From NCBI GenBank assembly GCA_963796685.1, contig CAWCMR010000008.1, forward strand, positions 448,001 through 512,000: DNA of 64,000 nt, given 5' to 3'. The notes under the pieces were generated by a model. It was not told the origin of the DNA, did not search any database, and saw only the letters and a program-made list of their open reading frames with translations. Made by a program: the position numbers and the translations under genes. How positions within the stretch are numbered: position 1 is the stretch's first letter; each line of letters starts with the position of its first letter. The DNA comes from an uncultured delta proteobacterium. Lineage in GTDB: Bacteria > Myxococcota_A > Polyangia > Fen-1088. Positions 1-64,000 of the stretch are shown here, piece by piece.

Positions 1-1
1 C

Positions 2-796
2 GGCGACTCGACGGTCACGGACCGCTTGCGGTTGCGCACCACGCGCGCCGAGATCGACGGAAGGATCCTGGAAGCGCAACGCGGTGCCGATCTGGCGCGC
101 AGCGGCCTGCGTGCGCTCATCGGCCCCGACGCACCCGCCGACCTCGATGTGGATCCGGATCCGCTCGGCACCGTGACCATCCCCGATCGACCACTCAAGA
201 GATACGAAGAGGAGGCGCGATCATCCAGGCCCGAAGTCAAGGCCCTTGACAACATGGTGGCGTCCAAGCGGGCGCTGGCGGATCTCGAGTCACGCCGACA
301 GTACCCGGACATCGTTCTCATCGGCACGGCGGCCTACGCCTATGCCAGCAGCGTCGACACACCCCAGAACGCCTATATGAACGATCCCTTCCATGCGCTG
401 GGCGCGGGCATAGCGGCAGGGTTCCACATGCCGCTCGACCTGGGGGTGAAGAATGCGCGCGCGGCCAAGCTGCACGCCGAGGCCAAGGAGGCCGAGCAGA
501 GGCGCCGCGAAGCCCTGAGCGGAATCGTCTTCGAGGTCGAGAAGGCGCACACCGAGCTGATGGAAGCCGGCAAGCGAACCAAGGTCATGCAAAACGGCGA
601 GAAGGCGGGCAAGCAGTGGATCGCCGCCGTGGCCCAGGACATCGCCGTCGGCGTGAGCGAGGCCAAGGACTTCACCGATGCGCTGGTGGCCTTCTTCCAG
701 GCGCGCGTGCGTTACCTGCAAAGCATGTACGACTACAACGTGGCCGCCGCCGCCCTCACCCACGCCACCGGAGTCGACGTCACCGCCGCCCAGTAG
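2..796 (+). CDS. TolC-family outer membrane efflux protein (5'-truncated by window edge)
   Basis: Open frame from the window start. Helical OEP-repeat pattern (RPEVKAL...YPDI...MPLDLG...) ending in 'YNVAAAALTHATG'. Confidence 0.8.
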   Translation, partial: GDSTVTDRLRLRTTRAEIDGRILEAQRGADLARSGLRALIGPDAPADLDVDPDPLGTVTIPDRPLKRYEEEARSSRPEVKALDNMVASKRALADLESRRQYPDIVLIGTAAYAYASSVDTPQNAYMNDPFHALGAGIAAGFHMPLDLGVKNARAAKLHAEAKEAEQRRREALSGIVFEVEKAHTELMEAGKRTKVMQNGEKAGKQWIAAVAQDIAVGVSEAKDFTDALVAFFQARVRYLQSMYDYNVAAAALTHATGVDVTAAQ

Positions 797-801
797 CGGT
801 G

Positions 802-907
802 TTTCACCACAGAGACGCAGAGAGCGCAGAGGAAGAAGGGTTCGGATCCAAGATCCGGAAACCCATTCCTTTCCGACCCCCGTGCCCGCTGTGTCTCTGT
901 GGTGAAA
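802..907. repeat. Long inverted repeat / rod-like hairpin between convergent genes
   Basis: TTTCACCACAGAGACGCAG (802-820) pairs 18/19 with CTGTGTCTCTGTGGTGAAA (889-907). Nested inner stem CGGATC-caa-GATCCG. Confidence 0.85.
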
Positions 908-910
908 AAA

Positions 911-1648
911 CTAGATACCCAGGAACAGGCGCGTCCCGAAATTCGGTTCGAGGTCGGAAGCCAGGATCTTGCTGGCCGAGGTCTTGACGTCGTATTCGAC
1001 GCGTTTGTATTCGAAGGTCTTGGTGTCGCTGTCGTAGAGGGTGTAGCTGGCGCGCGGGTCGAAATCGCGCGGCTGCCCCACCGAGCCCACGCTGACGATG
1101 TATTTCCAGCCGTCGCGCAATTGGAACTTCAGGGTGACCACCTCTTGCGCGCCCTCGTGCTCGGGGTTGATGGCGAAGGCCTTGCACAGGTGCGAATGCC
1201 CGATCAGCGTGAGCTGCGGCAGGCGCTCCCAGATGCCCAGGCACTGCGCCGCCTGGTCGCGGGCGAAGATGTAATCGAACTCCTCGACGCTGACCGGCGA
1301 GCCGTGACAAAAGAGCACGTCGTTCTCGCGGAATTCGTAGGGCAGCGACTTGAGCCAGGCCATGTTCTCGGGCTCGAGCATCTGGGCGTGCTTGTCGAGC
1401 ACGTGGCGGGCGGCATGGTAGTAGTAGGAATAGTCCATCCGGCCCGACACGGCGGCATCGTGGTTGCCGAGAACGGTCTGGGCCACGGTGGCGCGCATGA
1501 GGTTGCAGGCTTCGTTGGGGCTGGCGCCATAGCCGACGGTGTCGCCGAGGCAAATGAACTTGTCCACGCTCTCGGACTCGAAAGCCTTCAGCACGGCTTC
1601 GAGAGCCTCGATGTTCGCGTGTGTATCGGAAAGGATGCCGTAGCGCAT
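911..1648 (-). CDS. Calcineurin-like metallophosphoesterase family protein
   Basis: Motifs SDTH, LGDTVGYG, GNHD, HGSP, GHSH and VGSVGQPRD. Start placed at MRYGILSD. Confidence 0.92.
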   Translation of the reverse strand: MRYGILSDTHANIEALEAVLKAFESESVDKFICLGDTVGYGASPNEACNLMRATVAQTVLGNHDAAVSGRMDYSYYYHAARHVLDKHAQMLEPENMAWLKSLPYEFRENDVLFCHGSPVSVEEFDYIFARDQAAQCLGIWERLPQLTLIGHSHLCKAFAINPEHEGAQEVVTLKFQLRDGWKYIVSVGSVGQPRDFDPRASYTLYDSDTKTFEYKRVEYDVKTSASKILASDLEPNFGTRLFLGI

Positions 1649-1723
1649 CGACCAGGCACTATAGCAGGAAGATTTCCTCGTCGCCGGGATCAACTGTCCT
1701 CATGTTAGAAGCAGGTCTTCGCC

Positions 1724-4700
1724 ATGCCCTCCGTCGTGCTGTCGTGTTTCTTCCTTTCCGGCGCCTCGGGTCTCATCCTCGAAGCTCCTGTGGACGCGCA
1801 TGCTGACGCTCGTCTTCGGCTCGACGGCCCTGGCCGTGTCGACGGTGCTGACCGCGTACATGGGCGGCCTCGGGCTCGGCTCGTACCTGGCGGGCAAGAT
1901 CAGCGACCGGCTCAAGGAGCCCGTGCGTGCCTACGCGTTGGCCGAGGCGGCCATCGGTCTCTACGCGCTGTCCGTGCCGTGGATCATCGGCTACTACCCG
2001 GGGCTCAACCAGTGGCTGTGGTCGACCTTCGGCGACCGCTACACCTTGCTCTCCGTCCTGCGCTTCTTCGCCTCGGCCGGGCTGCTCATCGTGCCGACCA
2101 CGCTCATGGGCGCGACCTTGCCGATCCTGGCCCGCTATTTCGTCTCGCGTCCCTACGAGCTTGGCCGCGTCAGCCTGCGCCTCGGGACGCTGTACGCGGT
2201 CAATTTGTTCGGTGCCGTGGCCGGCTCCTTCATGGCCGGCTTCATTTTCCTGCCCATGATCGGGATCCGCCACACCAACCTGGTGGCGGCCAGCTTCGAC
2301 ATGTCGCTGGCGGTCGCCATCCTGGTCGCGCGACGCCTGATGCCGGCCGGAAAGACGATCCGGGTCAATGAATCGCTCGACGAGCTTGCGGCGGCGCAAA
2401 AGGCCGCCGCCGGGGGCCCCGCGACTGCCCTGCCTGCCATTTCGCCCGCGGCCCGGCGCGTCGTGCTTCTCGCCTTCGCCGTCTCCGGCGCAACGGCCAT
2501 GACCTTGCAGGTGCTGTGGACGCGCGCCCTGGCCGTGATCATCGGCTCGTCCATCTTCTCGTTCACCATCATCCTGCTCGCGTTTCTCATCGGGCTCGGC
2601 GCTGGCTCGGCGGTCTTCGGCCGGCTGGTCACGCGTTTCCGCGATCCGGTGCGCGGGCTCGCCCTTACCCACCTCGGCATCGTCCTGTGCATCGGGCTGT
2701 CGTATCTCATCACCGATCGACTGCCCTTCGTCTTCACCTACTTGCTGTCCTCGACCATGGTCAGCTCCGACGCGGTCCTGACCTGCCAATTCGCCCTCGC
2801 CTGCCTCGCCGTTCTGCCCTCCACGTTCCTGATGGGCGCCATCTTTCCCATCACCGTGCGCGTGGTGACGGGAAATCTCGGCACCGTGGGCCGCGACGTC
2901 GGCTTCGCCTACGCCCTCAACACCGTGGGCGCCATCATCGGCTCGTTCTTTTCCGGCTTCGTGATCTTGCCCAGTCTCGGGCTGCAGCGGGGAATTTACC
3001 TGGCCGCGGTCGTCGACCTGGCCTTGGCCGCCCTGCTCTTTTCCGTTGCGTCCAGCCTGCCGCGCGCGCGCCGGATGATCGGGATGGCCACCGCGGTGGC
3101 CATGGCCCTGGCGGCCCTGGTGCTTCCCCGCTGGAACCTGACCAGCTTCTCCATCGGGTTCTTCCGCATCTCCATGGCCCGCGACTACATCGACATGGTC
3201 GAGCACCGCCACCAGAAGAAGAAATGGCAGACGCCCAAGCTGGTTTATTACAAGGACGGCATCGCCACCACGGTGTCGGTGGACCAGTGGGGCAAGGTGT
3301 TCTCCCTCAAGAACAACGGCAAGGTCGATGCCTCGAACGACGCCGACATGCCCACGCAGATCAGCGTCGGCCTCTTGCCGCTTCTCCTCTATGGCGGGGA
3401 TCACGCGCCCAAGGTCGCCCTCATCGGCTACGGCTCGGGCGTCACGGCCGGCGCCACCACCCAGTACCCCATCGCCAGCCTGGAGGTCGTCGAGCTGGAG
3501 CCGGCCATCTACGAGGCCGCGCACTTCTTCGACAATGTGAACCATCGCCCCACGGAGAATCCGAAGGTCAAGGCCATCGCGGGCGACGGGCGCAATTTCC
3601 TCTCCCAGCGTCGCGATCTTTACGACGTCATCATCAGCCAGCCGTCCAATCCCTGGATCACGGGCGTCTCGAACCTGTTCACGCGCGAGTACTTCCAGTC
3701 CGTCAAGTCGCGCCTGGCCGACGATGGCATCTTCTGCCAATGGGCGCAGCTCTACGAGATGGCGCCCTGGAACATCAAGGCCATCTACCGCACCTTGACC
3801 GAGGAGTTTCCCTACGTGATGGTCTTCGCGGCCGAGGATCTGTCCTCGGACACCATCCTCATCGCCAGCCGAAAGCCCATCGATCTCGACATCCGCAAGA
3901 TCGCGCGCGCCTTCAAGAACCCGGCAACCGCAGCCGAGGCCAAGCGCGCCGGCTTCGATTCGCCGCACGACGTGCCCGCCTTCGTGCTGCTCGGTCCCGA
4001 AGAGCTGCACTCATTCGTCGCCGGCGCGCAGCTCAACACCGACGACAACGCCCTCATCGAATTCGCGGCGCCGCGCGATCTGCTGCGCTACCAGGCCTAC
4101 GATCCCTACCTGGCCAAAGTGTACGGTCCCATGTGGCCTTACGGGCACCTGACGGGCGTGGTCGAAGGCTACGACGGCGCAACGCGCGCCTCGGACATGG
4201 CCCACCTGGCGCGCAGCCTGCTGGCCCATGGCAAGGCGCGCGAGGCCAAGCTGTGGCAAGGCCGCGCCGAGGCCGCGGCGGACAAGAACGCGGCCAACCC
4301 CGATGTGGCCCACACGCGCCTGCTGCTCGAATTGGTGGCGACCCGCGAGGATCGCGATCCCGAGATTCCCCTCGCCCCCGAGGACGGCCTTGTGCCCCCG
4401 GTCATCCCGCCCGACCTGTCGGCCGAAATCGCGACGCGCGTGCGCGAGGAGTACGTGGACGTCACAGCCCAGGTCGAGAAGAACAAGTACGCCGGCGCCT
4501 TCAAGATGATCGAGGATTGGCCGGAACAGACCTGGGGCGGGAAGCTCGGCAAGGACTTCTCTTTGCTCACCGGTTTTCTCGACTACAAGGCGGAGTTCTA
4601 TGGCGACGCCATCGACGAATTGAAGCCGCTGGCCGACAACGCCGAGCTCGCCAAGCGGCGGCCCGAGCTGCTCTACTACCTCGGGCGCTCGTACTTCGCC

Positions 4701-4832
4701 AACGCCAACTGTGCCAAGGCGGTGGCGGCGCTCGAACGCTACATCGTGGCGCAAGAAGCGCTGGGACGGCCCGTCTTACCGGCGTCGGCCCAAGCAGACG
4801 AAGGGGACGAAGCGGACGGAGCGGAAAAGTAA
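1724..4832 (+). CDS. Fused MFS-like membrane domain / spermidine synthase-like protein with C-terminal TPR-like region; apparent +1 frameshift near 1783
   Basis: MPSVVLSCFFLSGASGLILE joins LLWTRMLTLVFGST if one base of 'gaag' is removed. Many TM helices, SAM-type motif LIGYGSGVT, VVELEP, GDGRNFL and YDVIISQPSNPW. Confidence 0.88.
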
Positions 4833-4863
4833 CAAACCACCACGTCGGTGGTACCATGAGTCC

Positions 4864-5859
4864 GTGGCCAAGCAGCGCGCCAGACCTCCATCCGCCCGCG
4901 GCCGAACCAGGGGCCGAGAAAAGGCCGCCGCCAAGCCGCGGCCTGAGCCGCCCCGCACGGTGGTGGGCGTCGGACTGGCCACCGTCGATCTTCTCTTCGT
5001 TTCCCCGCGCATCGACGAACGGCTGGTCGATGCCTCGGTCTTCAGCATGCAGGCCGGCGGTTCGGCTTCGAACATGCTGGCCGCCCTGGCCGTCCTGGGG
5101 GCAAAGACGCGCTTCTTCGGCCGCATCGCCGACGACGAGCACGGCCACTTCATCCTGCGCAGCATGCAGAACCTGCGCATCGACACCTCCATGCTCATGG
5201 TCGAAAAGGACAAGGTCTCGCCGGTGTCCATTCTGCAAATCGACGAGCTTACGCGACGGCGCAAGATCTTGCGCTCGCGTGGCAACGTCACCCCGCTGTC
5301 GCCGCGCGATCTGCCGGCCGGCTTGCTCGGCGACGCGGCCATGTTGCTCATCGACGGCACCCAACCGGCCGTGCAGGCCGCCATCGCCGAGAAGGCGCGC
5401 GACAAGGGCATCAAGGTGCTGCTCAACGCCAGCCAGCTCTCGGGCGGGATGGGCGAGCTGCTCTCGCTCTCGGACATCGTCATCGGTTCGGAGCGGTTCG
5501 CCCACGAGCTGGCCCCTTCCGACAACATGGGCGACAGCCTGCGCGAAATCCTCAATCTGGGTCCGCGCATCGCGCTCATCACCATGGGTGAAACCGGCGT
5601 GGTCGGATTGGAGGGCAGCAAGCTGGTCGAGCAGGAAGCCCTGGACGTGTTCGTGGCCGACACGTCGGGCGCCGGAGATGCCTTCGCGGGCGCCTTCGCT
5701 TTCGCCCAGCTGCACGGCTGGCCCCTGGAAAAGGCGGTGCCCTTCGCCAACGCCGCCGCCGGCCTGGTGTGCCGCAGTATCGGCGCGCGCTCCGCGCTAC
5801 CCACGGTGGAGGAGATCGTCGCGGCGATGGACGGCGCTCAGCCCGGCCCGAAATCCTGA
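4864..5859 (+). CDS. PfkB/ribokinase-family carbohydrate kinase
   Basis: VGVGLATVD, GGSASN and C-terminal DTSGAGDAFAGAF signature. Start codon (GTG) uncertain. Confidence 0.9.
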   Translation: MAKQRARPPSARGRTRGREKAAAKPRPEPPRTVVGVGLATVDLLFVSPRIDERLVDASVFSMQAGGSASNMLAALAVLGAKTRFFGRIADDEHGHFILRSMQNLRIDTSMLMVEKDKVSPVSILQIDELTRRRKILRSRGNVTPLSPRDLPAGLLGDAAMLLIDGTQPAVQAAIAEKARDKGIKVLLNASQLSGGMGELLSLSDIVIGSERFAHELAPSDNMGDSLREILNLGPRIALITMGETGVVGLEGSKLVEQEALDVFVADTSGAGDAFAGAFAFAQLHGWPLEKAVPFANAAAGLVCRSIGARSALPTVEEIVAAMDGAQPGPKS

Positions 5860-5895
5860 CGCAGACGACACTTCAGGTGCGGGAACAGCAGCCCG

Positions 5896-6135
5896 CTACT
5901 GCTTGCTCGGCTCGGCCGGCACTGCGGGCATGCCTGGCACGAAATGCTGCGGAAAAGCCTGGAAGCCCCACTGGGCGGTCAGCCGCTTGGTGAAATCCGA
6001 CAGCTCGCCCACGCTCAGGTTGCTGAGATAGTTGGCGACCTGCTCGCGAGAAGGTGGCATGCGGCGGCCCAACACGAGGCCGAGGATGAGTCCCGCCACC
6101 AGACTGATGACCGAGGTAATGAATAGGCGTTTCAT
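5896..6135 (-). CDS. Small single-TM protein with a ribosomal L7/L12 N-terminal-domain-like segment
   Basis: MKR plus hydrophobic helix, then SREQVANYLSNLSVGELSDFTKRLTAQWG and a Pro/Ala tail. RBS-like AGGAAG upstream. Confidence 0.7.
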   Translation of the reverse strand: MKRLFITSVISLVAGLILGLVLGRRMPPSREQVANYLSNLSVGELSDFTKRLTAQWGFQAFPQHFVPGMPAVPAEPSKQ

Positions 6136-6263
6136 GGGCTTCCTTCGTCCTTGGGTGTGCGTCGCGATTGGGCTCGATGCTAGCACGCGGACCGAGCACC
6201 AAGCACCATCCGCATCGTGTTGCCTCTTTTGGGTTTTGGACCGAGTTGTGCCAATCTCCTGGC

Positions 6264-6707
6264 ATGGCCTTGAGCCGAGAGCTTCCCTCGAATGTCGTTC
6301 TACTCGTCCTGCGCGCCGTGGTGGGCGTCAACATGGCCTGCCTGCACGGCTGGGACAAATTGCACCACTTCAGCTCCAGGCTGGGCAGCGTCCCCGATCC
6401 CTTCGGCATGGGGCCCAAGTATGCCCTGATGGTCGCCGTGGTCGGGGAATTGTTCGGCGGCGTCCTGCTCGCCACAGGCTTGCTCGGCCGCGCGGGCGCG
6501 TTCCTGGTCGCCTTCATGTCCGCCGTGACCCTCTCCTCGACCCTTCACGGCTCCCCCTGGCACGAGCGCGAGCTGTGGGGACTCTACCTCGCCGCCAGTT
6601 TGACGGTTCTCCTGCTCGGCTGCGGGCGCTATTCTCTCGATACCGTGGTCTGGAAGAAGCTCGGCAAGGGCGGCGGAAAAGGCGCGCCCGCGCCGTCGAA
6701 GAAGTAG
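6264..6707 (+). CDS. DoxX-family membrane protein
   Basis: LRAVVG...HGWDKL...ELFGGVLLATGLLGR...GCGRYSLD pattern with four TM segments. Confidence 0.9.
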   Translation: MALSRELPSNVVLLVLRAVVGVNMACLHGWDKLHHFSSRLGSVPDPFGMGPKYALMVAVVGELFGGVLLATGLLGRAGAFLVAFMSAVTLSSTLHGSPWHERELWGLYLAASLTVLLLGCGRYSLDTVVWKKLGKGGGKGAPAPSKK

Positions 6708-6720
6708 TCACCGGCCTCGA

Positions 6721-9069
6721 TCATCTGCGCGCGCTCACGAAGATGTCGGGCTTGGGCGGATCGGCCATGCCGGCGCCGATGTGGAAACCGACGTGCGGAG
6801 GCTGGTTGTAGCTCGATTGCTCGAAGGAGACCTGCGCTCGGTAGGTCGGATCGTGCATGAGGGTGTAGATTCTGCGCTTGGTCACATCCGTGGTGGTGTA
6901 CACGCGCAGGGCCGAGCTGTTCGATTCGCGCAACACGAGCTCCTCGCGCCAGTCGCCGAGCAGGTCGGCCGTGAGGGTCGGCGTGGACTTGGTGCCGTTG
7001 TTCGAGGCGCACCCGCTCGCGCTGAGCAAAGTCCCACCTCCGGACTTGGTGATCGACGTGTCGCTCTCCAGCTCGCGCGCCTCGTCGGCGTCCCAATAGA
7101 TGAGGAAGTTGCTGCCGGCGTTGCCGCTGACCGTGGTGCCGGTGCCACAGTTGACGTTCCCGCCCGTCGAGCTCGAGCAAGTCGCGGCGGTGAGGTCGTT
7201 CATGGTCACGTACTCGGCGACGCCGCGGCCGGTGTCGGTGTCGGCCTTCGTGATGTTGAAGTAGAACGCGCAGGTGGCGCCGTCGTGGCAATCCATGCCG
7301 CCCGCGGACTCGTGGACCGTGAACACCGAGATCCCTTTGCCTTTGACCAGCTCCCCGACGTGCATGGCGTCGCCATGGCCGAGCCCCGTGGTGCACTTGA
7401 GGGTTCCGTCGCTGCCGATGGTCGAGGCGCCGGTGATGATCTCCTGCGCCCCGTCGCCATCCACATCCGCAGCCATCGCCGAGTGATCCCCCTGGCCGGC
7501 GGCTTTGCCGTTTCCGGAGCCGTCGCTGTCGAAGGTCCAGAGCTTCGACAAAGCTCCATCGCGCCAATTGTAGGCCGATACCGTCAGGCGCGTGTAGTAC
7601 CCGCGCTGCTGGATGATGCTGGGCCGCCCGGTCGCGGTCTTGCCGCTGCCCGTGTCGCTCACGAATGCGAAGCCGCCATTGTAGCGGTCGAGTCGGTTGC
7701 CGTACGAATCGCCCCAGCTCGACACCGTCCCGCGCGGCACGGGATAGCTCACGGTCGACAGCTCCTTGCCGGTGGCCCCATCGAAGACGGTCAAGTACTC
7801 GGGCCCGGTAAGGATGTAGCCATCCGAATTGGCGTACTTGGCGCTATCGTCGTCGCTGGCGGCCGGGCCCTTGCTCAAATACGCGCCCGTGCCGTCCTTG
7901 GTGCCCGGCGCCGTCTTGCACGCCACCTCGGCCTTGCCATCGCCATCGAAGTCGTACACCGAGAATTGCGTGTAGTGTGCCCCAGCGCGAATGTTCGGCC
8001 CCAAGTCGATGCGCCACAGGCGCTTACCCGCCAGGGTGTAGCCGTCCAGAAAGACGTTCGAGGTGACACCAGATTGAGAATTGTCCTTCGCATCCGACGG
8101 ATCCCATTTGAGCACGATGTCGTAGATGCCGTCGCCGTCCAGGTCTCCGGGACTGCCGTCGTTCGCGCTGTAGCTCGCCCCCGACGGGCTGTTGGCGGGC
8201 ACGTCGAGCGGAATGCGAAGATAGTCCTGTGCCCAGGTCGTCACCGAAGGCGACTGCGCGCACTCGGTTCCGTCGATGACAGCGGCCACGGTGTAGGTCG
8301 AGCTGGCGGAGCCGCCGGCATCGAGATAGTTGGTGCTGTCGGTGGCCGTGGCAAGCTTGGTGCCGCCCCGATACACGTTGTACGCGATGCTGCCGGGGCT
8401 GGTCGGATTGTACTCGTACCCCATCATGCGCCAGCCCACGTAAACGCCGCCCGTGACCTTCACGGCCACCACGCCGCGATCGAGGTCTTCCATCTGGAAG
8501 TGCCCGGTCGTGGGCGGAACGCAGGATCCGGCCTGCTTCGTGCCGCCCGCGCCAGAGCTGCCACCGCTCCCACCGCTCGCTCCGCCGGTCGTCGTGTCGA
8601 GACCACCGGCTGCCGTGGCTCTTCCACTGGCTGCCATCCCGCCACCCGTCGCGCTCGCCACACCGCCGGTCGCCGTGGCGGTGCCACCGCTTCCGGACGT
8701 CGCCGGCGCGTCGACGAACGTATCCCTGGGCGCGGCATCGGCGGTCGTGGAGGCTCCACCCGCCCCACCCATGGTGCTGGGCAGGCTGGTGCCCGCGCCC
8801 CCCCTGCCGCCCATCGCGGTCGCGCCACCCGCCCCCCCCATGCTCGACGTCGAGCCCCCCATCGAGGTGGTCGTGGACACGCCGGATCCTCCGGCCCCGC
8901 TCGTCCCCGGGTGGGTGGCGCCCCCCGCGCCCGAGACCGTAGTGCCGCCGCCCGCTCCGGGCGTCGTGGCCCCCTTGCCCGTGGAATCGCAAGCCCCGAT
9001 CAGGAAGCTTGCCCCCAGAAGCGCCAGGAATATTCCTCGGGGCGTCGAGATTCTCCGAATCGCGCTCAT
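6721..9069 (-). CDS. Rhamnogalacturonan lyase, PL11 (YesW/YesX-like), lipoprotein with Gly/Thr-rich linker
   Basis: Lipobox LIGAC, MEDLDRGVVAV, WRIDLGPNIRAGAHYTQF, GHGDAMH, ADLLGDWREE and TLMHDPTYR...YNQPPH. Confidence 0.93.
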   Translation of the reverse strand: MSAIRRISTPRGIFLALLGASFLIGACDSTGKGATTPGAGGGTTVSGAGGATHPGTSGAGGSGVSTTTSMGGSTSSMGGAGGATAMGGRGGAGTSLPSTMGGAGGASTTADAAPRDTFVDAPATSGSGGTATATGGVASATGGGMAASGRATAAGGLDTTTGGASGGSGGSSGAGGTKQAGSCVPPTTGHFQMEDLDRGVVAVKVTGGVYVGWRMMGYEYNPTSPGSIAYNVYRGGTKLATATDSTNYLDAGGSASSTYTVAAVIDGTECAQSPSVTTWAQDYLRIPLDVPANSPSGASYSANDGSPGDLDGDGIYDIVLKWDPSDAKDNSQSGVTSNVFLDGYTLAGKRLWRIDLGPNIRAGAHYTQFSVYDFDGDGKAEVACKTAPGTKDGTGAYLSKGPAASDDDSAKYANSDGYILTGPEYLTVFDGATGKELSTVSYPVPRGTVSSWGDSYGNRLDRYNGGFAFVSDTGSGKTATGRPSIIQQRGYYTRLTVSAYNWRDGALSKLWTFDSDGSGNGKAAGQGDHSAMAADVDGDGAQEIITGASTIGSDGTLKCTTGLGHGDAMHVGELVKGKGISVFTVHESAGGMDCHDGATCAFYFNITKADTDTGRGVAEYVTMNDLTAATCSSSTGGNVNCGTGTTVSGNAGSNFLIYWDADEARELESDTSITKSGGGTLLSASGCASNNGTKSTPTLTADLLGDWREELVLRESNSSALRVYTTTDVTKRRIYTLMHDPTYRAQVSFEQSSYNQPPHVGFHIGAGMADPPKPDIFVSARR

Positions 9070-9218
9070 CGCTTCCTCCGTACATTCAACCTATTACGTG
9101 CCTGTTATCTTAATTTGACCGAACGGAAATGCAGTGACCCGTGCGCTCTGCGCGGCTCACTCCCGACGTCGATATCTCGACCCCGTGTCCCTCGTCGCGG
9201 TTTGACCCTAATGCCGCC

Positions 9219-10391
9219 ATGGAAACCGCCCTATTCCCGTCAGGCAACTTTCACGGCCCGGATCCGAGAACCCTTGGCATGCGCGACACACAGTCCTCCC
9301 CCAGCCAAGCAACCCTTCCGGCCCTTCAAGCCCCGGCCTTGCACGCCCCGGCCTTGCACGCGATAATCGGCCAGGCTCCCGCGCTTCGCCTCGTCCTCGG
9401 CCAGGCCGCACGTGTTGCACGCACACGCTTTCCCGTCCTGGTCACGGGGGAAAGCGGTACCGGCAAGGAGCTGCTCGCCCGCGCCTTGCACGACATGAGC
9501 CCGGTCGCATCCGGACCGTTCGTGGCCGTGAACTGTGGCGCCCTATCACGTGAGCTGGCCGAGAGCGAGCTCTTCGGACACGAGCGCGGCGCTTTCACCG
9601 GCGCCGGCGCACGCAAGCTGGGTTGGTTCGAAGAGGCCACAGGTGGCACCCTGGTGCTCGACGAGATCGGCGAGCTGCCCATCGATTTGCAACCCAAGCT
9701 TCTGCGTGTGCTCGAAACCGGCCGCCTGCGCCGGCTGGGTGGGCAAGGCGAGATCGCCGTCAACGCGAGAGTCGTGGCGCTCACCCTGCGCGATCTGCGC
9801 CGCGATGCCAGCCGCGGCCTCTTCCGTCTCGACCTCTACCATCGTCTGGCGGGGTGCGAGTTACGCATGCCCACCCTGCGCGAACGGCGCAGCGACATCG
9901 TCCTTTTGGTCGAGCACTTTCTCGCCGAGCTCGCGCCCGAGCTTGGCCCGCGCACCATCGAGGCGGAAGCCATGGCGCGCCTTTTGGCGCACGATTGGCC
10001 AGGCAACGTGCGCGAGCTGCGCAACACCCTGAGACGGGCGGCCGCGCTCAGCGATACCGTCATCGACGGCTTCGCGCTCGAGAGCGAGGCGTCGATCGCT
10101 CCGCCATCGGCCTGCGAGATTCGGCTCGCCTCGCACGCCGCGGACGCGCCGTCGGTCATGCCACCGGCAGCAGCCCTACGCGCGCGTTTGCCGACGGGTG
10201 GCGGCGAGGACGTTCTTTTCCTCGCGGGCAAGACTTTCGAAGAAATGCAAAATACCATCTTCGTTTGGGCTTTGCGGCGAAGTCGCGGCAGCCGCAGGCA
10301 GGCCGCCAAGTCCCTCGGTGTCTCGCGCTCGACCTTTTGCGACCGCGTCCGCAGGCTCGGGCTGGCCGAGGCCGACAAACAGCTCCGCTAG
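9219..10391 (+). CDS. Sigma-54-dependent enhancer-binding protein (AAA+ plus Fis-type HTH) without an N-terminal sensor domain
   Basis: [37 protein letters not shown] and C-terminal [11 protein letters not shown]. Start uncertain. Confidence 0.9.
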
Positions 10392-10465
10392 CAAACATCA
10401 ACCACGCACCCATCCGCACTCAAGCCGCCGTCGTCTCATGCCGATGGAGACAGCGGATGTGACCC

Positions 10466-12335
<1,870 letters not shown>

Positions 12336-12349
<14 letters not shown>

Positions 12350-14999
12350 TCCACCCGAGCCGCTCGATATCGCAGGCCCCGGCCCACGTCACGTCGCCGC
12401 GAGCCTGTTCGAGTTCCTGCCCCTCGGCATCGTGGTGGAGGACACCAGGGGCGAGATCCTCGAGGCCAACAAGGCCGCGCAGCAGTTGCTCGGATTGGTC
12501 GTCGACAGCGACAGCAGGCCCCAGTTCCTGGACTGCGAGGGATCCCCGCTGCCCCCGGGGGAACACCCCAGCACGCGTGCGATGCGAGACCACTCCGTGC
12601 TGGCCGACGAACAGATTGGCGTGGCCGGCCCCGACGGAGCGCCCGTTTGGTTCCAGGTGACCGCCACGCCCCTGCCCGGCGTGGGCGTGGTGACGACCTA
12701 CCACGACGTCACCCAGGGCCGTCGGACCGAGGAAGACCTGCGCCACCACATCGACCAGCTCGATGCGTTCTTCGATACCAACCTGGATCTGCTTGCGATC
12801 CTCAACAGTCAAGGCCAAGCCGTCCGCCTTAACCCCGCCTGGGGCACGCTGCTCGGCTACGACCTCGAACAACTCGACGGCGCGCGTGTGCTCGACTTCA
12901 CCCACCCGAGCGACATGGAGGCCACCCTGGGCGCGCTGGCGCGCCTGCGTACGCGCAAAGAAGTGGTCGCGTTCGTCAGTCGCATGCGCCACCGCAAGGG
13001 AAGCTATCGCTTCCTCGAGTGGCGGGCCACCGCGGGCGAGGATCTGATCTACGCCACGGCCCGCGACATCACCGATCAGCGGTTGGCCGAAGCAGCCCTA
13101 CGCGAGAGCGAGATGCGATTCCGCGCCATCTTCGAACAAGCTACCGTCGGGGTCGCCGAGGCCGACGCCGAGACCGGGCGTTACCTGCGGATCAACCAGC
13201 GCTTTTGCGACATCCTGGGTTTTTCCCAGGACGAGCTGCTGTCGAGTGGTCTCGACAGCCTCGCCCATCCCAAGGATTCGCCGCACGACCTGGCGATCTT
13301 GAAAGGGTTCCAGGACCCACTGACAGACGATGCGGGATACGAAAAACGCTGCCTGCACAAGGATGGGCACACGGTCTGGATCAACTTGCAGGTCAAGGCC
13401 CTCAGCGAGCCGAACGTTCCCGCGCGCCACATCGTGGTGGTGATCGAGGACATCTCGTCACGCAAGGAGACCGACGAGCTTCTGCGCAGAAGCCTGGCCG
13501 ACGTCATCGAAACCAACCAGCGCCTGAATTTTCAGATTACGCGCATGCCGCTCGGGTACATCGCCTGGGATCTGGAGTTCCGGGTCACGGTCTGGAACAC
13601 GTCGGCCGAGCGCATCTTCGGATACCCGGCAAGCGAGGCCGTGGGGAGACACGTCTACCAGCTCGTGGTTCCGCCCGACGAGCGGGCCAAGACGACACGG
13701 TTTTGGGACTCCGTCGTCAACGACCGCGACAGCCATGCCATCTTGGACAATTGTACACGTGACGGCAGGCGCATGACCTGCGAGTGGTTCGGCGCACCGG
13801 ACGTCGATGCCAGCGGCCGGATCGTCGGCTGCCTGTCGATGGTTCACGACATCACCGAGCGACTGCGCGTCGAGGAGAAGGTGCTCCATTCGCAGCGCAT
13901 GGAAAGCCTGGGCAGCTTCGCGGGCGGTGTCGCGCACGACACGAACAACGTTCTTCGCATCATCATGGACTTGGCCGGCGCAACCCGACTCTCCACGCCG
14001 GACGCCGAAACATTGGGCAAGCGCATGGACAAGGTCCTGCAGGCGTGCGCGCGGGGCAGAACCCTGGTTCGCGGGTTGCTCGATTTCTCGCGCCAGGATC
14101 TCCCCGAAACGTCCACCCTGGACTTGAACGACATTCTCGAGGAGCAGGTGCGATTCCTCGATCGGTCGATTCCATCGAGCATCCGCGTACAGCGGGAGCT
14201 GGATGGCAAGTTGCGCCCCCTGCGCGGCGACGCCTTCACGCTCAGTGGTGCCATCATGCACCTCTTGATGAATGCCCTCGACGCCATGCCTGACGGCGGC
14301 CTTCTGACCTTGCGCACGCGCATGCAAGGGGAGTCCATCGTGCAGCTCGACGTGGAGGACACCGGGTGTGGCATGGGCAAGGAAGTCCTCGAAAAGGCCA
14401 TGGAGCCCTTCTTCACGACCAAGCCGCAAGGCAAGGGCGCCGGGCTCGGTTTGCCCGCGGTCTACGGCGCGGTCAAGGCCCACAAGGGTTCGATGGAGCT
14501 CCACAGCGAGCCCGGACGCGGCACGCAGGTCCACCTCACCCTGCCCGTCTCGCCAGAGCAGGTGGAAGCCCCGACGGTTGCGGGCGACAAGGCTGCAGGC
14601 GCGTCGGGCTTGCGCATCCTGCTCGTCGACGATGACAACCTGGTCCAGACCGCCGTGTGCGCGCAACTACGCAGGCTTGGGCACTCGGTCGTCATCGCCA
14701 ACCATGGCCAAGAGGCGCTCGACAAACTGCAAGACGGGCTTGCGCTCGACCTCGTCCTGCTCGACATCGACATGCCGGTGTTGAGCGGAGGGGAAACCTT
14801 GCCTTGCTTGCGCGCGCTCCGGCCAGCGCTTCCCGTCATCATCGAGACTGGGAACATGGGCCCGCAAGTCGAGCAACTCGCGCGCGCCTTCGCCGATGTG
14901 TCGGTGTTAGGGCGCCCCTTCAGCCTGAGCGAGCTCAAGGCGGCGCTCGAGCCGTGGGTCGAGCGATTCCGCGCCCAGGCGGGTACGGCGCAGTCCTGA
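12336..14999 (+). CDS. Multi-PAS hybrid sensor histidine kinase
   Basis: Four PAS/PAC repeats, H-box GGVAHDTNN, EPFFTTK..GKGAGLGL and a C-terminal receiver. Overlaps the upstream kinase stop. Confidence 0.92.
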
Positions 15000-15040
15000 T
15001 GGCAATCCTCGCGCACGGGTGCTGAACAGAAGAGGCGGAC

Positions 15041-15215
15041 TCTAAGGAAGCCAGGAAGCCAGGAACGGGTGGTCTGGCCGTTGGGAGGCAATGACACGCT
15101 TGATTTCGAGCGTTGGCTTGGCGAAGCTCAAGATCAAGCTCGAGGCCCACCTGCCTGTCCTGTTGGGAGTAGGACCGCCTGTTCTCTTTCTTCCTGCTTT
15201 CCTGGCTTCCTTAGA
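15041..15215. repeat. About 175-nt inverted-repeat element (rod-like hairpin)
   Basis: TCTAAGGAAGCCAGGAA at 15041 pairs with TTCCTGGCTTCCTTAGA ending at 15215. Nested stems GAACGGGTGGTCT/GGACCGCCTGTTC and GCTTGAT/ATCAAGC. Confidence 0.85.
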
Positions 15216-15384
15216 CATTATCGGTCACGGGCCTTGGGGGAGTGCGTGGCTGACCCCCGAATCAGTTTGGCCCCCCGTGCACAAGGCGCTTCACTTCTTC
15301 GCGATTCGGACGATGATCCACGGAAAGAGCTCCCCTTTTCAGGTCGATGAGGACGGTTTCGTGATGCTACCCGGAGAGAAACAG

Positions 15385-15804
15385 ATGCGAATACTCGTCG
15401 TGGAAGACGATAGGACCAGCCGTCTTCTGCTCACAAAGATGCTCGAGCCGTTTGGAAGCTGCGCCGTGGCCGTGAACGGCAAAGAGGCGGTCGAGGCGTT
15501 TCGGAACGCCCAGGAATCCGGCGAGCCTTACGCCCTTGTGTGCCTGGACATCATGATGCCCGAGATGGACGGACAGGAAGCGTTGCGGGCGATGCGGGCC
15601 GAGGAAGATGCTCGTTCGCTCCCGCCCAGTCGGGCCGCGAAGATCGTCATGACCACCGCTCTGCGCGATCTCGACAACGTCACCAATGCCTATCGCGAGC
15701 TGTGCGACGGCTACCTGGTCAAGCCTATCCTGCGCGACAAACTGGTGGCCCTGCTCAAAGAGCTCGATCTCCTCACCCTGCGCGAGGACCACCTCGCTCA
15801 TTGA
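15385..15804 (+). CDS. Single-domain response regulator (CheY-like)
   Basis: MRILVVEDD...CLDIMMPEMDG...MTTA...YLVKP. GGAGAG RBS upstream. Confidence 0.92.
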   Translation: MRILVVEDDRTSRLLLTKMLEPFGSCAVAVNGKEAVEAFRNAQESGEPYALVCLDIMMPEMDGQEALRAMRAEEDARSLPPSRAAKIVMTTALRDLDNVTNAYRELCDGYLVKPILRDKLVALLKELDLLTLREDHLAH

Positions 15805-16000
15805 GGAAATGACGGCGATCCTGCTTGCCGCCCACATGTAACGGTATCAGGGAGCATGTGGGCGCCATCCCACGCCAACCGCATCCACCTCAATGCATAT
15901 GCCCGGTTGCGCACATAAATTGCTATACTTTTCACTTGGGACAGGCGCGCCGGTGGACAACAGCTCCAAGCGCCTTCTCTCCACCGCGAGGCACAGCTCG

Positions 16001-19000
16001 ATGCCCAATGACCTTACCGCAACCTCAAGACCGCAGAGATATCTCTTGCGCCAATTCACGCGAACATGCTTCGCCGCACTCTCGATGGTCGCAGGGGTCG
16101 CCTGCACCAACGGGACCATCGAGAGTGGAGGCGAGGGAACCGGCAGCACCAGAGCGGGGGGCGCGGGCGGCGGCGGTGGCGGCGGTACCGGTGGTGTCGT
16201 CATCAGCACCTCCGCGGTTGGGTCCACCGGAGGGACCGCCGGATCCTCGGGTATCTGCAACAGCACCAACACCTCGGGCTGTGTCGTGAAGATGCCGGAG
16301 GGCTGCGGCGACGGCATCAACAACCAAAACGGCATCGAGCAGTGCGATGACGGCAATGTGCTGCCCGGCGACGGTTGCAACGGCATCTGCAAAAGCGAGC
16401 CCAATTGGACCTGTCCTCCAGCGGGCAAATGCACGCGCGACATCATCTGTGGCGACGGCGCCATCGGCGCCGGCGAGGTGTGCGACGACGGCAACACCCT
16501 CGACAACGATGGCTGCAATTCCACCTGCACGGTCCAAGACCCGGCCTTCCAGTGCACTGCCGGGCAGCCCTGCGTTCGCACCTCCCAGTGTGGCAACAAG
16601 CGCATCGAAGCCGGGGAGGTTTGTGACGACGGCAATAGCGAAAGCGGGGATGGCTGTAGCGCCGGTTGCCAGCTCGAAGGCGGCTTCGTCTGTCCGACAC
16701 CCGGCTCGCCTTGCAAGCCGGCACCACGGTGCGGTGACGGCGTCGTCCAGTCGTCCAACGGCGAGGCGTGTGACGATGGAAACCAGAAAGACGGCGACGG
16801 TTGCTCGGCCGACTGCAAGAACAAGAGCGCGGGCTGCGTTTGCATCCCCGGACAATTGTGCACGTGCCCGGTCGTCAAGTGCGGCAACGGCACGCTGGAA
16901 GGCAACGAGGCGTGCGACGACGGCAACACGAAGCCGGGCGACGGGTGCTCCGGTACCTGCACCGTCGAGACGGGATATGCCTGCCCCTTCACGAACGCCC
17001 CGTGCGTGTCCGACTGTGGCGACGGCATCGTTTTGAGTCCGTTCGAACAATGCGATCCGGCCGCGCCCGGCACCAACATGGACAAGGCCTGCTCGAGCAC
17101 CTGCAAGTTCAACGACGGCTGGGCCTGCGTCGGCAATCCGCCGAGCTGCCACCAAACCAAGTGCGGCGACGGCAAGGTCGAGGGCTCGGAAGGCTGCGAC
17201 GACGGCAACACCCTTCCCAACGACGGATGCTCGCCCACCTGCCACTTCGAGCCGAACTGCAGCACCACCACCGGACAGTGCACCTCGAAGTGTGGCGACG
17301 GCCTCGTGGTCAACGAGGACTGCGACGACGGCAACACCAACGACGGCGACGGCTGCTCGCACGACTGCAAGGTCGAGCCCGGCTATCAGTGTACCCAGGC
17401 CACCAACACCGCCGACACCATGACCGTGCCCGCCACCTTCAGGGACTTTCTCCTGGGCGGAGACTTTCACAAGGACGACATCACCGGCAGCAACAATGCC
17501 ACCACCGGCCTGGTCAAGAGCACCTTGGACAGCGAGGGCAAGCCCCATTTCGCCGGTGCGCCGGGCGATGGTCACATCGCCAGTGCGGACACCTTCAAGC
17601 AATGGTACCGCGACATCACCGGGACCAACACCACCTTTGTCTCGACGATCCTGTTGCATAACAACGGCAACGGTGGCTTCGTCAATTGGTGGAAGGACGA
17701 CCAACAATGGTCGAGCTACTCCGATGTGCGCTGGTGCTCGGACGGTACGTGCAGCAACTGCAACGCGCCGGCCTATGTCGATGATGGCACCATGAAGTGC
17801 TTTGCTCTGTGCACACCTTGGGGCACCGACAACACCAACCCGTGCGTGGCGAACGTCGCACTGGTTCCCGGAAATCCTCTATTCTTCCCGGTCGACAACC
17901 TCGCCGGAATGATCACACCGACCGCCGACTACGTGGCGGCCAAGACCCCACCCATGTACAGTGGCAACTGGCTCGACGAGCCGGGAACGCCGAAGCACAA
18001 CTTCAGCTTCACCAGCGAGGTCCGCTACTGGTTCAGTTATCTTTCCACGGGAAAGTACACCCTGGATTTCACCGGCGACGACGACGTCTGGGTGTTCGTC
18101 AATCGGCAATTGGTCGTCGACCTGGGTGGCATCCACACGCCGGTCGAAGGAAACCTGGTTTTGAACGCCAACGGCAACGCCTCGGTTACGATCACGCCGA
18201 CGGAAGGCAGCGCCTGCACCACCCCGGGCGTGATTTCGACGTGCAAATCCGTGACCAGCACGGTGAACCTGGGGCTCAAGACCAACAACGTCTACGAAAT
18301 CGCCGTCTTCCAGGCTGAAAGGGCCTGGTACGGCTCGACCTACAAGCTCACGCTCAGCGGCTTCAACGACAAAGCCAGCTCGTGTGGCCCCATCTGCGGC
18401 GACGGCGTGGTGGCGCCCGGCGAGCAATGCGACAACGGCAGCGACCAGAATCTGGGTGGCTACAATCGGTGCACCCCGGACTGCAAGCTAGGCCCCTACT
18501 GCGGCGACGCACAGGTGACGGACTCGGAAGAGTGCGACAACGGCAAGAACACCGATGACTATGGATCGGCCTCCGGCTGTGGCCCCGACTGCAAGGTTCC
18601 GGCCCGCTGCGGCGACGGGAAGATTCAGACCGCCTACGACGAGGAATGCGACGACGGCGACGCGAACTTGGACGGCACGGATCCGAACGTGGCCTATGGC
18701 GGGTGCATGTCGAACTGCAAACGTGGAGGGCGTTGCGGCGACGGGCAGCTCAACGGCAGCGAGACCTGCGATGACGGTGCCAACGACGGTACCTACGGCA
18801 CCTGCAATCCCGACTGCACGGCCGCCCCGCGATGCGGCGACGGCGTGGTTCAGGCCGACTACGGCGAGGAGTGTGAGCCCACCATGTCGGATGACCCGAG
18901 CTGTACCAATGCGTGCCGCAAACCCGGAGGATGCGGCGACGGCAAAATCGAGGCGCCCGAGCAATGCGACGACGGATCGCTCGCCAACAATGGAGACTAC

Positions 19001-19252
19001 GGCGCGTGCGCGCCAAGTTGCATCTACGCCCCCCACTGCGGTGATGGGATCATGCAGGCGGCCTACGAGGAATGCGACGACGGCATCCTGGATAGCTCGT
19101 ACGGCGGCTGCACACCTCAGTGCAAACAAGCTCCTCACTGCGGCGATGGAAACTTGCAGCCCGACCACGAAGAATGCGACCACGGGACCGACAACGGCGT
19201 CGACGGCCTGTGCACCACCGGGTGCAAGTTGATCATCTACGCGCCACCGTAG
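16001..19252 (+). CDS. Myxococcal Cys-rich repeat (DUF4215) plus fibro-slime (PA14-like) domain surface lipoprotein
   Basis: Lipobox-like GVAC and Gly linker, repeated CG(D/N)G...E.CDDGN units, central HNFSFTSEVRYWF and FTGDDDVWVFVN..LVVDLGGIH. Start uncertain. Confidence 0.92.
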   Translation: MPNDLTATSRPQRYLLRQFTRTCFAALSMVAGVACTNGTIESGGEGTGSTRAGGAGGGGGGGTGGVVISTSAVGSTGGTAGSSGICNSTNTSGCVVKMPEGCGDGINNQNGIEQCDDGNVLPGDGCNGICKSEPNWTCPPAGKCTRDIICGDGAIGAGEVCDDGNTLDNDGCNSTCTVQDPAFQCTAGQPCVRTSQCGNKRIEAGEVCDDGNSESGDGCSAGCQLEGGFVCPTPGSPCKPAPRCGDGVVQSSNGEACDDGNQKDGDGCSADCKNKSAGCVCIPGQLCTCPVVKCGNGTLEGNEACDDGNTKPGDGCSGTCTVETGYACPFTNAPCVSDCGDGIVLSPFEQCDPAAPGTNMDKACSSTCKFNDGWACVGNPPSCHQTKCGDGKVEGSEGCDDGNTLPNDGCSPTCHFEPNCSTTTGQCTSKCGDGLVVNEDCDDGNTNDGDGCSHDCKVEPGYQCTQATNTADTMTVPATFRDFLLGGDFHKDDITGSNNATTGLVKSTLDSEGKPHFAGAPGDGHIASADTFKQWYRDITGTNTTFVSTILLHNNGNGGFVNWWKDDQQWSSYSDVRWCSDGTCSNCNAPAYVDDGTMKCFALCTPWGTDNTNPCVANVALVPGNPLFFPVDNLAGMITPTADYVAAKTPPMYSGNWLDEPGTPKHNFSFTSEVRYWFSYLSTGKYTLDFTGDDDVWVFVNRQLVVDLGGIHTPVEGNLVLNANGNASVTITPTEGSACTTPGVISTCKSVTSTVNLGLKTNNVYEIAVFQAERAWYGSTYKLTLSGFNDKASSCGPICGDGVVAPGEQCDNGSDQNLGGYNRCTPDCKLGPYCGDAQVTDSEECDNGKNTDDYGSASGCGPDCKVPARCGDGKIQTAYDEECDDGDANLDGTDPNVAYGGCMSNCKRGGRCGDGQLNGSETCDDGANDGTYGTCNPDCTAAPRCGDGVVQADYGEECEPTMSDDPSCTNACRKPGGCGDGKIEAPEQCDDGSLANNGDYGACAPSCIYAPHCGDGIMQAAYEECDDGILDSSYGGCTPQCKQAPHCGDGNLQPDHEECDHGTDNGVDGLCTTGCKLIIYAPP

Positions 19253-19383
19253 GCGCTGGGCGCGCTCAAGGCCCGCGGGCCGCGCGCGTGCGCAGCGAGG
19301 GACCGACGCAGCTCCGATACCTGTCAGCTTGCGACGCGTCGAAAGCTTCAGACCCGCTCACGGACGAAACCACGACACGAAAA

Positions 19384-19446
19384 TCGTGGCGTCCGAAAGG
19401 CCATTGCCTCGTGTCTCGCGACCTTGGCATGGCCTTTCGGACACGA
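19384..19446. terminator. Strong hairpin between convergent genes (probable terminator)
   Basis: GTCCGAAAGGCCA (19391-19403) pairs with TGGCCTTTCGGAC (19430-19442), extended by TCGTG/CACGA. Lies directly after the csp stop. Confidence 0.7.
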
Positions 19447-19451
19447 CAGGG

Positions 19452-19646
19452 CTAGACGACCTTCACGCCGCTGGCCTGGGGCCCCTTCTTTCCTTCGACA
19501 ACGTCGAATTCGACCTTGGACCCCTCCTGAATCACCGAGCCGCCGAGATCATTGGCGTGGACGAAAACGTCCTTGCCGCCACTGTCCGGCGTGATGAATC
19601 CAAAACCCTTTGCCGTGTTGAAGAACTTGACCGTACCTTTTTGCAT
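19452..19646 (-). CDS. Cold-shock protein (CspA family)
   Basis: GTVKFFN.AKGFGFI (RNP1), DVFVH (RNP2) and KGPQA. Confidence 0.97.
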   Translation of the reverse strand: MQKGTVKFFNTAKGFGFITPDSGGKDVFVHANDLGGSVIQEGSKVEFDVVEGKKGPQASGVKVV

Positions 19647-19818
19647 TTACCTTTTCCCTTACTCGCCTCCCACCGTGGGAGGCATCGTGCCGCAAAAATC
19701 CGGACCGAAGGCCCGGGCGGCGAGCAAGTGTACACGGCAAATCGTCCGAACAAGGGATTTTTGACGAAATCTTATGGCGCACGATGACATAACCGGCCGC
19801 GCAAGGTGCGAACCGCGT

Positions 19819-20787
19819 TCAAGTCCGCGGCGGAACGAGCGCCGCGGCGGGTACCAGCTGGGGCGCCTTCTTACCCGTGGGCCGATGACGAAGGAAGTAC
19901 AGGCCCGCCTGGGCACCGAACTTCGCGCGCTTGAGCAACGGCAGCCCCTCCAGGCCGGGCCAGAACAGGTTGCAGGTGTCGCAGGGGTGGATTTCATTGC
20001 GCCTGCCGCTCCAGTGCATCTCACGATACTTGGCCGCGACGGAGCCACGGTAGACTTCCAAGATCGGCTGCTTGTTGACGTCACCCCAGCTGTATTCGCC
20101 GTCCTGATCCATGCAACAAAGGGTGACCGTGCCGTTCGAGAGGATATCCAGCCGATCCATGTGCTCGCAGGGATAGTTCGGTATGGGTAGGTTGCTCTGG
20201 ATGTCGCCCTTGTAGTTGAACAGGCCGGAGATGAAGGGCTTGACGTCCAGCTCTCTGCATAGAGCGAGGAATTTCTCCTGTTCCTCCAGCGACGTATCCG
20301 ACACGCGAACCATGCGCACCGTGATCTGGCGCGCCAGGCGATGGCGCCGAATGGGATCGGTTGCGTAGCGCAGGTTGTTCAAGGTGCGCTCGAGACTGAG
20401 GCCCATCACCGCCTTGTAGCGCACCGGGTCAGTGGTGTTCAGGCTGATGAAGAGGTGATCGATGCCGAAGTCGGTCATGGCATCAACACGCTCCGGCAGC
20501 ATGCCGAAGCCGTTGGTGTACAAACGCAGCTTGGTCTTGGGCAGCCGCTGGTGAATCATCTCGAGGCGTGGAAGAATCTTGGGGTCGGAAAAAGGATCGC
20601 CCTGCAGAAAGGGCTCTATGGCCGGCAGAGGAAACTCGCGGCACTGCTCGATGATGCTTTCGAACAGCTCGTCGGTCATGTGCCTCTTGCCGCGCTTGAG
20701 CGTGTCGTTCGGACAAAAAACGCACTTGGCGCTGCAGAAGCTGGTGGTTTCGACGGCAACGAGCCGGGGAAATTGCGCAGGATTCAT
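19819..20787 (-). CDS. Radical SAM protein with SPASM/twitch domain
   Basis: CSAKCVFC, GDP and YTNG motifs. C-terminal PC...GTVTLCCMD...PCDTCN. Confidence 0.9.
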   Translation of the reverse strand: MNPAQFPRLVAVETTSFCSAKCVFCPNDTLKRGKRHMTDELFESIIEQCREFPLPAIEPFLQGDPFSDPKILPRLEMIHQRLPKTKLRLYTNGFGMLPERVDAMTDFGIDHLFISLNTTDPVRYKAVMGLSLERTLNNLRYATDPIRRHRLARQITVRMVRVSDTSLEEQEKFLALCRELDVKPFISGLFNYKGDIQSNLPIPNYPCEHMDRLDILSNGTVTLCCMDQDGEYSWGDVNKQPILEVYRGSVAAKYREMHWSGRRNEIHPCDTCNLFWPGLEGLPLLKRAKFGAQAGLYFLRHRPTGKKAPQLVPAAALVPPRT

Positions 20788-20947
20788 CGGTGTACTTGGA
20801 TGCTGGCTGGCCCAAATGGATTCGGCGCCACGGCTTGCCGCAGGCGGACAGGCCCGATCTCGGCGGTGGACACCCGGCAGCCGTGCCAAGCGCCAAGGTC
20901 GGAGCCTCGTGCGTGCACCCTCGCGGATCCCTAATCCCACGACAAGC

Positions 20948-21147
20948 GCAGTCGCGGAAGGCGGCAGAAAGAGACACCTTTCCACGATGGATGCTCGCAC
21001 CCAATCGGAACGGCGAGTGGTGGTCGTAGGTCGTAGTCGTCCCCGTGGCCGTAGGCGTCTTCGCCGTCGTGGCCGACGAAGATCACTCCGGCCACGGCCA
21101 CGGCCACGACCACGGCCACGACCTCCCGCGCCTATCGCGGGATTATG
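20948..21147 (-). repeat. Dispersed ~200-bp intergenic repeat, copy A (contains a (GTGGCC)n tract)
   Basis: Reverse complement aligns with 61501-61690 in blocks CGGCCACGACGGCGARGACGCCTAYGGCCACGG and CCGATTGGGTGCGWGCRTCCMTCGTGGAAAGGTGTC. Its 5' end matches 28203-28242. Confidence 0.88.
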
Positions 21148-21229
21148 GAGGATCCCGCAGCTTGCCCCAAAATCCCTGCAGTGCTAAGAAACGGCGCGAA
21201 GGAAGCATTTTTCATCAAAGGAGATTCTC

Positions 21230-22717
21230 ATGCAATTGCAGCGAGAACTTCCGCTGATGGGACGGGTCTCCCTGGGAGCCAAGAACGCCATCTTGTCGAG
21301 CCTGCTGCGCGCGTCCGCCCATCTGCCGGAAGGTTTTCTGGTCAAGACCGTAAGAGGAATCGCGGGAACCAACGACTTCCCCATGGGGCAGAAGTTCTTG
21401 GAAAAGGCCCTGGTGTCGATGAAGCGGGCCATCTCGCGTTCCAACCCAAGGTGTCGCCGCAAGCTCATCGAGAACTTCGTCCTCGGCGAAATGGTGCGCG
21501 GACAAGCCAAGCGAAATTGGGTGACGGAACAGCTTGGCTACGAGATCCCGCTGCTCCTGGTGATCTCGCCCACCATGCGCTGTCCGCTCCGCTGCTATGG
21601 CTGCTATGCCGCCGAATACGGACAGGACTCCGATCTCGACTTCGAGTCCTTCGATCGCCTGATCGGCGAAGCCAAAGCCCTGGGAATCTACTTCTTCGTG
21701 ATCTCGGGCGGCGAGCCCTTCGCGTACAAGCGCATTGAGGAGATCTTTCGCAAACACGACGATGCCTGGTTTCAGGTCTACACATCGGGCGTGACCTTGA
21801 GCCAGACCGGCGTGGGGCGGCTCGCCGACCTCGGCAATGTCATGCCCTGCCTCAGCGTGGAAGGGTTCGAGGCCGAGACCGATCGCCGACGCGGGGCCGG
21901 GCATTTCGCCAAACTGCTGTCGGCTTTTGCCAATTTGCGCGCTGCCGGCGTTCCCTTCGGCTTCTCCGCGACCGCCACGCGCGAGAACAACGACCTGGTC
22001 GTCAGTGACGATTTCGCCCGCTTCTATCTCGAACAGGGCGCGTTGCTCGGTTGGTACTTCCAGTACATGCCCATCGGACGCGAACCGGCCCTCGCTCTCA
22101 TGCCGACGCCCGAACAGCGACTGCGACGCTTTCATCGCCTGCTCGAGCTGCGCGAGAAATTCGACGTTCTGCTCACGGATTTCTGGAACGACGGCCCCCT
22201 GGTGGGCGGCTGCATCGCCGGCTCGCGGCGCTATGTGCACGTGAACAACAAGGGAGACGTCGAGCCGTGCGTGTTCTGCCAGCTCACCACCGACAACATC
22301 CACGACAAGAGCCTGCTCGACATTCTACAGACCTCGCCCTTGCTCGCGGCGATTCGCAAGCGGCAGCCCTACAGCGACAACTACCTGCGCCCCTGCATGA
22401 TGCTCGACAATCCGCAGACCCTCAAGGAGGTCATCGACGAGGCCAACCCGCGGGAGACCTGCCGCGGAGGAGCCCGGCGGCTGGTGAACGATCTCTACCC
22501 CCACCTGCAGGCCTACGCGACGCGCTGGGGCGAGCTGGCAGACAAGGAGTGGAGGGAGCGCTACCAAGACGACTACCGCGAGGTCCTCGCCAAGGCGCAT
22601 GCCTTGAGCGAAAACTTCGCGCGCTGTCAGCAAGCCTGCCGCGAGGAAGAGGCCGCCAAGCGCGAGCATGCGAGCGGCATCGGGCGCGGCTGCGACAAGC
22701 TGTCGGCGACGATGTAG
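21230..22717 (+). CDS. Radical SAM/SPASM-type protein of unknown function
   Basis: CPLRCYGC, SGGEP, GGCIAG..YVHVNNKGDVEPCVF and NYLRPCMMLDNP. AGGAG RBS. Confidence 0.92.
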   Translation: MQLQRELPLMGRVSLGAKNAILSSLLRASAHLPEGFLVKTVRGIAGTNDFPMGQKFLEKALVSMKRAISRSNPRCRRKLIENFVLGEMVRGQAKRNWVTEQLGYEIPLLLVISPTMRCPLRCYGCYAAEYGQDSDLDFESFDRLIGEAKALGIYFFVISGGEPFAYKRIEEIFRKHDDAWFQVYTSGVTLSQTGVGRLADLGNVMPCLSVEGFEAETDRRRGAGHFAKLLSAFANLRAAGVPFGFSATATRENNDLVVSDDFARFYLEQGALLGWYFQYMPIGREPALALMPTPEQRLRRFHRLLELREKFDVLLTDFWNDGPLVGGCIAGSRRYVHVNNKGDVEPCVFCQLTTDNIHDKSLLDILQTSPLLAAIRKRQPYSDNYLRPCMMLDNPQTLKEVIDEANPRETCRGGARRLVNDLYPHLQAYATRWGELADKEWRERYQDDYREVLAKAHALSENFARCQQACREEEAAKREHASGIGRGCDKLSATM

Positions 22718-22758
22718 CTTGTCGACGTGGAGCGCGCGTCTTCTCGAAGCGTGGCCAG

Positions 22759-23241
22759 TCAGCCCTTGCGATAGCGAAGACCAGAGGCGGTGGTCAAGAG
22801 GGCGCGCTCCTTGAGGATGGCCGCGTCCTCGATCTGCCCCATCACGACCAAGTGGTCGCCGGCCTCCACGATGCTGGTGACTTCGCAGTCGAAGTAGGCC
22901 ACGGCGTCGGTCAGGATGGCCGCCCCGCTGTCGGAGGCACGTTGCGCGACATCGGCCAGCTTGTCGTCGCGGTTGGTTGCCTGTTTGGCGAAGCGACCGG
23001 CCAGCACGGCCTGGTCCTCCCCGAGGAGGTTGACGCAAAAGTTCTTGGTGCTGCGCAGGAGATCGACGCTGTAGTGCAGCTTGTCCACCGCGACCATGAG
23101 CATCGGCGGGTTGAACGAAACCTGGCTCATCCACGAGATGGTCAACCCGTTCTCGACCTGGGCCCCACCCCGCCCCATGGTCACCACGGACACGCCGTAG
23201 GGGATCTTGGCCAGGACATCGCTGAAATTGCTCTCGCTCAT
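22759..23241 (-). CDS. Flavin reductase-like (FMN-binding split barrel) protein
   Basis: IPYGVSVVT, QVSFNPPML, FCVNLL and EAGDH. Confidence 0.92.
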   Translation of the reverse strand: MSESNFSDVLAKIPYGVSVVTMGRGGAQVENGLTISWMSQVSFNPPMLMVAVDKLHYSVDLLRSTKNFCVNLLGEDQAVLAGRFAKQATNRDDKLADVAQRASDSGAAILTDAVAYFDCEVTSIVEAGDHLVVMGQIEDAAILKERALLTTASGLRYRKG

Positions 23242-23353
23242 GGGGCACCTCGGGGTGGGTCGTCAAAAAGAAGGAGGTCAGGCTATGCGACGACGGCGCC
23301 CGAGGCAAGCGAGGACGCTCGCCGCCCGGAAAAAGTGCGGGATGCTGAACGGG

Positions 23354-24583
23354 CTACGGCACGTACGGCGGGAAGGGCGGAGCGCCCTCACACCCGAAGA
23401 GAATCTGGACGCTCGTGTCCTTGCCCGCGGTGATGTCGTCGCAGTACGAGCCGGTGAGGACGATTTCCTGCGGATTCGAGCCGAAGGTCCAGCCATTGCC
23501 GCTGTCTTGCGCCACCTGTTGCTTGTTCACGTAGACGGCGATGTTGTTCGGGTCTTGCGGCGTTGTACTGGTTGGGTCGACCGTGAACGAGCACGAGCCG
23601 ACCAGCTTGCTGATGGACGAAAGTGCGTCCGCCAACTGCTGCGGCGAATTGGCTGGGAAGTAGTCCGTGGTCCCGCCCGCGCTGGCCAACTGCGTTAGAT
23701 TGCCCAGATTCGGTCCGATGCCAACCACGTAAACCGGGAATCCTGCTGTCAGGGCGGCGGCGGCGGCGGTGCTGGCGCCGGTCACGTCGTCGGTATTGAT
23801 GCTGGCCGGGCTGCCGCCGCAGTTGGGCTCGCCGTCGGTGGCCACGAGAATGACCTTCTTGTTCGAATCGGTGAGGGTCTGCAGATAGGCCGTGGCGGCG
23901 TTGATGGCGGCCGTCGTGGGCGTACCCAGGCTCTTGGTGGCATTGGCGATGTCGGCTTGGACAGCGGCGGCCGAGTTGGGGTCTATCTTGACTTCGACAC
24001 CCGCCGTGACGCCGCAGTTGGAGGTGCTGGACGAGGGGAAGAACTTCAGCCCCCAGTCGACGTTGCTGGAGCTCGACAAGGTTGCCGTCACCGCCGGCTC
24101 GATGGCATTCCACCTCGTCGTGCAGTTTGTCGTATCGGCGCACAGATTGCCAAAAGTTCCGCCGGTGGTCGAGCAATAGCAGTCCTCGTCGATGCTGTAG
24201 TCCATCGAGGCCGAACAATCCAGGACCAGCAGAACATCCACCGACTCGCGGGTCGTGTTGCTGGTAGCCATTCCACAGTTGGCGTCCGCCGTCGGCGCCG
24301 GGGGCAAGTCGGGCTCGGCGTCGGCCGTTCCCCACCAGGCCGGGGGCGCGTCCAGGTTGAACGTGACGATGGCGGCATCGCGCCCATCTGCCCCGCCCGT
24401 CGCGGCGGTTGTGTCGTTGCCCCCCATGGAGCCGGTTTGGCCGCCGTCTCCGACGGCCCCTCCGTTGCCGCTGGATACACCGATGTCAGGCGTCTTCGTG
24501 CAATCAGGCAGCAGCAACCCCGTAACTGTGCACGCGGCAATTAAACTGACCCTTCTTACGACTCTGTTCGGATTCATTGCCAC
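23354..24583 (-). CDS. von Willebrand factor A domain lipoprotein (myxobacterial type)
   Basis: Signal peptide/Cys, Gly linker, MIDAS LVLDCSASM, GTPT and ATDGEPNC. Confidence 0.88.
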   Translation of the reverse strand: MAMNPNRVVRRVSLIAACTVTGLLLPDCTKTPDIGVSSGNGGAVGDGGQTGSMGGNDTTAATGGADGRDAAIVTFNLDAPPAWWGTADAEPDLPPAPTADANCGMATSNTTRESVDVLLVLDCSASMDYSIDEDCYCSTTGGTFGNLCADTTNCTTRWNAIEPAVTATLSSSSNVDWGLKFFPSSSTSNCGVTAGVEVKIDPNSAAAVQADIANATKSLGTPTTAAINAATAYLQTLTDSNKKVILVATDGEPNCGGSPASINTDDVTGASTAAAAALTAGFPVYVVGIGPNLGNLTQLASAGGTTDYFPANSPQQLADALSSISKLVGSCSFTVDPTSTTPQDPNNIAVYVNKQQVAQDSGNGWTFGSNPQEIVLTGSYCDDITAGKDTSVQILFGCEGAPPFPPYVP

Positions 24584-24783
24584 TCCTTCGATTCGAGGAG
24601 ACGTTCGCCCAACCCCTTTCCAACACCGACCACCTAACGATGCAAGGGGAATCTACCAAAAAGAAGTGGCCGCGCCGCCTGTTCCGTGTCGGCGGCACGA
24701 ATTTATTCTTTACCGCCTTGAGTCATTCGACACGACAGAGATATGCCGCAGGGAAGCTAAGGCCTTAAGGCCGCGCGCGGCGA

Positions 24784-26073
24784 CTAGAAGAAGAAGACCT
24801 GCCACTGCAGGTTGAACTGGTTGTATCCGTTGGCCTCGCCGTTGGTCTTCACGTGGGTGTAGAAGGCCTTGACGTTGCTGGTGTGCCCGTAGGGCCAGAA
24901 CGCCAGGCCGCCGCTGAGACGAGTTTCGTTCTGGACATCTCCGCTGCCCCACCGCTGCTCGACGTGAACGATGGGACTCAGGCGAACTACGGCGATGGTG
25001 TATCCCGCCTCGCCCATCAGCGCGGTCTGCTTGACCATCGCGGGAATGAAGGTGCCCCCATCCCAGTGCGCCAAGTTGACCTGCGCCGTCACCACCCCCG
25101 GTCCAGCCGGCAGATCCACGATACCGTCGGCGGCAAAGTATTTGTACTTGTCTTGGAAATCGTAGGAGCCACCGATGGACGCGACCTTCTTGGCCCCGAG
25201 GTAGGTTCCCGCGTAGAAGAAGCCCGGTTCGGGGTCGAGGAAGTTGATCTGCAGGCGTCCGGTGACCCGGAAGAAGTTACGCGCAGCAACATCCCCATTG
25301 GCGCTCTGATTTTCGCGCAGACCCTGGAAGATGCCCAGGCGGTATTCGATGTGTCCGTCGAGCACGAGACCGCGCAACTGCACGCCGGCATCGCGGCCCA
25401 CCGAGCTTCCCGCGGTGCCGAACACACCGGGAGCGCTGTGCACGAAGCTGTAGTTGTAATAATCAAAGCCGTAGAGCGTCCCCGCTCCTTGCAGGGCGTT
25501 GTGGGCCAGGGCCGGCAGCATGTAGCCGGCATCGACTTTGAGCATGTTGCCGTAGGCCTTGAAGGTCACGAAAGCATCTTGGACATTCATCCCCGTCGTG
25601 TTCTTCAAATAGTCAGGAGCGGCCGCGGTTCCGGTGTTGCTGTCCAGAAACAGGTTCGGATAGTCGGTGTCGACGAAGTACTCGATCTTGTCCAGCAAGG
25701 TGCCGCCAAGCAGGATACGTGTCCTGCGCACGTACATGTTCTTGGAATAGCCGCTCAGCGTTGGGCTGTTCACCACTTGCAGCTGCGGCTGAAGCAGCAG
25801 ACCGATGCGAATGCTGGTTCCGTTCGGTCCCTCGATGCGAAGTGGGCTGGCGGACGGCGGGACCAGGGACGGTTCGGACACCGCCGGGGGCGCAGGCGGG
25901 GGCGGCTGCGGCGCTACGACGGAAACGCTCGGAGGCGTGGGCTGTTGTTCGGCTGCCGGAGCAGTTGCCGCTTCGGGTTCCGCAGCAGGGGTCGGCTCCT
26001 CCGCCAATGCACCCGATGCGCTCAGGAGCAAACCAAACACGATTACCACGGAACTTCTGAATTCACGATTCAT
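24784..26073 (-). CDS. Outer-membrane porin (OprO/P or short-chain-amide porin-like)
   Basis: Signal peptide, Pro-rich linker, YVRRTRILLGG, VQDAF, GRDAGVQLRG and a C-terminal beta-strand ending QWQVFFF. Confidence 0.82.
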   Translation of the reverse strand: MNREFRSSVVIVFGLLLSASGALAEEPTPAAEPEAATAPAAEQQPTPPSVSVVAPQPPPPAPPAVSEPSLVPPSASPLRIEGPNGTSIRIGLLLQPQLQVVNSPTLSGYSKNMYVRRTRILLGGTLLDKIEYFVDTDYPNLFLDSNTGTAAAPDYLKNTTGMNVQDAFVTFKAYGNMLKVDAGYMLPALAHNALQGAGTLYGFDYYNYSFVHSAPGVFGTAGSSVGRDAGVQLRGLVLDGHIEYRLGIFQGLRENQSANGDVAARNFFRVTGRLQINFLDPEPGFFYAGTYLGAKKVASIGGSYDFQDKYKYFAADGIVDLPAGPGVVTAQVNLAHWDGGTFIPAMVKQTALMGEAGYTIAVVRLSPIVHVEQRWGSGDVQNETRLSGGLAFWPYGHTSNVKAFYTHVKTNGEANGYNQFNLQWQVFFF

Positions 26074-26124
26074 CGCTCTATACCTCCCATGAAATTCACG
26101 AATGCTGTCGGGCGACCAAGCGTA

Positions 26125-26153
26125 GATGCCCGCGCGTCACATTCCGTTACACA
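26125..26153 (-). promoter_or_regulatory. Putative ECF sigma promoter TGTAAC-N16-GCATC upstream of the porin
   Basis: Minus strand TGTGTAAC-GGAATGTGACGCGCGG-GCATC, same spacing as two other sites in the window. Confidence 0.65.
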
Positions 26154-26260
26154 CCGAGGATGCAATTCCTCACGTTCGATTCGCTGCCACCGCCGCGTCC
26201 CCCCTGACATCCCCCCAATCGCAAAAAGCGACGAAGCCAGCTGGTCGATATGGCCGATTG

Positions 26261-27679
26261 CTACGTGCTGATGACATCCGCCTCGATCTTGTGGTCCTTC
26301 GTCTCGCGGATATACAAACTGCTGACGACGACGGTCAGGATGCAAACCCCGATGGGATACATGAGTCCCGTGTAGATCGAGTTTGCCCCGAAGGTGGTCT
26401 TGGCCCAGGCCGAAGCCGTCACAGCCGTTGCAATGAGTGGCAAGAAACCGCCAAACCAACCATTGCCGAAATGGTACGGCACCGACATCGAGGTGTAGCG
26501 AATCTTGGTAGGGAAGAGCTCGACCAGGAACGCCGCTATCGGGCCATACACCATGCAGACGTAAACCATCTGTAGCGACAGCAGCAAAATCATCATCGGC
26601 CAATTGATGTCGGAGGCAGCGGCCACCGCCAGCCCGTTCGGATTCGAGAATGCCTTCATGCCCATGTAGATCGGGACATAGGTCAGCGCCGCGAGGATGC
26701 ATCCGGCCATCATGATCTTCTTTCTCCCGATCCGATCGGAAAGCCGGCCAAAGAAGATGAACAGGGGCGTCGTAAGAATGAGCGAAGCCGAGACCATGAG
26801 GTAGGACGACTGCCACGAGACCTTGAGCACGCTTCGGAGGAAGGTGAGAGCATAGAATTGCCCCGTGTACCAGACCACGCCCTGCCCAGCGGTCGCGCCG
26901 AACAGGGCGATGAGCACGTACTTCACGTTCACGGGATTGGTAAAGCTTTCTTTCAGTGGATTGACGGAGGTTTTCCCGCTGCTCTTGAGGCGCGCGAAGA
27001 CAGGGGATTCCTTCATCTTCAAGCGAACGTAGAGCGACACGGCAAGCAGCGCGAAGGAGAGAAGAAAGGGGATGCGCCAACCGAAGCTCCGGAAGGATGC
27101 TTCGTCGAGCAACGAGCGCGTCGCTCCGATGACCCCCATGCTGAGGAAGAAGCCGAGGGTGGCAGTGGTCTGGATGAAGCTGGTGTAGAGGCCACGCTTG
27201 TTGTCCGGAACGTGCTCTGCGATGTACGTCGCCGCTCCTCCGTACTCGCCGCCCAGCGCGAGTCCCTGCAGCAACCGCAAGCCCACCAACATCACGGTGG
27301 CAAGGATGCCGGCCGAGGCGTAGGAGGGGAGCAAACCGGTCAGCGCCGTCGCAATCCCCATGGTCGCCATGGTGACGAGGAAAGTGTATTTGCGGCCGAT
27401 GAGATCCCCGATGTGCCCGAACACCAACGCGCCCAGGGGCCTCACGCCGAACCCGGCGCCGAAGGTGGCCAAGCTGGCCAGCAACTGTGCCGTGGCGTTG
27501 CCCTTGGGGAAGAAGAGTCCCCCGAAGAAGACCGCCAAGCTGCCATATAGATAGAAGTCGTACCACTCGAACAGCGTTCCCAGCGACGCGGCAAGGATGA
27601 CCTTCTTCAGGTTGACTTCGCCCGGACCATCCTTTGTGGATACCGCTCTATCCGATACATTGAGCGCTTCGATTGCCAT
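26261..27679 (-). CDS. MFS transporter, metabolite:H+ symporter (MHS) family
   Basis: GTLFEWYDFYLYG, RPLGALVFGHIGDLIGRK, GLALGGEYGGA, GWRIPF and ELFPTKIRY. Confidence 0.95.
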   Translation of the reverse strand: MAIEALNVSDRAVSTKDGPGEVNLKKVILAASLGTLFEWYDFYLYGSLAVFFGGLFFPKGNATAQLLASLATFGAGFGVRPLGALVFGHIGDLIGRKYTFLVTMATMGIATALTGLLPSYASAGILATVMLVGLRLLQGLALGGEYGGAATYIAEHVPDNKRGLYTSFIQTTATLGFFLSMGVIGATRSLLDEASFRSFGWRIPFLLSFALLAVSLYVRLKMKESPVFARLKSSGKTSVNPLKESFTNPVNVKYVLIALFGATAGQGVVWYTGQFYALTFLRSVLKVSWQSSYLMVSASLILTTPLFIFFGRLSDRIGRKKIMMAGCILAALTYVPIYMGMKAFSNPNGLAVAAASDINWPMMILLLSLQMVYVCMVYGPIAAFLVELFPTKIRYTSMSVPYHFGNGWFGGFLPLIATAVTASAWAKTTFGANSIYTGLMYPIGVCILTVVVSSLYIRETKDHKIEADVIST

Positions 27680-27917
27680 GCAAGTTCCTCTCGCAAACTC
27701 GGTCGCGGTGGCCGCGACCCGCCATGATTCACCAGTCTTGCCGATTCGTCGTGCGCCCGGACCGCGGCGCCGAAGGTCGTATTCCGGGGCGATGTCAGCC
27801 CGCCAGGACGCCGTGTTCCTTCGCCCCAGATCGATACAGCACCACCGCTCTGGTCAGCTCGGATTGAGACGCTATCGCGGGCATGGACTTCCCTTTCCTC
27901 ACCACGAAACACCTTGC

Positions 27918-27946
27918 GATGCTTGGTGTCGGGAATCCGTTACACA
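27918..27946 (-). promoter_or_regulatory. Putative ECF sigma promoter TGTAAC-N16-GCATC upstream of the MFS gene
   Basis: Minus strand TGTGTAAC-GGATTCCCGACACCAA-GCATC. Confidence 0.62.
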
Positions 27947-28202
27947 AGTTCTCCACTGTTCACGAGCTGGGGCTTCGTTCAAGCCGTGGCGCGGCTTCCG
28001 CGCCTGGCCGGCCATTCTCATTTGTGGCAGTCTGTTCTCAATTATGGCGGTTGTCGCCAGTCGCCAACCGGGCCCAGAGCTCCTTATTGCATCTTCGAAG
28101 TCCGACCCATTGCCTTATTGGGGCTGGCCGCGAATTGCGTTGCCATCCGGTTCGTAACTATGGAGCTTCGATTGCGCCGATGTCCGGCGCCATGGCGCTC
28201 TT

Positions 28203-28242
28203 GGCCACGGCCACGACCTCCCGCGCCTGTCGCGGGATTATG
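28203..28242 (-). repeat. Truncated copy (C) of the dispersed repeat
   Basis: GGCCACGACCTCCCGCGCCTGTCGCGGGATTATG differs at one base from 21114-21147. Confidence 0.85.
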
Positions 28243-28442
28243 ATGTCTTCGGCCCCTTGCCGGCGAACCTGCCGAGGTGATAGGTTGCGTCGCATTTTGC
28301 GCTTGGAGAGGTCATGAACGCTGCCGAGATCCTGGACTTCATAAGGTGTACTATGTGAAGCGTGGAAGGCGTTCTACGCCCATGTGCTTCCTCGGTTGAA
28401 GCGCATCTCCGACGGGATCGAGGATCAAGCAGGGGGTGACCC

Positions 28443-29894
28443 ATGACCAGACTGCCATCCAGCCTGTGTACCGCATTCGTCTTGCTCGCCGGAGCCTGCG
28501 GCGGCCTGGGCGAAAGACCCGGGAGCCCCGATGGTGCAAAACGGCCCCCCGTCCCTATCCCGCCGAATGTGTTGATTCTGCTCACCGATGACCAGCGCTA
28601 CGACACCATCCATGCCCTGGGCAATCAGCTCATCCAGACTCCCAACATGGACCGACTTGCCTACGCCGGCACGTCCTTCAGCCAGGCCGCCTGTCAGGGC
28701 GGGGTCAACGGCGCGGTTTGCATCACCAGCCGGGCCTCGCTGATGACCGGACGGACCATCAATCACTTGGAGGGTGACGACGGGGCGGGCGAGATCATCC
28801 CTCCCGAGCACACGACGTTGCCGGAGCTGCTGCGCCAGGCGGGATACTTCACCTTTGCCACGGGCAAATGGCACAGCGACCGGGCATCGTTCGCGCGGAT
28901 TTTCGACTACGCCGACAACATCTTCTTCGGGGGCATGCATTTCCCCGAGGATGGCGGACACGAACACCCGCTGCTCTACCATTTCGATCCCACGGGCGAG
29001 TATCCCCCCGAGGCACAGTTTCACGGCGACAAGTTCTCGAGCACGATGTACGCGGACGCCGCCGTCGCCTTCCTCGAGAGTCTGCCAGCGGGGGGACCGC
29101 CCTTCTTCGCCTACGTCGCGTTCACCTCGCCGCACGACCCACGCACGCCCCCTGCGCCCTTCGATGCCATGTACGACCCCGAGCAGACGCCCCTGCCGGA
29201 CAACTTTCTGCCCGAGCATCCCTTCGACAACGGCGAGCTGCACAACCGCGACGAGGACCTGTTGCCCATTCCTCGGGATCCCGCTCAGGTCAAGCAGCAG
29301 ATCGCCGCCTACTACGGCATGATCTCCGAGGTCGATGCCCAGATCGGGCGCATCCTCGACACCTTGGAAGAGCGGAGCTTGCTCGACCGGACGTTGATCT
29401 TTTTCGCCGGTGACAACGGCCTGGCGTTGGGCTCGCATGGGCTTCTTGGCAAACAGAATGTCTATGACGACAGCGTTCGCGTGCCCATGATCCTCGCCGG
29501 GCCGGGCATTGCCGCGAATGCCATCGACGGGCGATTCGTCTACCTGCACGATCTGCTGCCCACCGTGGCAGCTCTGCTCGGCCTCGCCCCACCAGCGAGC
29601 AGCCAGGGCAACGCGCTGCTGGGGGCAGGCGCCGCGTTTTCCCGACAAAACGCCTACCATCAGTATCGGGACCTCCATCGAGCCATTCGCACCGCGGACC
29701 ACTGGAAGATCATCGGCTACCGGCTGACAGCCACCGGCGCGCAATTCGATCGTCTGCAGCTTTTCAATCTCAGTGTCGACCCAAGCGAAATGAACGACCT
29801 GTCCGCTGCGGACGAATATCAGGCCAAGCTTACCGACCTGCAGTCCCTGCTAGCCGGCGAACGCGCACGCTACGACGATCCTCTGCTTCAGTAG
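28443..29894 (+). CDS. Cys-type sulfatase (choline-sulfatase-like), lipoprotein
   Basis: Lipobox LAGAC, PNVLILLTDDQR, CITSRASLMTGR, GKWH, SPHDP, GDNG and GKQNVY. Confidence 0.93.
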   Translation: MTRLPSSLCTAFVLLAGACGGLGERPGSPDGAKRPPVPIPPNVLILLTDDQRYDTIHALGNQLIQTPNMDRLAYAGTSFSQAACQGGVNGAVCITSRASLMTGRTINHLEGDDGAGEIIPPEHTTLPELLRQAGYFTFATGKWHSDRASFARIFDYADNIFFGGMHFPEDGGHEHPLLYHFDPTGEYPPEAQFHGDKFSSTMYADAAVAFLESLPAGGPPFFAYVAFTSPHDPRTPPAPFDAMYDPEQTPLPDNFLPEHPFDNGELHNRDEDLLPIPRDPAQVKQQIAAYYGMISEVDAQIGRILDTLEERSLLDRTLIFFAGDNGLALGSHGLLGKQNVYDDSVRVPMILAGPGIAANAIDGRFVYLHDLLPTVAALLGLAPPASSQGNALLGAGAAFSRQNAYHQYRDLHRAIRTADHWKIIGYRLTATGAQFDRLQLFNLSVDPSEMNDLSAADEYQAKLTDLQSLLAGERARYDDPLLQ

Positions 29895-30025
29895 AACGGC
29901 AGTGTGCCATAGCCCAACACGACTGAACGCTCGCTTGAATACCTCTAGTATTCGGCGCTTCGCTGCTCCTTGCATCCGGCCCGAATCCACTCCGAATAGC
30001 CCGGTCCGGCTTCCACCACGGGCTG

Positions 30026-32221
30026 CTAGCGTCGCCTGCGGGCTGGGATCGGTACGTGGCGCTGACCAAGGTAGAAGGCCAAGGCGTGGGCGTACTTCGT
30101 AGACGAGGGTTCGAGCTCGCTGGCGCGGCGGCTCCAGGTCACGGCCTCGTCGACCTTATCCGGTCGTTGGCGCGAAATCACGATGGCCAGGTTGTAGGCC
30201 GCCGCTGCCGACCCGGGATCCTCCTCGAAGGCAGCGCGCAACGCCGCCTCGGCCTCAGGCAGGCGACCGATCTCGCCGAGGAGCATGCCGAGGTCGAGGT
30301 GCGCCGCCGCGCTCCCGGGCTCGATGTCGAGGGCCCGGCGCAGGGCGGTTTCCGCATCGCTGTTCCTGCCGACCGCATTGTACGCCAGCGACACATTGAC
30401 CAGCGGGGCCACCATGTCCGGGCGCAACCGGATCGCGACTTCGTAGGCGTCGATGGCTCGTGACATGTCGCCCCGGCGCGCGGACAGCCTGCCGAGGTCG
30501 TACTGGGAGTCGAAATCGTCGGGACGCGTGGCAAGCGACGCTTCCAGCTCGCGGGTCACGGCCATGAAGTTCGCGCGCAGCCCGTTCGGCACCGCGCCGA
30601 CGGGAAGGCCTGCCAGGGCGTTGGCCGCGCGGACACGTGGCAAGCGTACCGGATCGCGCATCATCTTCAGCAGCGCGGCCACAGCAGTGGGCACGAGGTG
30701 CTCGCCTGCGCTTTCGGCCGCCGCCGCGCGTACCCAAGGTGAGCGATCTTCCATGGCCGCCAGGACGGCGGGCCACTTCTCGTCCGATGGACACGACCGA
30801 AGCATCCGGAGCAACGCCACGGCCATCACCTCGTCACGCTGGCTTCCACCCACGGCGTTCAGCATGGCCGGCAGCTCCGACCAGTCGCCCGTACGCGCGG
30901 CCGCGATGAGCGCCGCCTGCCGCAGCACCGGCGCCTGGTAGTCCCGCGCGTGCCACGTTCTGACCGTTCCGTCGCTCCAGGCGGCATCCTTGTCCTGATG
31001 GCACAGGTTGCAGGCGTTCGGGGACTTGAACGCGACGGTGGCGGCTGGCGTGGGCGGCCGCATCGAGTGATCGCTGCGTACCATGCGCGCAAACTGCGTC
31101 TTGGGCATGTGACAGTCGGTGCAGGTTGTCTTCCCTTGCGGGTGATGGCTGTGCGCCAGCACGCCGCGCACCTTGTCCTCGTGGCAGGGCAAACATGCTT
31201 GCTCTGCCTTGGCCGGATCCTTGAACCGGTAGCGACCGCTCGAGGTGTGGCAGTGAAGACAGTCGAGCTGCCCGGATTTCACGCAGGGGCTTTGGCGCCA
31301 CGAGGTGAAGGTGTAGTTCTCCCCGAGGTCGCGGCCATCAGGGTAGAAATCGCGGCTTTCGACGCCAATCAGATCGAACGAATCGAAATAGCGATCGCCG
31401 GGACGAAAGCCTTCCGTGAGGGGCGACATCCTGGCGTGGCAGGGAGCGCACATGTCGTTCTTCTGCTCGTGCGTGAACTGCCTGGTCACGATCAGCTTCG
31501 GACCCGCCGGGCTCTTCCCGGGGCCGGCCTGCCTCATGACACGGATGTGCTCTTGGCCGGGGCCGTGGCAGGTCTCGCAGTTGATGCCCGGCTCGCCCCA
31601 GGTGGTCCGGTACGAGTCGGCCGCTGGGTCGTAGTTGCTGGTCAGTTGGCTGACGTGGCAGGCGTAGCAGGAGGTGTTGAAGGTGAGCTCCGGTTGGGTC
31701 CAGCGCACGGCCACCTCGCTCACGTCCGTGAAATGCCGCAGGCCGCTCGCAGCAACATCGTACCACTCCTTGTGCCCGAGATCGTACGCCACGGGAAGGA
31801 CCTGCAGCCGCCCGCGCAGGTAGGGCGTTAGGAAGTAGTACACGTTCTTGCCACCCAGGACATACGCAATGGGATGGTCGACGACCCCCGTCCCGGTCGT
31901 CTCACGCACCTGGCCAGCCCCGACCTCGGCCCGATAGCGATGGCCGCCAACGACGATGTCTTGCTTCTGCGGGGTGAGCTGCGCGCGCGCAAGCCTGGTC
32001 GTGAAAGGCTGCATGGCAAGGCCATGATGCGAGGTGGACCACAGACGGTAGAATTCCTCGTGGCAATCGCGGCATCGCGCCGACCCCGCATACCGCGCGG
32101 TGGCCGCCTGCGACGGCGCCGCCGGGCTGCGCTGTTGCCGAGTGTGGAGGAACATCAGCAGGAGGGCTGCGGCCACGACGACCAGCAGCCCGGCGATCAC
32201 GTACGTCCACCCACGCCGCAT
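30026..32221 (-). CDS. Membrane-anchored multiheme cytochrome c (8 CxxCH) with HEAT and TPR repeats
   Basis: N-terminal TM, then CRDCH, CYACH, CETCH, CAPCH, CLHCH, CLPCH, CTDCH and CNLCH. HEAT-like DRSPWVR/DPVRLPR segments and C-terminal TPRs. Confidence 0.9.
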   Translation of the reverse strand: MRRGWTYVIAGLLVVVAAALLLMFLHTRQQRSPAAPSQAATARYAGSARCRDCHEEFYRLWSTSHHGLAMQPFTTRLARAQLTPQKQDIVVGGHRYRAEVGAGQVRETTGTGVVDHPIAYVLGGKNVYYFLTPYLRGRLQVLPVAYDLGHKEWYDVAASGLRHFTDVSEVAVRWTQPELTFNTSCYACHVSQLTSNYDPAADSYRTTWGEPGINCETCHGPGQEHIRVMRQAGPGKSPAGPKLIVTRQFTHEQKNDMCAPCHARMSPLTEGFRPGDRYFDSFDLIGVESRDFYPDGRDLGENYTFTSWRQSPCVKSGQLDCLHCHTSSGRYRFKDPAKAEQACLPCHEDKVRGVLAHSHHPQGKTTCTDCHMPKTQFARMVRSDHSMRPPTPAATVAFKSPNACNLCHQDKDAAWSDGTVRTWHARDYQAPVLRQAALIAAARTGDWSELPAMLNAVGGSQRDEVMAVALLRMLRSCPSDEKWPAVLAAMEDRSPWVRAAAAESAGEHLVPTAVAALLKMMRDPVRLPRVRAANALAGLPVGAVPNGLRANFMAVTRELEASLATRPDDFDSQYDLGRLSARRGDMSRAIDAYEVAIRLRPDMVAPLVNVSLAYNAVGRNSDAETALRRALDIEPGSAAAHLDLGMLLGEIGRLPEAEAALRAAFEEDPGSAAAAYNLAIVISRQRPDKVDEAVTWSRRASELEPSSTKYAHALAFYLGQRHVPIPARRRR

Positions 32222-32356
32222 GTTGCCGGGCGAGTGTCCGTCATGCCCGGTTTCGCTGTCAACCGCGGCCTTTCCGCGAAGAGCGGATGTCCCTACCGCC
32301 ATGCCGGCTTGACCAGGCTCGATCCGTGCGCACTCTCTACAAGGGAGGATTTGGTG

Positions 32357-32626
32357 ATGAAGGCAGAAGGGCAAGAGACGAAGGCACGGGCCACTCTTGA
32401 CTTGTCGGACAGCAATCGAGAGTCGATGATAGCGGATGCGAACACCACGATGTCGCGTGCGGCAGAGTGCGCGGTTCGCCTCGACGTCGATCTCGACGGG
32501 TTCATGCAGGCAGCACACGCGGCGTACATGCAGGCCAATCCGGCCGAGCGTGAACGTCTCGAGGCGATGCACTTGCTGGCCTATTTCGATGATTTGCGCC
32601 GCCGGGGGGCGCTCGCCAAGGCCTGA
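32357..32626 (+). CDS. Small helical hypothetical protein
   Basis: GGGAGG RBS, 89-aa ORF with coding-like composition, co-oriented with tal. Confidence 0.7.
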   Translation: MKAEGQETKARATLDLSDSNRESMIADANTTMSRAAECAVRLDVDLDGFMQAAHAAYMQANPAERERLEAMHLLAYFDDLRRRGALAKA

Positions 32627-32703
32627 GCCCGATCGCACATAAGTGCGTGCGTGGACACGCGCTGGCGGGCAGACTTGACAGGAGTCGAGGCAAGGAGGTC
32701 GCC

Positions 32704-33672
32704 ATGACGCTGCTGGATTCGTTGAAGAAACACACCGTGGTCGTCGCCGATACCGGAGACATCGAGGCCATCGCCTTGCACAAGCCGCAAGATGCCACGA
32801 CCAACCCGTCGCTCCTGCTCAAGGTCGCGCCGCTGCCGCCGTACCGCGCGCTGGTGGAAGAGGCGGTCCACTATGCCCGGACGCAACCTGGCGAGGAAGC
32901 GCGCCGAAGGTCGGCTTTCCTGGAAAAGTTGGCGGTCAATTTCGGTTGCGAGATCCTGAAGATCGTTCCCGGCCGCGTCTCGACCGAGGTCGACGCGTCC
33001 TTCTCGTTCGACACCGAGGGCACCATCGCCAAGGCCCGCAACTTCATCGACCTCTACCGCAAGGCGGGCGTCGCCAGGGAGCGCATCCTCATCAAGGTCG
33101 GCACGACCTGGGAAGGCATCCGCGCTGCCGAGCAGCTGGAGAAGGAAGGCATCCACTGCAACATGACCCTGCTTTTCTCGTTCGCGCAGGCGGTGGCGGC
33201 GGCCGAGGCGAAGGTCACGCTCATCTCTCCCTTCGTGGGACGCATCTACGATTACTATCTCAAGGAGCGCGGGGTGCACGACATCCCGCCCGAACAGGAT
33301 CCGGGCGTGGCTTCGGTCGTGCGCATCTACAACCACTACAAGAAGTTCGACTACAAGACGCAGGTGATGGGCGCGAGCTTCCGCAAGACCGAGCAGGTGA
33401 TGGCGCTCGCCGGGTGCGATCTGCTCACCATCAGCCCCGACATCCTCGCCGATCTGGAAAAGCGTGAAGGCGAGTTGCCGCGCCGTCTGTCCCCGGCGTC
33501 GGCCATGGCCAGCGATGCGACCCCCCTTCATCTGGACGAGAAGAGCTACCGCTTCTTGCACAACCAAGACGCCATGGCCGTGGACAAGCTCTCCGACGGA
33601 ATTCGCCACTTCTACGCGGACGCGCGCAAGCTCGAGGCCTGGGCCGCGGAGTTTCTCGCCAAGGTGGCGTAG
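32704..33672 (+). CDS. tal: Transaldolase
   Basis: VVADTGD, DATTNPSL, GRVSTEVDA, ILIK, CNMTLLFS, LISPFVGRI and VMGASFR. AGGAGG RBS. Confidence 0.97.
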   Translation: MTLLDSLKKHTVVVADTGDIEAIALHKPQDATTNPSLLLKVAPLPPYRALVEEAVHYARTQPGEEARRRSAFLEKLAVNFGCEILKIVPGRVSTEVDASFSFDTEGTIAKARNFIDLYRKAGVARERILIKVGTTWEGIRAAEQLEKEGIHCNMTLLFSFAQAVAAAEAKVTLISPFVGRIYDYYLKERGVHDIPPEQDPGVASVVRIYNHYKKFDYKTQVMGASFRKTEQVMALAGCDLLTISPDILADLEKREGELPRRLSPASAMASDATPLHLDEKSYRFLHNQDAMAVDKLSDGIRHFYADARKLEAWAAEFLAKVA

Positions 33673-33822
33673 CCGCAGACGGTGCTCGCCTGCTGTCGTC
33701 CGGGCGCCCCCGTTATCCGGTCAACAAAGATTGCCCTCGCGGTGTTGTTGTGATTAACCGATGATGAACATCGGCCGCAAAACCCGACCAGGCGGAGTCG
33801 GGACACACGGAGGGATCGATCC

Positions 33823-34738
33823 ATGCGCTATCCTATTCAACTCTTCTCGACATTCATGGCTTGTCTTTCGCTCACGTCGCCGGCGGGTGCCCAGACCACG
33901 ACCTCCGAAGAGCCGGCGCGCTCGCAGTCTCCCCTTCCGGGCATCGAGACCCCTCCTCCGACCAATCCGCCCTCGCCGTCACCAAAGCCCCCGGAAGAGG
34001 CACCTTTGCCCGCACCAACCGGGCCGGCCGCTCCCGTCGCGCCCGTAAGGTTCGAGACGGTATCGGCCACACCTCAGCCTGGCGCCGCAGAGCCCGCCGA
34101 CTCCGCAGCCCGCTGTGGCTCTCAGGTCGCGACCCCACGACTGCTCGGGCGATCGGATTCGCAACGGTTTCTACATGCGGATCGGCAGCGGGTTGGGCGA
34201 CGTGCACATGGCCGGCAACGGTCCCAAAGGGACAGCGTCCTTGTCCGGTTTGGGGTCCAATGAATTGATTGCGCTTGGCGGGAGCATCGTGCGCGGATTG
34301 GTCCTGGCAGGCGCCATTCAAGGTTCCAGCATCACCACGACTTTCACCGGCGGCCCCTTTGTGGACGAAAAGGTGACGTCCAATGGAGGGTCACTGACTG
34401 CTTCGCCCAAGGCCGATGCCAGCTTCTCGGCGCTCGGTCTGCTGGTTGACTGGTACCCCGATCCTTCCGACGGCTGGCATGTCGGTCTTACCGCGGGCGT
34501 TGGCTTCACCAGCATCAAAAATCACGCGGATGACAGCGTGATGACCGGCACGAGCACCGCCGGCAACGTCTTTGGCGGGTACGACTGGGCCATCGGTCCG
34601 CAGTGGTCCATCGGGCTCGCGCTCGTGGCGGGTGGCGCCCTATCCGCCTCGATGAAGGATTCATCGCAGCAACCCGACACCGGCTATCGCCTGAGGTCCT
34701 ATTCCCTGGGACTCTCGGCATCCTTTCTCTATTTTTGA
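33823..34738 (+). CDS. Outer-membrane beta-barrel protein with Pro-rich linker; apparent +1 frameshift near 34110
   Basis: Signal peptide and Pro-rich ORF (33823) continue in the next frame into GFYMRIGSGLG...VDWYPDP..GWHVG...GYDW and C-terminal SFLYF. Confidence 0.72.
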
Positions 34739-36048
34739 GCTGGGGCCGAGCTCGGCACCCCTGCCCATTGCCGCAGCCTATCGCTGACACGCTCGAGGTA
34801 CCCGTCGCCGCGCACGACCTCTTCGTAGTTCGGAACCGTGCCAACCCACCTGCCCAACCGGACGTTCGGCGCATGCGTGAGGTACAGCGTGGGCAGGCCC
34901 ATCAGCGCGGGGCCGTCCATGCCCGCGGTGGTGACCCCGAGCTGGCCGACCAGACCGTGCTCCGCCTTCAGATGCTCGAAGAGCTGGAGCTGCGCGCACC
35001 GCATGTCGGGGCCCTGGAAGATGGGCTCTTTCCAGAAGAGCGTCATGTCAACGCCGCCCAATGGTCTTTCGCCGTCACGGACAGCGTCACCCACCAGAAC
35101 CGGCAAGAGCTTGGCGGCCAGTGCTCGTCGAACAAGCTCGACCAGCTCGGGGTACGTCGTGTTTCGCGCGGGCTGGTGTGCGCCGTAGCGGACCCAGAGC
35201 AAGACCTTCCTACCCGCCGGTGCGCCGGCGAGCCTTCGAGCGACCCAAGCGAGGATCCGCTGCGGGATCGGCGCCTCGCCGAGGAACGCCGCCCGGACCT
35301 TGCGCCGCGCGGAGATCGGGTCGATGCCGAAGGCACGCGCGACGATCTCGGGTAGGTGCTTGTTCGCGCGCGGGCGGGAGCGATACGGCACCAGCCTGGA
35401 ACCGAGGCCGGCGTCGCGAAGGAACCGCTCCGCCTGCGCCGTCTGCGCCTCGCCCGGCTCGATCTGAATCGCGACGCCGGCAAGCACGGCGGCCGCCGCG
35501 AGGTACCAGCCTTCACCGAACGAGAAGCCCGGGTCCGCGTGGAAGGTGTAAGCGTCGTTTCGCTCGTCGACGAGTCGGCGCGCCTCGCGCGCCACCTCCT
35601 GCGCCACACGGGCTGCCGTCCACGCCGGCTTGCTGTCGAGCTCGGCGGCCACGCGCGCCGCCGCCAACGCCGACGCCTCCGCAACGGCGACGATCTCCTC
35701 GACCCGCCGCCAGCCATCGTCGCAGTCTTCGCACGTCGGGGCGCGCTGGGCGCCGAGCGAAAGCTGGCCCGCCCCGTGGCGAGCATCTCGCGCACGGGCG
35801 GCGTAGGCTTGGACCAGCGTGGAACGGGCGCCTGCCATCGTTTTCGCGTCCCCTCCCCCATTTTCGGCAGCGGCGAGGACGCGACTCGCGAGCTCGATGG
35901 CCTGCTCGAGCTGACAGCGAAGGCGCGCGCGCCCGCCGGGCAAGTGCAGCCTGGGCGTCTGAGCCAGCGCGTCGGCGAGAATGACCGCGGCCGCCCGCTC
36001 GCGAGCATGCTCATCGAGAATCGCCGCGAGGTCGGACGTCGCTGCCAC
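34729..36048 (-). CDS. Hypothetical protein: Ala-rich helical N-terminus plus GT-B-like (glycosyltransferase-like) C-terminal domain
   Basis: 439-aa ORF. C-terminal KVLLWVR....RN...PVLVGD...GVTTAGMDGPALMGLPTLYL resembles the GT9-type nucleotide-sugar-binding domain. Confidence 0.6.
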   Translation of the reverse strand: MAATSDLAAILDEHARERAAAVILADALAQTPRLHLPGGRARLRCQLEQAIELASRVLAAAENGGGDAKTMAGARSTLVQAYAARARDARHGAGQLSLGAQRAPTCEDCDDGWRRVEEIVAVAEASALAAARVAAELDSKPAWTAARVAQEVAREARRLVDERNDAYTFHADPGFSFGEGWYLAAAAVLAGVAIQIEPGEAQTAQAERFLRDAGLGSRLVPYRSRPRANKHLPEIVARAFGIDPISARRKVRAAFLGEAPIPQRILAWVARRLAGAPAGRKVLLWVRYGAHQPARNTTYPELVELVRRALAAKLLPVLVGDAVRDGERPLGGVDMTLFWKEPIFQGPDMRCAQLQLFEHLKAEHGLVGQLGVTTAGMDGPALMGLPTLYLTHAPNVRLGRWVGTVPNYEEVVRGDGYLERVSDRLRQWAGVPSSAPAQK

Positions 36049-36176
36049 AGGCTCTCTCTACCGTCCCCGCGTCGGGCGGTCGAGCGTGGAATGCCGTCAG
36101 GAGGCAACTGGGAAAGACCTTGCGTCCGTGGAAGACTAGCTGCCGACGATACCCGACGAGGGGCAGGTCACGACCC

Positions 36177-38057
36177 GTGAAAGCACGACATCCTCCAAGA
36201 CCGCTCTGGGAGCGCGCCCGCGCCGCCCGGGCCGCTGGCCAAATCAAGGAGGCCGAGAGCCTCTATCGCCGGCTTCTCACCCGCAGCCCGGACCACCCGG
36301 ACGCCCTCTTCGACCTGAGCGTACTGCTGTTCGAATCGGGGCGCTTCCTGGAGTCGACCCGCATCCTCGAACGGCTGCTGGCGATCCGGGCGCACGAACC
36401 CGAGCTTCTCCCCGTGCTGCTCACCAACCTCGGCGAAGCCTATCGGCGAGAGGGCGACCTTGGACGGGCCGCCGCGGCTTTCGAACGTATCCTCGCCCTG
36501 GATCCCGCCTTTCCGGAGGCCCACCAGAATCTCGGCATCACGCTCATGGATGAAGGGAGACCGGGCGAGGCGCTGCCGCACCTCGAACGAGCCGTGGCGC
36601 TCCGTCCGGAGAGCGCGCCCTTTCATGTCAGCCTGGCCTGGGTGCTGTTACGGCTCGGGCGCGTGGAAGAATCGCTCGCGCACTGCCGGCGCGCCGCCGA
36701 GCTGGACCCGAACCAAGCCATGGCCCACCATCACCTGGCGAACGCGCTGGTCGAGCTGGGAGACCGGAAAGGCGCCATCCTGAGCTACCGGCGCGCCTTC
36801 AAGCTCGACCCGACGGACCACAACGCCCACAGCAACTTGATTCTCGTGGCGCTCACGGATCCCGGGTACGACGCCCACGCCCTGCTGGCCGAGGGCCGCC
36901 GTTGGGCGCGTTTGCATGCGGAGTCGATGCGACGCTACCGACGCCCTCACGACAACGACAAGAACCCCGACCGACCGCTACGAATCGCCTACGTCTCGCC
37001 TGACTTCCGCGCCCACCCACTGATTCAGTTTCTGACCCCGCTCTTGGCGAACCACGATCGGTCGTCCTTCGACATCTACCTCTATTCCTCGGTGGACCAC
37101 CCCGATCTCGCCACCGAGCAGGTCCGGACCTGGGCAGGGCCACGCTTCCGTGACATCCGGTACCTCGACGACATCGCTGCCGCCGAGCTGGTGCGCAAGG
37201 ATCGGATCGACATTCTCGTGGATCTCGCGCTGCACAGTGCCGGTGGCCGACTGCGGCTGTTCGCGTGCAAGCCCGCACCCGTGCAAATCACCTGGCTTGG
37301 CTATGCGGGCACCACCGGGCTCGACACCATCGACTACCGCATCACCGATCCCTACGTCGACCCGCCAGGAACCGACGGCAGTGTCTATTCCGAGGCCTGT
37401 CTGCACCTGCCCGAAACCTCGTGGTGCTACGACTCGCTCGAGCTCGATCTCCCCATCGGCCCCCTGCCCGCTCTCGCCGCAGGGGTCGTCACGTTCGGCT
37501 GCCAAAACAGCTACCGCAAGGTGCAACCAGGCGTGCTATCCCTTTGGGCGCGCGTGCTGCGTGAAACCCCGCGCTCTCGGCTGTTGCTCTACGCCGAGGA
37601 ACCAGGCCGGAAGGACACTTTGCACAGGCTGGCTGCGGAGGGCGTGACGGCAGAGCGCGTGGAATTCGTCGGGCGCGTCTCCCGGCGCGAATATCTCGAG
37701 CGCTATCAGCGCATCGACATCGGACTCGACACCTTCCCGTTCACGGGGGCGACCACCAGCCTCGATGCACTCTGGATGGGCGTTCCAGTCGTGACCATGA
37801 CGGGCGGCACGTCCTTGCACCGGGCGGGTACGTGCCTCGCCATGAACCTCGGGCTGCCCGAGCTCGTCGCCGGCTCCGAGCACGAGCTCGTGGCCAAGGC
37901 CGTCGCGCTCGCGGGCGACCTGCCCCGCCTCGCCCAATTGCGCGTCGAGCTTCGTCCCCGGCTCGAAGCATCCCCCCTCGCGGATGCACCGCGCTTCGCA
38001 CGCCACCTCGAGGCGGCGTTTCGCACGGCTTGGCGACGGTACTGTGCGGGCGCTTGA
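36177..38057 (+). CDS. TPR plus SPINDLY-family O-linked GlcNAc transferase (GT41)
   Basis: About 6 TPRs, then RIAYVSPDFRAHP, DILVDL, PAPVQITWLGYAGTTGL, DIGLDTFPF and TTSLDALWMGVPVVT. Confidence 0.93.
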   Translation: MKARHPPRPLWERARAARAAGQIKEAESLYRRLLTRSPDHPDALFDLSVLLFESGRFLESTRILERLLAIRAHEPELLPVLLTNLGEAYRREGDLGRAAAAFERILALDPAFPEAHQNLGITLMDEGRPGEALPHLERAVALRPESAPFHVSLAWVLLRLGRVEESLAHCRRAAELDPNQAMAHHHLANALVELGDRKGAILSYRRAFKLDPTDHNAHSNLILVALTDPGYDAHALLAEGRRWARLHAESMRRYRRPHDNDKNPDRPLRIAYVSPDFRAHPLIQFLTPLLANHDRSSFDIYLYSSVDHPDLATEQVRTWAGPRFRDIRYLDDIAAAELVRKDRIDILVDLALHSAGGRLRLFACKPAPVQITWLGYAGTTGLDTIDYRITDPYVDPPGTDGSVYSEACLHLPETSWCYDSLELDLPIGPLPALAAGVVTFGCQNSYRKVQPGVLSLWARVLRETPRSRLLLYAEEPGRKDTLHRLAAEGVTAERVEFVGRVSRREYLERYQRIDIGLDTFPFTGATTSLDALWMGVPVVTMTGGTSLHRAGTCLAMNLGLPELVAGSEHELVAKAVALAGDLPRLAQLRVELRPRLEASPLADAPRFARHLEAAFRTAWRRYCAGA

Positions 38058-38125
38058 CCCGGAGCGATTCGCCTGCAACCCGCGCACTGCGCCCCGCCTC
38101 TAACGAGAGAAGGAACCTGTCGCCC

Positions 38126-38989
38126 ATGCCAAGCTCAAGGAGGACCGCTCGCACGCCGGATGTCACTCCCGCCATGATTGTCTTGCTTGTCCTGCCCCTC
38201 GCCTGCTCACCGGGCACCCTTGGCCATGGAGCAGGCTCGGATGGCGGTGCGCCCGGACGCGACGACGCCTCCCCTGCCGACGATGCGTTGGACGGAATCA
38301 GCGACGTCGACGGAATGGCGTCCGGCGACGATTTGCTTTTCGTGCCCGTCGGCCTGTCCGACATCAGCGGCGATGGGACGGACCGGGGGCTGACGCTGGT
38401 GGCGTTCACGCTCGTGCAGGACGCAACCGGCCTCAAGCTCTTCGCCGCGGTCAAAAACGAATCGGATACGCCATCCTGCGAGGCCGGCATGACGACCGAT
38501 TTCGTCGACAAGGCCGGCAACGTCGTGACCAGCTCGGGCAGCGTCTTGCTGAGCGGAAAGCTCTATCAATTGACCGACGGAACGATCATTTCATGCATCG
38601 ACCCGGGCCAGGTCGCCATGACCGCCTCGACCGATCTTCCGAGCTCGATGACGATCGACCAGCTGGGGTACCTGAGGCACCTGTTTCCGGCCTTCACGGT
38701 AGCCGGCGTCGTTCCCATTCCCGGGCTCTCGGTAAGCGACGTGCAAACCGTCGCGACCGACGCGGGGACTGCGTACATGGGCAAAGTCACCAATGGGCTC
38801 GGCTTGACCGTCAGCGCTCCCTCGGTGACCATCTTTCCGGTGAATCGCGTTGGCCGGCCGCTCGGCGCAGCGACCAGCAGCACGACTTCCGACCTTCCAC
38901 ACGGTAGCACTTGGACCTTCACGACCAACGCCGTGGACGATCCCGGCGTCGACTACGCCGCGTACCCGACTGCATCGATCCCGCAGTAA
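38126..38989 (+). CDS. Hypothetical lipoprotein with two Ig-like (FxLYD-like) domains
   Basis: Lipobox PLAC and acidic linker. Two beta-rich repeats (AAVKN.S / GKVTN.L ... D/N..G..(V/L)). Confidence 0.65.
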   Translation: MPSSRRTARTPDVTPAMIVLLVLPLACSPGTLGHGAGSDGGAPGRDDASPADDALDGISDVDGMASGDDLLFVPVGLSDISGDGTDRGLTLVAFTLVQDATGLKLFAAVKNESDTPSCEAGMTTDFVDKAGNVVTSSGSVLLSGKLYQLTDGTIISCIDPGQVAMTASTDLPSSMTIDQLGYLRHLFPAFTVAGVVPIPGLSVSDVQTVATDAGTAYMGKVTNGLGLTVSAPSVTIFPVNRVGRPLGAATSSTTSDLPHGSTWTFTTNAVDDPGVDYAAYPTASIPQ

Positions 38990-39060
38990 CCCGGCCGCGC
39001 GAAGCGCGGGGGGGCAGGGTGGGAGGCAGGTGCCGAGCCTCCCAGGGTTCCCATCTTATC

Positions 39061-39630
39061 TTACTGTTCTGGCGCCCCGTTTTCGATCCACTGCCAAACA
39101 CCGTCGAGGTAGTCCTGGGGCGTGCAGGTATCCACGCACCCGAGCGGCATCTGGGGAAGGGAGGGCCCACATTGACCTTCTTGAGCGAGGTAGAAGGCGC
39201 TCTGGTCCGGTGAGCCAGGCTTGACGAGGACGCGATCTCCACAGAACGTCGATACGTAGGTCGTGAGCGTCGTATAGAGCTCCGTGTCGGAAATCCCCAC
39301 CAGGGTCGGCGCTGTGCCGCCGTTGTGGCAGCCCGAGCCCCCACACTTGGCCTGAACAATCTCTCCGACGGTGGCGAAGTTTGCATACTGCGAGCTGCCG
39401 CCGCCTGCTCCGGAATTGCCTCCACCCGACGATGTACCGCCAGCGCCAGTGTTTCCGCCACTTCCCACACTCCCGCCACTTTCCGATCCACTGCGCGCGT
39501 ATTCAGTGCCAGGGGCGCTAGGGGTACGCTCCACCAGGCAGCTCCCGGTCTGGGCCAACAACGCAAAGGCAGCCGACGTTCCCGCAAGGACAACGACGCT
39601 GCCCTTTACCTTCAAGAGAACTGCACGCAT
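39061..39630 (-). CDS. Small lipoprotein with atypical CX4CH haem-binding-like motif
   Basis: Hydrophobic N-terminus plus Cys and Gly linker, then KCGGSGCH...LVKPGSPDQS...MP...QWIENGA (planctomycete/myxobacterial cytochrome c-like pattern). Confidence 0.7.
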   Translation of the reverse strand: MRAVLLKVKGSVVVLAGTSAAFALLAQTGSCLVERTPSAPGTEYARSGSESGGSVGSGGNTGAGGTSSGGGNSGAGGGSSQYANFATVGEIVQAKCGGSGCHNGGTAPTLVGISDTELYTTLTTYVSTFCGDRVLVKPGSPDQSAFYLAQEGQCGPSLPQMPLGCVDTCTPQDYLDGVWQWIENGAPEQ

Positions 39631-39664
39631 ACCACGCGAACCACCTACTCGGCACGCATAGCGG

Positions 39665-41258
39665 TCAGCTGCTCGCCTTCAGCTCCGTGTACTCCCCCGG
39701 GCTCTTGATTTGGGCAGGCTGGGTGCCCCCCCCGGTGAAAAGGCTGCTGTCGTCGTACTTGCCATACTTGGTCACCGGTTGCGTGCCACCCTTCACCGGA
39801 AACCCGGTACTATCGGCCATGACGCCGATGGCGTTCATCAGGTTGCAGAAGTACTTGTTGATGGGCTTCGAAGCCACCGTCGGCGGCATGGTGCCGGCGT
39901 TGTCCAGGTTGGGAAGGGTCGAGCCGTTCTGACAGTCGCCGTCGCTGTTCCCGACGCTCATGTTGGTCGTGGCCCCGTCGACGTTGATGGCCCAGCCCGT
40001 CTTGAAGTAGCCCCCACAGCTCCCGGCCTGGAGGATCGGCAGGTTATTGAGGTTGTGGCTGTCGCCGTCCGACATTTCGTTGAACCAGACGGTGGCAGTG
40101 TGGTCGAGCAGGGTACCGTCGCCTTCCGCAAAGCCGTCGAGCTTCCCGACCAGATAGGCAAATTGCTGTGCGTACCAGACATCGATGGCGTGCAACATAT
40201 CCATCACGCCGTTCACGCATGCACCCCCCATGTTGGCACTGCCAATGCGGTGGGAGAGGCCGTGTGACTCCGAGGTCTGGTTCAAGAATTTGAAGGTGTA
40301 GTTCGGCGGCATCTTCATGAAGATCACCCGGTTGGCATCGCAGATGGCCGTAAGCACTGCCAGGTCCATCATGATGGGTCCGACCTGCGAGATGTCCGCT
40401 GACAGGCCGCCGCTCCCTTGGACGGACGAGCTGGTCAAACCGAGCTGCGTCGCGGTGTCCGAGCTGCACTGGGACGATACCGCCTGCGTCGTCTGGTGAA
40501 GAAGCTGAGCCCAAGCATCCAGTTTCTGCTGGTCGGCCGAGCTGCATGGGCACCCTCTTCAGATTGGCCAGGTCGTCCTTGACGATGTCAATGATGCTGT
40601 TGCCGCGAGCAACCTTGTAGGTATCCGACGACACGGGTCCCTTGCCGAAGAGGTTGGTGAGGCTGCTGTAGATTTGCTGAGGCGACCCGTACCCAGGGTT
40701 GATCGTGTTGGCCGCGCTGTACGAGATGACCGCTTGGGTGTTGCTCGCGCTGCCGGAGACGCCGCCGATCTGCATGAAGAGCGGCGCACCACCACTCGGA
40801 TTGACCTGCTCGGCGCACACGAAATCCAGCGACCGGTCGGTGGGGGTCGCGTTGAACTTGCCACTGTCGGGTGTCACCGGCTGGCAGGTGAAGTACGAGC
40901 CACAAACCTGCGTGTGCGGGTCGGTCGTCTGGCCCAAGGTACCCTGGAAGCTCCACTCGTTCATGGCCCGCATACCGCGAACCATCAGGAGCTTGCTGGC
41001 GTAGGGTGCCATGGCCGAGAGCGTCTGATTGTTCGTGTAATCGTCAGAGGACAGTTGGCCATGGGATAGCGCCGGGAACCATCGATCTGTCAGACAGCCG
41101 TAGTGGGTGAAGTACACAATCAGCCGCTTGGGAGGACTGGCGGTGGTCGACTGGGCCCTCGCGGAACGCTCCGCAATCGAGCTCAGGAAGGGAGCGGCGA
41201 CAATAGCTCCTCCGAGGCCGCGGAGTATTTGTCTTCGACTCATCACTTTCGTACTCAT
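39665..41258 (-). CDS. DUF1552-family protein with Tat signal; apparent +1 frameshift near 40544
   Basis: MSRRQILRGLGG...PFL, PKRLIV..T.YG and SLD. Frames join at VPM/SSADQQKLDAW. C-terminal GTLLDHT...NEMSDGDSH...LPILQAG. Confidence 0.85.
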
Positions 41259-41273
41259 GTTCGCTCTCTCCTA

Positions 41274-43082
41274 TCAATTGGCAACGGTGCGCAGATGGAA
41301 AGAATCGGCTTGGGTGTAGTCAGCAATGACGCTGAGAACGGGATAGCTCGACTGGGCCATGTTGCTGCTGAGCTGGTTCACGATGCAGGCGTCGTTCTGG
41401 TTGGGCACCCTCCCCGTGGCAAAAGATACCCACTGTTCGGCGTAGTAGTACTTGGCCTCCGGAAGATTGCCGATCTCGGTCATCAACCCCACCGGATTGG
41501 TGATTGTCTTCGTGTCCGTGGCGCTGAAGCGGACGTCGGCGGTCCCGTCGATATCTCCACCAAGCGGATCCTTATCCTGCCAGCTACCCACGGAGTTGTA
41601 GTGCTCGAGCACGAACCCCGCCGGGTTGATATTGACGCCGTGACACCCCTGGCACGGCTGATTGGCGGTCAGGGCCTCGATCTCCTGGCGCATGGTCGTG
41701 TAGGTGCCGGGCGGGATGGGTGTCTTGACGAAGCTGGGATCTGGGGTTCCGGGATTGATTCCGAGTACCCTACCGCTGATGAACGCGCCACGAAGGATGG
41801 GGCTCGTGACGTCATACTTGGAGAAGGTGCTCAGGAATCCAACTCGGGTCAGGAACCCAGGTCGTTGGCTCGCATCGAGTGCCACCTTTGTCGGCTGCGT
41901 GCCATAGCTCGAGGCGTCGAGTCCGTAGAGCGGAGCGGTGTCCTTGGTCACGAAGGCGTTGTTGCCAAGGAAGAGATCCTTGAACGTGCCACCGCCGAGA
42001 ACGACATCCTGGAAGAACGCATCCATCTCCGCCATGGCGGGAGCGTACGCGGCGTCGGTCCAATTCGGATACTGGCTCGAATCGTGACTATTATTGTTGA
42101 TCCAGTGCGACCCAGTTTCGATGCCCGCGTAGTAGTGAAGGAAGTTGGTCACGACCGCCTTCGCCTTGTCGCTCTTCAGCATCCGTTGCGCCTGCGCCGC
42201 GATTTGACTGGTCGTCGTAAGCTGACCTGCGTCGGCGGCCGAGCTCAGCGTGTCATCCGGAACTGTGCCCCAGAGAAGGAACGAGAGTCGCGTCGCGACT
42301 TCGTAACTGTTGAGCTTGGTGTTGCCATTGCTGTCTTTGTCTTGCGCCAGCTCCGGGAGCATGATGAACGAGGGCGAAGCGAGGAAGGCGTACAAAATCG
42401 CCTCGGCGACCTCTAGCGGCTGCCCCGCCGGGGTCAGGCTGTTGAGCCGCATGAAGCTCGTCACCTCTGTATCTGTAAGTGGTCGACGAAACGCTTTGCG
42501 CCCAAAGGTCTTGACGGTGTTGGTCAAGCAGGAGGTATCTTTGGTCGGATCGCAAATAATGAAGTTGGACTTATTGGAGCCAGCCATGACTTCGGCGGCA
42601 ATCTCTTGCGCAGCCGAAAGGTAGCCGTTCCACCCGATGTCGGTGAGTGCGCCATCGGAATCCGGGGCGAGGAGCGAAGATGGGGGTTGGTTCCCGTTGC
42701 TCGACAAACCCGTGAGGCCGAGCAGATCTCGCACCACATTATCGTATGCCGCATCCTTCATACGCGGGATCTGAGACGTCGGCGGGACGCCTGAGACGCA
42801 GGACAGCTCAACGGTCGCGGAGCCGGCGTTGCCGGAGGCACCCCCGTTGGCGGAGGAGCCACTCCCGGCACCGGTCCCCCCGCCTGCCCCCGAAACCGTA
42901 CCAGTGGAGTTCGTGCCGGTGCCCCCTCCTCCCGCCCCACTCGTAGAGATGCCACCGGTTCCGTTGTCCTGGCTCCCGCTCCCGCCCGAACCGGACGGGG
43001 AATGGTTGGGCACGACCTGGGGTGGTGAACAGCCAAACATCAGCACGGACGCAATGGTGATAGCACTTAGAGAAAGACGCAT
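41274..43082 (-). CDS. DUF1587/1595/1592/1588-type lipoprotein with C-terminal CxxCH
   Basis: Lipobox MFGC, Gly linker, YDNVVRDLLG, FGRKAFRRPL, YEVATRLSFLLW, RPGFLT, TSPILRG and CQGCH..INPAGF. Confidence 0.9.
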   Translation of the reverse strand: MRLSLSAITIASVLMFGCSPPQVVPNHSPSGSGGSGSQDNGTGGISTSGAGGGGTGTNSTGTVSGAGGGTGAGSGSSANGGASGNAGSATVELSCVSGVPPTSQIPRMKDAAYDNVVRDLLGLTGLSSNGNQPPSSLLAPDSDGALTDIGWNGYLSAAQEIAAEVMAGSNKSNFIICDPTKDTSCLTNTVKTFGRKAFRRPLTDTEVTSFMRLNSLTPAGQPLEVAEAILYAFLASPSFIMLPELAQDKDSNGNTKLNSYEVATRLSFLLWGTVPDDTLSSAADAGQLTTTSQIAAQAQRMLKSDKAKAVVTNFLHYYAGIETGSHWINNNSHDSSQYPNWTDAAYAPAMAEMDAFFQDVVLGGGTFKDLFLGNNAFVTKDTAPLYGLDASSYGTQPTKVALDASQRPGFLTRVGFLSTFSKYDVTSPILRGAFISGRVLGINPGTPDPSFVKTPIPPGTYTTMRQEIEALTANQPCQGCHGVNINPAGFVLEHYNSVGSWQDKDPLGGDIDGTADVRFSATDTKTITNPVGLMTEIGNLPEAKYYYAEQWVSFATGRVPNQNDACIVNQLSSNMAQSSYPVLSVIADYTQADSFHLRTVAN

Positions 43083-43194
43083 GGCACCTCCATTCTCGTA
43101 GGCTAACCTGACAGGTTCGTCATAGTTCAGGGCAACGACGACCGAATAGCCGGCCCGGCTACACCCGCCGCGTCCGGGACGCTAATTGCAGTTC

Positions 43195-43221
43195 GATGCA
43201 TGGACTCGTCACTTCGTTACA
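43195..43221 (-). promoter_or_regulatory. Putative ECF sigma promoter TGTAAC-N16-GCATC upstream of the DUF1592 operon
   Basis: Minus strand TGTAAC-GAAGTGACGAGTCCAT-GCATC, about 110 nt before the ATG at 43082. Confidence 0.62.
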
Positions 43222-43429
43222 GGAAAGGTGCGAACCACGTGCAAGGAATGGGAATCCTTATTGCGGACCTGGCAGCTCCGCATTTGGAACCGATGGAGTT
43301 GCCCACGGGCAAGTTCTGACGGGCGCGCTACGTTGTCCGCATTATTGGCGATGAACCGGCTCGTTTACGCATGTAGAATGGTCGTGTTGAAAGCACGTTT
43401 GGCACCACGAGATATGCATCGGAGGTTTC

Positions 43430-44350
43430 ATGGGTATCTGCTCTCGTCCTTGGATGGCGCTGATTGCGTTGAGCCTGTTCTGGTGTGGCGTAACGGTGGG
43501 GTGCCATCGAGATAGAAAAAGGACTGAACAACTCCTGACCGAGACGGTCAAGTCCTACGATCAGCTCCAGCCGGAGCTCACCGCGCTCAAGGCCTCGTTG
43601 GGAGGACTGCGCAAGGACGTCGAGGACATCGCAACCAAGGTCCCGGGCGGGGCCGAATTGCGAGCGAAGTATTACAACGCGGATGAGGTCGCCGGCGTGC
43701 TTGACGCCAAGATGAAGTGGCTGTCCGACAGGATTGAGTCCGCCCGGCGTGACCCGAGGATGGCCGAGGTCGACAGCTTGCGGGATGCGATCGCGAAGAC
43801 GAGTGACGACATGGGACAGGTGAGCAACGTCCTAGTCGAGCTGACGCACGAAAAGGCACGCCTGGAGCGGCTCGCCGCGCTCCTCAAAGCCCCCTACGAA
43901 CGCCAGCTTTCCACGGGCTACGTGGTCAAGGCCGCGACGGACGGCGTGGAGTCGCACCTCATCGATTTCATCGAAGACGCCAACAAAAAGATCGACAAGG
44001 CGGATTGGTTCGATTTCGATCGGTTGCGGTTTGTGGGCGACAGCGCCAACCTCGACTTTCGAGGCTCGTTATCTCAGCTCGAAAACGTCGCGCGCATTCT
44101 CGCGGCCTATCCCGCCGTCAGGTTGAAGATTGGAGGCTTCACCGACGATAGAGGGACGGCTGCCGCAAGCAAGAGACTGTCGACACAACGGGCTCAGGCC
44201 GTGAAGAAGGCTCTCGTTCAGTCGGGGGCAAACCCGGCGCGCCTTGAAGCGCAAGGTTATGGTGCCCAACATCCGGAGTGTCCAGCCAATGATTCCGAGG
44301 TCTGTCGGGCGCGCAACCAATGCATCGCCGCGCTCATAACGGCGAAGTAG
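43430..44350 (+). CDS. OmpA C-terminal-like domain lipoprotein with coiled-coil N-terminus
   Basis: GGAGG RBS, TVGC lipobox, helical region, then WFDFDRLRF...LKIGGFTD...LS.QRA.AV...GYG. Confidence 0.85.
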   Translation: MGICSRPWMALIALSLFWCGVTVGCHRDRKRTEQLLTETVKSYDQLQPELTALKASLGGLRKDVEDIATKVPGGAELRAKYYNADEVAGVLDAKMKWLSDRIESARRDPRMAEVDSLRDAIAKTSDDMGQVSNVLVELTHEKARLERLAALLKAPYERQLSTGYVVKAATDGVESHLIDFIEDANKKIDKADWFDFDRLRFVGDSANLDFRGSLSQLENVARILAAYPAVRLKIGGFTDDRGTAAASKRLSTQRAQAVKKALVQSGANPARLEAQGYGAQHPECPANDSEVCRARNQCIAALITAK

Positions 44351-44629
44351 CCTGGTGAAGTTCGAGCCGTCCATTGCGTATTGAGCACAAAAGTACCAAT
44401 TGGTATCGAGAATGGCCGGACGACTGCACGGCCGGTCCGCGCAAAGTGACATCATGTAAGCGACTTCGTGGCTATTTCGGTTGTTTGCATGAAGTGCCGA
44501 AATGTGCTGATTCACAGACGCGGATGTTCCGGCTCGTTGAAGTGTGTGCGCACGTGGCACCATTTCGCGGGCTCTGCATCTGAACGAAATCCCGAGTCGT
44601 TCGGCTCGCCAGAACAGGTGGGGAAAATC

Positions 44630-45571
44630 ATGCTCTCTTCCAGACTCTTCAAGCTCGCAATTTCAGGTCTTGGCATCGTGGCCGCACTCGCCAGTTGCAG
44701 CTCGTCATCCAACTCCCCTTCGGGCTCGGGTGGCTCGGCAGTGGGTTCGCGCGGCATGGCCAGTGGCGGCGTCATGAGCTCCGGCAGCATGGCCAGCGGC
44801 GGCGTCATGGGCTCGGGCGGCGTGGCCAGCGGCGGAATCTTGGGCTCGGGCGGCATGGCCAGCGGTGGCTCCTTGGGCTCGGGCGGCATGGCCAGCGGCG
44901 GCGCCATGGGCTCCGGCAGCATGGCCAACGGCGGCGCGACCGGCTCTGGAGCTGGTGGCAAGACTGAGTCAGGGGGAGCCGTGGCAGGAGGCGGAGGGTC
45001 TGCGGGCACAATGCTTGGCGCTGGCGGCGGTGGCGGGAGCACCGGCTCGGCAATCGGGGGCGCCGACGGCGGCACGGAGAGCGGCACGTTCGACCTGACC
45101 AGCCCGGATCTGATGGATGGTGCCCACTTCGATTCCCAGTTCACCTGTGCGGCCTCGAATGGAACGTTCGGCTCCGGTGTCAACCCCGAGCTCGATTGGT
45201 CCGGGGCCCCGGCCGGCACCATGTCCTTCGCAATAACCTTCATCGACACGACCCTCGGGGACACCAATCCGATGGGGCAGCATTGGGCCATCTGGAACAT
45301 CCCGGCTACCGTGATGAAGCTCCCGCAGGCAACAGCGACGTTGACCGGGGATCTCGCGATGGCCAAACAAAGCGGCAAGTTTCTCGCCCCCTGCGCGCAA
45401 TCGCTGACGAACAATATGGACGATCAATACGCGTTCACCATCTATGCGCTCTCGACCGCAACCCTCGATGTGACGGGCACCACCGTCGCGAATGCGCTGA
45501 CGGCGTTGAAAGCCATCTCGCCGCTGGGAACGGCGGTCCTCCATGGACACGCCGGCCTCAAAGGCCAGTAG
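44630..45571 (+). CDS. YbhB/YbcL (PEBP/RKIP-like) lipoprotein with Gly-rich tandem-repeat linker
   Basis: Lipobox LASC, about six 10-aa (M/V)ASGG.(M/L)GSG repeats, and NPELDWSGAPAGTMSFAI...HWAIWNIP...YAFTIYAL. Confidence 0.87.
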   Translation: MLSSRLFKLAISGLGIVAALASCSSSSNSPSGSGGSAVGSRGMASGGVMSSGSMASGGVMGSGGVASGGILGSGGMASGGSLGSGGMASGGAMGSGSMANGGATGSGAGGKTESGGAVAGGGGSAGTMLGAGGGGGSTGSAIGGADGGTESGTFDLTSPDLMDGAHFDSQFTCAASNGTFGSGVNPELDWSGAPAGTMSFAITFIDTTLGDTNPMGQHWAIWNIPATVMKLPQATATLTGDLAMAKQSGKFLAPCAQSLTNNMDDQYAFTIYALSTATLDVTGTTVANALTALKAISPLGTAVLHGHAGLKGQ

Positions 45572-45823
45572 CTCAGTACCACAGGTGGAACGTGCCGCTC
45601 ACGTGGAGTAGCGCGAGCATAGAGAGTGTACCGTCCCAACTTGTCACGGAAATCGATGACGCCCCGAAAAGGTATCCTCGACACTCGTGACGCGTCTAGG
45701 CTATGCGGCCATGGCTGAATCTCGACTGACCTGCCTGTGCCAATGCGTAGCGCCGGCACACCGTGACGCGACCGCAACGCCACAAGGTTCTCGTCGTTCT
45801 CCACGCGACACTCCATCGCTGAT

Positions 45824-45836
45824 GAACATGATGTTC
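45824..45836. promoter_or_regulatory. Palindrome GAACAT-G-ATGTTC, probable TA autoregulatory operator
   Basis: Perfect 6-bp inverted repeat 20 nt upstream of the antitoxin start and next to a TATATT -10-like box. Confidence 0.5.
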
Positions 45837-45856
45837 CTACATGATATATTCGGGAT

Positions 45857-46114
45857 GTGAAGAGCCTTGTCACAACCCTGACCGAACGCGGACAGGCATC
45901 CCTGCCCGCATCGTTGCGCAAAGAACTGGGGCTCAAGCCGGGGCAACGTCTAAGGTGGCAGAAGCTCTCCGCATGCGAGGTGCGGTTGCTCGTGGAAGTG
46001 GGGAAACAGATCGCCGGGCCCAAGGCCATGCTGGGATTCGCCAAGACCTTTCGTAGCCCCAGACGAACCGCTGATTGGATGAGGGATCTGCGCGCTGGTG
46101 AAGCCCCTCGATGA
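45857..46114 (+). CDS. AbrB/MazE/SpoVT-type antitoxin
   Basis: TLTERGQASLPASLRKELGLKPG. ATGA overlap with the PIN gene. Confidence 0.88.
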   Translation: MKSLVTTLTERGQASLPASLRKELGLKPGQRLRWQKLSACEVRLLVEVGKQIAGPKAMLGFAKTFRSPRRTADWMRDLRAGEAPR

Positions 46115-46521
46115 GCTGGGTGGTTGACACCTGCGTCCTCATTGACGTGCTCGAGGACGATCCAACCTTCGGAGCCTCATCGGCGAACCAGCTTGAAAAG
46201 TCGTTGCGGAACGGGCTCGTGATCTCCCCAGTGACCATGATTGAATTGTCGCCGGCTTTTGACGGCAGCATGGAAACGCAGAAACACTTTTTGGGTCAGG
46301 TCGGCATCGGCTTCACCGAAAGCTGGACCTTCGCGGACACTGAGTGCGCGTATCTCGCCTGGAATGCGTATGTTCAGGCTCGACGCGCAAGCGATACGCC
46401 GAAGCGCCCTCTGGCCGATCTACTCATCGGCGCTTTCGCGTGCAGGTACCAAGGACTGATCACGCGCAATCCCAGCGATTTTCGCCGTTGGTTTCCCAAA
46501 CTGAAACTACGGCAGCCGTAA
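46111..46521 (+). CDS. vapC: PIN-domain toxin (VapC family)
   Basis: VVDTCVLID, E, LADLLIGA and LITRNP.DF acidic PIN residues. Confidence 0.9.
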   Translation: MSWVVDTCVLIDVLEDDPTFGASSANQLEKSLRNGLVISPVTMIELSPAFDGSMETQKHFLGQVGIGFTESWTFADTECAYLAWNAYVQARRASDTPKRPLADLLIGAFACRYQGLITRNPSDFRRWFPKLKLRQP

Positions 46522-46670
46522 CCCGGAACGACGCAAGACGATGAGCTGCTGGCGAAGGACCACATCCTCCGCGAAGAGGGCGGCGCGGGATTGGAAGATG
46601 TAACGCAGAGCGCTCGACACGGTCTCGAGGATTTCGACAAGCTCAAACCGGGTCGGCAACGCACTGCTCA

Positions 46671-46704
46671 GTCCCTCATGATTCCCTCATTCGGAATGAG
46701 GGAC
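46671..46704. terminator. Hairpin downstream of the tRNA / TA operon
   Basis: TCCCTCATTC-G-GAATGAGGGA stem with a second upstream GTCCCTCAT arm. Confidence 0.5.
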
Positions 46705-46747
46705 GCCGGAGCAAGACGATTGGGACCGTAAGACTGCGAAAAGTTTG

Positions 46748-46821
<74 letters not shown>

Positions 46822-46886
46822 TCACGTTCGAGAGGCAAGAAGGTGCAGCATCACGGCCTGCTCGTCAAGTGAGAACGCGTGAAAAG

Positions 46887-48497
46887 CTAGAGCGCGACGC
46901 GAAGTCCCACGCCCAGGTCGAAGAGCGCGGGTGCACGAACGATCGGGGGAGATGGCGGACAAGGCAGGTCGTTGCTGTTGAAGCCGAAGCGAAACTCGCC
47001 ATTTTGTTGGCCCCAGTGAACGGCACCGTAGGCTTCGAAGCGAATGTGGGTGAGCACCGTCAGCGAGTAGTCGAGCCGGGTGATGCCGGACCGGTCCGAC
47101 AGGTTCGCCAGGTTCGAAAGGGTGAAGGTTGTGTTGTCCCAGGAGTAGGGCGCGGGAGCCGTGGCGAACACGGCCAGGTAGTGCCGCCCAAGATAGAAGA
47201 ACGTCGCGGGATTCAGGAGTGGCTGGCTACGAGGAAGAACGAGGCCGAGATAGTCCTTGGCCGAGGAATAGCCGAGGCCATTGTAGAAGTACTCGGCTCC
47301 CACGGTAACCGTGTCCTTGTCGGCATACTGGCGGGTATACGAGACCCCGCCCGTAGCCTGCGGCTTCCAGCCCGAACCGCGCCCCGAGGGGAAGTAGCTA
47401 TTCACCAAATCCGAATAGCTGGGCGAGCTGGGTTGGGCGCTGCAGACGACCGGCTGCCCCGTGCCAGCCGTGGCGTCGTAGTGAACGAAATCGACATCCC
47501 CGGCGTTCCGCAGCGCTGCCTCCCCGTAGAAATCCAGATCCCAAACGCCGAACGAGAAATCGCCCGCGAACTTGGCCTTGCTGTTTTGTCTGCCGAAGAC
47601 GCCGACGCCGCCCTCGAAGGTGCCAAGCACGACTTCAGCGCGCGACGCCACCGCAACTCTGCCGGCGGTCTGGGTTGCGTCCACGTTCTCGGGCAAGGCA
47701 TAGGCGTAGAAATTCCACCCGCGCTCCTCCCACGGAATGTCCAGCTTCAGCATGGTGGTTCCGGTGCGCGCGTCGAAGGGAAGCAGGGGATTGCGCGCCT
47801 GCATGTGCAGGTAGTCCGTGGGAGCCCAGAAGCGCGCGGTTCCCCAACGCACGTGCTGCTTGCCCGCGGTCACGAACACAGTGTGCAAGAGATCGAAGCT
47901 CAACCACATCTGGTCGAGCAATACATTCGGTCCGCGCGTTTGCTGGCCGAAGATAGACGCGCTCGTGGAATCGCTCTCTTGCGCCGAGGACGACGACGCG
48001 ACGGTGGGCGTGGACGCAGAGCTTCCGTTCGGTGGGAGCGTGGGATCGTAGAACATGCGGCCGAGCACGAAGGCTCGCACGCGATCGTTGGGGCGCGCAT
48101 CCATGAAGACGTCGAGCAGCGCCGGGGTAGACAGACTCCAGTTCTGCGGCTTTTGTCCCTGTCCGACGGTGCTCATCGCGCGCCAATAGAGTTGTCCGCC
48201 GATCTTCAACGGATCCTCCGGTGCCACATCCGCAGAAAACCGTATGGGCGCGTTGGGATTCCCGAGATTCATTTCATCCCGCACGTCGGTTTCAACCCCC
48301 GTCCCTGTCCCCGTATCCGTGGTCGTGGCCGTGGCCGTGGTCGTGGCCGTGGCCGTGGCCGTGGCCGTGGCCGTCCCCGTCGCACTCTCACCCTTCCCCG
48401 CCCCGCCGAAGATCTCGTCTTCCGACGGCTGCTCCTGCGCCTGCGCACTTCCCGCAACCAGGAGCGCCCCACACAGCACCCCGACGGTGCCCCTCAT
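46887..48497 (-). CDS. Putative outer-membrane beta-barrel protein of the ABC/LolA-like operon
   Basis: Signal peptide, (TA)n linker, FVTAGKQHVRWG.....PTD, AEYFYNG.G and C-terminal LGVGLRVAL. Confidence 0.75.
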   Translation of the reverse strand: MRGTVGVLCGALLVAGSAQAQEQPSEDEIFGGAGKGESATGTATATATATATTTATATTTDTGTGTGVETDVRDEMNLGNPNAPIRFSADVAPEDPLKIGGQLYWRAMSTVGQGQKPQNWSLSTPALLDVFMDARPNDRVRAFVLGRMFYDPTLPPNGSSASTPTVASSSSAQESDSTSASIFGQQTRGPNVLLDQMWLSFDLLHTVFVTAGKQHVRWGTARFWAPTDYLHMQARNPLLPFDARTGTTMLKLDIPWEERGWNFYAYALPENVDATQTAGRVAVASRAEVVLGTFEGGVGVFGRQNSKAKFAGDFSFGVWDLDFYGEAALRNAGDVDFVHYDATAGTGQPVVCSAQPSSPSYSDLVNSYFPSGRGSGWKPQATGGVSYTRQYADKDTVTVGAEYFYNGLGYSSAKDYLGLVLPRSQPLLNPATFFYLGRHYLAVFATAPAPYSWDNTTFTLSNLANLSDRSGITRLDYSLTVLTHIRFEAYGAVHWGQQNGEFRFGFNSNDLPCPPSPPIVRAPALFDLGVGLRVAL

Positions 48498-49321
48498 CGG
48501 CTCTTGCTCTCCAGCCAGGCCTTCGTGAACAGATTCGCCTCGAGCGGCTTCATGTCGACGCTCTTGACCACGATCAGGGTCTGGTTGGCCTTCTCGACCT
48601 CGTCAAGGAAACGCATCTCCTCCGGGTACCACACGTCCATCTTGCGTGATTCGCTGTAGGCCTTCATCCACTTCGGGTAGTATGAGGTGCGCAGAAGACG
48701 CCCGGACAGCGCGAATTCCTGGCGCTTGAGCACGTTCTTGGTGGCCTTGTCGACCCACAGCTTGATGACCGGGAAGGCGAGATCGATGTCGGGCTTCCCC
48801 TTCAGGGTCATGACCTGCGCGGTGTAGGCGCCCAGCTTGGCTTCGCCATTGTCCTCGGGATCGTACTCCTCGGCCAGGCGCGATTCGTCGAAGTCCGAGC
48901 GCCGCGAGTTGGTGCCGCCGATGCGCTCGCGCTCGGTCCGGCGTTCCCACTTGCCCACCGAGGGATCGTAGAACCACAGGTTCTTGTCGATGCGCAGGTA
49001 CCCCTGCCCCTGCGAGGCCTTGGGCTTGGTGAACAGGATGATGAACTTCTGATCCTGGCTGCGCCGGAACACCAGCGCCTCGTAGGCCACGTCGACCTTG
49101 CCCTTCTCCTTCTGCTCCATGTAGATGAGCGAGCGCCAGTCACCCTGGTTGCGTTGCCGGTCGTCGACGGCCTTCAAGAGATCGACCATCTCCTGTTTGG
49201 TTGCCGCGTGGGCGGCTTTGGGCAGGGCGAACCCCGACAGTATCGACAACAAGGTCACGGCCAGGTAACCCGTACGACTGCTCGACCTAGACGACGACGA
49301 CGACATGGACAGCTCCTTCAT
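48494..49321 (-). CDS. Outer membrane lipoprotein-sorting (LolA-like) protein
   Basis: Signal peptide, ILFTKP...GQGYLRIDKNLWFY, GGTN..SDF and FALSGRLLR. Confidence 0.85.
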   Translation of the reverse strand: MKELSMSSSSSRSSSRTGYLAVTLLSILSGFALPKAAHAATKQEMVDLLKAVDDRQRNQGDWRSLIYMEQKEKGKVDVAYEALVFRRSQDQKFIILFTKPKASQGQGYLRIDKNLWFYDPSVGKWERRTERERIGGTNSRRSDFDESRLAEEYDPEDNGEAKLGAYTAQVMTLKGKPDIDLAFPVIKLWVDKATKNVLKRQEFALSGRLLRTSYYPKWMKAYSESRKMDVWYPEEMRFLDEVEKANQTLIVVKSVDMKPLEANLFTKAWLESKSR

Positions 49322-49330
49322 GGTCCGAGA

Positions 49331-50656
49331 CTAACCAAAGTGGGACATGGCCGACACGGGTGGCAAGCGCGCCGCCCGGTAGGCGGGATAGAGGGCGGCC
49401 AGAGTGGTGATGACGGTGATCATGAGCACCGACTCGGCCAAGGCTGGAGGATCGATCGCCAGGTGAAGCTGGTCCGACATCAAGAACAGCTGCACCGACA
49501 GCGGCACGCGAATGTGGGCCGCGTTCACCGAAGCCGCGATGACGGTGCCGGCCAGCGCCCCGGTCAGGGTGCCGATGAGCCCCATCTGGAACGACTCGAA
49601 CAGGAACATGCGCAGCACCCCGCCCCGCTGCATGCCGATGGCGCGCAGGGTGCCGATCTCGCGCGTGCGTTCGCGAATGGCGATCCACATGGTGTTCATG
49701 ATGCCGGTGATGACGATGGCGATGAGGATGGTCAAGAGCACGACCTTGAGCACGCTGATGACCTTCAAGGTCCAGGTCAGGAACGAGACCTCGTCTTCCC
49801 AGGTGGTGACGTCCAGCTTCTGGCCCGTCCAGTCCTCGCGATTGACGGTCTGAAACTTCATCCAGAAGGGATTGGCATCCGCGTCCATCAAGGTGTAGCC
49901 CGCTTTCTCGAGATCGCCACGCAACCGCCCGGCGATCTCGGCCGCCTGCGAGACGAACTTCGGCTTCAAATAGATCTGGATGACGCCCGTGGTGTCGGGC
50001 CGCAGCTGGTAGAGAGCGCGCGTGGTCTCGATGGGCACGAAGGTGCCGAACTTGCTCATTAGGCCCATGTCCTTCGCGATGGCGACGATGCGGCAGTCCA
50101 CGGTGTTGGCGGCCCCGCGGTTGGTCTGTGCCGAGATCGTGACGGCGTCGCCGACCTTCACCTTCAGGCGTTCGACCTGCGACTCGAAGATCATCATGGT
50201 GTTGCGCTCGGCCAGGTCCTCGATGCGACCGCTCACCACGGAGATCACGCGTTTGAAATCGGGCTCGTTCTTGATGTCGATACCGGTCACGCCGGCCTGC
50301 ATGGAGCCGGAATCCGAGATGATCTTGGCCCAGCCGCGTCCGCGGTGTACCCAGTGCTCGAGCTCGGGCACGTTCTGTTCCACGACCTTGGCCACCTTGG
50401 CGAACTCGGTCACCACGGGCCCCGATTGGCTCGACGTCACCTTGAAGAAGCCGCCCACGTTGACGTGGCCGGAGGACAGCGTGGTCGCGGCGCGAATCAT
50501 GGTGTCGCTGACCCCGGTCGAAAGGGCATTGAGCAGGACCAGGAGCCCGGTGACGCCCGCGATGGCCGCCACCAAAAAGACGGTGCGCCTGCGGTGCTGG
50601 AAGAGGCTGCGCAGGGCGATACGAAAATCGAGGAATAGATTGGTCATGGTGGTCAC
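49331..50656 (-). CDS. ABC transporter permease (FtsX/LolE-like)
   Basis: ALRSLFQHRRRT, SGHV and IMNTMWIAIRERTREIGTLRAIG. Confidence 0.92.
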   Translation of the reverse strand: MTTMTNLFLDFRIALRSLFQHRRRTVFLVAAIAGVTGLLVLLNALSTGVSDTMIRAATTLSSGHVNVGGFFKVTSSQSGPVVTEFAKVAKVVEQNVPELEHWVHRGRGWAKIISDSGSMQAGVTGIDIKNEPDFKRVISVVSGRIEDLAERNTMMIFESQVERLKVKVGDAVTISAQTNRGAANTVDCRIVAIAKDMGLMSKFGTFVPIETTRALYQLRPDTTGVIQIYLKPKFVSQAAEIAGRLRGDLEKAGYTLMDADANPFWMKFQTVNREDWTGQKLDVTTWEDEVSFLTWTLKVISVLKVVLLTILIAIVITGIMNTMWIAIRERTREIGTLRAIGMQRGGVLRMFLFESFQMGLIGTLTGALAGTVIAASVNAAHIRVPLSVQLFLMSDQLHLAIDPPALAESVLMITVITTLAALYPAYRAARLPPVSAMSHFG

Positions 50657-52776
50657 TCGTCGGATTGCATGGCCTGGCGCGGGCTGACCCGCATGGCGAT
50701 GAGGCCGGGGTAGATGCTGGAGGCGCCGCTGACCACGAGCACGATGGCGAGCGCGATGGCGACGTTGGCGACGGACATGCCGGGGTGCAGGCGCGGGCCG
50801 GAGAAGAAGAAGTAGAAGATGTCGTTGGAAGCGGGAATGCCGACTATGCGCAAAATGGCCACGATGCCGGCGCCCAGCGCCGAGCCGATGCCGCCGAAAA
50901 GGGCGCCGACGGCAAGGGCTTCGACGAGCAGCATACCGAGCAAGAACCGGCGTTGCGCACCGACGGCGCGCAAGGTGCCGATTTCGGCGATGCGCTCCAG
51001 CGTGGTCATGACCAGCGCATTGTTGATGACCACCAAGGCGACCGCGAAAATGATGAGGACCGAGATGTAGAGCACGTAGCGAATCATGGTGACGAACTGC
51101 CCGACCAGGCCGGACGCCTTCTGCCAGTCGATGGCCTTCAAGGTCATGCCCGCCTTGGTTCCGGCGGCCTCGATGTCCTTCATCGTCTGCGGGATGTGCC
51201 GCGGATCCTTGACGATGACCGCGGCGTTGAGCACCACGCCCTGCTCAAGCTGGGCCGGATCGTAGGTCTGGTCTTCGCGGCGTTCCCGCTGGCTCTTGCC
51301 CGCAAGGCCGCGCAGAACGGCGTCCGCGTCCTCGTCGGCGACCGCAGCCGCCGGCGCTTCCGTCTCGGCCCCGCTTTCCTTGGTACCGAACAGCTCGGCC
51401 TCGGCGTTGTCGCGATCGATTTCCTTGAGCCCGGCAGCGGCCTTGATGGCCTGGATCTCCCGATCGCGCTCGGGCGTGGAGAAGCCGTACAGCTCGCGGA
51501 AGGACACCAGGTCCATCAGGTTGAGGTTGCCCGCCAGGTGGGAATCCTCGAGCCCCTCGAAGGCGAAGGTGCCGTACACGCGCAGGTTCACCGACTGCAC
51601 GTAACCTCGCTTGGTGAAGGCCTTGATGGTAAGGGTGTCGCCCACCCGCACGCGGTACAAGGTCAGCGACGGCGCCAGCTCGTCGTAGAAGAACTTGTAC
51701 CGGCTCATGACGTTGGCATCGTCGACACGAAAGAATCCGGCCAGCAGTTTGCCGACGTCGTCTTCCTGGCTGCCGAGCTCCTTGCGCAGCTTGCTGCGGA
51801 ACGTGGCGGTCTGCTGCCCGTCGAGCTGGAGCATGATCTCCTTCACCTCGGTCGCGTTCTGCTTCACCAGGCGTTGCAGATCGGGATCGGTGGCGATCTT
51901 CTTTCCGCGTTTGAGGATGGCGTCGTGGATGACATCGAGCCGGTGCGCGGTCTTGAGCTTGACCTGCTCCTCGTACATGAACTTGGAGAAGAGGAATCCG
52001 CGCTTGCCCGGGGGAATGGTCGTTCCATCGACGATCTTCATGCGGTCGAAGGACTTGGCGAAGGCCGTCGGATCGGTGCCGATGTAGCGCAGGAACAGCA
52101 TGTCCGCGTCGCTGGCCAGGGGTGCGATCCGGTTTTCGAGGAATTCCAGCGTGCCCAGGGGATCCTTGTCGAATTCGCCCCAGAAATTCGGCGCCGTGGC
52201 GCGACGGATCGCCGCCAACTCCTCGGGGGCCACCGCCTTGTCGGTCAGGACCTTGCCCACGTTGGCCATGTCGGCGGCGAGCACGCTCACGATCTGGCGC
52301 ACGTGATCCTTCTGCGACTCGATGGCGGCGTGCACGTCCTGGCCGGCCTGCTGGCGGCGGACGAGGTCGCGCAGCTTCTCCAACACCACATCGACGGAGT
52401 TGCCCGCCGGTACCATGGCGCCCGACAGGCCCATGGGCACCACCGCCTTCACGTTGGGCACCGACAGCAAGGTCGCGCGCATGGTCTTGAAATCGTCGAT
52501 CTGCTCCAGATCCGCCCCTTCCATCTGGAAGCTGCCCATCACCGCCAGCTCGTCGGCCGACTTGGCGTTGTAGACCTGGATGTGCCCGGCCACCGAGCCG
52601 ATGATACTGCGGCTCATGGACGCGTCCACGCTGTCCACGAGCGCGGTGCCGACCACGACCAGCATGGAGCCGAACAGGATGATGCCGCCCACGATCAGCG
52701 TCTTGAGCCGGCTCGCGAACAGGTTGCGGAAGGCGATGAGCAGAATCACCTTCAACGTGTCGACGTATCCGCGCAT
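50653..52776 (-). CDS. ABC transporter permease (FtsX/LolE-like) with enlarged periplasmic domain
   Basis: IAFRNL, AGHIQV and INNALVMTTLERIAEIGTLRAVG; 707 aa. Confidence 0.92.
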   Translation of the reverse strand: MRGYVDTLKVILLIAFRNLFASRLKTLIVGGIILFGSMLVVVGTALVDSVDASMSRSIIGSVAGHIQVYNAKSADELAVMGSFQMEGADLEQIDDFKTMRATLLSVPNVKAVVPMGLSGAMVPAGNSVDVVLEKLRDLVRRQQAGQDVHAAIESQKDHVRQIVSVLAADMANVGKVLTDKAVAPEELAAIRRATAPNFWGEFDKDPLGTLEFLENRIAPLASDADMLFLRYIGTDPTAFAKSFDRMKIVDGTTIPPGKRGFLFSKFMYEEQVKLKTAHRLDVIHDAILKRGKKIATDPDLQRLVKQNATEVKEIMLQLDGQQTATFRSKLRKELGSQEDDVGKLLAGFFRVDDANVMSRYKFFYDELAPSLTLYRVRVGDTLTIKAFTKRGYVQSVNLRVYGTFAFEGLEDSHLAGNLNLMDLVSFRELYGFSTPERDREIQAIKAAAGLKEIDRDNAEAELFGTKESGAETEAPAAAVADEDADAVLRGLAGKSQRERREDQTYDPAQLEQGVVLNAAVIVKDPRHIPQTMKDIEAAGTKAGMTLKAIDWQKASGLVGQFVTMIRYVLYISVLIIFAVALVVINNALVMTTLERIAEIGTLRAVGAQRRFLLGMLLVEALAVGALFGGIGSALGAGIVAILRIVGIPASNDIFYFFFSGPRLHPGMSVANVAIALAIVLVVSGASSIYPGLIAMRVSPRQAMQSDE

Positions 52777-53520
52777 CTAGGTAGCCCTCGCGCTTGGCAG
52801 GTTGCCCACGCCCCCCACGCGCACGGCCTCCTCGGCGCTGACCCGATCCACCATCTGTCCGTCGGCCAGGCGCACGACCGAGCTGGCGTAGGACCAGACC
52901 CTGGCGTCGTGGGTCGAGAAGATGAAGGTCGTCCGCTCGGTACGGTTCAGCTCTTTCATCAAATCGAGGATGTTGGTGCCGGTGACCGAGTCCAGGTTCG
53001 CGGTGGGCTCGTCGGCGAGCACCAGTTGCGGACGCGTGACGAGCGCCCGCGCGATGGCCACGCGCTGGCGCTGCCCGCCCGAAAGCTCGCTCGGCCGGTG
53101 GGTGGAATACTCGCGAATGCCGACCCGGTCGAGCAAGGCCTCGACGCGCGTGCGTCGCTCTTTCGCGCCCGCCGAGCGCTGAAGCAAGAGCGGCAGCTCG
53201 ATGTTCTGAAACACGCTGAGCACCGACACCAGGTTGAAGCTCTGGAAGATGAACCCGATGGTATGCAGGCGCAGCCGCGTGAGCTGGCGCTCGGACATGG
53301 TCTCGGTGGCGTTTCCCGCGATGCGCACGACGCCCGCGCTGGGAGTGTCCACGCAGCCGATGAGGTTGAGCAGCGTGGTCTTGCCGCTGCCCGAGGGGCC
53401 CGCGATGGCGAGGAACTCGCCTTCCTCGACGTCCAGCGAGACCCCGCGCAAGGCCGGCACGACGAACGTGCCAAGGGTGTAGTTCTTGAAAACCTGCTGT
53501 ACGGAAACGATATGTGTCAT
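52777..53520 (-). CDS. ABC transporter ATP-binding protein (LolD/MacB-like)
   Basis: GPSGSGKT, LSGGQRQR, LADEPTANLD and STHD. Confidence 0.96.
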   Translation of the reverse strand: MTHIVSVQQVFKNYTLGTFVVPALRGVSLDVEEGEFLAIAGPSGSGKTTLLNLIGCVDTPSAGVVRIAGNATETMSERQLTRLRLHTIGFIFQSFNLVSVLSVFQNIELPLLLQRSAGAKERRTRVEALLDRVGIREYSTHRPSELSGGQRQRVAIARALVTRPQLVLADEPTANLDSVTGTNILDLMKELNRTERTTFIFSTHDARVWSYASSVVRLADGQMVDRVSAEEAVRVGGVGNLPSARAT

Positions 53521-53550
53521 GGTCTTACCAGTCGGTGGGTTGTCTCGATC

Positions 53551-53630
53551 CGCTGTCTCTTCGTCGCTGTCTATTCGTCGCTGTCTCTTCGTCGCTGTCT
53601 ATTCGTCGCTGTCTATTCGTCGCTGTCTTC
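53551..53630. repeat. 14-bp tandem repeat CGCTGTCT(C/A)TTCGT, five copies plus a partial
   Basis: Directly visible. Duplicates the last codons and stop of the PadR gene. Confidence 0.92.
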
Positions 53631-54298
53631 GGCCACGTCGTCGGCAAGCAGGCGATAGAGCGCCTTGCGGGCCTGGTTGAGGATCTTCTGCGCCTCGCGA
53701 ATTTGCATGCTCGATCCGGTGTGGACAACTTGAATGGTCGCGGCCGCGATGTGTTTCAGCTCGGCAAACAGTCCTAGCATAGGATCGTCGCTGGCGGTCT
53801 GGCTCGCTGCCTCCCAGGGCGCCGCGAATTCATCCGGGTGTTCCTGCACATGGCTACGCCCTTTTTCGGTCAAGTGGAAGGTGCGCCCGCCGGATGGCTC
53901 TCCGCGCAGACCAGTCCTTCATCCTCCAGTTGTTGCAAGGCCGGATACACGGCACCCGGGCTTGGCCGCCAGGAACCGCGGCTGCGCTGTTCCAGCTCTT
54001 GCATAATCTGGTAGCCGTTGAGCGGCTTTTCCGCGAGCAGCGACAGAATCGCCGCGCGCACGTCGCCGCGCTTGGCCCGCGCCTTGCGGAAGAAATTCCA
54101 CGGGAACCCGCCAAAGGGCGGAAACGGTGGCGATCCGCCGCCTGCGCCACCTGCGCCAGAGCCCCCACCGAAGCCGCCAAAGTTGAATGGACCACCACCG
54201 TGCCCATGCCCCATGGCCCAAACCCCGTGGCCGCAGACAGCACGGCCGGCCCACATGCCCGCTTTGCTCCTCAGATACTCTCGAGTGTGTTCTTCCAA
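53613..54298 (-). CDS. PadR-family transcriptional regulator; apparent -1 frameshift near 53898
   Basis: RGDVRAAILSLL..PLNGYQIMQEL....WRPSPGAVYPALQQLEDEGL continues in another frame as GGRTFHLTEKG...ILNQARKALYRLLA. True start may be further upstream. Confidence 0.85.
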
Positions 54299-54422
54299 GG
54301 TTGAACGCCCCAGCGCGTGTATCGCGACCCCTCTAGATGCATCGTAGATATATCGTTATCTTCGATTGGGTCAAGCCTAAAGATCACTGGCAAGCGCCAT
54401 ACCGGGCCAATCACGAACTGCG

Positions 54423-55027
54423 TCACATCCCGGTGCCCGGACCTGCCGATGCAAAGCGGAAGCTGAAGTCGCCAATGCGCAACCCGGGATCCGGAAAGCA
54501 GTCAGGACGAAGGCGAACATGACTTTCCTCGTCGTAGCGGCGGATTTCACAGCGCGAATGCAAGCGCAGCTCGTCACGCACACGGTCCGAGGTGCGTGGA
54601 TCGACCACGATCCAATCGTAGCCGTGCAGGGCGACCCGATTGCGCAGAAAGTCTGCCAGCTCTCCCGGCACAGGAAAAAGCCCGATGCAGTCGTGATCCG
54701 TGGCCGCCAGGTGAAAAGGATGGCGAGCAAGGCGAACCCCCGGGAAACCAGGCGCGTGACGGATACAGGATCCAGCCCCGTGACCACATGAACGAGCTTG
54801 AGCACGAGGACGTAACCCAAGTAGCCCAGAGGATGGGGTTGGAAGTGAATGATGTCGAAACGCGAAATCGCCAGGGCCAGATTGGTGTCGTCGCAGTCCA
54901 GGGCATAGCGGCCGGCCAAGCCGTGGAAGAGCGCCATCGCCAGGCTCAGAATCGCTCCCAGGAAGACCAACTCGGTCAGCCAGCGGGGAGAGCTATGAGG
55001 ATGTGGAACGGGCTCGGATTCCGCCAT
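54423..55027 (-). pseudogene. Internally deleted membrane glycosyltransferase-like (GT-C/DUF2723-like) remnant
   Basis: N-terminal TM plus DDTNLALAISRFD...QPHPLGYLGYV, breaking off after about 108 aa and joined out of frame to a soluble C-terminal fragment. Confidence 0.55.
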
Positions 55028-55242
55028 GGCGGTCCAAAATCAATGTACCAGCGGGCGACGACGCGACCAACGGATACTTGACCGAGCAGCGGGCGAGGAC
55101 TGACCGGCACTATCCCATCGATGCCGTGTTTGGCTCGCTGCTGTCCGCGACGGCGATCGCGGTCGGTGGGCTGGCGTGGTGAATGTCGTGAAAGATCACC
55201 GAATCTGTCGACGACAGGCCCGGCTTCCAGTAGAAATCGGGC

Positions 55243-57060
55243 ATGTCCGAGTTTCTCAAGGATCTGAAGCGTACCCATGACTGCGGCGCCCTGCGCGGCG
55301 CCGACATCGGTTCGACCGTCGTGCTGTTCGGTTGGGTTTCTTCCCGGCGCGATCACGGCGGCTGCGTATTCATCGATTTGCGCGACCGCGCCGGCATCAC
55401 GCAAATCGTGTTCGAGCCGCAAACCAACGCCGAGGCCCACAAGTTGGCCAGCGAGCTGCGCTCGGAATTCTGCGTCGGGCTGCGCGGCGTGGTCCACGAC
55501 CGCGGCGAGCGACGCAACCCCAACCTGCCCACCGGCGACGTGGAGATCCACTGCACCGACCTCACCATCTTCTCGCGCTCGGACACCCCGCCCTTCGAGA
55601 TCGGCGATAGCACCGCCAACGAATCCATCCGGCTCAAGTACCGCGCCCTGGACCTGCGCCGGCCGTCGCTGCAGAAGAACTTCGTTCTGCGCTCGCAAAT
55701 CTACCAGACCGCCCGCCGCGTGCTCACGCAACACAAGTTTCTGGAGATCGAAACGCCCTTCCTGGTCAAGTACACCCCCGGCGGCGCACGCAACTTCCTC
55801 GTGCCGTCGCGCCTGTCGCCAGGCCAGTTCTATGCCTTGGCCGAATCGCCCCAGCTCTTCAAGCAGCTGTTCATGGTGGCGGGCTTCGACCGCTACTTCC
55901 AGATCGTCCGCTGCTTTCGCGACGAGGACTTGCGCCAGGATCGCCAGCCCGAGTTCACCCAGATCGACGCCGAGATGAGCTTCGTCGTCGAAGAAGACGT
56001 GCAAAACGTCTTCGAGGATCTGATGCGCGCGCTGTGGAAGGACATCCTCGGCATCGACCTGCAGACGCCATTCCCGCGCCTGTCCTACGCCGAGGCCATG
56101 GACAGCTATGGTTCCGACAAGCCCGATCTTCGCTTCGGCCTGCCCCTGTGCGATGTCACCGAGGTCGTGCGCAAACACGATGGCGGCAACGTCGAGATGC
56201 TGAGGCAGGTGATTTCGGGCAAGTCCGCGGGCGGCGAGGCACCGGTGGTCAAGGGCTGGCGCCTGCCGGCGGCCGAAGCGGCCAAGATGTCGAACGCCGA
56301 AATCGACAAGCTGGAGGAGTTCGTCAAGGGACTCGGCGCGCGCGGCCTGGCCCGCGCCCGCATCGGCGCCGGCGGGGCGTGGACCCGCTCGCCCATGAAG
56401 ACCATGAGCGAAGCCTTGCGCGTGGATCTGAACCAAGCCGCGGGCTTGCAAGAAGGCGATGTCTTCTTCCTGCAATTCGGAGCGCGCAAGCTCGTCTACA
56501 CCGTACTCGGCGCCCTCCGCCTGCACGTGGCGAACAAGCTCGGCATCATCCCGGCCAACCAGTGGAAATTCTGCTGGGTCAATGCCTTCCCGCTCTTCGA
56601 ACGCAGCGACGACGGCAAGATGGTCGCCGCCCACCACCCGTTCACCTCTCCGTTCGCGGAAGACATGGAACGCCTCGAGTCCGATCCAGGCTCCGTGCGC
56701 GCGCGTGCCTACGACCTCGTGCTCAACGGCAACGAGATCGCGGGCGGGTCCATCCGTATCCACCAAAGCGACGTGCAATCGCGCGTGTTCCGCGCGCTCG
56801 GCTTTACCGACGAGGACGCTCGCACAAAATTCGGGTTTCTACTCGATGCCTTCCGCCATGGGCCACCGCCTCACGGCGGCATCGCGGCCGGGCTCGACAG
56901 GCTGGCCATGCTCCTATGTGGCGCGGATTCCCTGCGTGACGTCATTGCCTTCCCCAAGACCCAAAAGGGAACCGACCTTTGTACCGATGCGCCTTCCACC
57001 GTGGCGAACAAGCAGCTCGACGAGCTGCACATCGCCCTGGTTGGGGTCGAGCCGCAGTAG
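55243..57060 (+). CDS. aspS: Aspartate--tRNA ligase
   Basis: RTHDCG, RRDHGG..FIDLRD, SPQLFKQL, CFRDEDLR.DRQPEFTQID, HHPFT, GGSIRIH and PPHGG..GLDR. Confidence 0.98.
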   Translation: MSEFLKDLKRTHDCGALRGADIGSTVVLFGWVSSRRDHGGCVFIDLRDRAGITQIVFEPQTNAEAHKLASELRSEFCVGLRGVVHDRGERRNPNLPTGDVEIHCTDLTIFSRSDTPPFEIGDSTANESIRLKYRALDLRRPSLQKNFVLRSQIYQTARRVLTQHKFLEIETPFLVKYTPGGARNFLVPSRLSPGQFYALAESPQLFKQLFMVAGFDRYFQIVRCFRDEDLRQDRQPEFTQIDAEMSFVVEEDVQNVFEDLMRALWKDILGIDLQTPFPRLSYAEAMDSYGSDKPDLRFGLPLCDVTEVVRKHDGGNVEMLRQVISGKSAGGEAPVVKGWRLPAAEAAKMSNAEIDKLEEFVKGLGARGLARARIGAGGAWTRSPMKTMSEALRVDLNQAAGLQEGDVFFLQFGARKLVYTVLGALRLHVANKLGIIPANQWKFCWVNAFPLFERSDDGKMVAAHHPFTSPFAEDMERLESDPGSVRARAYDLVLNGNEIAGGSIRIHQSDVQSRVFRALGFTDEDARTKFGFLLDAFRHGPPPHGGIAAGLDRLAMLLCGADSLRDVIAFPKTQKGTDLCTDAPSTVANKQLDELHIALVGVEPQ

Positions 57061-57333
57061 CGCCCAAGCTCCGAATGCAGTCGGCTTCATTGATGTATTC
57101 AGGAGCCGATAGGCCTCAATAGCGCCAGGCACGTAGCGGCATTCAGCGCGCAAGACCGACATCGACTGCGAATGCGCCTACGCACCCGAGAGGCACTAGA
57201 TGCGTACCTGCGCTCCGCCGACCTTACAGATGAGAATCCCCGCTGCGTAGACTTCTTCGCGCCAAAATGCGCGTCGCGCTACATAATCGTGTCCTTTCGG
57301 TGTGTTACGACTCTGTGTCAAGAGTGTGTCAGC

Positions 57334-57349
57334 TGGCACATGTCCTGCT
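57334..57349 (+). promoter_or_regulatory. Putative sigma-54 (-24/-12) promoter
   Basis: TGGCACATGTCCTGCT has GG-N10-GC spacing and lies 33 nt upstream of the small ORF. TGTGTCA direct repeat just upstream. Confidence 0.6.
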
Positions 57350-57382
57350 TAGGCCAGGGGCAACCTCTTGGGAGGAGGAAAA

Positions 57383-57577
57383 ATGTCACAAGCCCTCGCA
57401 ACCGTGCAAACCGAAACGCCAATCATCAACCGTGAACGGGCGCTCCGAATCCTTTCTAAGTCGCTGTACAAGGATCTGCGACAAAATGGTTACGAGCCGA
57501 AACAAATCGTGGCACTCGCCAGCGAGCTTATCGCGCAGGTCACCACGGATATCTCGGACCAGAGCACGCTCGCCTAG
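57383..57577 (+). CDS. Small hypothetical protein (64 aa)
   Basis: Strong GGAGGAGG RBS, amphipathic helices (RILSKSLYKDLRQNGY...IVALASELI) and a downstream terminator. Confidence 0.8.
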   Translation: MSQALATVQTETPIINRERALRILSKSLYKDLRQNGYEPKQIVALASELIAQVTTDISDQSTLA

Positions 57578-57598
57578 CTCATTATTTGTTTTGATGCA

Positions 57599-57629
57599 TC
57601 AAAAGGGAGACCCTCGGGTCTCCTTTTGA
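57599..57629 (+). terminator. Rho-independent terminator (possibly bidirectional)
   Basis: AAAAG-GGAGACC-ctcg-GGTCTCC-TTTTGATTTT. Confidence 0.85.
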
Positions 57630-57705
57630 TTTTCAGGCCCCAACCACCCTCCCAAGCCTAATACCCTGGAAAGTCCTCGTACTTCCGTGTAGAAGCGGCC
57701 CTCTC

Positions 57706-58890
57706 ATGGCGGCAAAGAGCATTGCCGAATTGGACCTCCAGGGTCGAAGGGTGTTCATACGCGTGGACTTCAACGTCCCGCTCACCCCGGCCGGAGGCGT
57801 GTCCGATGCAACCCGCATCCGCGAAAGCCTGCCGACCATCACCCACGCCATCGAGCGTGGCGCTCGCGTCGTGCTGGCATCGCATCTCGGCCGCCCCAAG
57901 GGACGGGTCAAGCCCGAATTCTCCTTGCTGCCGGTCGCCGCCTACCTGGCCGAGACGCTCGGCCGCGACGTCGTCTTGGCCGACGAGCCGGCCGGCGATG
58001 GCGCCAAGAAGGTCGTGAACGACCTGCGCGATGGCGGGGTGGCCATCCTGGAGAACCTGCGTTTCACGCCCGGCGAAGAAGCCAACGACGAAGGCTTCTC
58101 GCGCATGCTTGCCACCTACGCCGACGTCTATGTCAACGACGCCTTCGGCACCGCCCACCGGGCGCATGCCTCTACCGTCGGGATGGTCAAATACGTCGCG
58201 AGCAAAGGAATGGGCTTCCTCATGGATCGGGAAGCCAAGATGCTGGGCAAGCTCCTCGGCGAGGTCCAGCGACCTTTCGTGGCCATCATCGGTGGCGCCA
58301 AGGTCGCGGACAAGATCGGGCTCCTCGAAAGCCTGCTGGGTCGCGCCGATGCCGTGTGTTTGGGCGGCGCCATGGCCAACACCTTCCTGTGTGCGAAAGG
58401 CGCCAACATGGGCCGATCGCTGGTTGAATCGAGCAAGCTGCCTATCGCGCGCGCGTTCCTGGCCAAAGCGGAAACCAGCGGGGTGAGGATTGTTCTGCCG
58501 CGCGACCTGGTGGTGGCCGAAGATGCCAAGGCCGAATCCGGGACCGTGGTGCCAAGCACCAGCGTGCCCGGCGACCAAGCGGCGCTCGACATCGGTCCCG
58601 AGTCGGCGGCCGAGATTGCAGCGGTCCTTTCTCGCGCGCGCACCGTGTTCTGGAACGGTCCCATGGGGGTGTGCGAAGCTCAGCCCTTCGCCGCGGGGAC
58701 CATCGCCGTGGCCAAGGCCATGGCGCAGGTGATGGGCGGAACCACCGTGGTCGGGGGCGGCGATTCGGTCGCCGCCGTCCATCGGACCGGCGTCGCCAAC
58801 AGCATCACGCACATCTCCACGGGCGGAGGCGCCTCGCTCGAATTCCTCGAAGGTAAGAAACTCCCGGGGCTTGCCGCCCTGGAATCATGA
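57706..58890 (+). CDS. pgk: Phosphoglycerate kinase
   Basis: RVDFNVP, SHLGRPKG, LENLRF, NDAFGTAHRAH, WNGPMG, GGGDS and STGGGASLE. Confidence 0.98.
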   Translation: MAAKSIAELDLQGRRVFIRVDFNVPLTPAGGVSDATRIRESLPTITHAIERGARVVLASHLGRPKGRVKPEFSLLPVAAYLAETLGRDVVLADEPAGDGAKKVVNDLRDGGVAILENLRFTPGEEANDEGFSRMLATYADVYVNDAFGTAHRAHASTVGMVKYVASKGMGFLMDREAKMLGKLLGEVQRPFVAIIGGAKVADKIGLLESLLGRADAVCLGGAMANTFLCAKGANMGRSLVESSKLPIARAFLAKAETSGVRIVLPRDLVVAEDAKAESGTVVPSTSVPGDQAALDIGPESAAEIAAVLSRARTVFWNGPMGVCEAQPFAAGTIAVAKAMAQVMGGTTVVGGGDSVAAVHRTGVANSITHISTGGGASLEFLEGKKLPGLAALES

Positions 58891-58913
58891 AGTAGAAAGG
58901 AGTCTCGATAGCA

Positions 58914-59699
58914 ATGTCTAATCCGCGCGTTCCTCGACCCTTTTTCTGTGGCAACTGGAAACTGTGGGGCACCCTGTCCGAGTCCGTGACTCTGGCCACC
59001 GGCGTTCGCGATGCCGTCGCGGCCGTCACCGGGGCCGATGTCGCGGTAGGACCGGGATTCGTGGCCCTGGCGACCGTTGCCGAGAAGCTCAAGGGCAGCT
59101 CGCTCGGCGTGGCGTCGCAGGACGGGTATTGGGAAATCAAAGGCGCGTTTACGGGAGAAGTCGCCATGGCCCAGATCGCCGATGCCGGCGTTCGCTACGC
59201 CATCGTGGGGCACTCCGAGCGACGCCAGTATTTCCACGAGACGGATGAGACGGTCGCGCGCAAGGCGAAGGCCGCGCTGGCCCACGGGCTCGTGCCCATC
59301 ATCTGCATCGGCGAAACCCTTTCCGAGCGCGATGCTGGCCAGGCGCTTGCGATAGTGGCCAAGCAGCTCATCGGGGCAACCTCCGCGCTCAGCGATGACG
59401 AGCTCGTCAAGTCGGTCATCGCCTACGAGCCCGTGTGGGCCATCGGCACGGGCCGCGTGGCGACACCGGCGCAAGCCCAGGAGGTTCATGCGTCGATCCG
59501 AGCGAACCTCACGCAGCGCCTGCAGACGCGCGCGCAGCAGATCCGCATTCTCTACGGCGGCAGTGTGAAGCCCGACAACATCGCCGTGCTCATGAAGGAA
59601 GAAGACATCGATGGCGCCCTGGTCGGAGGCGCGTCGCTTACGGTGGATTCGTTCGCCAAGATTGTCACTGAAGGGGTTGCCGCGTGTACACGTTCCTAA
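58914..59699 (+). CDS. tpiA: Triosephosphate isomerase
   Basis: [32 protein letters not shown] and LVGGASL. Confidence 0.98.
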
Positions 59700-60523
59700 C
59701 CGTTCTCCACGTTTTTGTTTGTGTCTTCCTCATGCTGGTCGTCCTGCTGCAAGCCGGACGTGGCGGAGGCATCGGTCTGGCCTTTGGCGGCGGCGGCGGC
59801 AGCCAGAGCGTATTCGGCTCGTCCGGCGGGGCGACCTTCCTGACCAAGATGACCGCGGTGTGCGCCGTCATCTTCTTCACCAATTCGCTGGCCCTGGCCT
59901 ACCTGTCGAGCCAGTCCGACTCGCGACGCCTCGAGAGAATCGCCGAGAAGAAGGCCCTGACCAAGAAGGCGGAAGACGCCGCCAACGCGAAGTTGATGAC
60001 CGAAATCAACAAGGAGCGCGAAGACAAGGCCAAGGCGACCTCCGCCAAGTCCGGCGAGAGCACACCCGCGGAGGGAACCGCAGGCGAAGAGAATACGGAA
60101 AAGAAAGACCCCGCGGCCGAGGACAAGACCGCTGCCGGCAAGGCTGCCGACGACAAGGCTGCCCCCGCGCTCAAGCTCACCCTTCCCGGACAAGGTGGCG
60201 GAAAGGTCCTGCCCGGAGCGCCAGGCAAGCTCGCGGCCGATTTGAAAGTCGGCAAGCCCGAGAAAGCAACCGCCGATAGCAAGCTCGACAAGGCGGACAA
60301 GGCCGCGGCCGAGAAGAAATCCGTGAACGTCGGCCCCGTCCCCAACAAGAAGAAAATCGCCGCGGAAAAGGCCGACGACGGCAGGAAGCCCGCCGCCGAG
60401 GCGGAGAAGTCGGCTGCGGAAGAGAAGCCGGCTGTCAGGAAGCCGGCGGCCGAGAAGAAGTCCGAGAACAAATCCGAGAACAAATCCGATGAGAGCGCAG
60501 CCGAGAAGCCTGCGGCGGAATAG
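59684..60523 (+). CDS. secG: Preprotein translocase subunit SecG with long low-complexity C-terminal tail
   Basis: VLLQ.G.GGG...FGG...VFGSSG..TFLTK.T and the canonical position after tpiA. Confidence 0.92.
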   Translation: MYTFLTVLHVFVCVFLMLVVLLQAGRGGGIGLAFGGGGGSQSVFGSSGGATFLTKMTAVCAVIFFTNSLALAYLSSQSDSRRLERIAEKKALTKKAEDAANAKLMTEINKEREDKAKATSAKSGESTPAEGTAGEENTEKKDPAAEDKTAAGKAADDKAAPALKLTLPGQGGGKVLPGAPGKLAADLKVGKPEKATADSKLDKADKAAAEKKSVNVGPVPNKKKIAAEKADDGRKPAAEAEKSAAEEKPAVRKPAAEKKSENKSENKSDESAAEKPAAE

Positions 60524-60545
60524 GTCCACGTGCTAGGTTCGGCAC

Positions 60546-61496
60546 ATGGCCCATTTGCCCTTCGTCAAAGTGGAAGGACTGGGAAACGATTTCCTGGTCG
60601 TCGATCTGCGGCCGGGAAAGCCGGCACACCCGCTGGCTGAGCTCGTCACCAACCCCGGGACGGTTCGCGCCCTGTGCGACCGCAACTTCGGGGTCGGTGG
60701 CGACGGCGTCCTGGCCATCCTGCCCGGCATCCAGGGCGATGCGCGCATGCGCGTGCTCAATGGCGATGGCAGCGAAGCCGAAATGTGCGGCAACGGGATC
60801 CGCTGCGTGGCCAAGGTTCTCCACGACCACGACCCGGGCATGCGACGCGAGGTGCTGCGCATCGACACGGGGGCCGGATTGCTCGCCTGCAAGATCGACG
60901 CGCGCGACGGTCGCGCGACGAGTGTGACCGTGGAGATGGGCGTGCCGCAACTCTTGCCTCGACTGGTGCCCGTGGCAAGCGATGCGCCTCGCCTGGTGCG
61001 CGCCCCGCTTCGTGTCCAGGATCGGATGCTTGCCTTCACCGCCGTCTCCATGGGAAATCCCCATGCCGTGATCTTCGTCGACGACCCCGCTGCCAACCTG
61101 CGCGACCTGGCCCTGCGCTACGGTGGTGGCATCGAGCACGATCCACTGTTTCCAAGGCGGACCAACGTCGAGCTCGCGGCGGTGCGCAAAGACGCGGCGA
61201 ATAAACCCGAGATTGACCTCGTGGTTTGGGAGCGCGGGTGCGGCATCACCCTGGCCTGTGGAACGGGCGCCTGCGCGACCGCCGTGGCCGCGTGCCTCGA
61301 GGGCCGCGTCCAGCCGGGCCGCGAGATCCCGGTGCACCTGCCCGGCGGAACCCTCTTCATCACGGTGGCAAACGGTCCGGCCAACAGCGATGGCCCAACC
61401 TATGCCGGCGTGTCCATGCGCGGCCCCGCCAACGTGGTCTTCGAGGCCAGCGTCGACCCCTCCGCCATTCACCTGCCCGCGCAAGACCGAACCTGA
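60546..61496 (+). CDS. dapF: Diaminopimelate epimerase
   Basis: GLGNDF, GVGGDG, EMCGNGIRC, SMGNPH and ERGCGITLACGTGA. Confidence 0.97.
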   Translation: MAHLPFVKVEGLGNDFLVVDLRPGKPAHPLAELVTNPGTVRALCDRNFGVGGDGVLAILPGIQGDARMRVLNGDGSEAEMCGNGIRCVAKVLHDHDPGMRREVLRIDTGAGLLACKIDARDGRATSVTVEMGVPQLLPRLVPVASDAPRLVRAPLRVQDRMLAFTAVSMGNPHAVIFVDDPAANLRDLALRYGGGIEHDPLFPRRTNVELAAVRKDAANKPEIDLVVWERGCGITLACGTGACATAVAACLEGRVQPGREIPVHLPGGTLFITVANGPANSDGPTYAGVSMRGPANVVFEASVDPSAIHLPAQDRT

Positions 61497-61500
61497 CCCC

Positions 61501-61690
61501 CATCATCCTGCGACAGCCACAGAAGGCCGTGGCCGTGGCCGTGGCCGTGGCTGGTCGCAATTTCCCTCGGCCACGACGGCGAGGACGCCTATGGCCACGG
61601 TAAGCCGTCTAGGTCCACGACTACCCGTCATCGCTCCGATTGGGTGCGTGCGTCCCTCGTGGAAAGGTGTCCCTCTGTGTTCCGCGCTGC
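61501..61690 (+). repeat. Dispersed ~200-bp intergenic repeat, copy B
   Basis: Colinear with the reverse complement of 20948-21147, including the (GTGGCC)n tract and the two conserved blocks. Confidence 0.88.
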
Positions 61691-61758
61691 AGGCTTATGC
61701 ACCCTGGAGCGTAACCGCTCGACGCCTACGGGCGGCCAAGGTGGGGTAAGATGCACGC

Positions 61759-64000
61759 ATGGCAAGCTCCGAGGAACCGCTGGCCCCGGCCGGCTCGACC
61801 CCGAGCGGCGACGAGTCGAGATTCAGGGATTTGTTCGATCGCTTGCCCCAGACGGTCTTCGAGTTCGATCTCGCGGGCCGTTTCGTCTACGTCAACCGCA
61901 CCGGTCTGGAACGGTTCGGCTACACCGAGGCGGAGGTGGCCCAGGGGGTCTCCGTCATGAACGTCGTGGTTCCCGAGGAGCGCGATCACCTGCGCGCCAA
62001 CATCGCCAGGCGCCTGGGCGGGGGCGAAACCGAGGGTTTCCAGTACACGGCCCTGCGCAAGGACGGCGGCACCTTCCCGGCCCTGGTGCACACCACGGTG
62101 GTCTGCAAAGATGGCCGTCCCTGCGGGGTGCAGGGCTACCTCATCGACATCTCCGAGCGCGTGCGCGCCGAGAATGCCCTGCACCGCCGCGTGGACCTCG
62201 AACAGCTCGTCATGCGCGCCTCGACCCGATTGGTGGCGGAGCTGGCGCCCGGCGAGCTCGACGCTCGCATCGATGATGCGCTGGCCGAGATCGGCCGCTT
62301 CCTCAACGTCGATCGCAGCTACGTCTTCCTGTTCTCGCCCGACGGCGCGTTCATGGACAACACCCACGAATGGGTGGGTGAAGGCGTTTCGGCAGAGCGG
62401 GGCAACCTGCAGCACCTCCCGGCGCAGACCGGCTTCCCCTGGTTCGTGAACGAGCTGCGCAGCCGGATGGTGGTGCCGGTGCCCCTGGTAGCCGAGCTAC
62501 CTCCCGAAGCCGGCGCGGAAAGGGCCGAATTCGAGAGGGAAGGTATTCGCTCGCTCCTCTGCGTGGCCATGGTCCACGCCGGAACGGTGGGAGGCTTCCT
62601 CGGGCTCGATTCCGTCCGCGCCCGGAGCTGGTCGGAGGACGAGATCTCGCTGTTGCGGGTGATGGGCGAGATCCTGATGGGAGCCATCGCGCGGCAGCAG
62701 GCCGAGCATGCGTTGCAAGAAAGCGAGCGGAAGTACAAGACCTTGGTCGAGACGACCGCGACGGGTTTCGTCATCACGGATCGGCAGGGTCGCGTGATCG
62801 ACGCCAACGCCGAATACGTGCGCATGTCGGGGCACGGGACACTGGAGGAGATTCGCAGTCGCAGCGTGGTAGAGTGGACTGCCGACCACGATCAGGTGCC
62901 CAACGCCGAAGCCCTGGTCGACTGCATCGGTCGCGGTTCTCTGAGAGACCTGCAGATCGACTACGCACACGCCGACGGGACCATGGTTCCCACGCTGATC
63001 GATGCCACCGTGACCGAGTTCGAGGGAGAACCGCGAATCATCTCGCTCGTCCGCGACATCTCGGATCGTAAACGCCTGGAAGCCGAGCTCCTGCGCTCGG
63101 AAAAGCTGCGCTCGGTGGGCGTCCTGGCCGGCGGCATCGCGCATGACTTCAACAACATCCTCACCGCCATCCTGGGCAACGTCTCGCTCCTGCAGGCCTC
63201 ATTTGCCGCCGATGATGCCGCCGCTGGACACCTGGACGAGGTCGAGAAAGCGTCTCAACGCGCGCGCGAGCTGACCCGCCAACTCCTCACCTTTTCTCGC
63301 GGCGGGGATCCGGTGCGCAAGCCGTTCCCCCCCGAGCCGCTCCTTCGTGAGAGCACCACGTTGGCCCTGCGCGGTCGGGCCAGCGCCTGCGAATTCGCGA
63401 TCGACCCCGACCTGGCCCTGGTGGATGGGGACGAGGGCCAGATCGGGCAGGTCATTCGCAACCTGGTCCTCAATGCCAGCCAAGCCATGGACGGTGGCGG
63501 CACTGTCCGGGTCTCGGCGGAGATGCGCGACCTCCACAGCGGAGAGAAACACGGGCTCCACGCCGGAAGATACGTGGCGTTCGCCATTGCCGACCACGGC
63601 AGCGGTATTCCCGAAGAGCACCGACTGCGCATCTTCGACCCCTACTTCACCACCAAACGCGACGGTCGCGGCCTGGGCCTGGCGGTGAGCCATTCCGTGG
63701 TGAGCAACCACCACGGTGCCATCGCGGTCGATTCGCACCTGGGGCACGGTACCGTCTTCACGGTCTATCTGCCTGCCGCCCAAGGCGACGCCGTCCTACC
63801 CCCGACCGACACGGCGGAGATCGTGCGTGGCCGCGGTCGCATCCTGATCATGGACGACGAAGAGAGCGTGCGACAGATCGCGGGAAAGATCGTCGAGGCG
63901 CTCGGCTACGAAGCCGAGCTCGCCCGTGACGGACGCGAGGCCATCGACCGCTGGCGGAAGGCGCGGACGCAGGGCCGTCCTCTCGATGTGGCGATCATGG
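61759..64000 (+). CDS. PAS-GAF-PAS hybrid sensor histidine kinase (3'-truncated by window edge)
   Basis: Own translation: MASSEEP...FRDLFDRLPQTVFEFD (PAS), GAF, PAS, LAGGIAHDFNNIL, FDPYFTTK..GRGLGL and receiver ILIMDDE. No stop before the window end. Confidence 0.92.
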   Translation, partial: MASSEEPLAPAGSTPSGDESRFRDLFDRLPQTVFEFDLAGRFVYVNRTGLERFGYTEAEVAQGVSVMNVVVPEERDHLRANIARRLGGGETEGFQYTALRKDGGTFPALVHTTVVCKDGRPCGVQGYLIDISERVRAENALHRRVDLEQLVMRASTRLVAELAPGELDARIDDALAEIGRFLNVDRSYVFLFSPDGAFMDNTHEWVGEGVSAERGNLQHLPAQTGFPWFVNELRSRMVVPVPLVAELPPEAGAERAEFEREGIRSLLCVAMVHAGTVGGFLGLDSVRARSWSEDEISLLRVMGEILMGAIARQQAEHALQESERKYKTLVETTATGFVITDRQGRVIDANAEYVRMSGHGTLEEIRSRSVVEWTADHDQVPNAEALVDCIGRGSLRDLQIDYAHADGTMVPTLIDATVTEFEGEPRIISLVRDISDRKRLEAELLRSEKLRSVGVLAGGIAHDFNNILTAILGNVSLLQASFAADDAAAGHLDEVEKASQRARELTRQLLTFSRGGDPVRKPFPPEPLLRESTTLALRGRASACEFAIDPDLALVDGDEGQIGQVIRNLVLNASQAMDGGGTVRVSAEMRDLHSGEKHGLHAGRYVAFAIADHGSGIPEEHRLRIFDPYFTTKRDGRGLGLAVSHSVVSNHHGAIAVDSHLGHGTVFTVYLPAAQGDAVLPPTDTAEIVRGRGRILIMDDEESVRQIAGKIVEALGYEAELARDGREAIDRWRKARTQGRPLDVAIM

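What the first reader, a model, noticed from the sequence alone, without database searches (positions are those of the whole stretch)
5896..6135. Membrane-anchored mini-protein resembling the N-terminal dimerisation domain of ribosomal protein L7/L12
Seen: one hydrophobic helix followed by SREQVANYLSNLSVGELSDFTKRLTAQWG and a Pro/Ala-rich tail. Established: the bL12 N-terminal domain (pattern roughly ..EQ(V/I)...(L/I)..(L/M)(S/T)V.EL.EL.K.LE.K(W/F)G plus an Ala/Pro hinge) dimerises and binds uL10. As I recall, Polyangia bL12 begins ...EQVVDYLSNL.V...L.K.LE.KWG, very close to this segment. The factor-binding C-terminal domain is absent and the gene is outside the rplJL operon. Inference: a stalk mimic that could tether ribosomes to the membrane or dampen translation by heterodimerising with bL12. 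I know of no described protein like this.
Basis: partly seen in the sequence, partly recalled or inferred. Interest (0 to 1): 0.78.

Follow-up and report, generated by a model that had tools for sequence, protein, structure and literature searches.

The report
Membrane-anchored copy of ribosomal bL12 N-domain
A small, conserved membrane protein of one uncultured soil-bacterium genus carries a true copy of the domain that fastens ribosomal protein bL12 to the ribosome, an undescribed arrangement that may link ribosomes or free bL12 to the membrane, though which side of the membrane it faces is unresolved.

Summary
Window 5896-6135 (minus strand) encodes a 79-aa protein: MKR, one 20-residue hydrophobic helix, then a segment 45% identical (14/31) to this genome's own bL12 N-terminus, then a Pro-rich tail. 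It is a real gene: 13 of 13 genomes of its genus carry it in the same slot, median dN/dS is 0.13, and the ATG start is fixed.

Homology to the bL12 dimerisation domain (Pfam Ribosomal_L12_N) is supported. The protein itself is below Pfam's cut-off (20.8 vs 25 bits). A profile of the family (no bL12 included) matches bL12 at 97.4% probability (hhalign, E 1.5e-11). Two distant relatives pass the cut-off.

The gene was inserted between PfkB and DoxX genes in the genus ancestor. It was not found in 76 other genomes of the family or in 400 sampled genomes of the phylum. A few distant TM+L12_N mini-proteins occur in metagenomes.

The function is untested. Charge rules do not settle the topology: K+R is 2 on the N side and 1-3 on the near C flank. 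The complex prediction gave no verdict, and no RNA data were found.

I put about 0.4 on a cytoplasm-facing stalk mimic and about 0.33 on a periplasm-facing dimerising anchor. I found no description of this architecture in print.

The parts
5896..6135 (-). Coding sequence of the 79-aa mini-protein (stop codon 5896-5898, ATG 6133-6135)
   Evidence: There are 54 homologues at 62-91% identity. The gene is in 13/13 genomes of the genus. Median dN/dS is 0.126 over 36 pairs. The ATG is fixed: a stop lies 1 and 4 codons upstream in two orthologues.
6127..6135 (-). N-tail Met-Lys-Arg. K2 is invariant and position 3 is always K or R.
   Evidence: The N-tail holds exactly 2 K/R in 60 of 60 members with a short N-tail; alignment A4.
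6067..6126 (-). Predicted transmembrane helix, residues 4-23, with a small-xxx-small ladder S11/G15/G19/G23 (glycine-zipper-like)
   Evidence: The hydrophobic stretch is 20 residues long in 52 of 60 members. AlphaFold2 predicts helix 2-25 with block pLDDT 88-92. G19 is invariant and G15 is at least 90% conserved across the wide family. dN/dS for residues 1-25 is 0.19. The glycine-zipper reading is my inference.
5962..6051 (-). bL12 N-terminal-domain-like helical hairpin, residues 29-58 (SREQVANYLSNLSVGELSDFTKRLTAQWGF)
   Evidence: Pfam PF16320 matches residues 31-72. BLASTP to the genome's own bL12 residues 5-35 gives 14/31. hhalign gives 97.4%. AlphaFold2 predicts helices 30-38 and 42-56.
5899..5961 (-). 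Pro-rich tail, residues 59-79 (conserved FQAFP, then variable), ending in K or R in nearly all relatives. It aligns with the start of the bL12 Ala/Pro hinge.
   Evidence: Alignments A1, A2 and A4. pLDDT is about 50 with no secondary structure.
6139..6146 (-). Shine-Dalgarno-like GAAGGAAG, ending 3 bases before the ATG
   Evidence: Read from the sequence. The same or a near-identical motif sits upstream in 8 of 13 orthologous loci. No sigma-70-like promoter or intrinsic terminator was found by the simple scan.
4711..5859 (+). Neighbour: PfkB-family carbohydrate kinase, convergent with the mini-gene (not part of it; marks the insertion slot)
   Evidence: Pfam PF00294, E 1.4e-40; synteny.
6264..6707 (+). 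Neighbour: DoxX-family membrane protein, divergent from the mini-gene (marks the other side of the insertion slot)
   Evidence: Pfam PF07681, E 1.1e-11; synteny.

Best explanation
The gene encodes a single-pass membrane protein whose soluble part descends from the N-terminal dimerisation and uL10-docking domain of ribosomal protein bL12 (the rplL 5' part plus the start of the hinge). It has lost the factor-binding C-terminal domain and gained an N-terminal membrane helix. Shown: it is a real gene under selection, it is homologous to L12_N, it is predicted as a TM helix plus a two-helix hairpin, and it was inserted into one genus. Inferred mechanism: the hairpin faces the cytoplasm and pairs with itself (helped by the S/G-xxx-G face of the TM helix) or with bL12. 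As a dimer it could then occupy a bL12 site on helix alpha8 of uL10. A ribosome or a free bL12 bound this way would be held at the membrane. It would also carry fewer factor-recruiting C-terminal domains, which should slow IF2- and EF-G-dependent steps. On this reading the protein is a membrane-bound stalk decoy or tether.
For: Homology: Pfam L12_N E 3.2e-4. 28 of 55 family members match PF16320 at E<=0.01. 2 of 10 distant or diverged members pass the cut-off (26.4 and 27.4 bits). hhalign gives 97.4%, E 1.5e-11. The family profile hits T. maritima bL12 1dd3_A at E 4.2e-5. The family profile finds rplL as the only other match in its own genome (E 1.3e-6). Real gene. Predicted architecture: helices 2-25, 30-38 and 42-56. 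Likeness to bL12 persists in distant members: P0069 is 40% identical to the window protein over 63 residues including the TM helix, yet 48% identical to this genome's bL12 over 33 residues. This fits continued constraint by a stalk partner, but it also fits purely structural constraint. For a cytoplasmic face: the whole 56-residue C-side of the window protein holds 6 K/R against 2 on the N side (read from the sequence), RR or RK follows the helix in most members, and the only known partners of this domain are cytoplasmic (established knowledge). Loss of one bL12 dimer slows initiation and elongation in E. coli (abstract of PMC3299993).
Against: Topology is not settled. The N-tail MK(K/R) is invariant (60/60), as in signal peptides and type II anchors. 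The 12-residue C flank has only 1 K/R in 5 of 60 members, and its net charge runs from -1 to +3. G or A at position 23 with V/L/I at position 21 could even be read as a signal-peptidase site. The window protein itself is under Pfam's cut-off. In this genus the acidic LE-D/E-K of bL12 helix 2 has become L-T-A-Q. The gene has no translation-related neighbours. uL10 of this genus has the same C-terminal length as in sister genera that lack the gene, so there is no extra docking site. There are no binding, expression or localisation data.
Confidence: 0.4

Rival explanations
1. It is a type II (N-in, C-out) signal-anchored, or even cleaved, protein whose L12_N-like hairpin sits in the periplasm. 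There it would serve only as a small dimerisation module with a Pro-rich tail ending in Lys/Arg, in a role unrelated to ribosomes, such as a structural or spacing element of the envelope or a partner of another membrane protein.
For: MK(K/R) followed by a hydrophobic stretch is invariant (60/60). By net charge the N side is equal to or more positive than the 12-residue C flank in 59 of 60 members. The diverged members of the genus have HKL(S/Q)PT(D/E), that is one K and net 0 to -1 after the helix. The tail is Pro-rich, and a terminal K/R is conserved. The divergent neighbour is a membrane protein, and a secreted rhamnogalacturonan lyase lies next to that.
Against: RR or RK directly after the helix (27 of 60 members have 3 K/R within 12 residues) is unfavourable for export; this rests on established knowledge of charge effects on Sec export. 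The domain's only known partners are cytoplasmic. The helix carries a conserved S/G ladder and is 20 residues long, which is unlike a cleaved signal peptide.
Confidence: 0.33
2. It faces the cytoplasm but does not touch the ribosome. The hairpin and the glycine-ladder helix only make a dimeric small membrane protein that regulates some membrane complex, as many bacterial small proteins do.
For: The TM helix is as constrained as the hairpin (dN/dS 0.19 vs 0.20), which suggests specific helix packing in the membrane. The bL12-like acidic patch is lost in this genus. There is no translation-related gene context.
Against: The L12_N signature is retained across distant members, some of which pass Pfam's cut-off. 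No candidate partner gene is conserved beside it: the distant member in L061 has quite different neighbours.
Confidence: 0.2
3. It is a spurious ORF or a decaying fragment of an rplL duplicate.
For: The ORF is short, is called 'hypothetical' in the sources, lies in a high-GC genome with many long open frames, and falls below Pfam's cut-off.
Against: It is present in 13/13 genomes of the genus at the same locus with the same start and similar length. Median dN/dS is 0.126. There are 54 homologues. An N-terminal TM helix that rplL lacks is conserved with it.
Confidence: 0.02

Closest known systems
Ribosomal protein bL12 (L7/L12), N-terminal dimerisation domain (Pfam PF16320 Ribosomal_L12_N)
   Same: The two-helix hairpin is homologous: 14/31 identical to the host's bL12 and 97.4% by hhalign. 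It is followed by a flexible Pro/Ala-containing segment that aligns with the start of the hinge.
   Different: There is no C-terminal factor-binding domain, and TIGR00855 scores 12.9 vs 84.4 bits. An N-terminal transmembrane helix is added. The gene is monocistronic, far from rplJL, and restricted to one genus. Dimerisation and uL10 binding are untested.
YqjD/ElaB/YgaM, C-tail-anchored membrane proteins that bind and inactivate ribosomes in E. coli (bioRxiv 10.1101/2024.08.16.608256, abstract read)
   Same: These are small membrane-anchored proteins said to tether the large subunit to the membrane and inhibit translation. This is a working analogy for the proposed function only.
   Different: There is no sequence relation. 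Those proteins are anchored by the C-terminus and act at the tunnel exit (abstract), not at the stalk. Ribosome binding by the protein here is only inferred.
Alternative ribosomal-protein paralogues such as bL31B/YkgM (review PMC10931766, passages read)
   Same: A paralogue of a ribosomal protein that could take the place of the canonical one.
   Different: Those are full-length replacements regulated by zinc. This is a partial copy lacking the functional C-domain and carrying a membrane anchor.
Short 'Ribosomal_L12_N only' database clusters (ESM Atlas: a 57-aa cluster, 99% PF16320; a 77-aa cluster, 100% PF16320)
   Same: They hold the L12_N domain without the C-terminal domain. These are leads only: feature score 0.76 and TM-score 0.42.
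   Different: It is not known whether they are real stand-alone genes or truncated calls, and no TM helix is reported for them. I did not examine them.

Membership tests
Pfam PF16320 Ribosomal_L12_N (domain family) | Profile match at or above the gathering score (25 bits) | tested here: inconclusive
   The window protein scores 20.8 bits, E 3.2e-4. 28 of 55 close relatives match at E<=0.01, best E 1e-5. One relative (P0018) carries a precomputed PF16320 label. Of 10 distant or diverged members, 2 pass (26.4 and 27.4 bits), 5 are below the cut-off and 3 have no match. Profile-profile comparison to bL12 gives 97.4%, E 1.5e-11.
Pfam PF16320 Ribosomal_L12_N (domain family) | Two-helix hairpin of about 30 residues | tested here: met
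   The AlphaFold2 model has helices 30-38 and 42-56, with block pLDDT 78-85. This is a prediction only; Foldseek against PDB gave nothing usable.
Pfam PF16320 Ribosomal_L12_N (domain family) | Dimerises and docks on helix alpha8 of uL10 | not testable with these tools
   No usable computational result was obtained. It needs binding assays with the soluble part and uL10-bL12.
Ribosomal protein bL12 (NCBIfam TIGR00855, equivalog) | Full-length match including the C-terminal factor-binding domain (Pfam PF00542) | tested here: not met
   TIGR00855 scores 12.9 bits against a cut-off of 84.4. There is no PF00542 match and the protein is 79 aa. It is not a bL12.
Ribosomal protein bL12 (NCBIfam TIGR00855, equivalog) | Encoded in the rplJ-rplL unit | tested here: not met
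   The genome's rplL is at G000:C8 about 17 kb, downstream of rplJ. The mini-gene is at about 454 kb, between PfkB and DoxX genes.
Single-pass (bitopic) small membrane proteins | One hydrophobic helix of about 20 residues flanked by charged residues | tested here: met
   The uncharged hydrophobic stretch is 20 residues long in 52 of 60 members and is predicted as helix 2-25. No dedicated topology or signal-peptide predictor was available.
Single-pass (bitopic) small membrane proteins | Orientation (which side the soluble part faces) | tested here: inconclusive
   N-tail K+R is 2 in 60/60 members. The C flank (12 residues) has K+R of 1 (5 members), 2 (28) or 3 (27). Net charge N minus C is -1 to +3.
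YqjD/ElaB/YgaM (DUF883) ribosome-binding membrane proteins | Sequence membership and a C-terminal tail anchor | tested here: not met
   There is no Pfam match other than L12_N, and the anchor is N-terminal. The relation is a functional analogy only.

The most novel reading that the evidence does not exclude
A bacterial lineage has turned the stalk-docking domain of bL12 into a membrane anchor for the translation machinery. On this reading a cytoplasm-facing dimer takes a bL12 site on uL10 or pairs with bL12. That would pin ribosomes or the free bL12 pool to the inner membrane and tune the number of factor-recruiting arms. It would be a stalk-directed, membrane-bound ribosome regulator of a kind not described so far.
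Probability: 0.35. Interest if true: 0.85.

Novelty: new variant of a known kind. Interest (0 to 1): 0.6.

Why it matters
The bL12 stalk is the ribosome's factor-recruiting arm, and its copy number affects translation speed (abstract of PMC3299993). Partial paralogues of bL12 that keep only the docking domain are not described in the papers I could search. A membrane-anchored one would offer a direct and easily testable route to two questions: how bacteria place or silence ribosomes at the membrane, and whether stalk composition is regulated. Even if it faces the periplasm, it would be a rare documented case of a ribosomal-protein domain recruited into a small membrane protein and kept under selection.

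Tried and rejected
Complex prediction: uL10 C-terminal 57 residues with two copies of the soluble part, each with its alignment. The verdict was 'no answer' (score 0.14, mark 0.32, controls not run). It is not evidence either way.

Fold search of the monomer model against PDB: 2 matches, both E>5, useless for a 79-residue helical model.

First PDB profile search with close relatives only (A1): bL12 only at E 0.45-0.85. It became significant only with the wider alignment A4.

Expression: no RNA holder was listed, and 4 DNA runs held a share of 0.11 or less of the words. I did not lay reads.

Phage origin: no relative in viral contigs with A1 or A6. tblastn against 50,697 phage records gave no match. 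PHROGs and PADLOC gave no family for 4 members.

Fused forms: the 'longer' search gave 4 proteins. P0077 and P0078 are over-called N-terminal extensions. P0079 has a low-complexity C-terminal extension. P0061 (292 aa) has no further Pfam domain. None is a convincing domain fusion.

Representative-library hits P0066 (a 1,481-aa eukaryote-type PYRIN-repeat protein) and P0074 (a repeat protein) are spurious summed repeat matches.

Lipoprotein reading: the Cys at position 7-8 of distant members lies too close to the N-terminus for a lipobox (my judgement).

Context of distant members: L061 and L062 (one locus seen twice) show unrelated small genes and a helicase, and nothing ribosomal.

ESM Atlas: scores of 0.77 or less, leads only.

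An error of mine: the DoxX query was cut one base out of frame. I repeated it in frame and use only that result for DoxX.

Supplementary files of papers were not consulted.

Full report
**What is there.** Window 5896-6135 on the minus strand is an ORF of 79 codons. A GAAGGAAG motif ends 3 bases before its ATG.

The product has four parts:
- an N-tail, MKR;
- an uncharged 20-residue hydrophobic stretch, LFITSVISLVAGLILGLVLG;
- RRMPP, followed by SREQVANYLSNLSVGELSDFTKRLTAQWGF;
- a Pro-rich tail, QAFPQHFVPGMPAVPAEPSKQ.

The gene converges on a PfkB-family kinase gene (4711-5859, +). It diverges from a DoxX-family gene (6264-6707, +), which is followed by a family-11 rhamnogalacturonan lyase on the minus strand. 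A simple scan found no sigma-70-like promoter and no intrinsic terminator.

**It is a real gene.**
- A word-indexed search of 5.8 billion proteins gave 54 relatives of 51-96 residues at 62-91% identity.
- I searched all 89 genomes held for the order, which form a single family. A full-length match (profile positions 1 to 73-78) is present in 13 of 13 genomes of the window's own genus and in none of the other 76 genomes of 18 genera.
- The 13 orthologues have lengths of 75-81 residues and all start with MKR.
- In two of them a stop codon lies 1 and 4 codons upstream of the ATG, so the start is fixed.
- Over 36 pairs of the 9 closer orthologues, median dN/dS is 0.126 for residues 1-62. It is 0.19 for the membrane helix (35 of 36 pairs usable) and 0.20 for the bL12-like part.
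- The protein evolves faster than its neighbours. In the diverged species it is 40-43% identical where PfkB is 75-77% identical.

**Homology to the bL12 N-domain.**
- The protein alone matches Pfam Ribosomal_L12_N at E 3.2e-4, 20.8 bits, below the curated 25. It matches the full-length bL12 model only weakly (12.9 vs 84.4 bits).
- In a six-frame scan of the whole genome with PF16320, the ORF is the second-best match after rplL. It scores 21.1 bits and the next match 15.3.
- BLASTP against the genome's own bL12 (P0056) gives 14/31 identities, residues 29-59 against 5-35.
- 28 of 55 close family members match PF16320 at E<=0.01.
- An exhaustive profile search of 1.84 billion representatives returned 20 proteins at E<=1e-3. 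By their sequences, 16 are mini-proteins of the same build or over-called versions. Two are N-terminal bL12 fragments, and two are unrelated repeat proteins.
- Among 10 distant or diverged members, two pass Pfam's cut-off (26.4 and 27.4 bits), five are below it and three have no match.
- A 27-sequence alignment of mini-proteins only (A4) compared with an alignment of 8 bL12 proteins of the family gives hhalign probability 97.4%, E 1.5e-11 over 43 columns.
- The same profile hits Thermotoga maritima bL12 in the PDB at E 4.2e-5. The narrower alignment A1 had not done so (E 0.45).
- The A1 profile finds rplL as the only other match in its own genome (E 1.3e-6). I checked the partial matches in 7 other loci and they are rplL.

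I take the homology as established. The protein is not a bL12.

**Predicted structure.** AlphaFold2 with alignment A4 gives mean pLDDT 74.8. It predicts helices 2-25, 30-38 and 42-56 and a disordered tail. That is one membrane helix plus the two-helix hairpin expected of L12_N. Foldseek found nothing useful.

In the helix, G19 is invariant and G15 is at least 90% conserved across the wide family. S11 is nearly invariant among close members, and position 23 is G or A in most of the sequences seen. I read this S/G-xxx-G ladder as a helix-packing face. That is inference.

**Origin and spread.** The spermidine-synthase-domain gene followed by PfkB is conserved across the family.

I examined 15 loci from other genera. 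Seven hold the DoxX gene. In six of those seven it starts within about 140 bases of the end of the PfkB alignment, on the same strand, which leaves no room for another gene. In the seventh, an unrelated 222-residue Cys-rich ORF sits between them.

No mini-gene was detected in the 26 PfkB loci of other genera, even at E<=10 (1,747 frames scanned, 4 hits, all from the genus). In the genus, DoxX is next to the mini-gene in 11 of the 13 loci L010-L022. The gene was therefore inserted between PfkB and DoxX, on the opposite strand, in the ancestor of the genus.

In 400 sampled genomes of the phylum, the only matches at E<=1e-7 start at profile position 19 or later. Most lie in open frames of bL12 size, so I read them as rplL. 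No other full-length mini-protein was found among those searched.

Distant members (P0064, P0065, P0069-P0073; 67-77 residues) share the MKK start, the helix with G15/G19 and the hairpin. P0069 is 40% identical to the window protein over 63 residues. One of them sits in a metagenome contig among unrelated small genes.

The scattered occurrence suggests transfer into the genus rather than birth there. The data do not decide this.

Some bL12 fragments resemble the window protein more than its host's bL12 does: P0076 gives 17/34.

Record titles of four related genomes call them uncultured delta proteobacterium or Myxococcales MAGs.

**Topology, the crux.** The N-tail has exactly two K/R in 60 of 60 members with a short tail. 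The 12 residues after the helix have 1 K/R in 5 members, 2 in 28 and 3 in 27. The net-charge difference (N minus C) is -1 in 1 member, 0 in 27, +1 in 22, +2 in 7 and +3 in 3.

Arguments for the C-terminus outside:
- The invariant MK(K/R) in front of a hydrophobic stretch looks like a signal peptide or type II anchor.
- The diverged species keep only one K after the helix.

Arguments for the C-terminus inside:
- RR or RK directly after the helix is common.
- There are six K/R in the whole 56-residue C-side against two on the N side.
- The domain's known partners are cytoplasmic.

The conserved helix ladder argues against a cleaved signal peptide.

I could not run a dedicated predictor. I put roughly 55% on C-in. 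That figure rests partly on the prior from the domain's origin, not on a test.

**Mechanism.**
- Cytoplasmic case: the hairpin has lost nothing that the profile sees as essential for the fold. It could pair with itself or with bL12 and sit on uL10 helix alpha8. It brings no factor-binding domain. The result would be a ribosome with fewer working arms, or free bL12, held at the membrane. In E. coli, ribosomes with one bL12 dimer instead of two are slower in IF2 and EF-G steps (abstract of PMC3299993). Membrane-anchored ribosome inactivators of an unrelated kind exist: YqjD/ElaB/YgaM (abstract of bioRxiv 10.1101/2024.08.16.608256).
- Against a stalk role: the acidic end of helix 2 is lost in this genus. 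uL10 has no extra docking length compared with sister genera. The gene context is not translational.
- Periplasmic case: the hairpin is only a dimerising module, and the function is open.

**Known or new.** Two full-text searches found no paper describing an L12_N-only or membrane-anchored bL12 paralogue. The first used bL12 / N-terminal domain / paralog / membrane (15 of 6,075 listed papers seen). The second used PF16320 / Ribosomal_L12_N (0 papers).

The passages I read in a 2024 review of extraribosomal functions do not mention one. Subscription journals and supplements were not covered.

I rate this a new variant of a known kind: a known domain in an undescribed architecture with an unknown role.

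**Verdict.** The functional reading is plausible but untested and hinges on topology. Interest is 0.6.

Noticed in passing
L001:1729-2257 (G000 contig C8, about 17 kb; outside the window): The genome's rplJ (uL10) reads in one frame up to ...AIAYSTEDPSAP and continues in another frame (AKVAAKMAKVESKF...ALKNGENK), as relatives' intact genes show. This is a frameshift in the assembly or in the gene. The genome is a MAG (88.6% complete, 6.5% contamination), so a sequencing error is the likelier cause.
   Followed up: partly
window 6721-9069 (-): A 782-aa family-11 rhamnogalacturonan lyase (RGL11_C E 9e-177, RGI_lyase, FG-GAP) with a roughly 190-residue Gly/Ala/Ser/Thr-rich N-terminal region after a signal-like start.
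   Followed up: no
window 1800-4832 (+) and 4711-5859 (+): A 1,010-aa polytopic membrane protein with a spermidine-synthase domain. Its end overlaps by 122 bases the longest ORF of the PfkB kinase. The first roughly 80 residues of that PfkB ORF are basic low-complexity sequence outside the Pfam match (which starts at residue 84), so the true PfkB start may lie later.
   Followed up: no
L015, L017, L018 (orthologous loci), 10-20 bases upstream of the ATG: Three orthologues lack the GAAGGAAG motif and instead share g(c/g)tagcat(c/t) close to the start codon, possibly a -10-like element giving a very short leader.
   Followed up: no
L062:1602-1769 versus L061:2367-2585: Two metagenome contigs carry the same locus. 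In one the distant mini-gene (P0070) is whole. In the other the match covers only residues 1-56 and runs into the next gene, so the copy may be truncated.
   Followed up: no
P0066 (1,481 aa, representative library): A eukaryote-type protein with 15 matched PYRIN stretches reaches 70.9 bits on Pfam Ribosomal_L12_N by summing many weak repeat matches. This is a caution for automatic PF16320 labels.
   Followed up: partly
L067:2702-3370 (-), sister genus: In one sister genus the PfkB-DoxX gap holds a 222-aa Cys-rich repeat ORF on the opposite strand. The same intergenic slot has therefore taken up different small genes in different genera.
   Followed up: no
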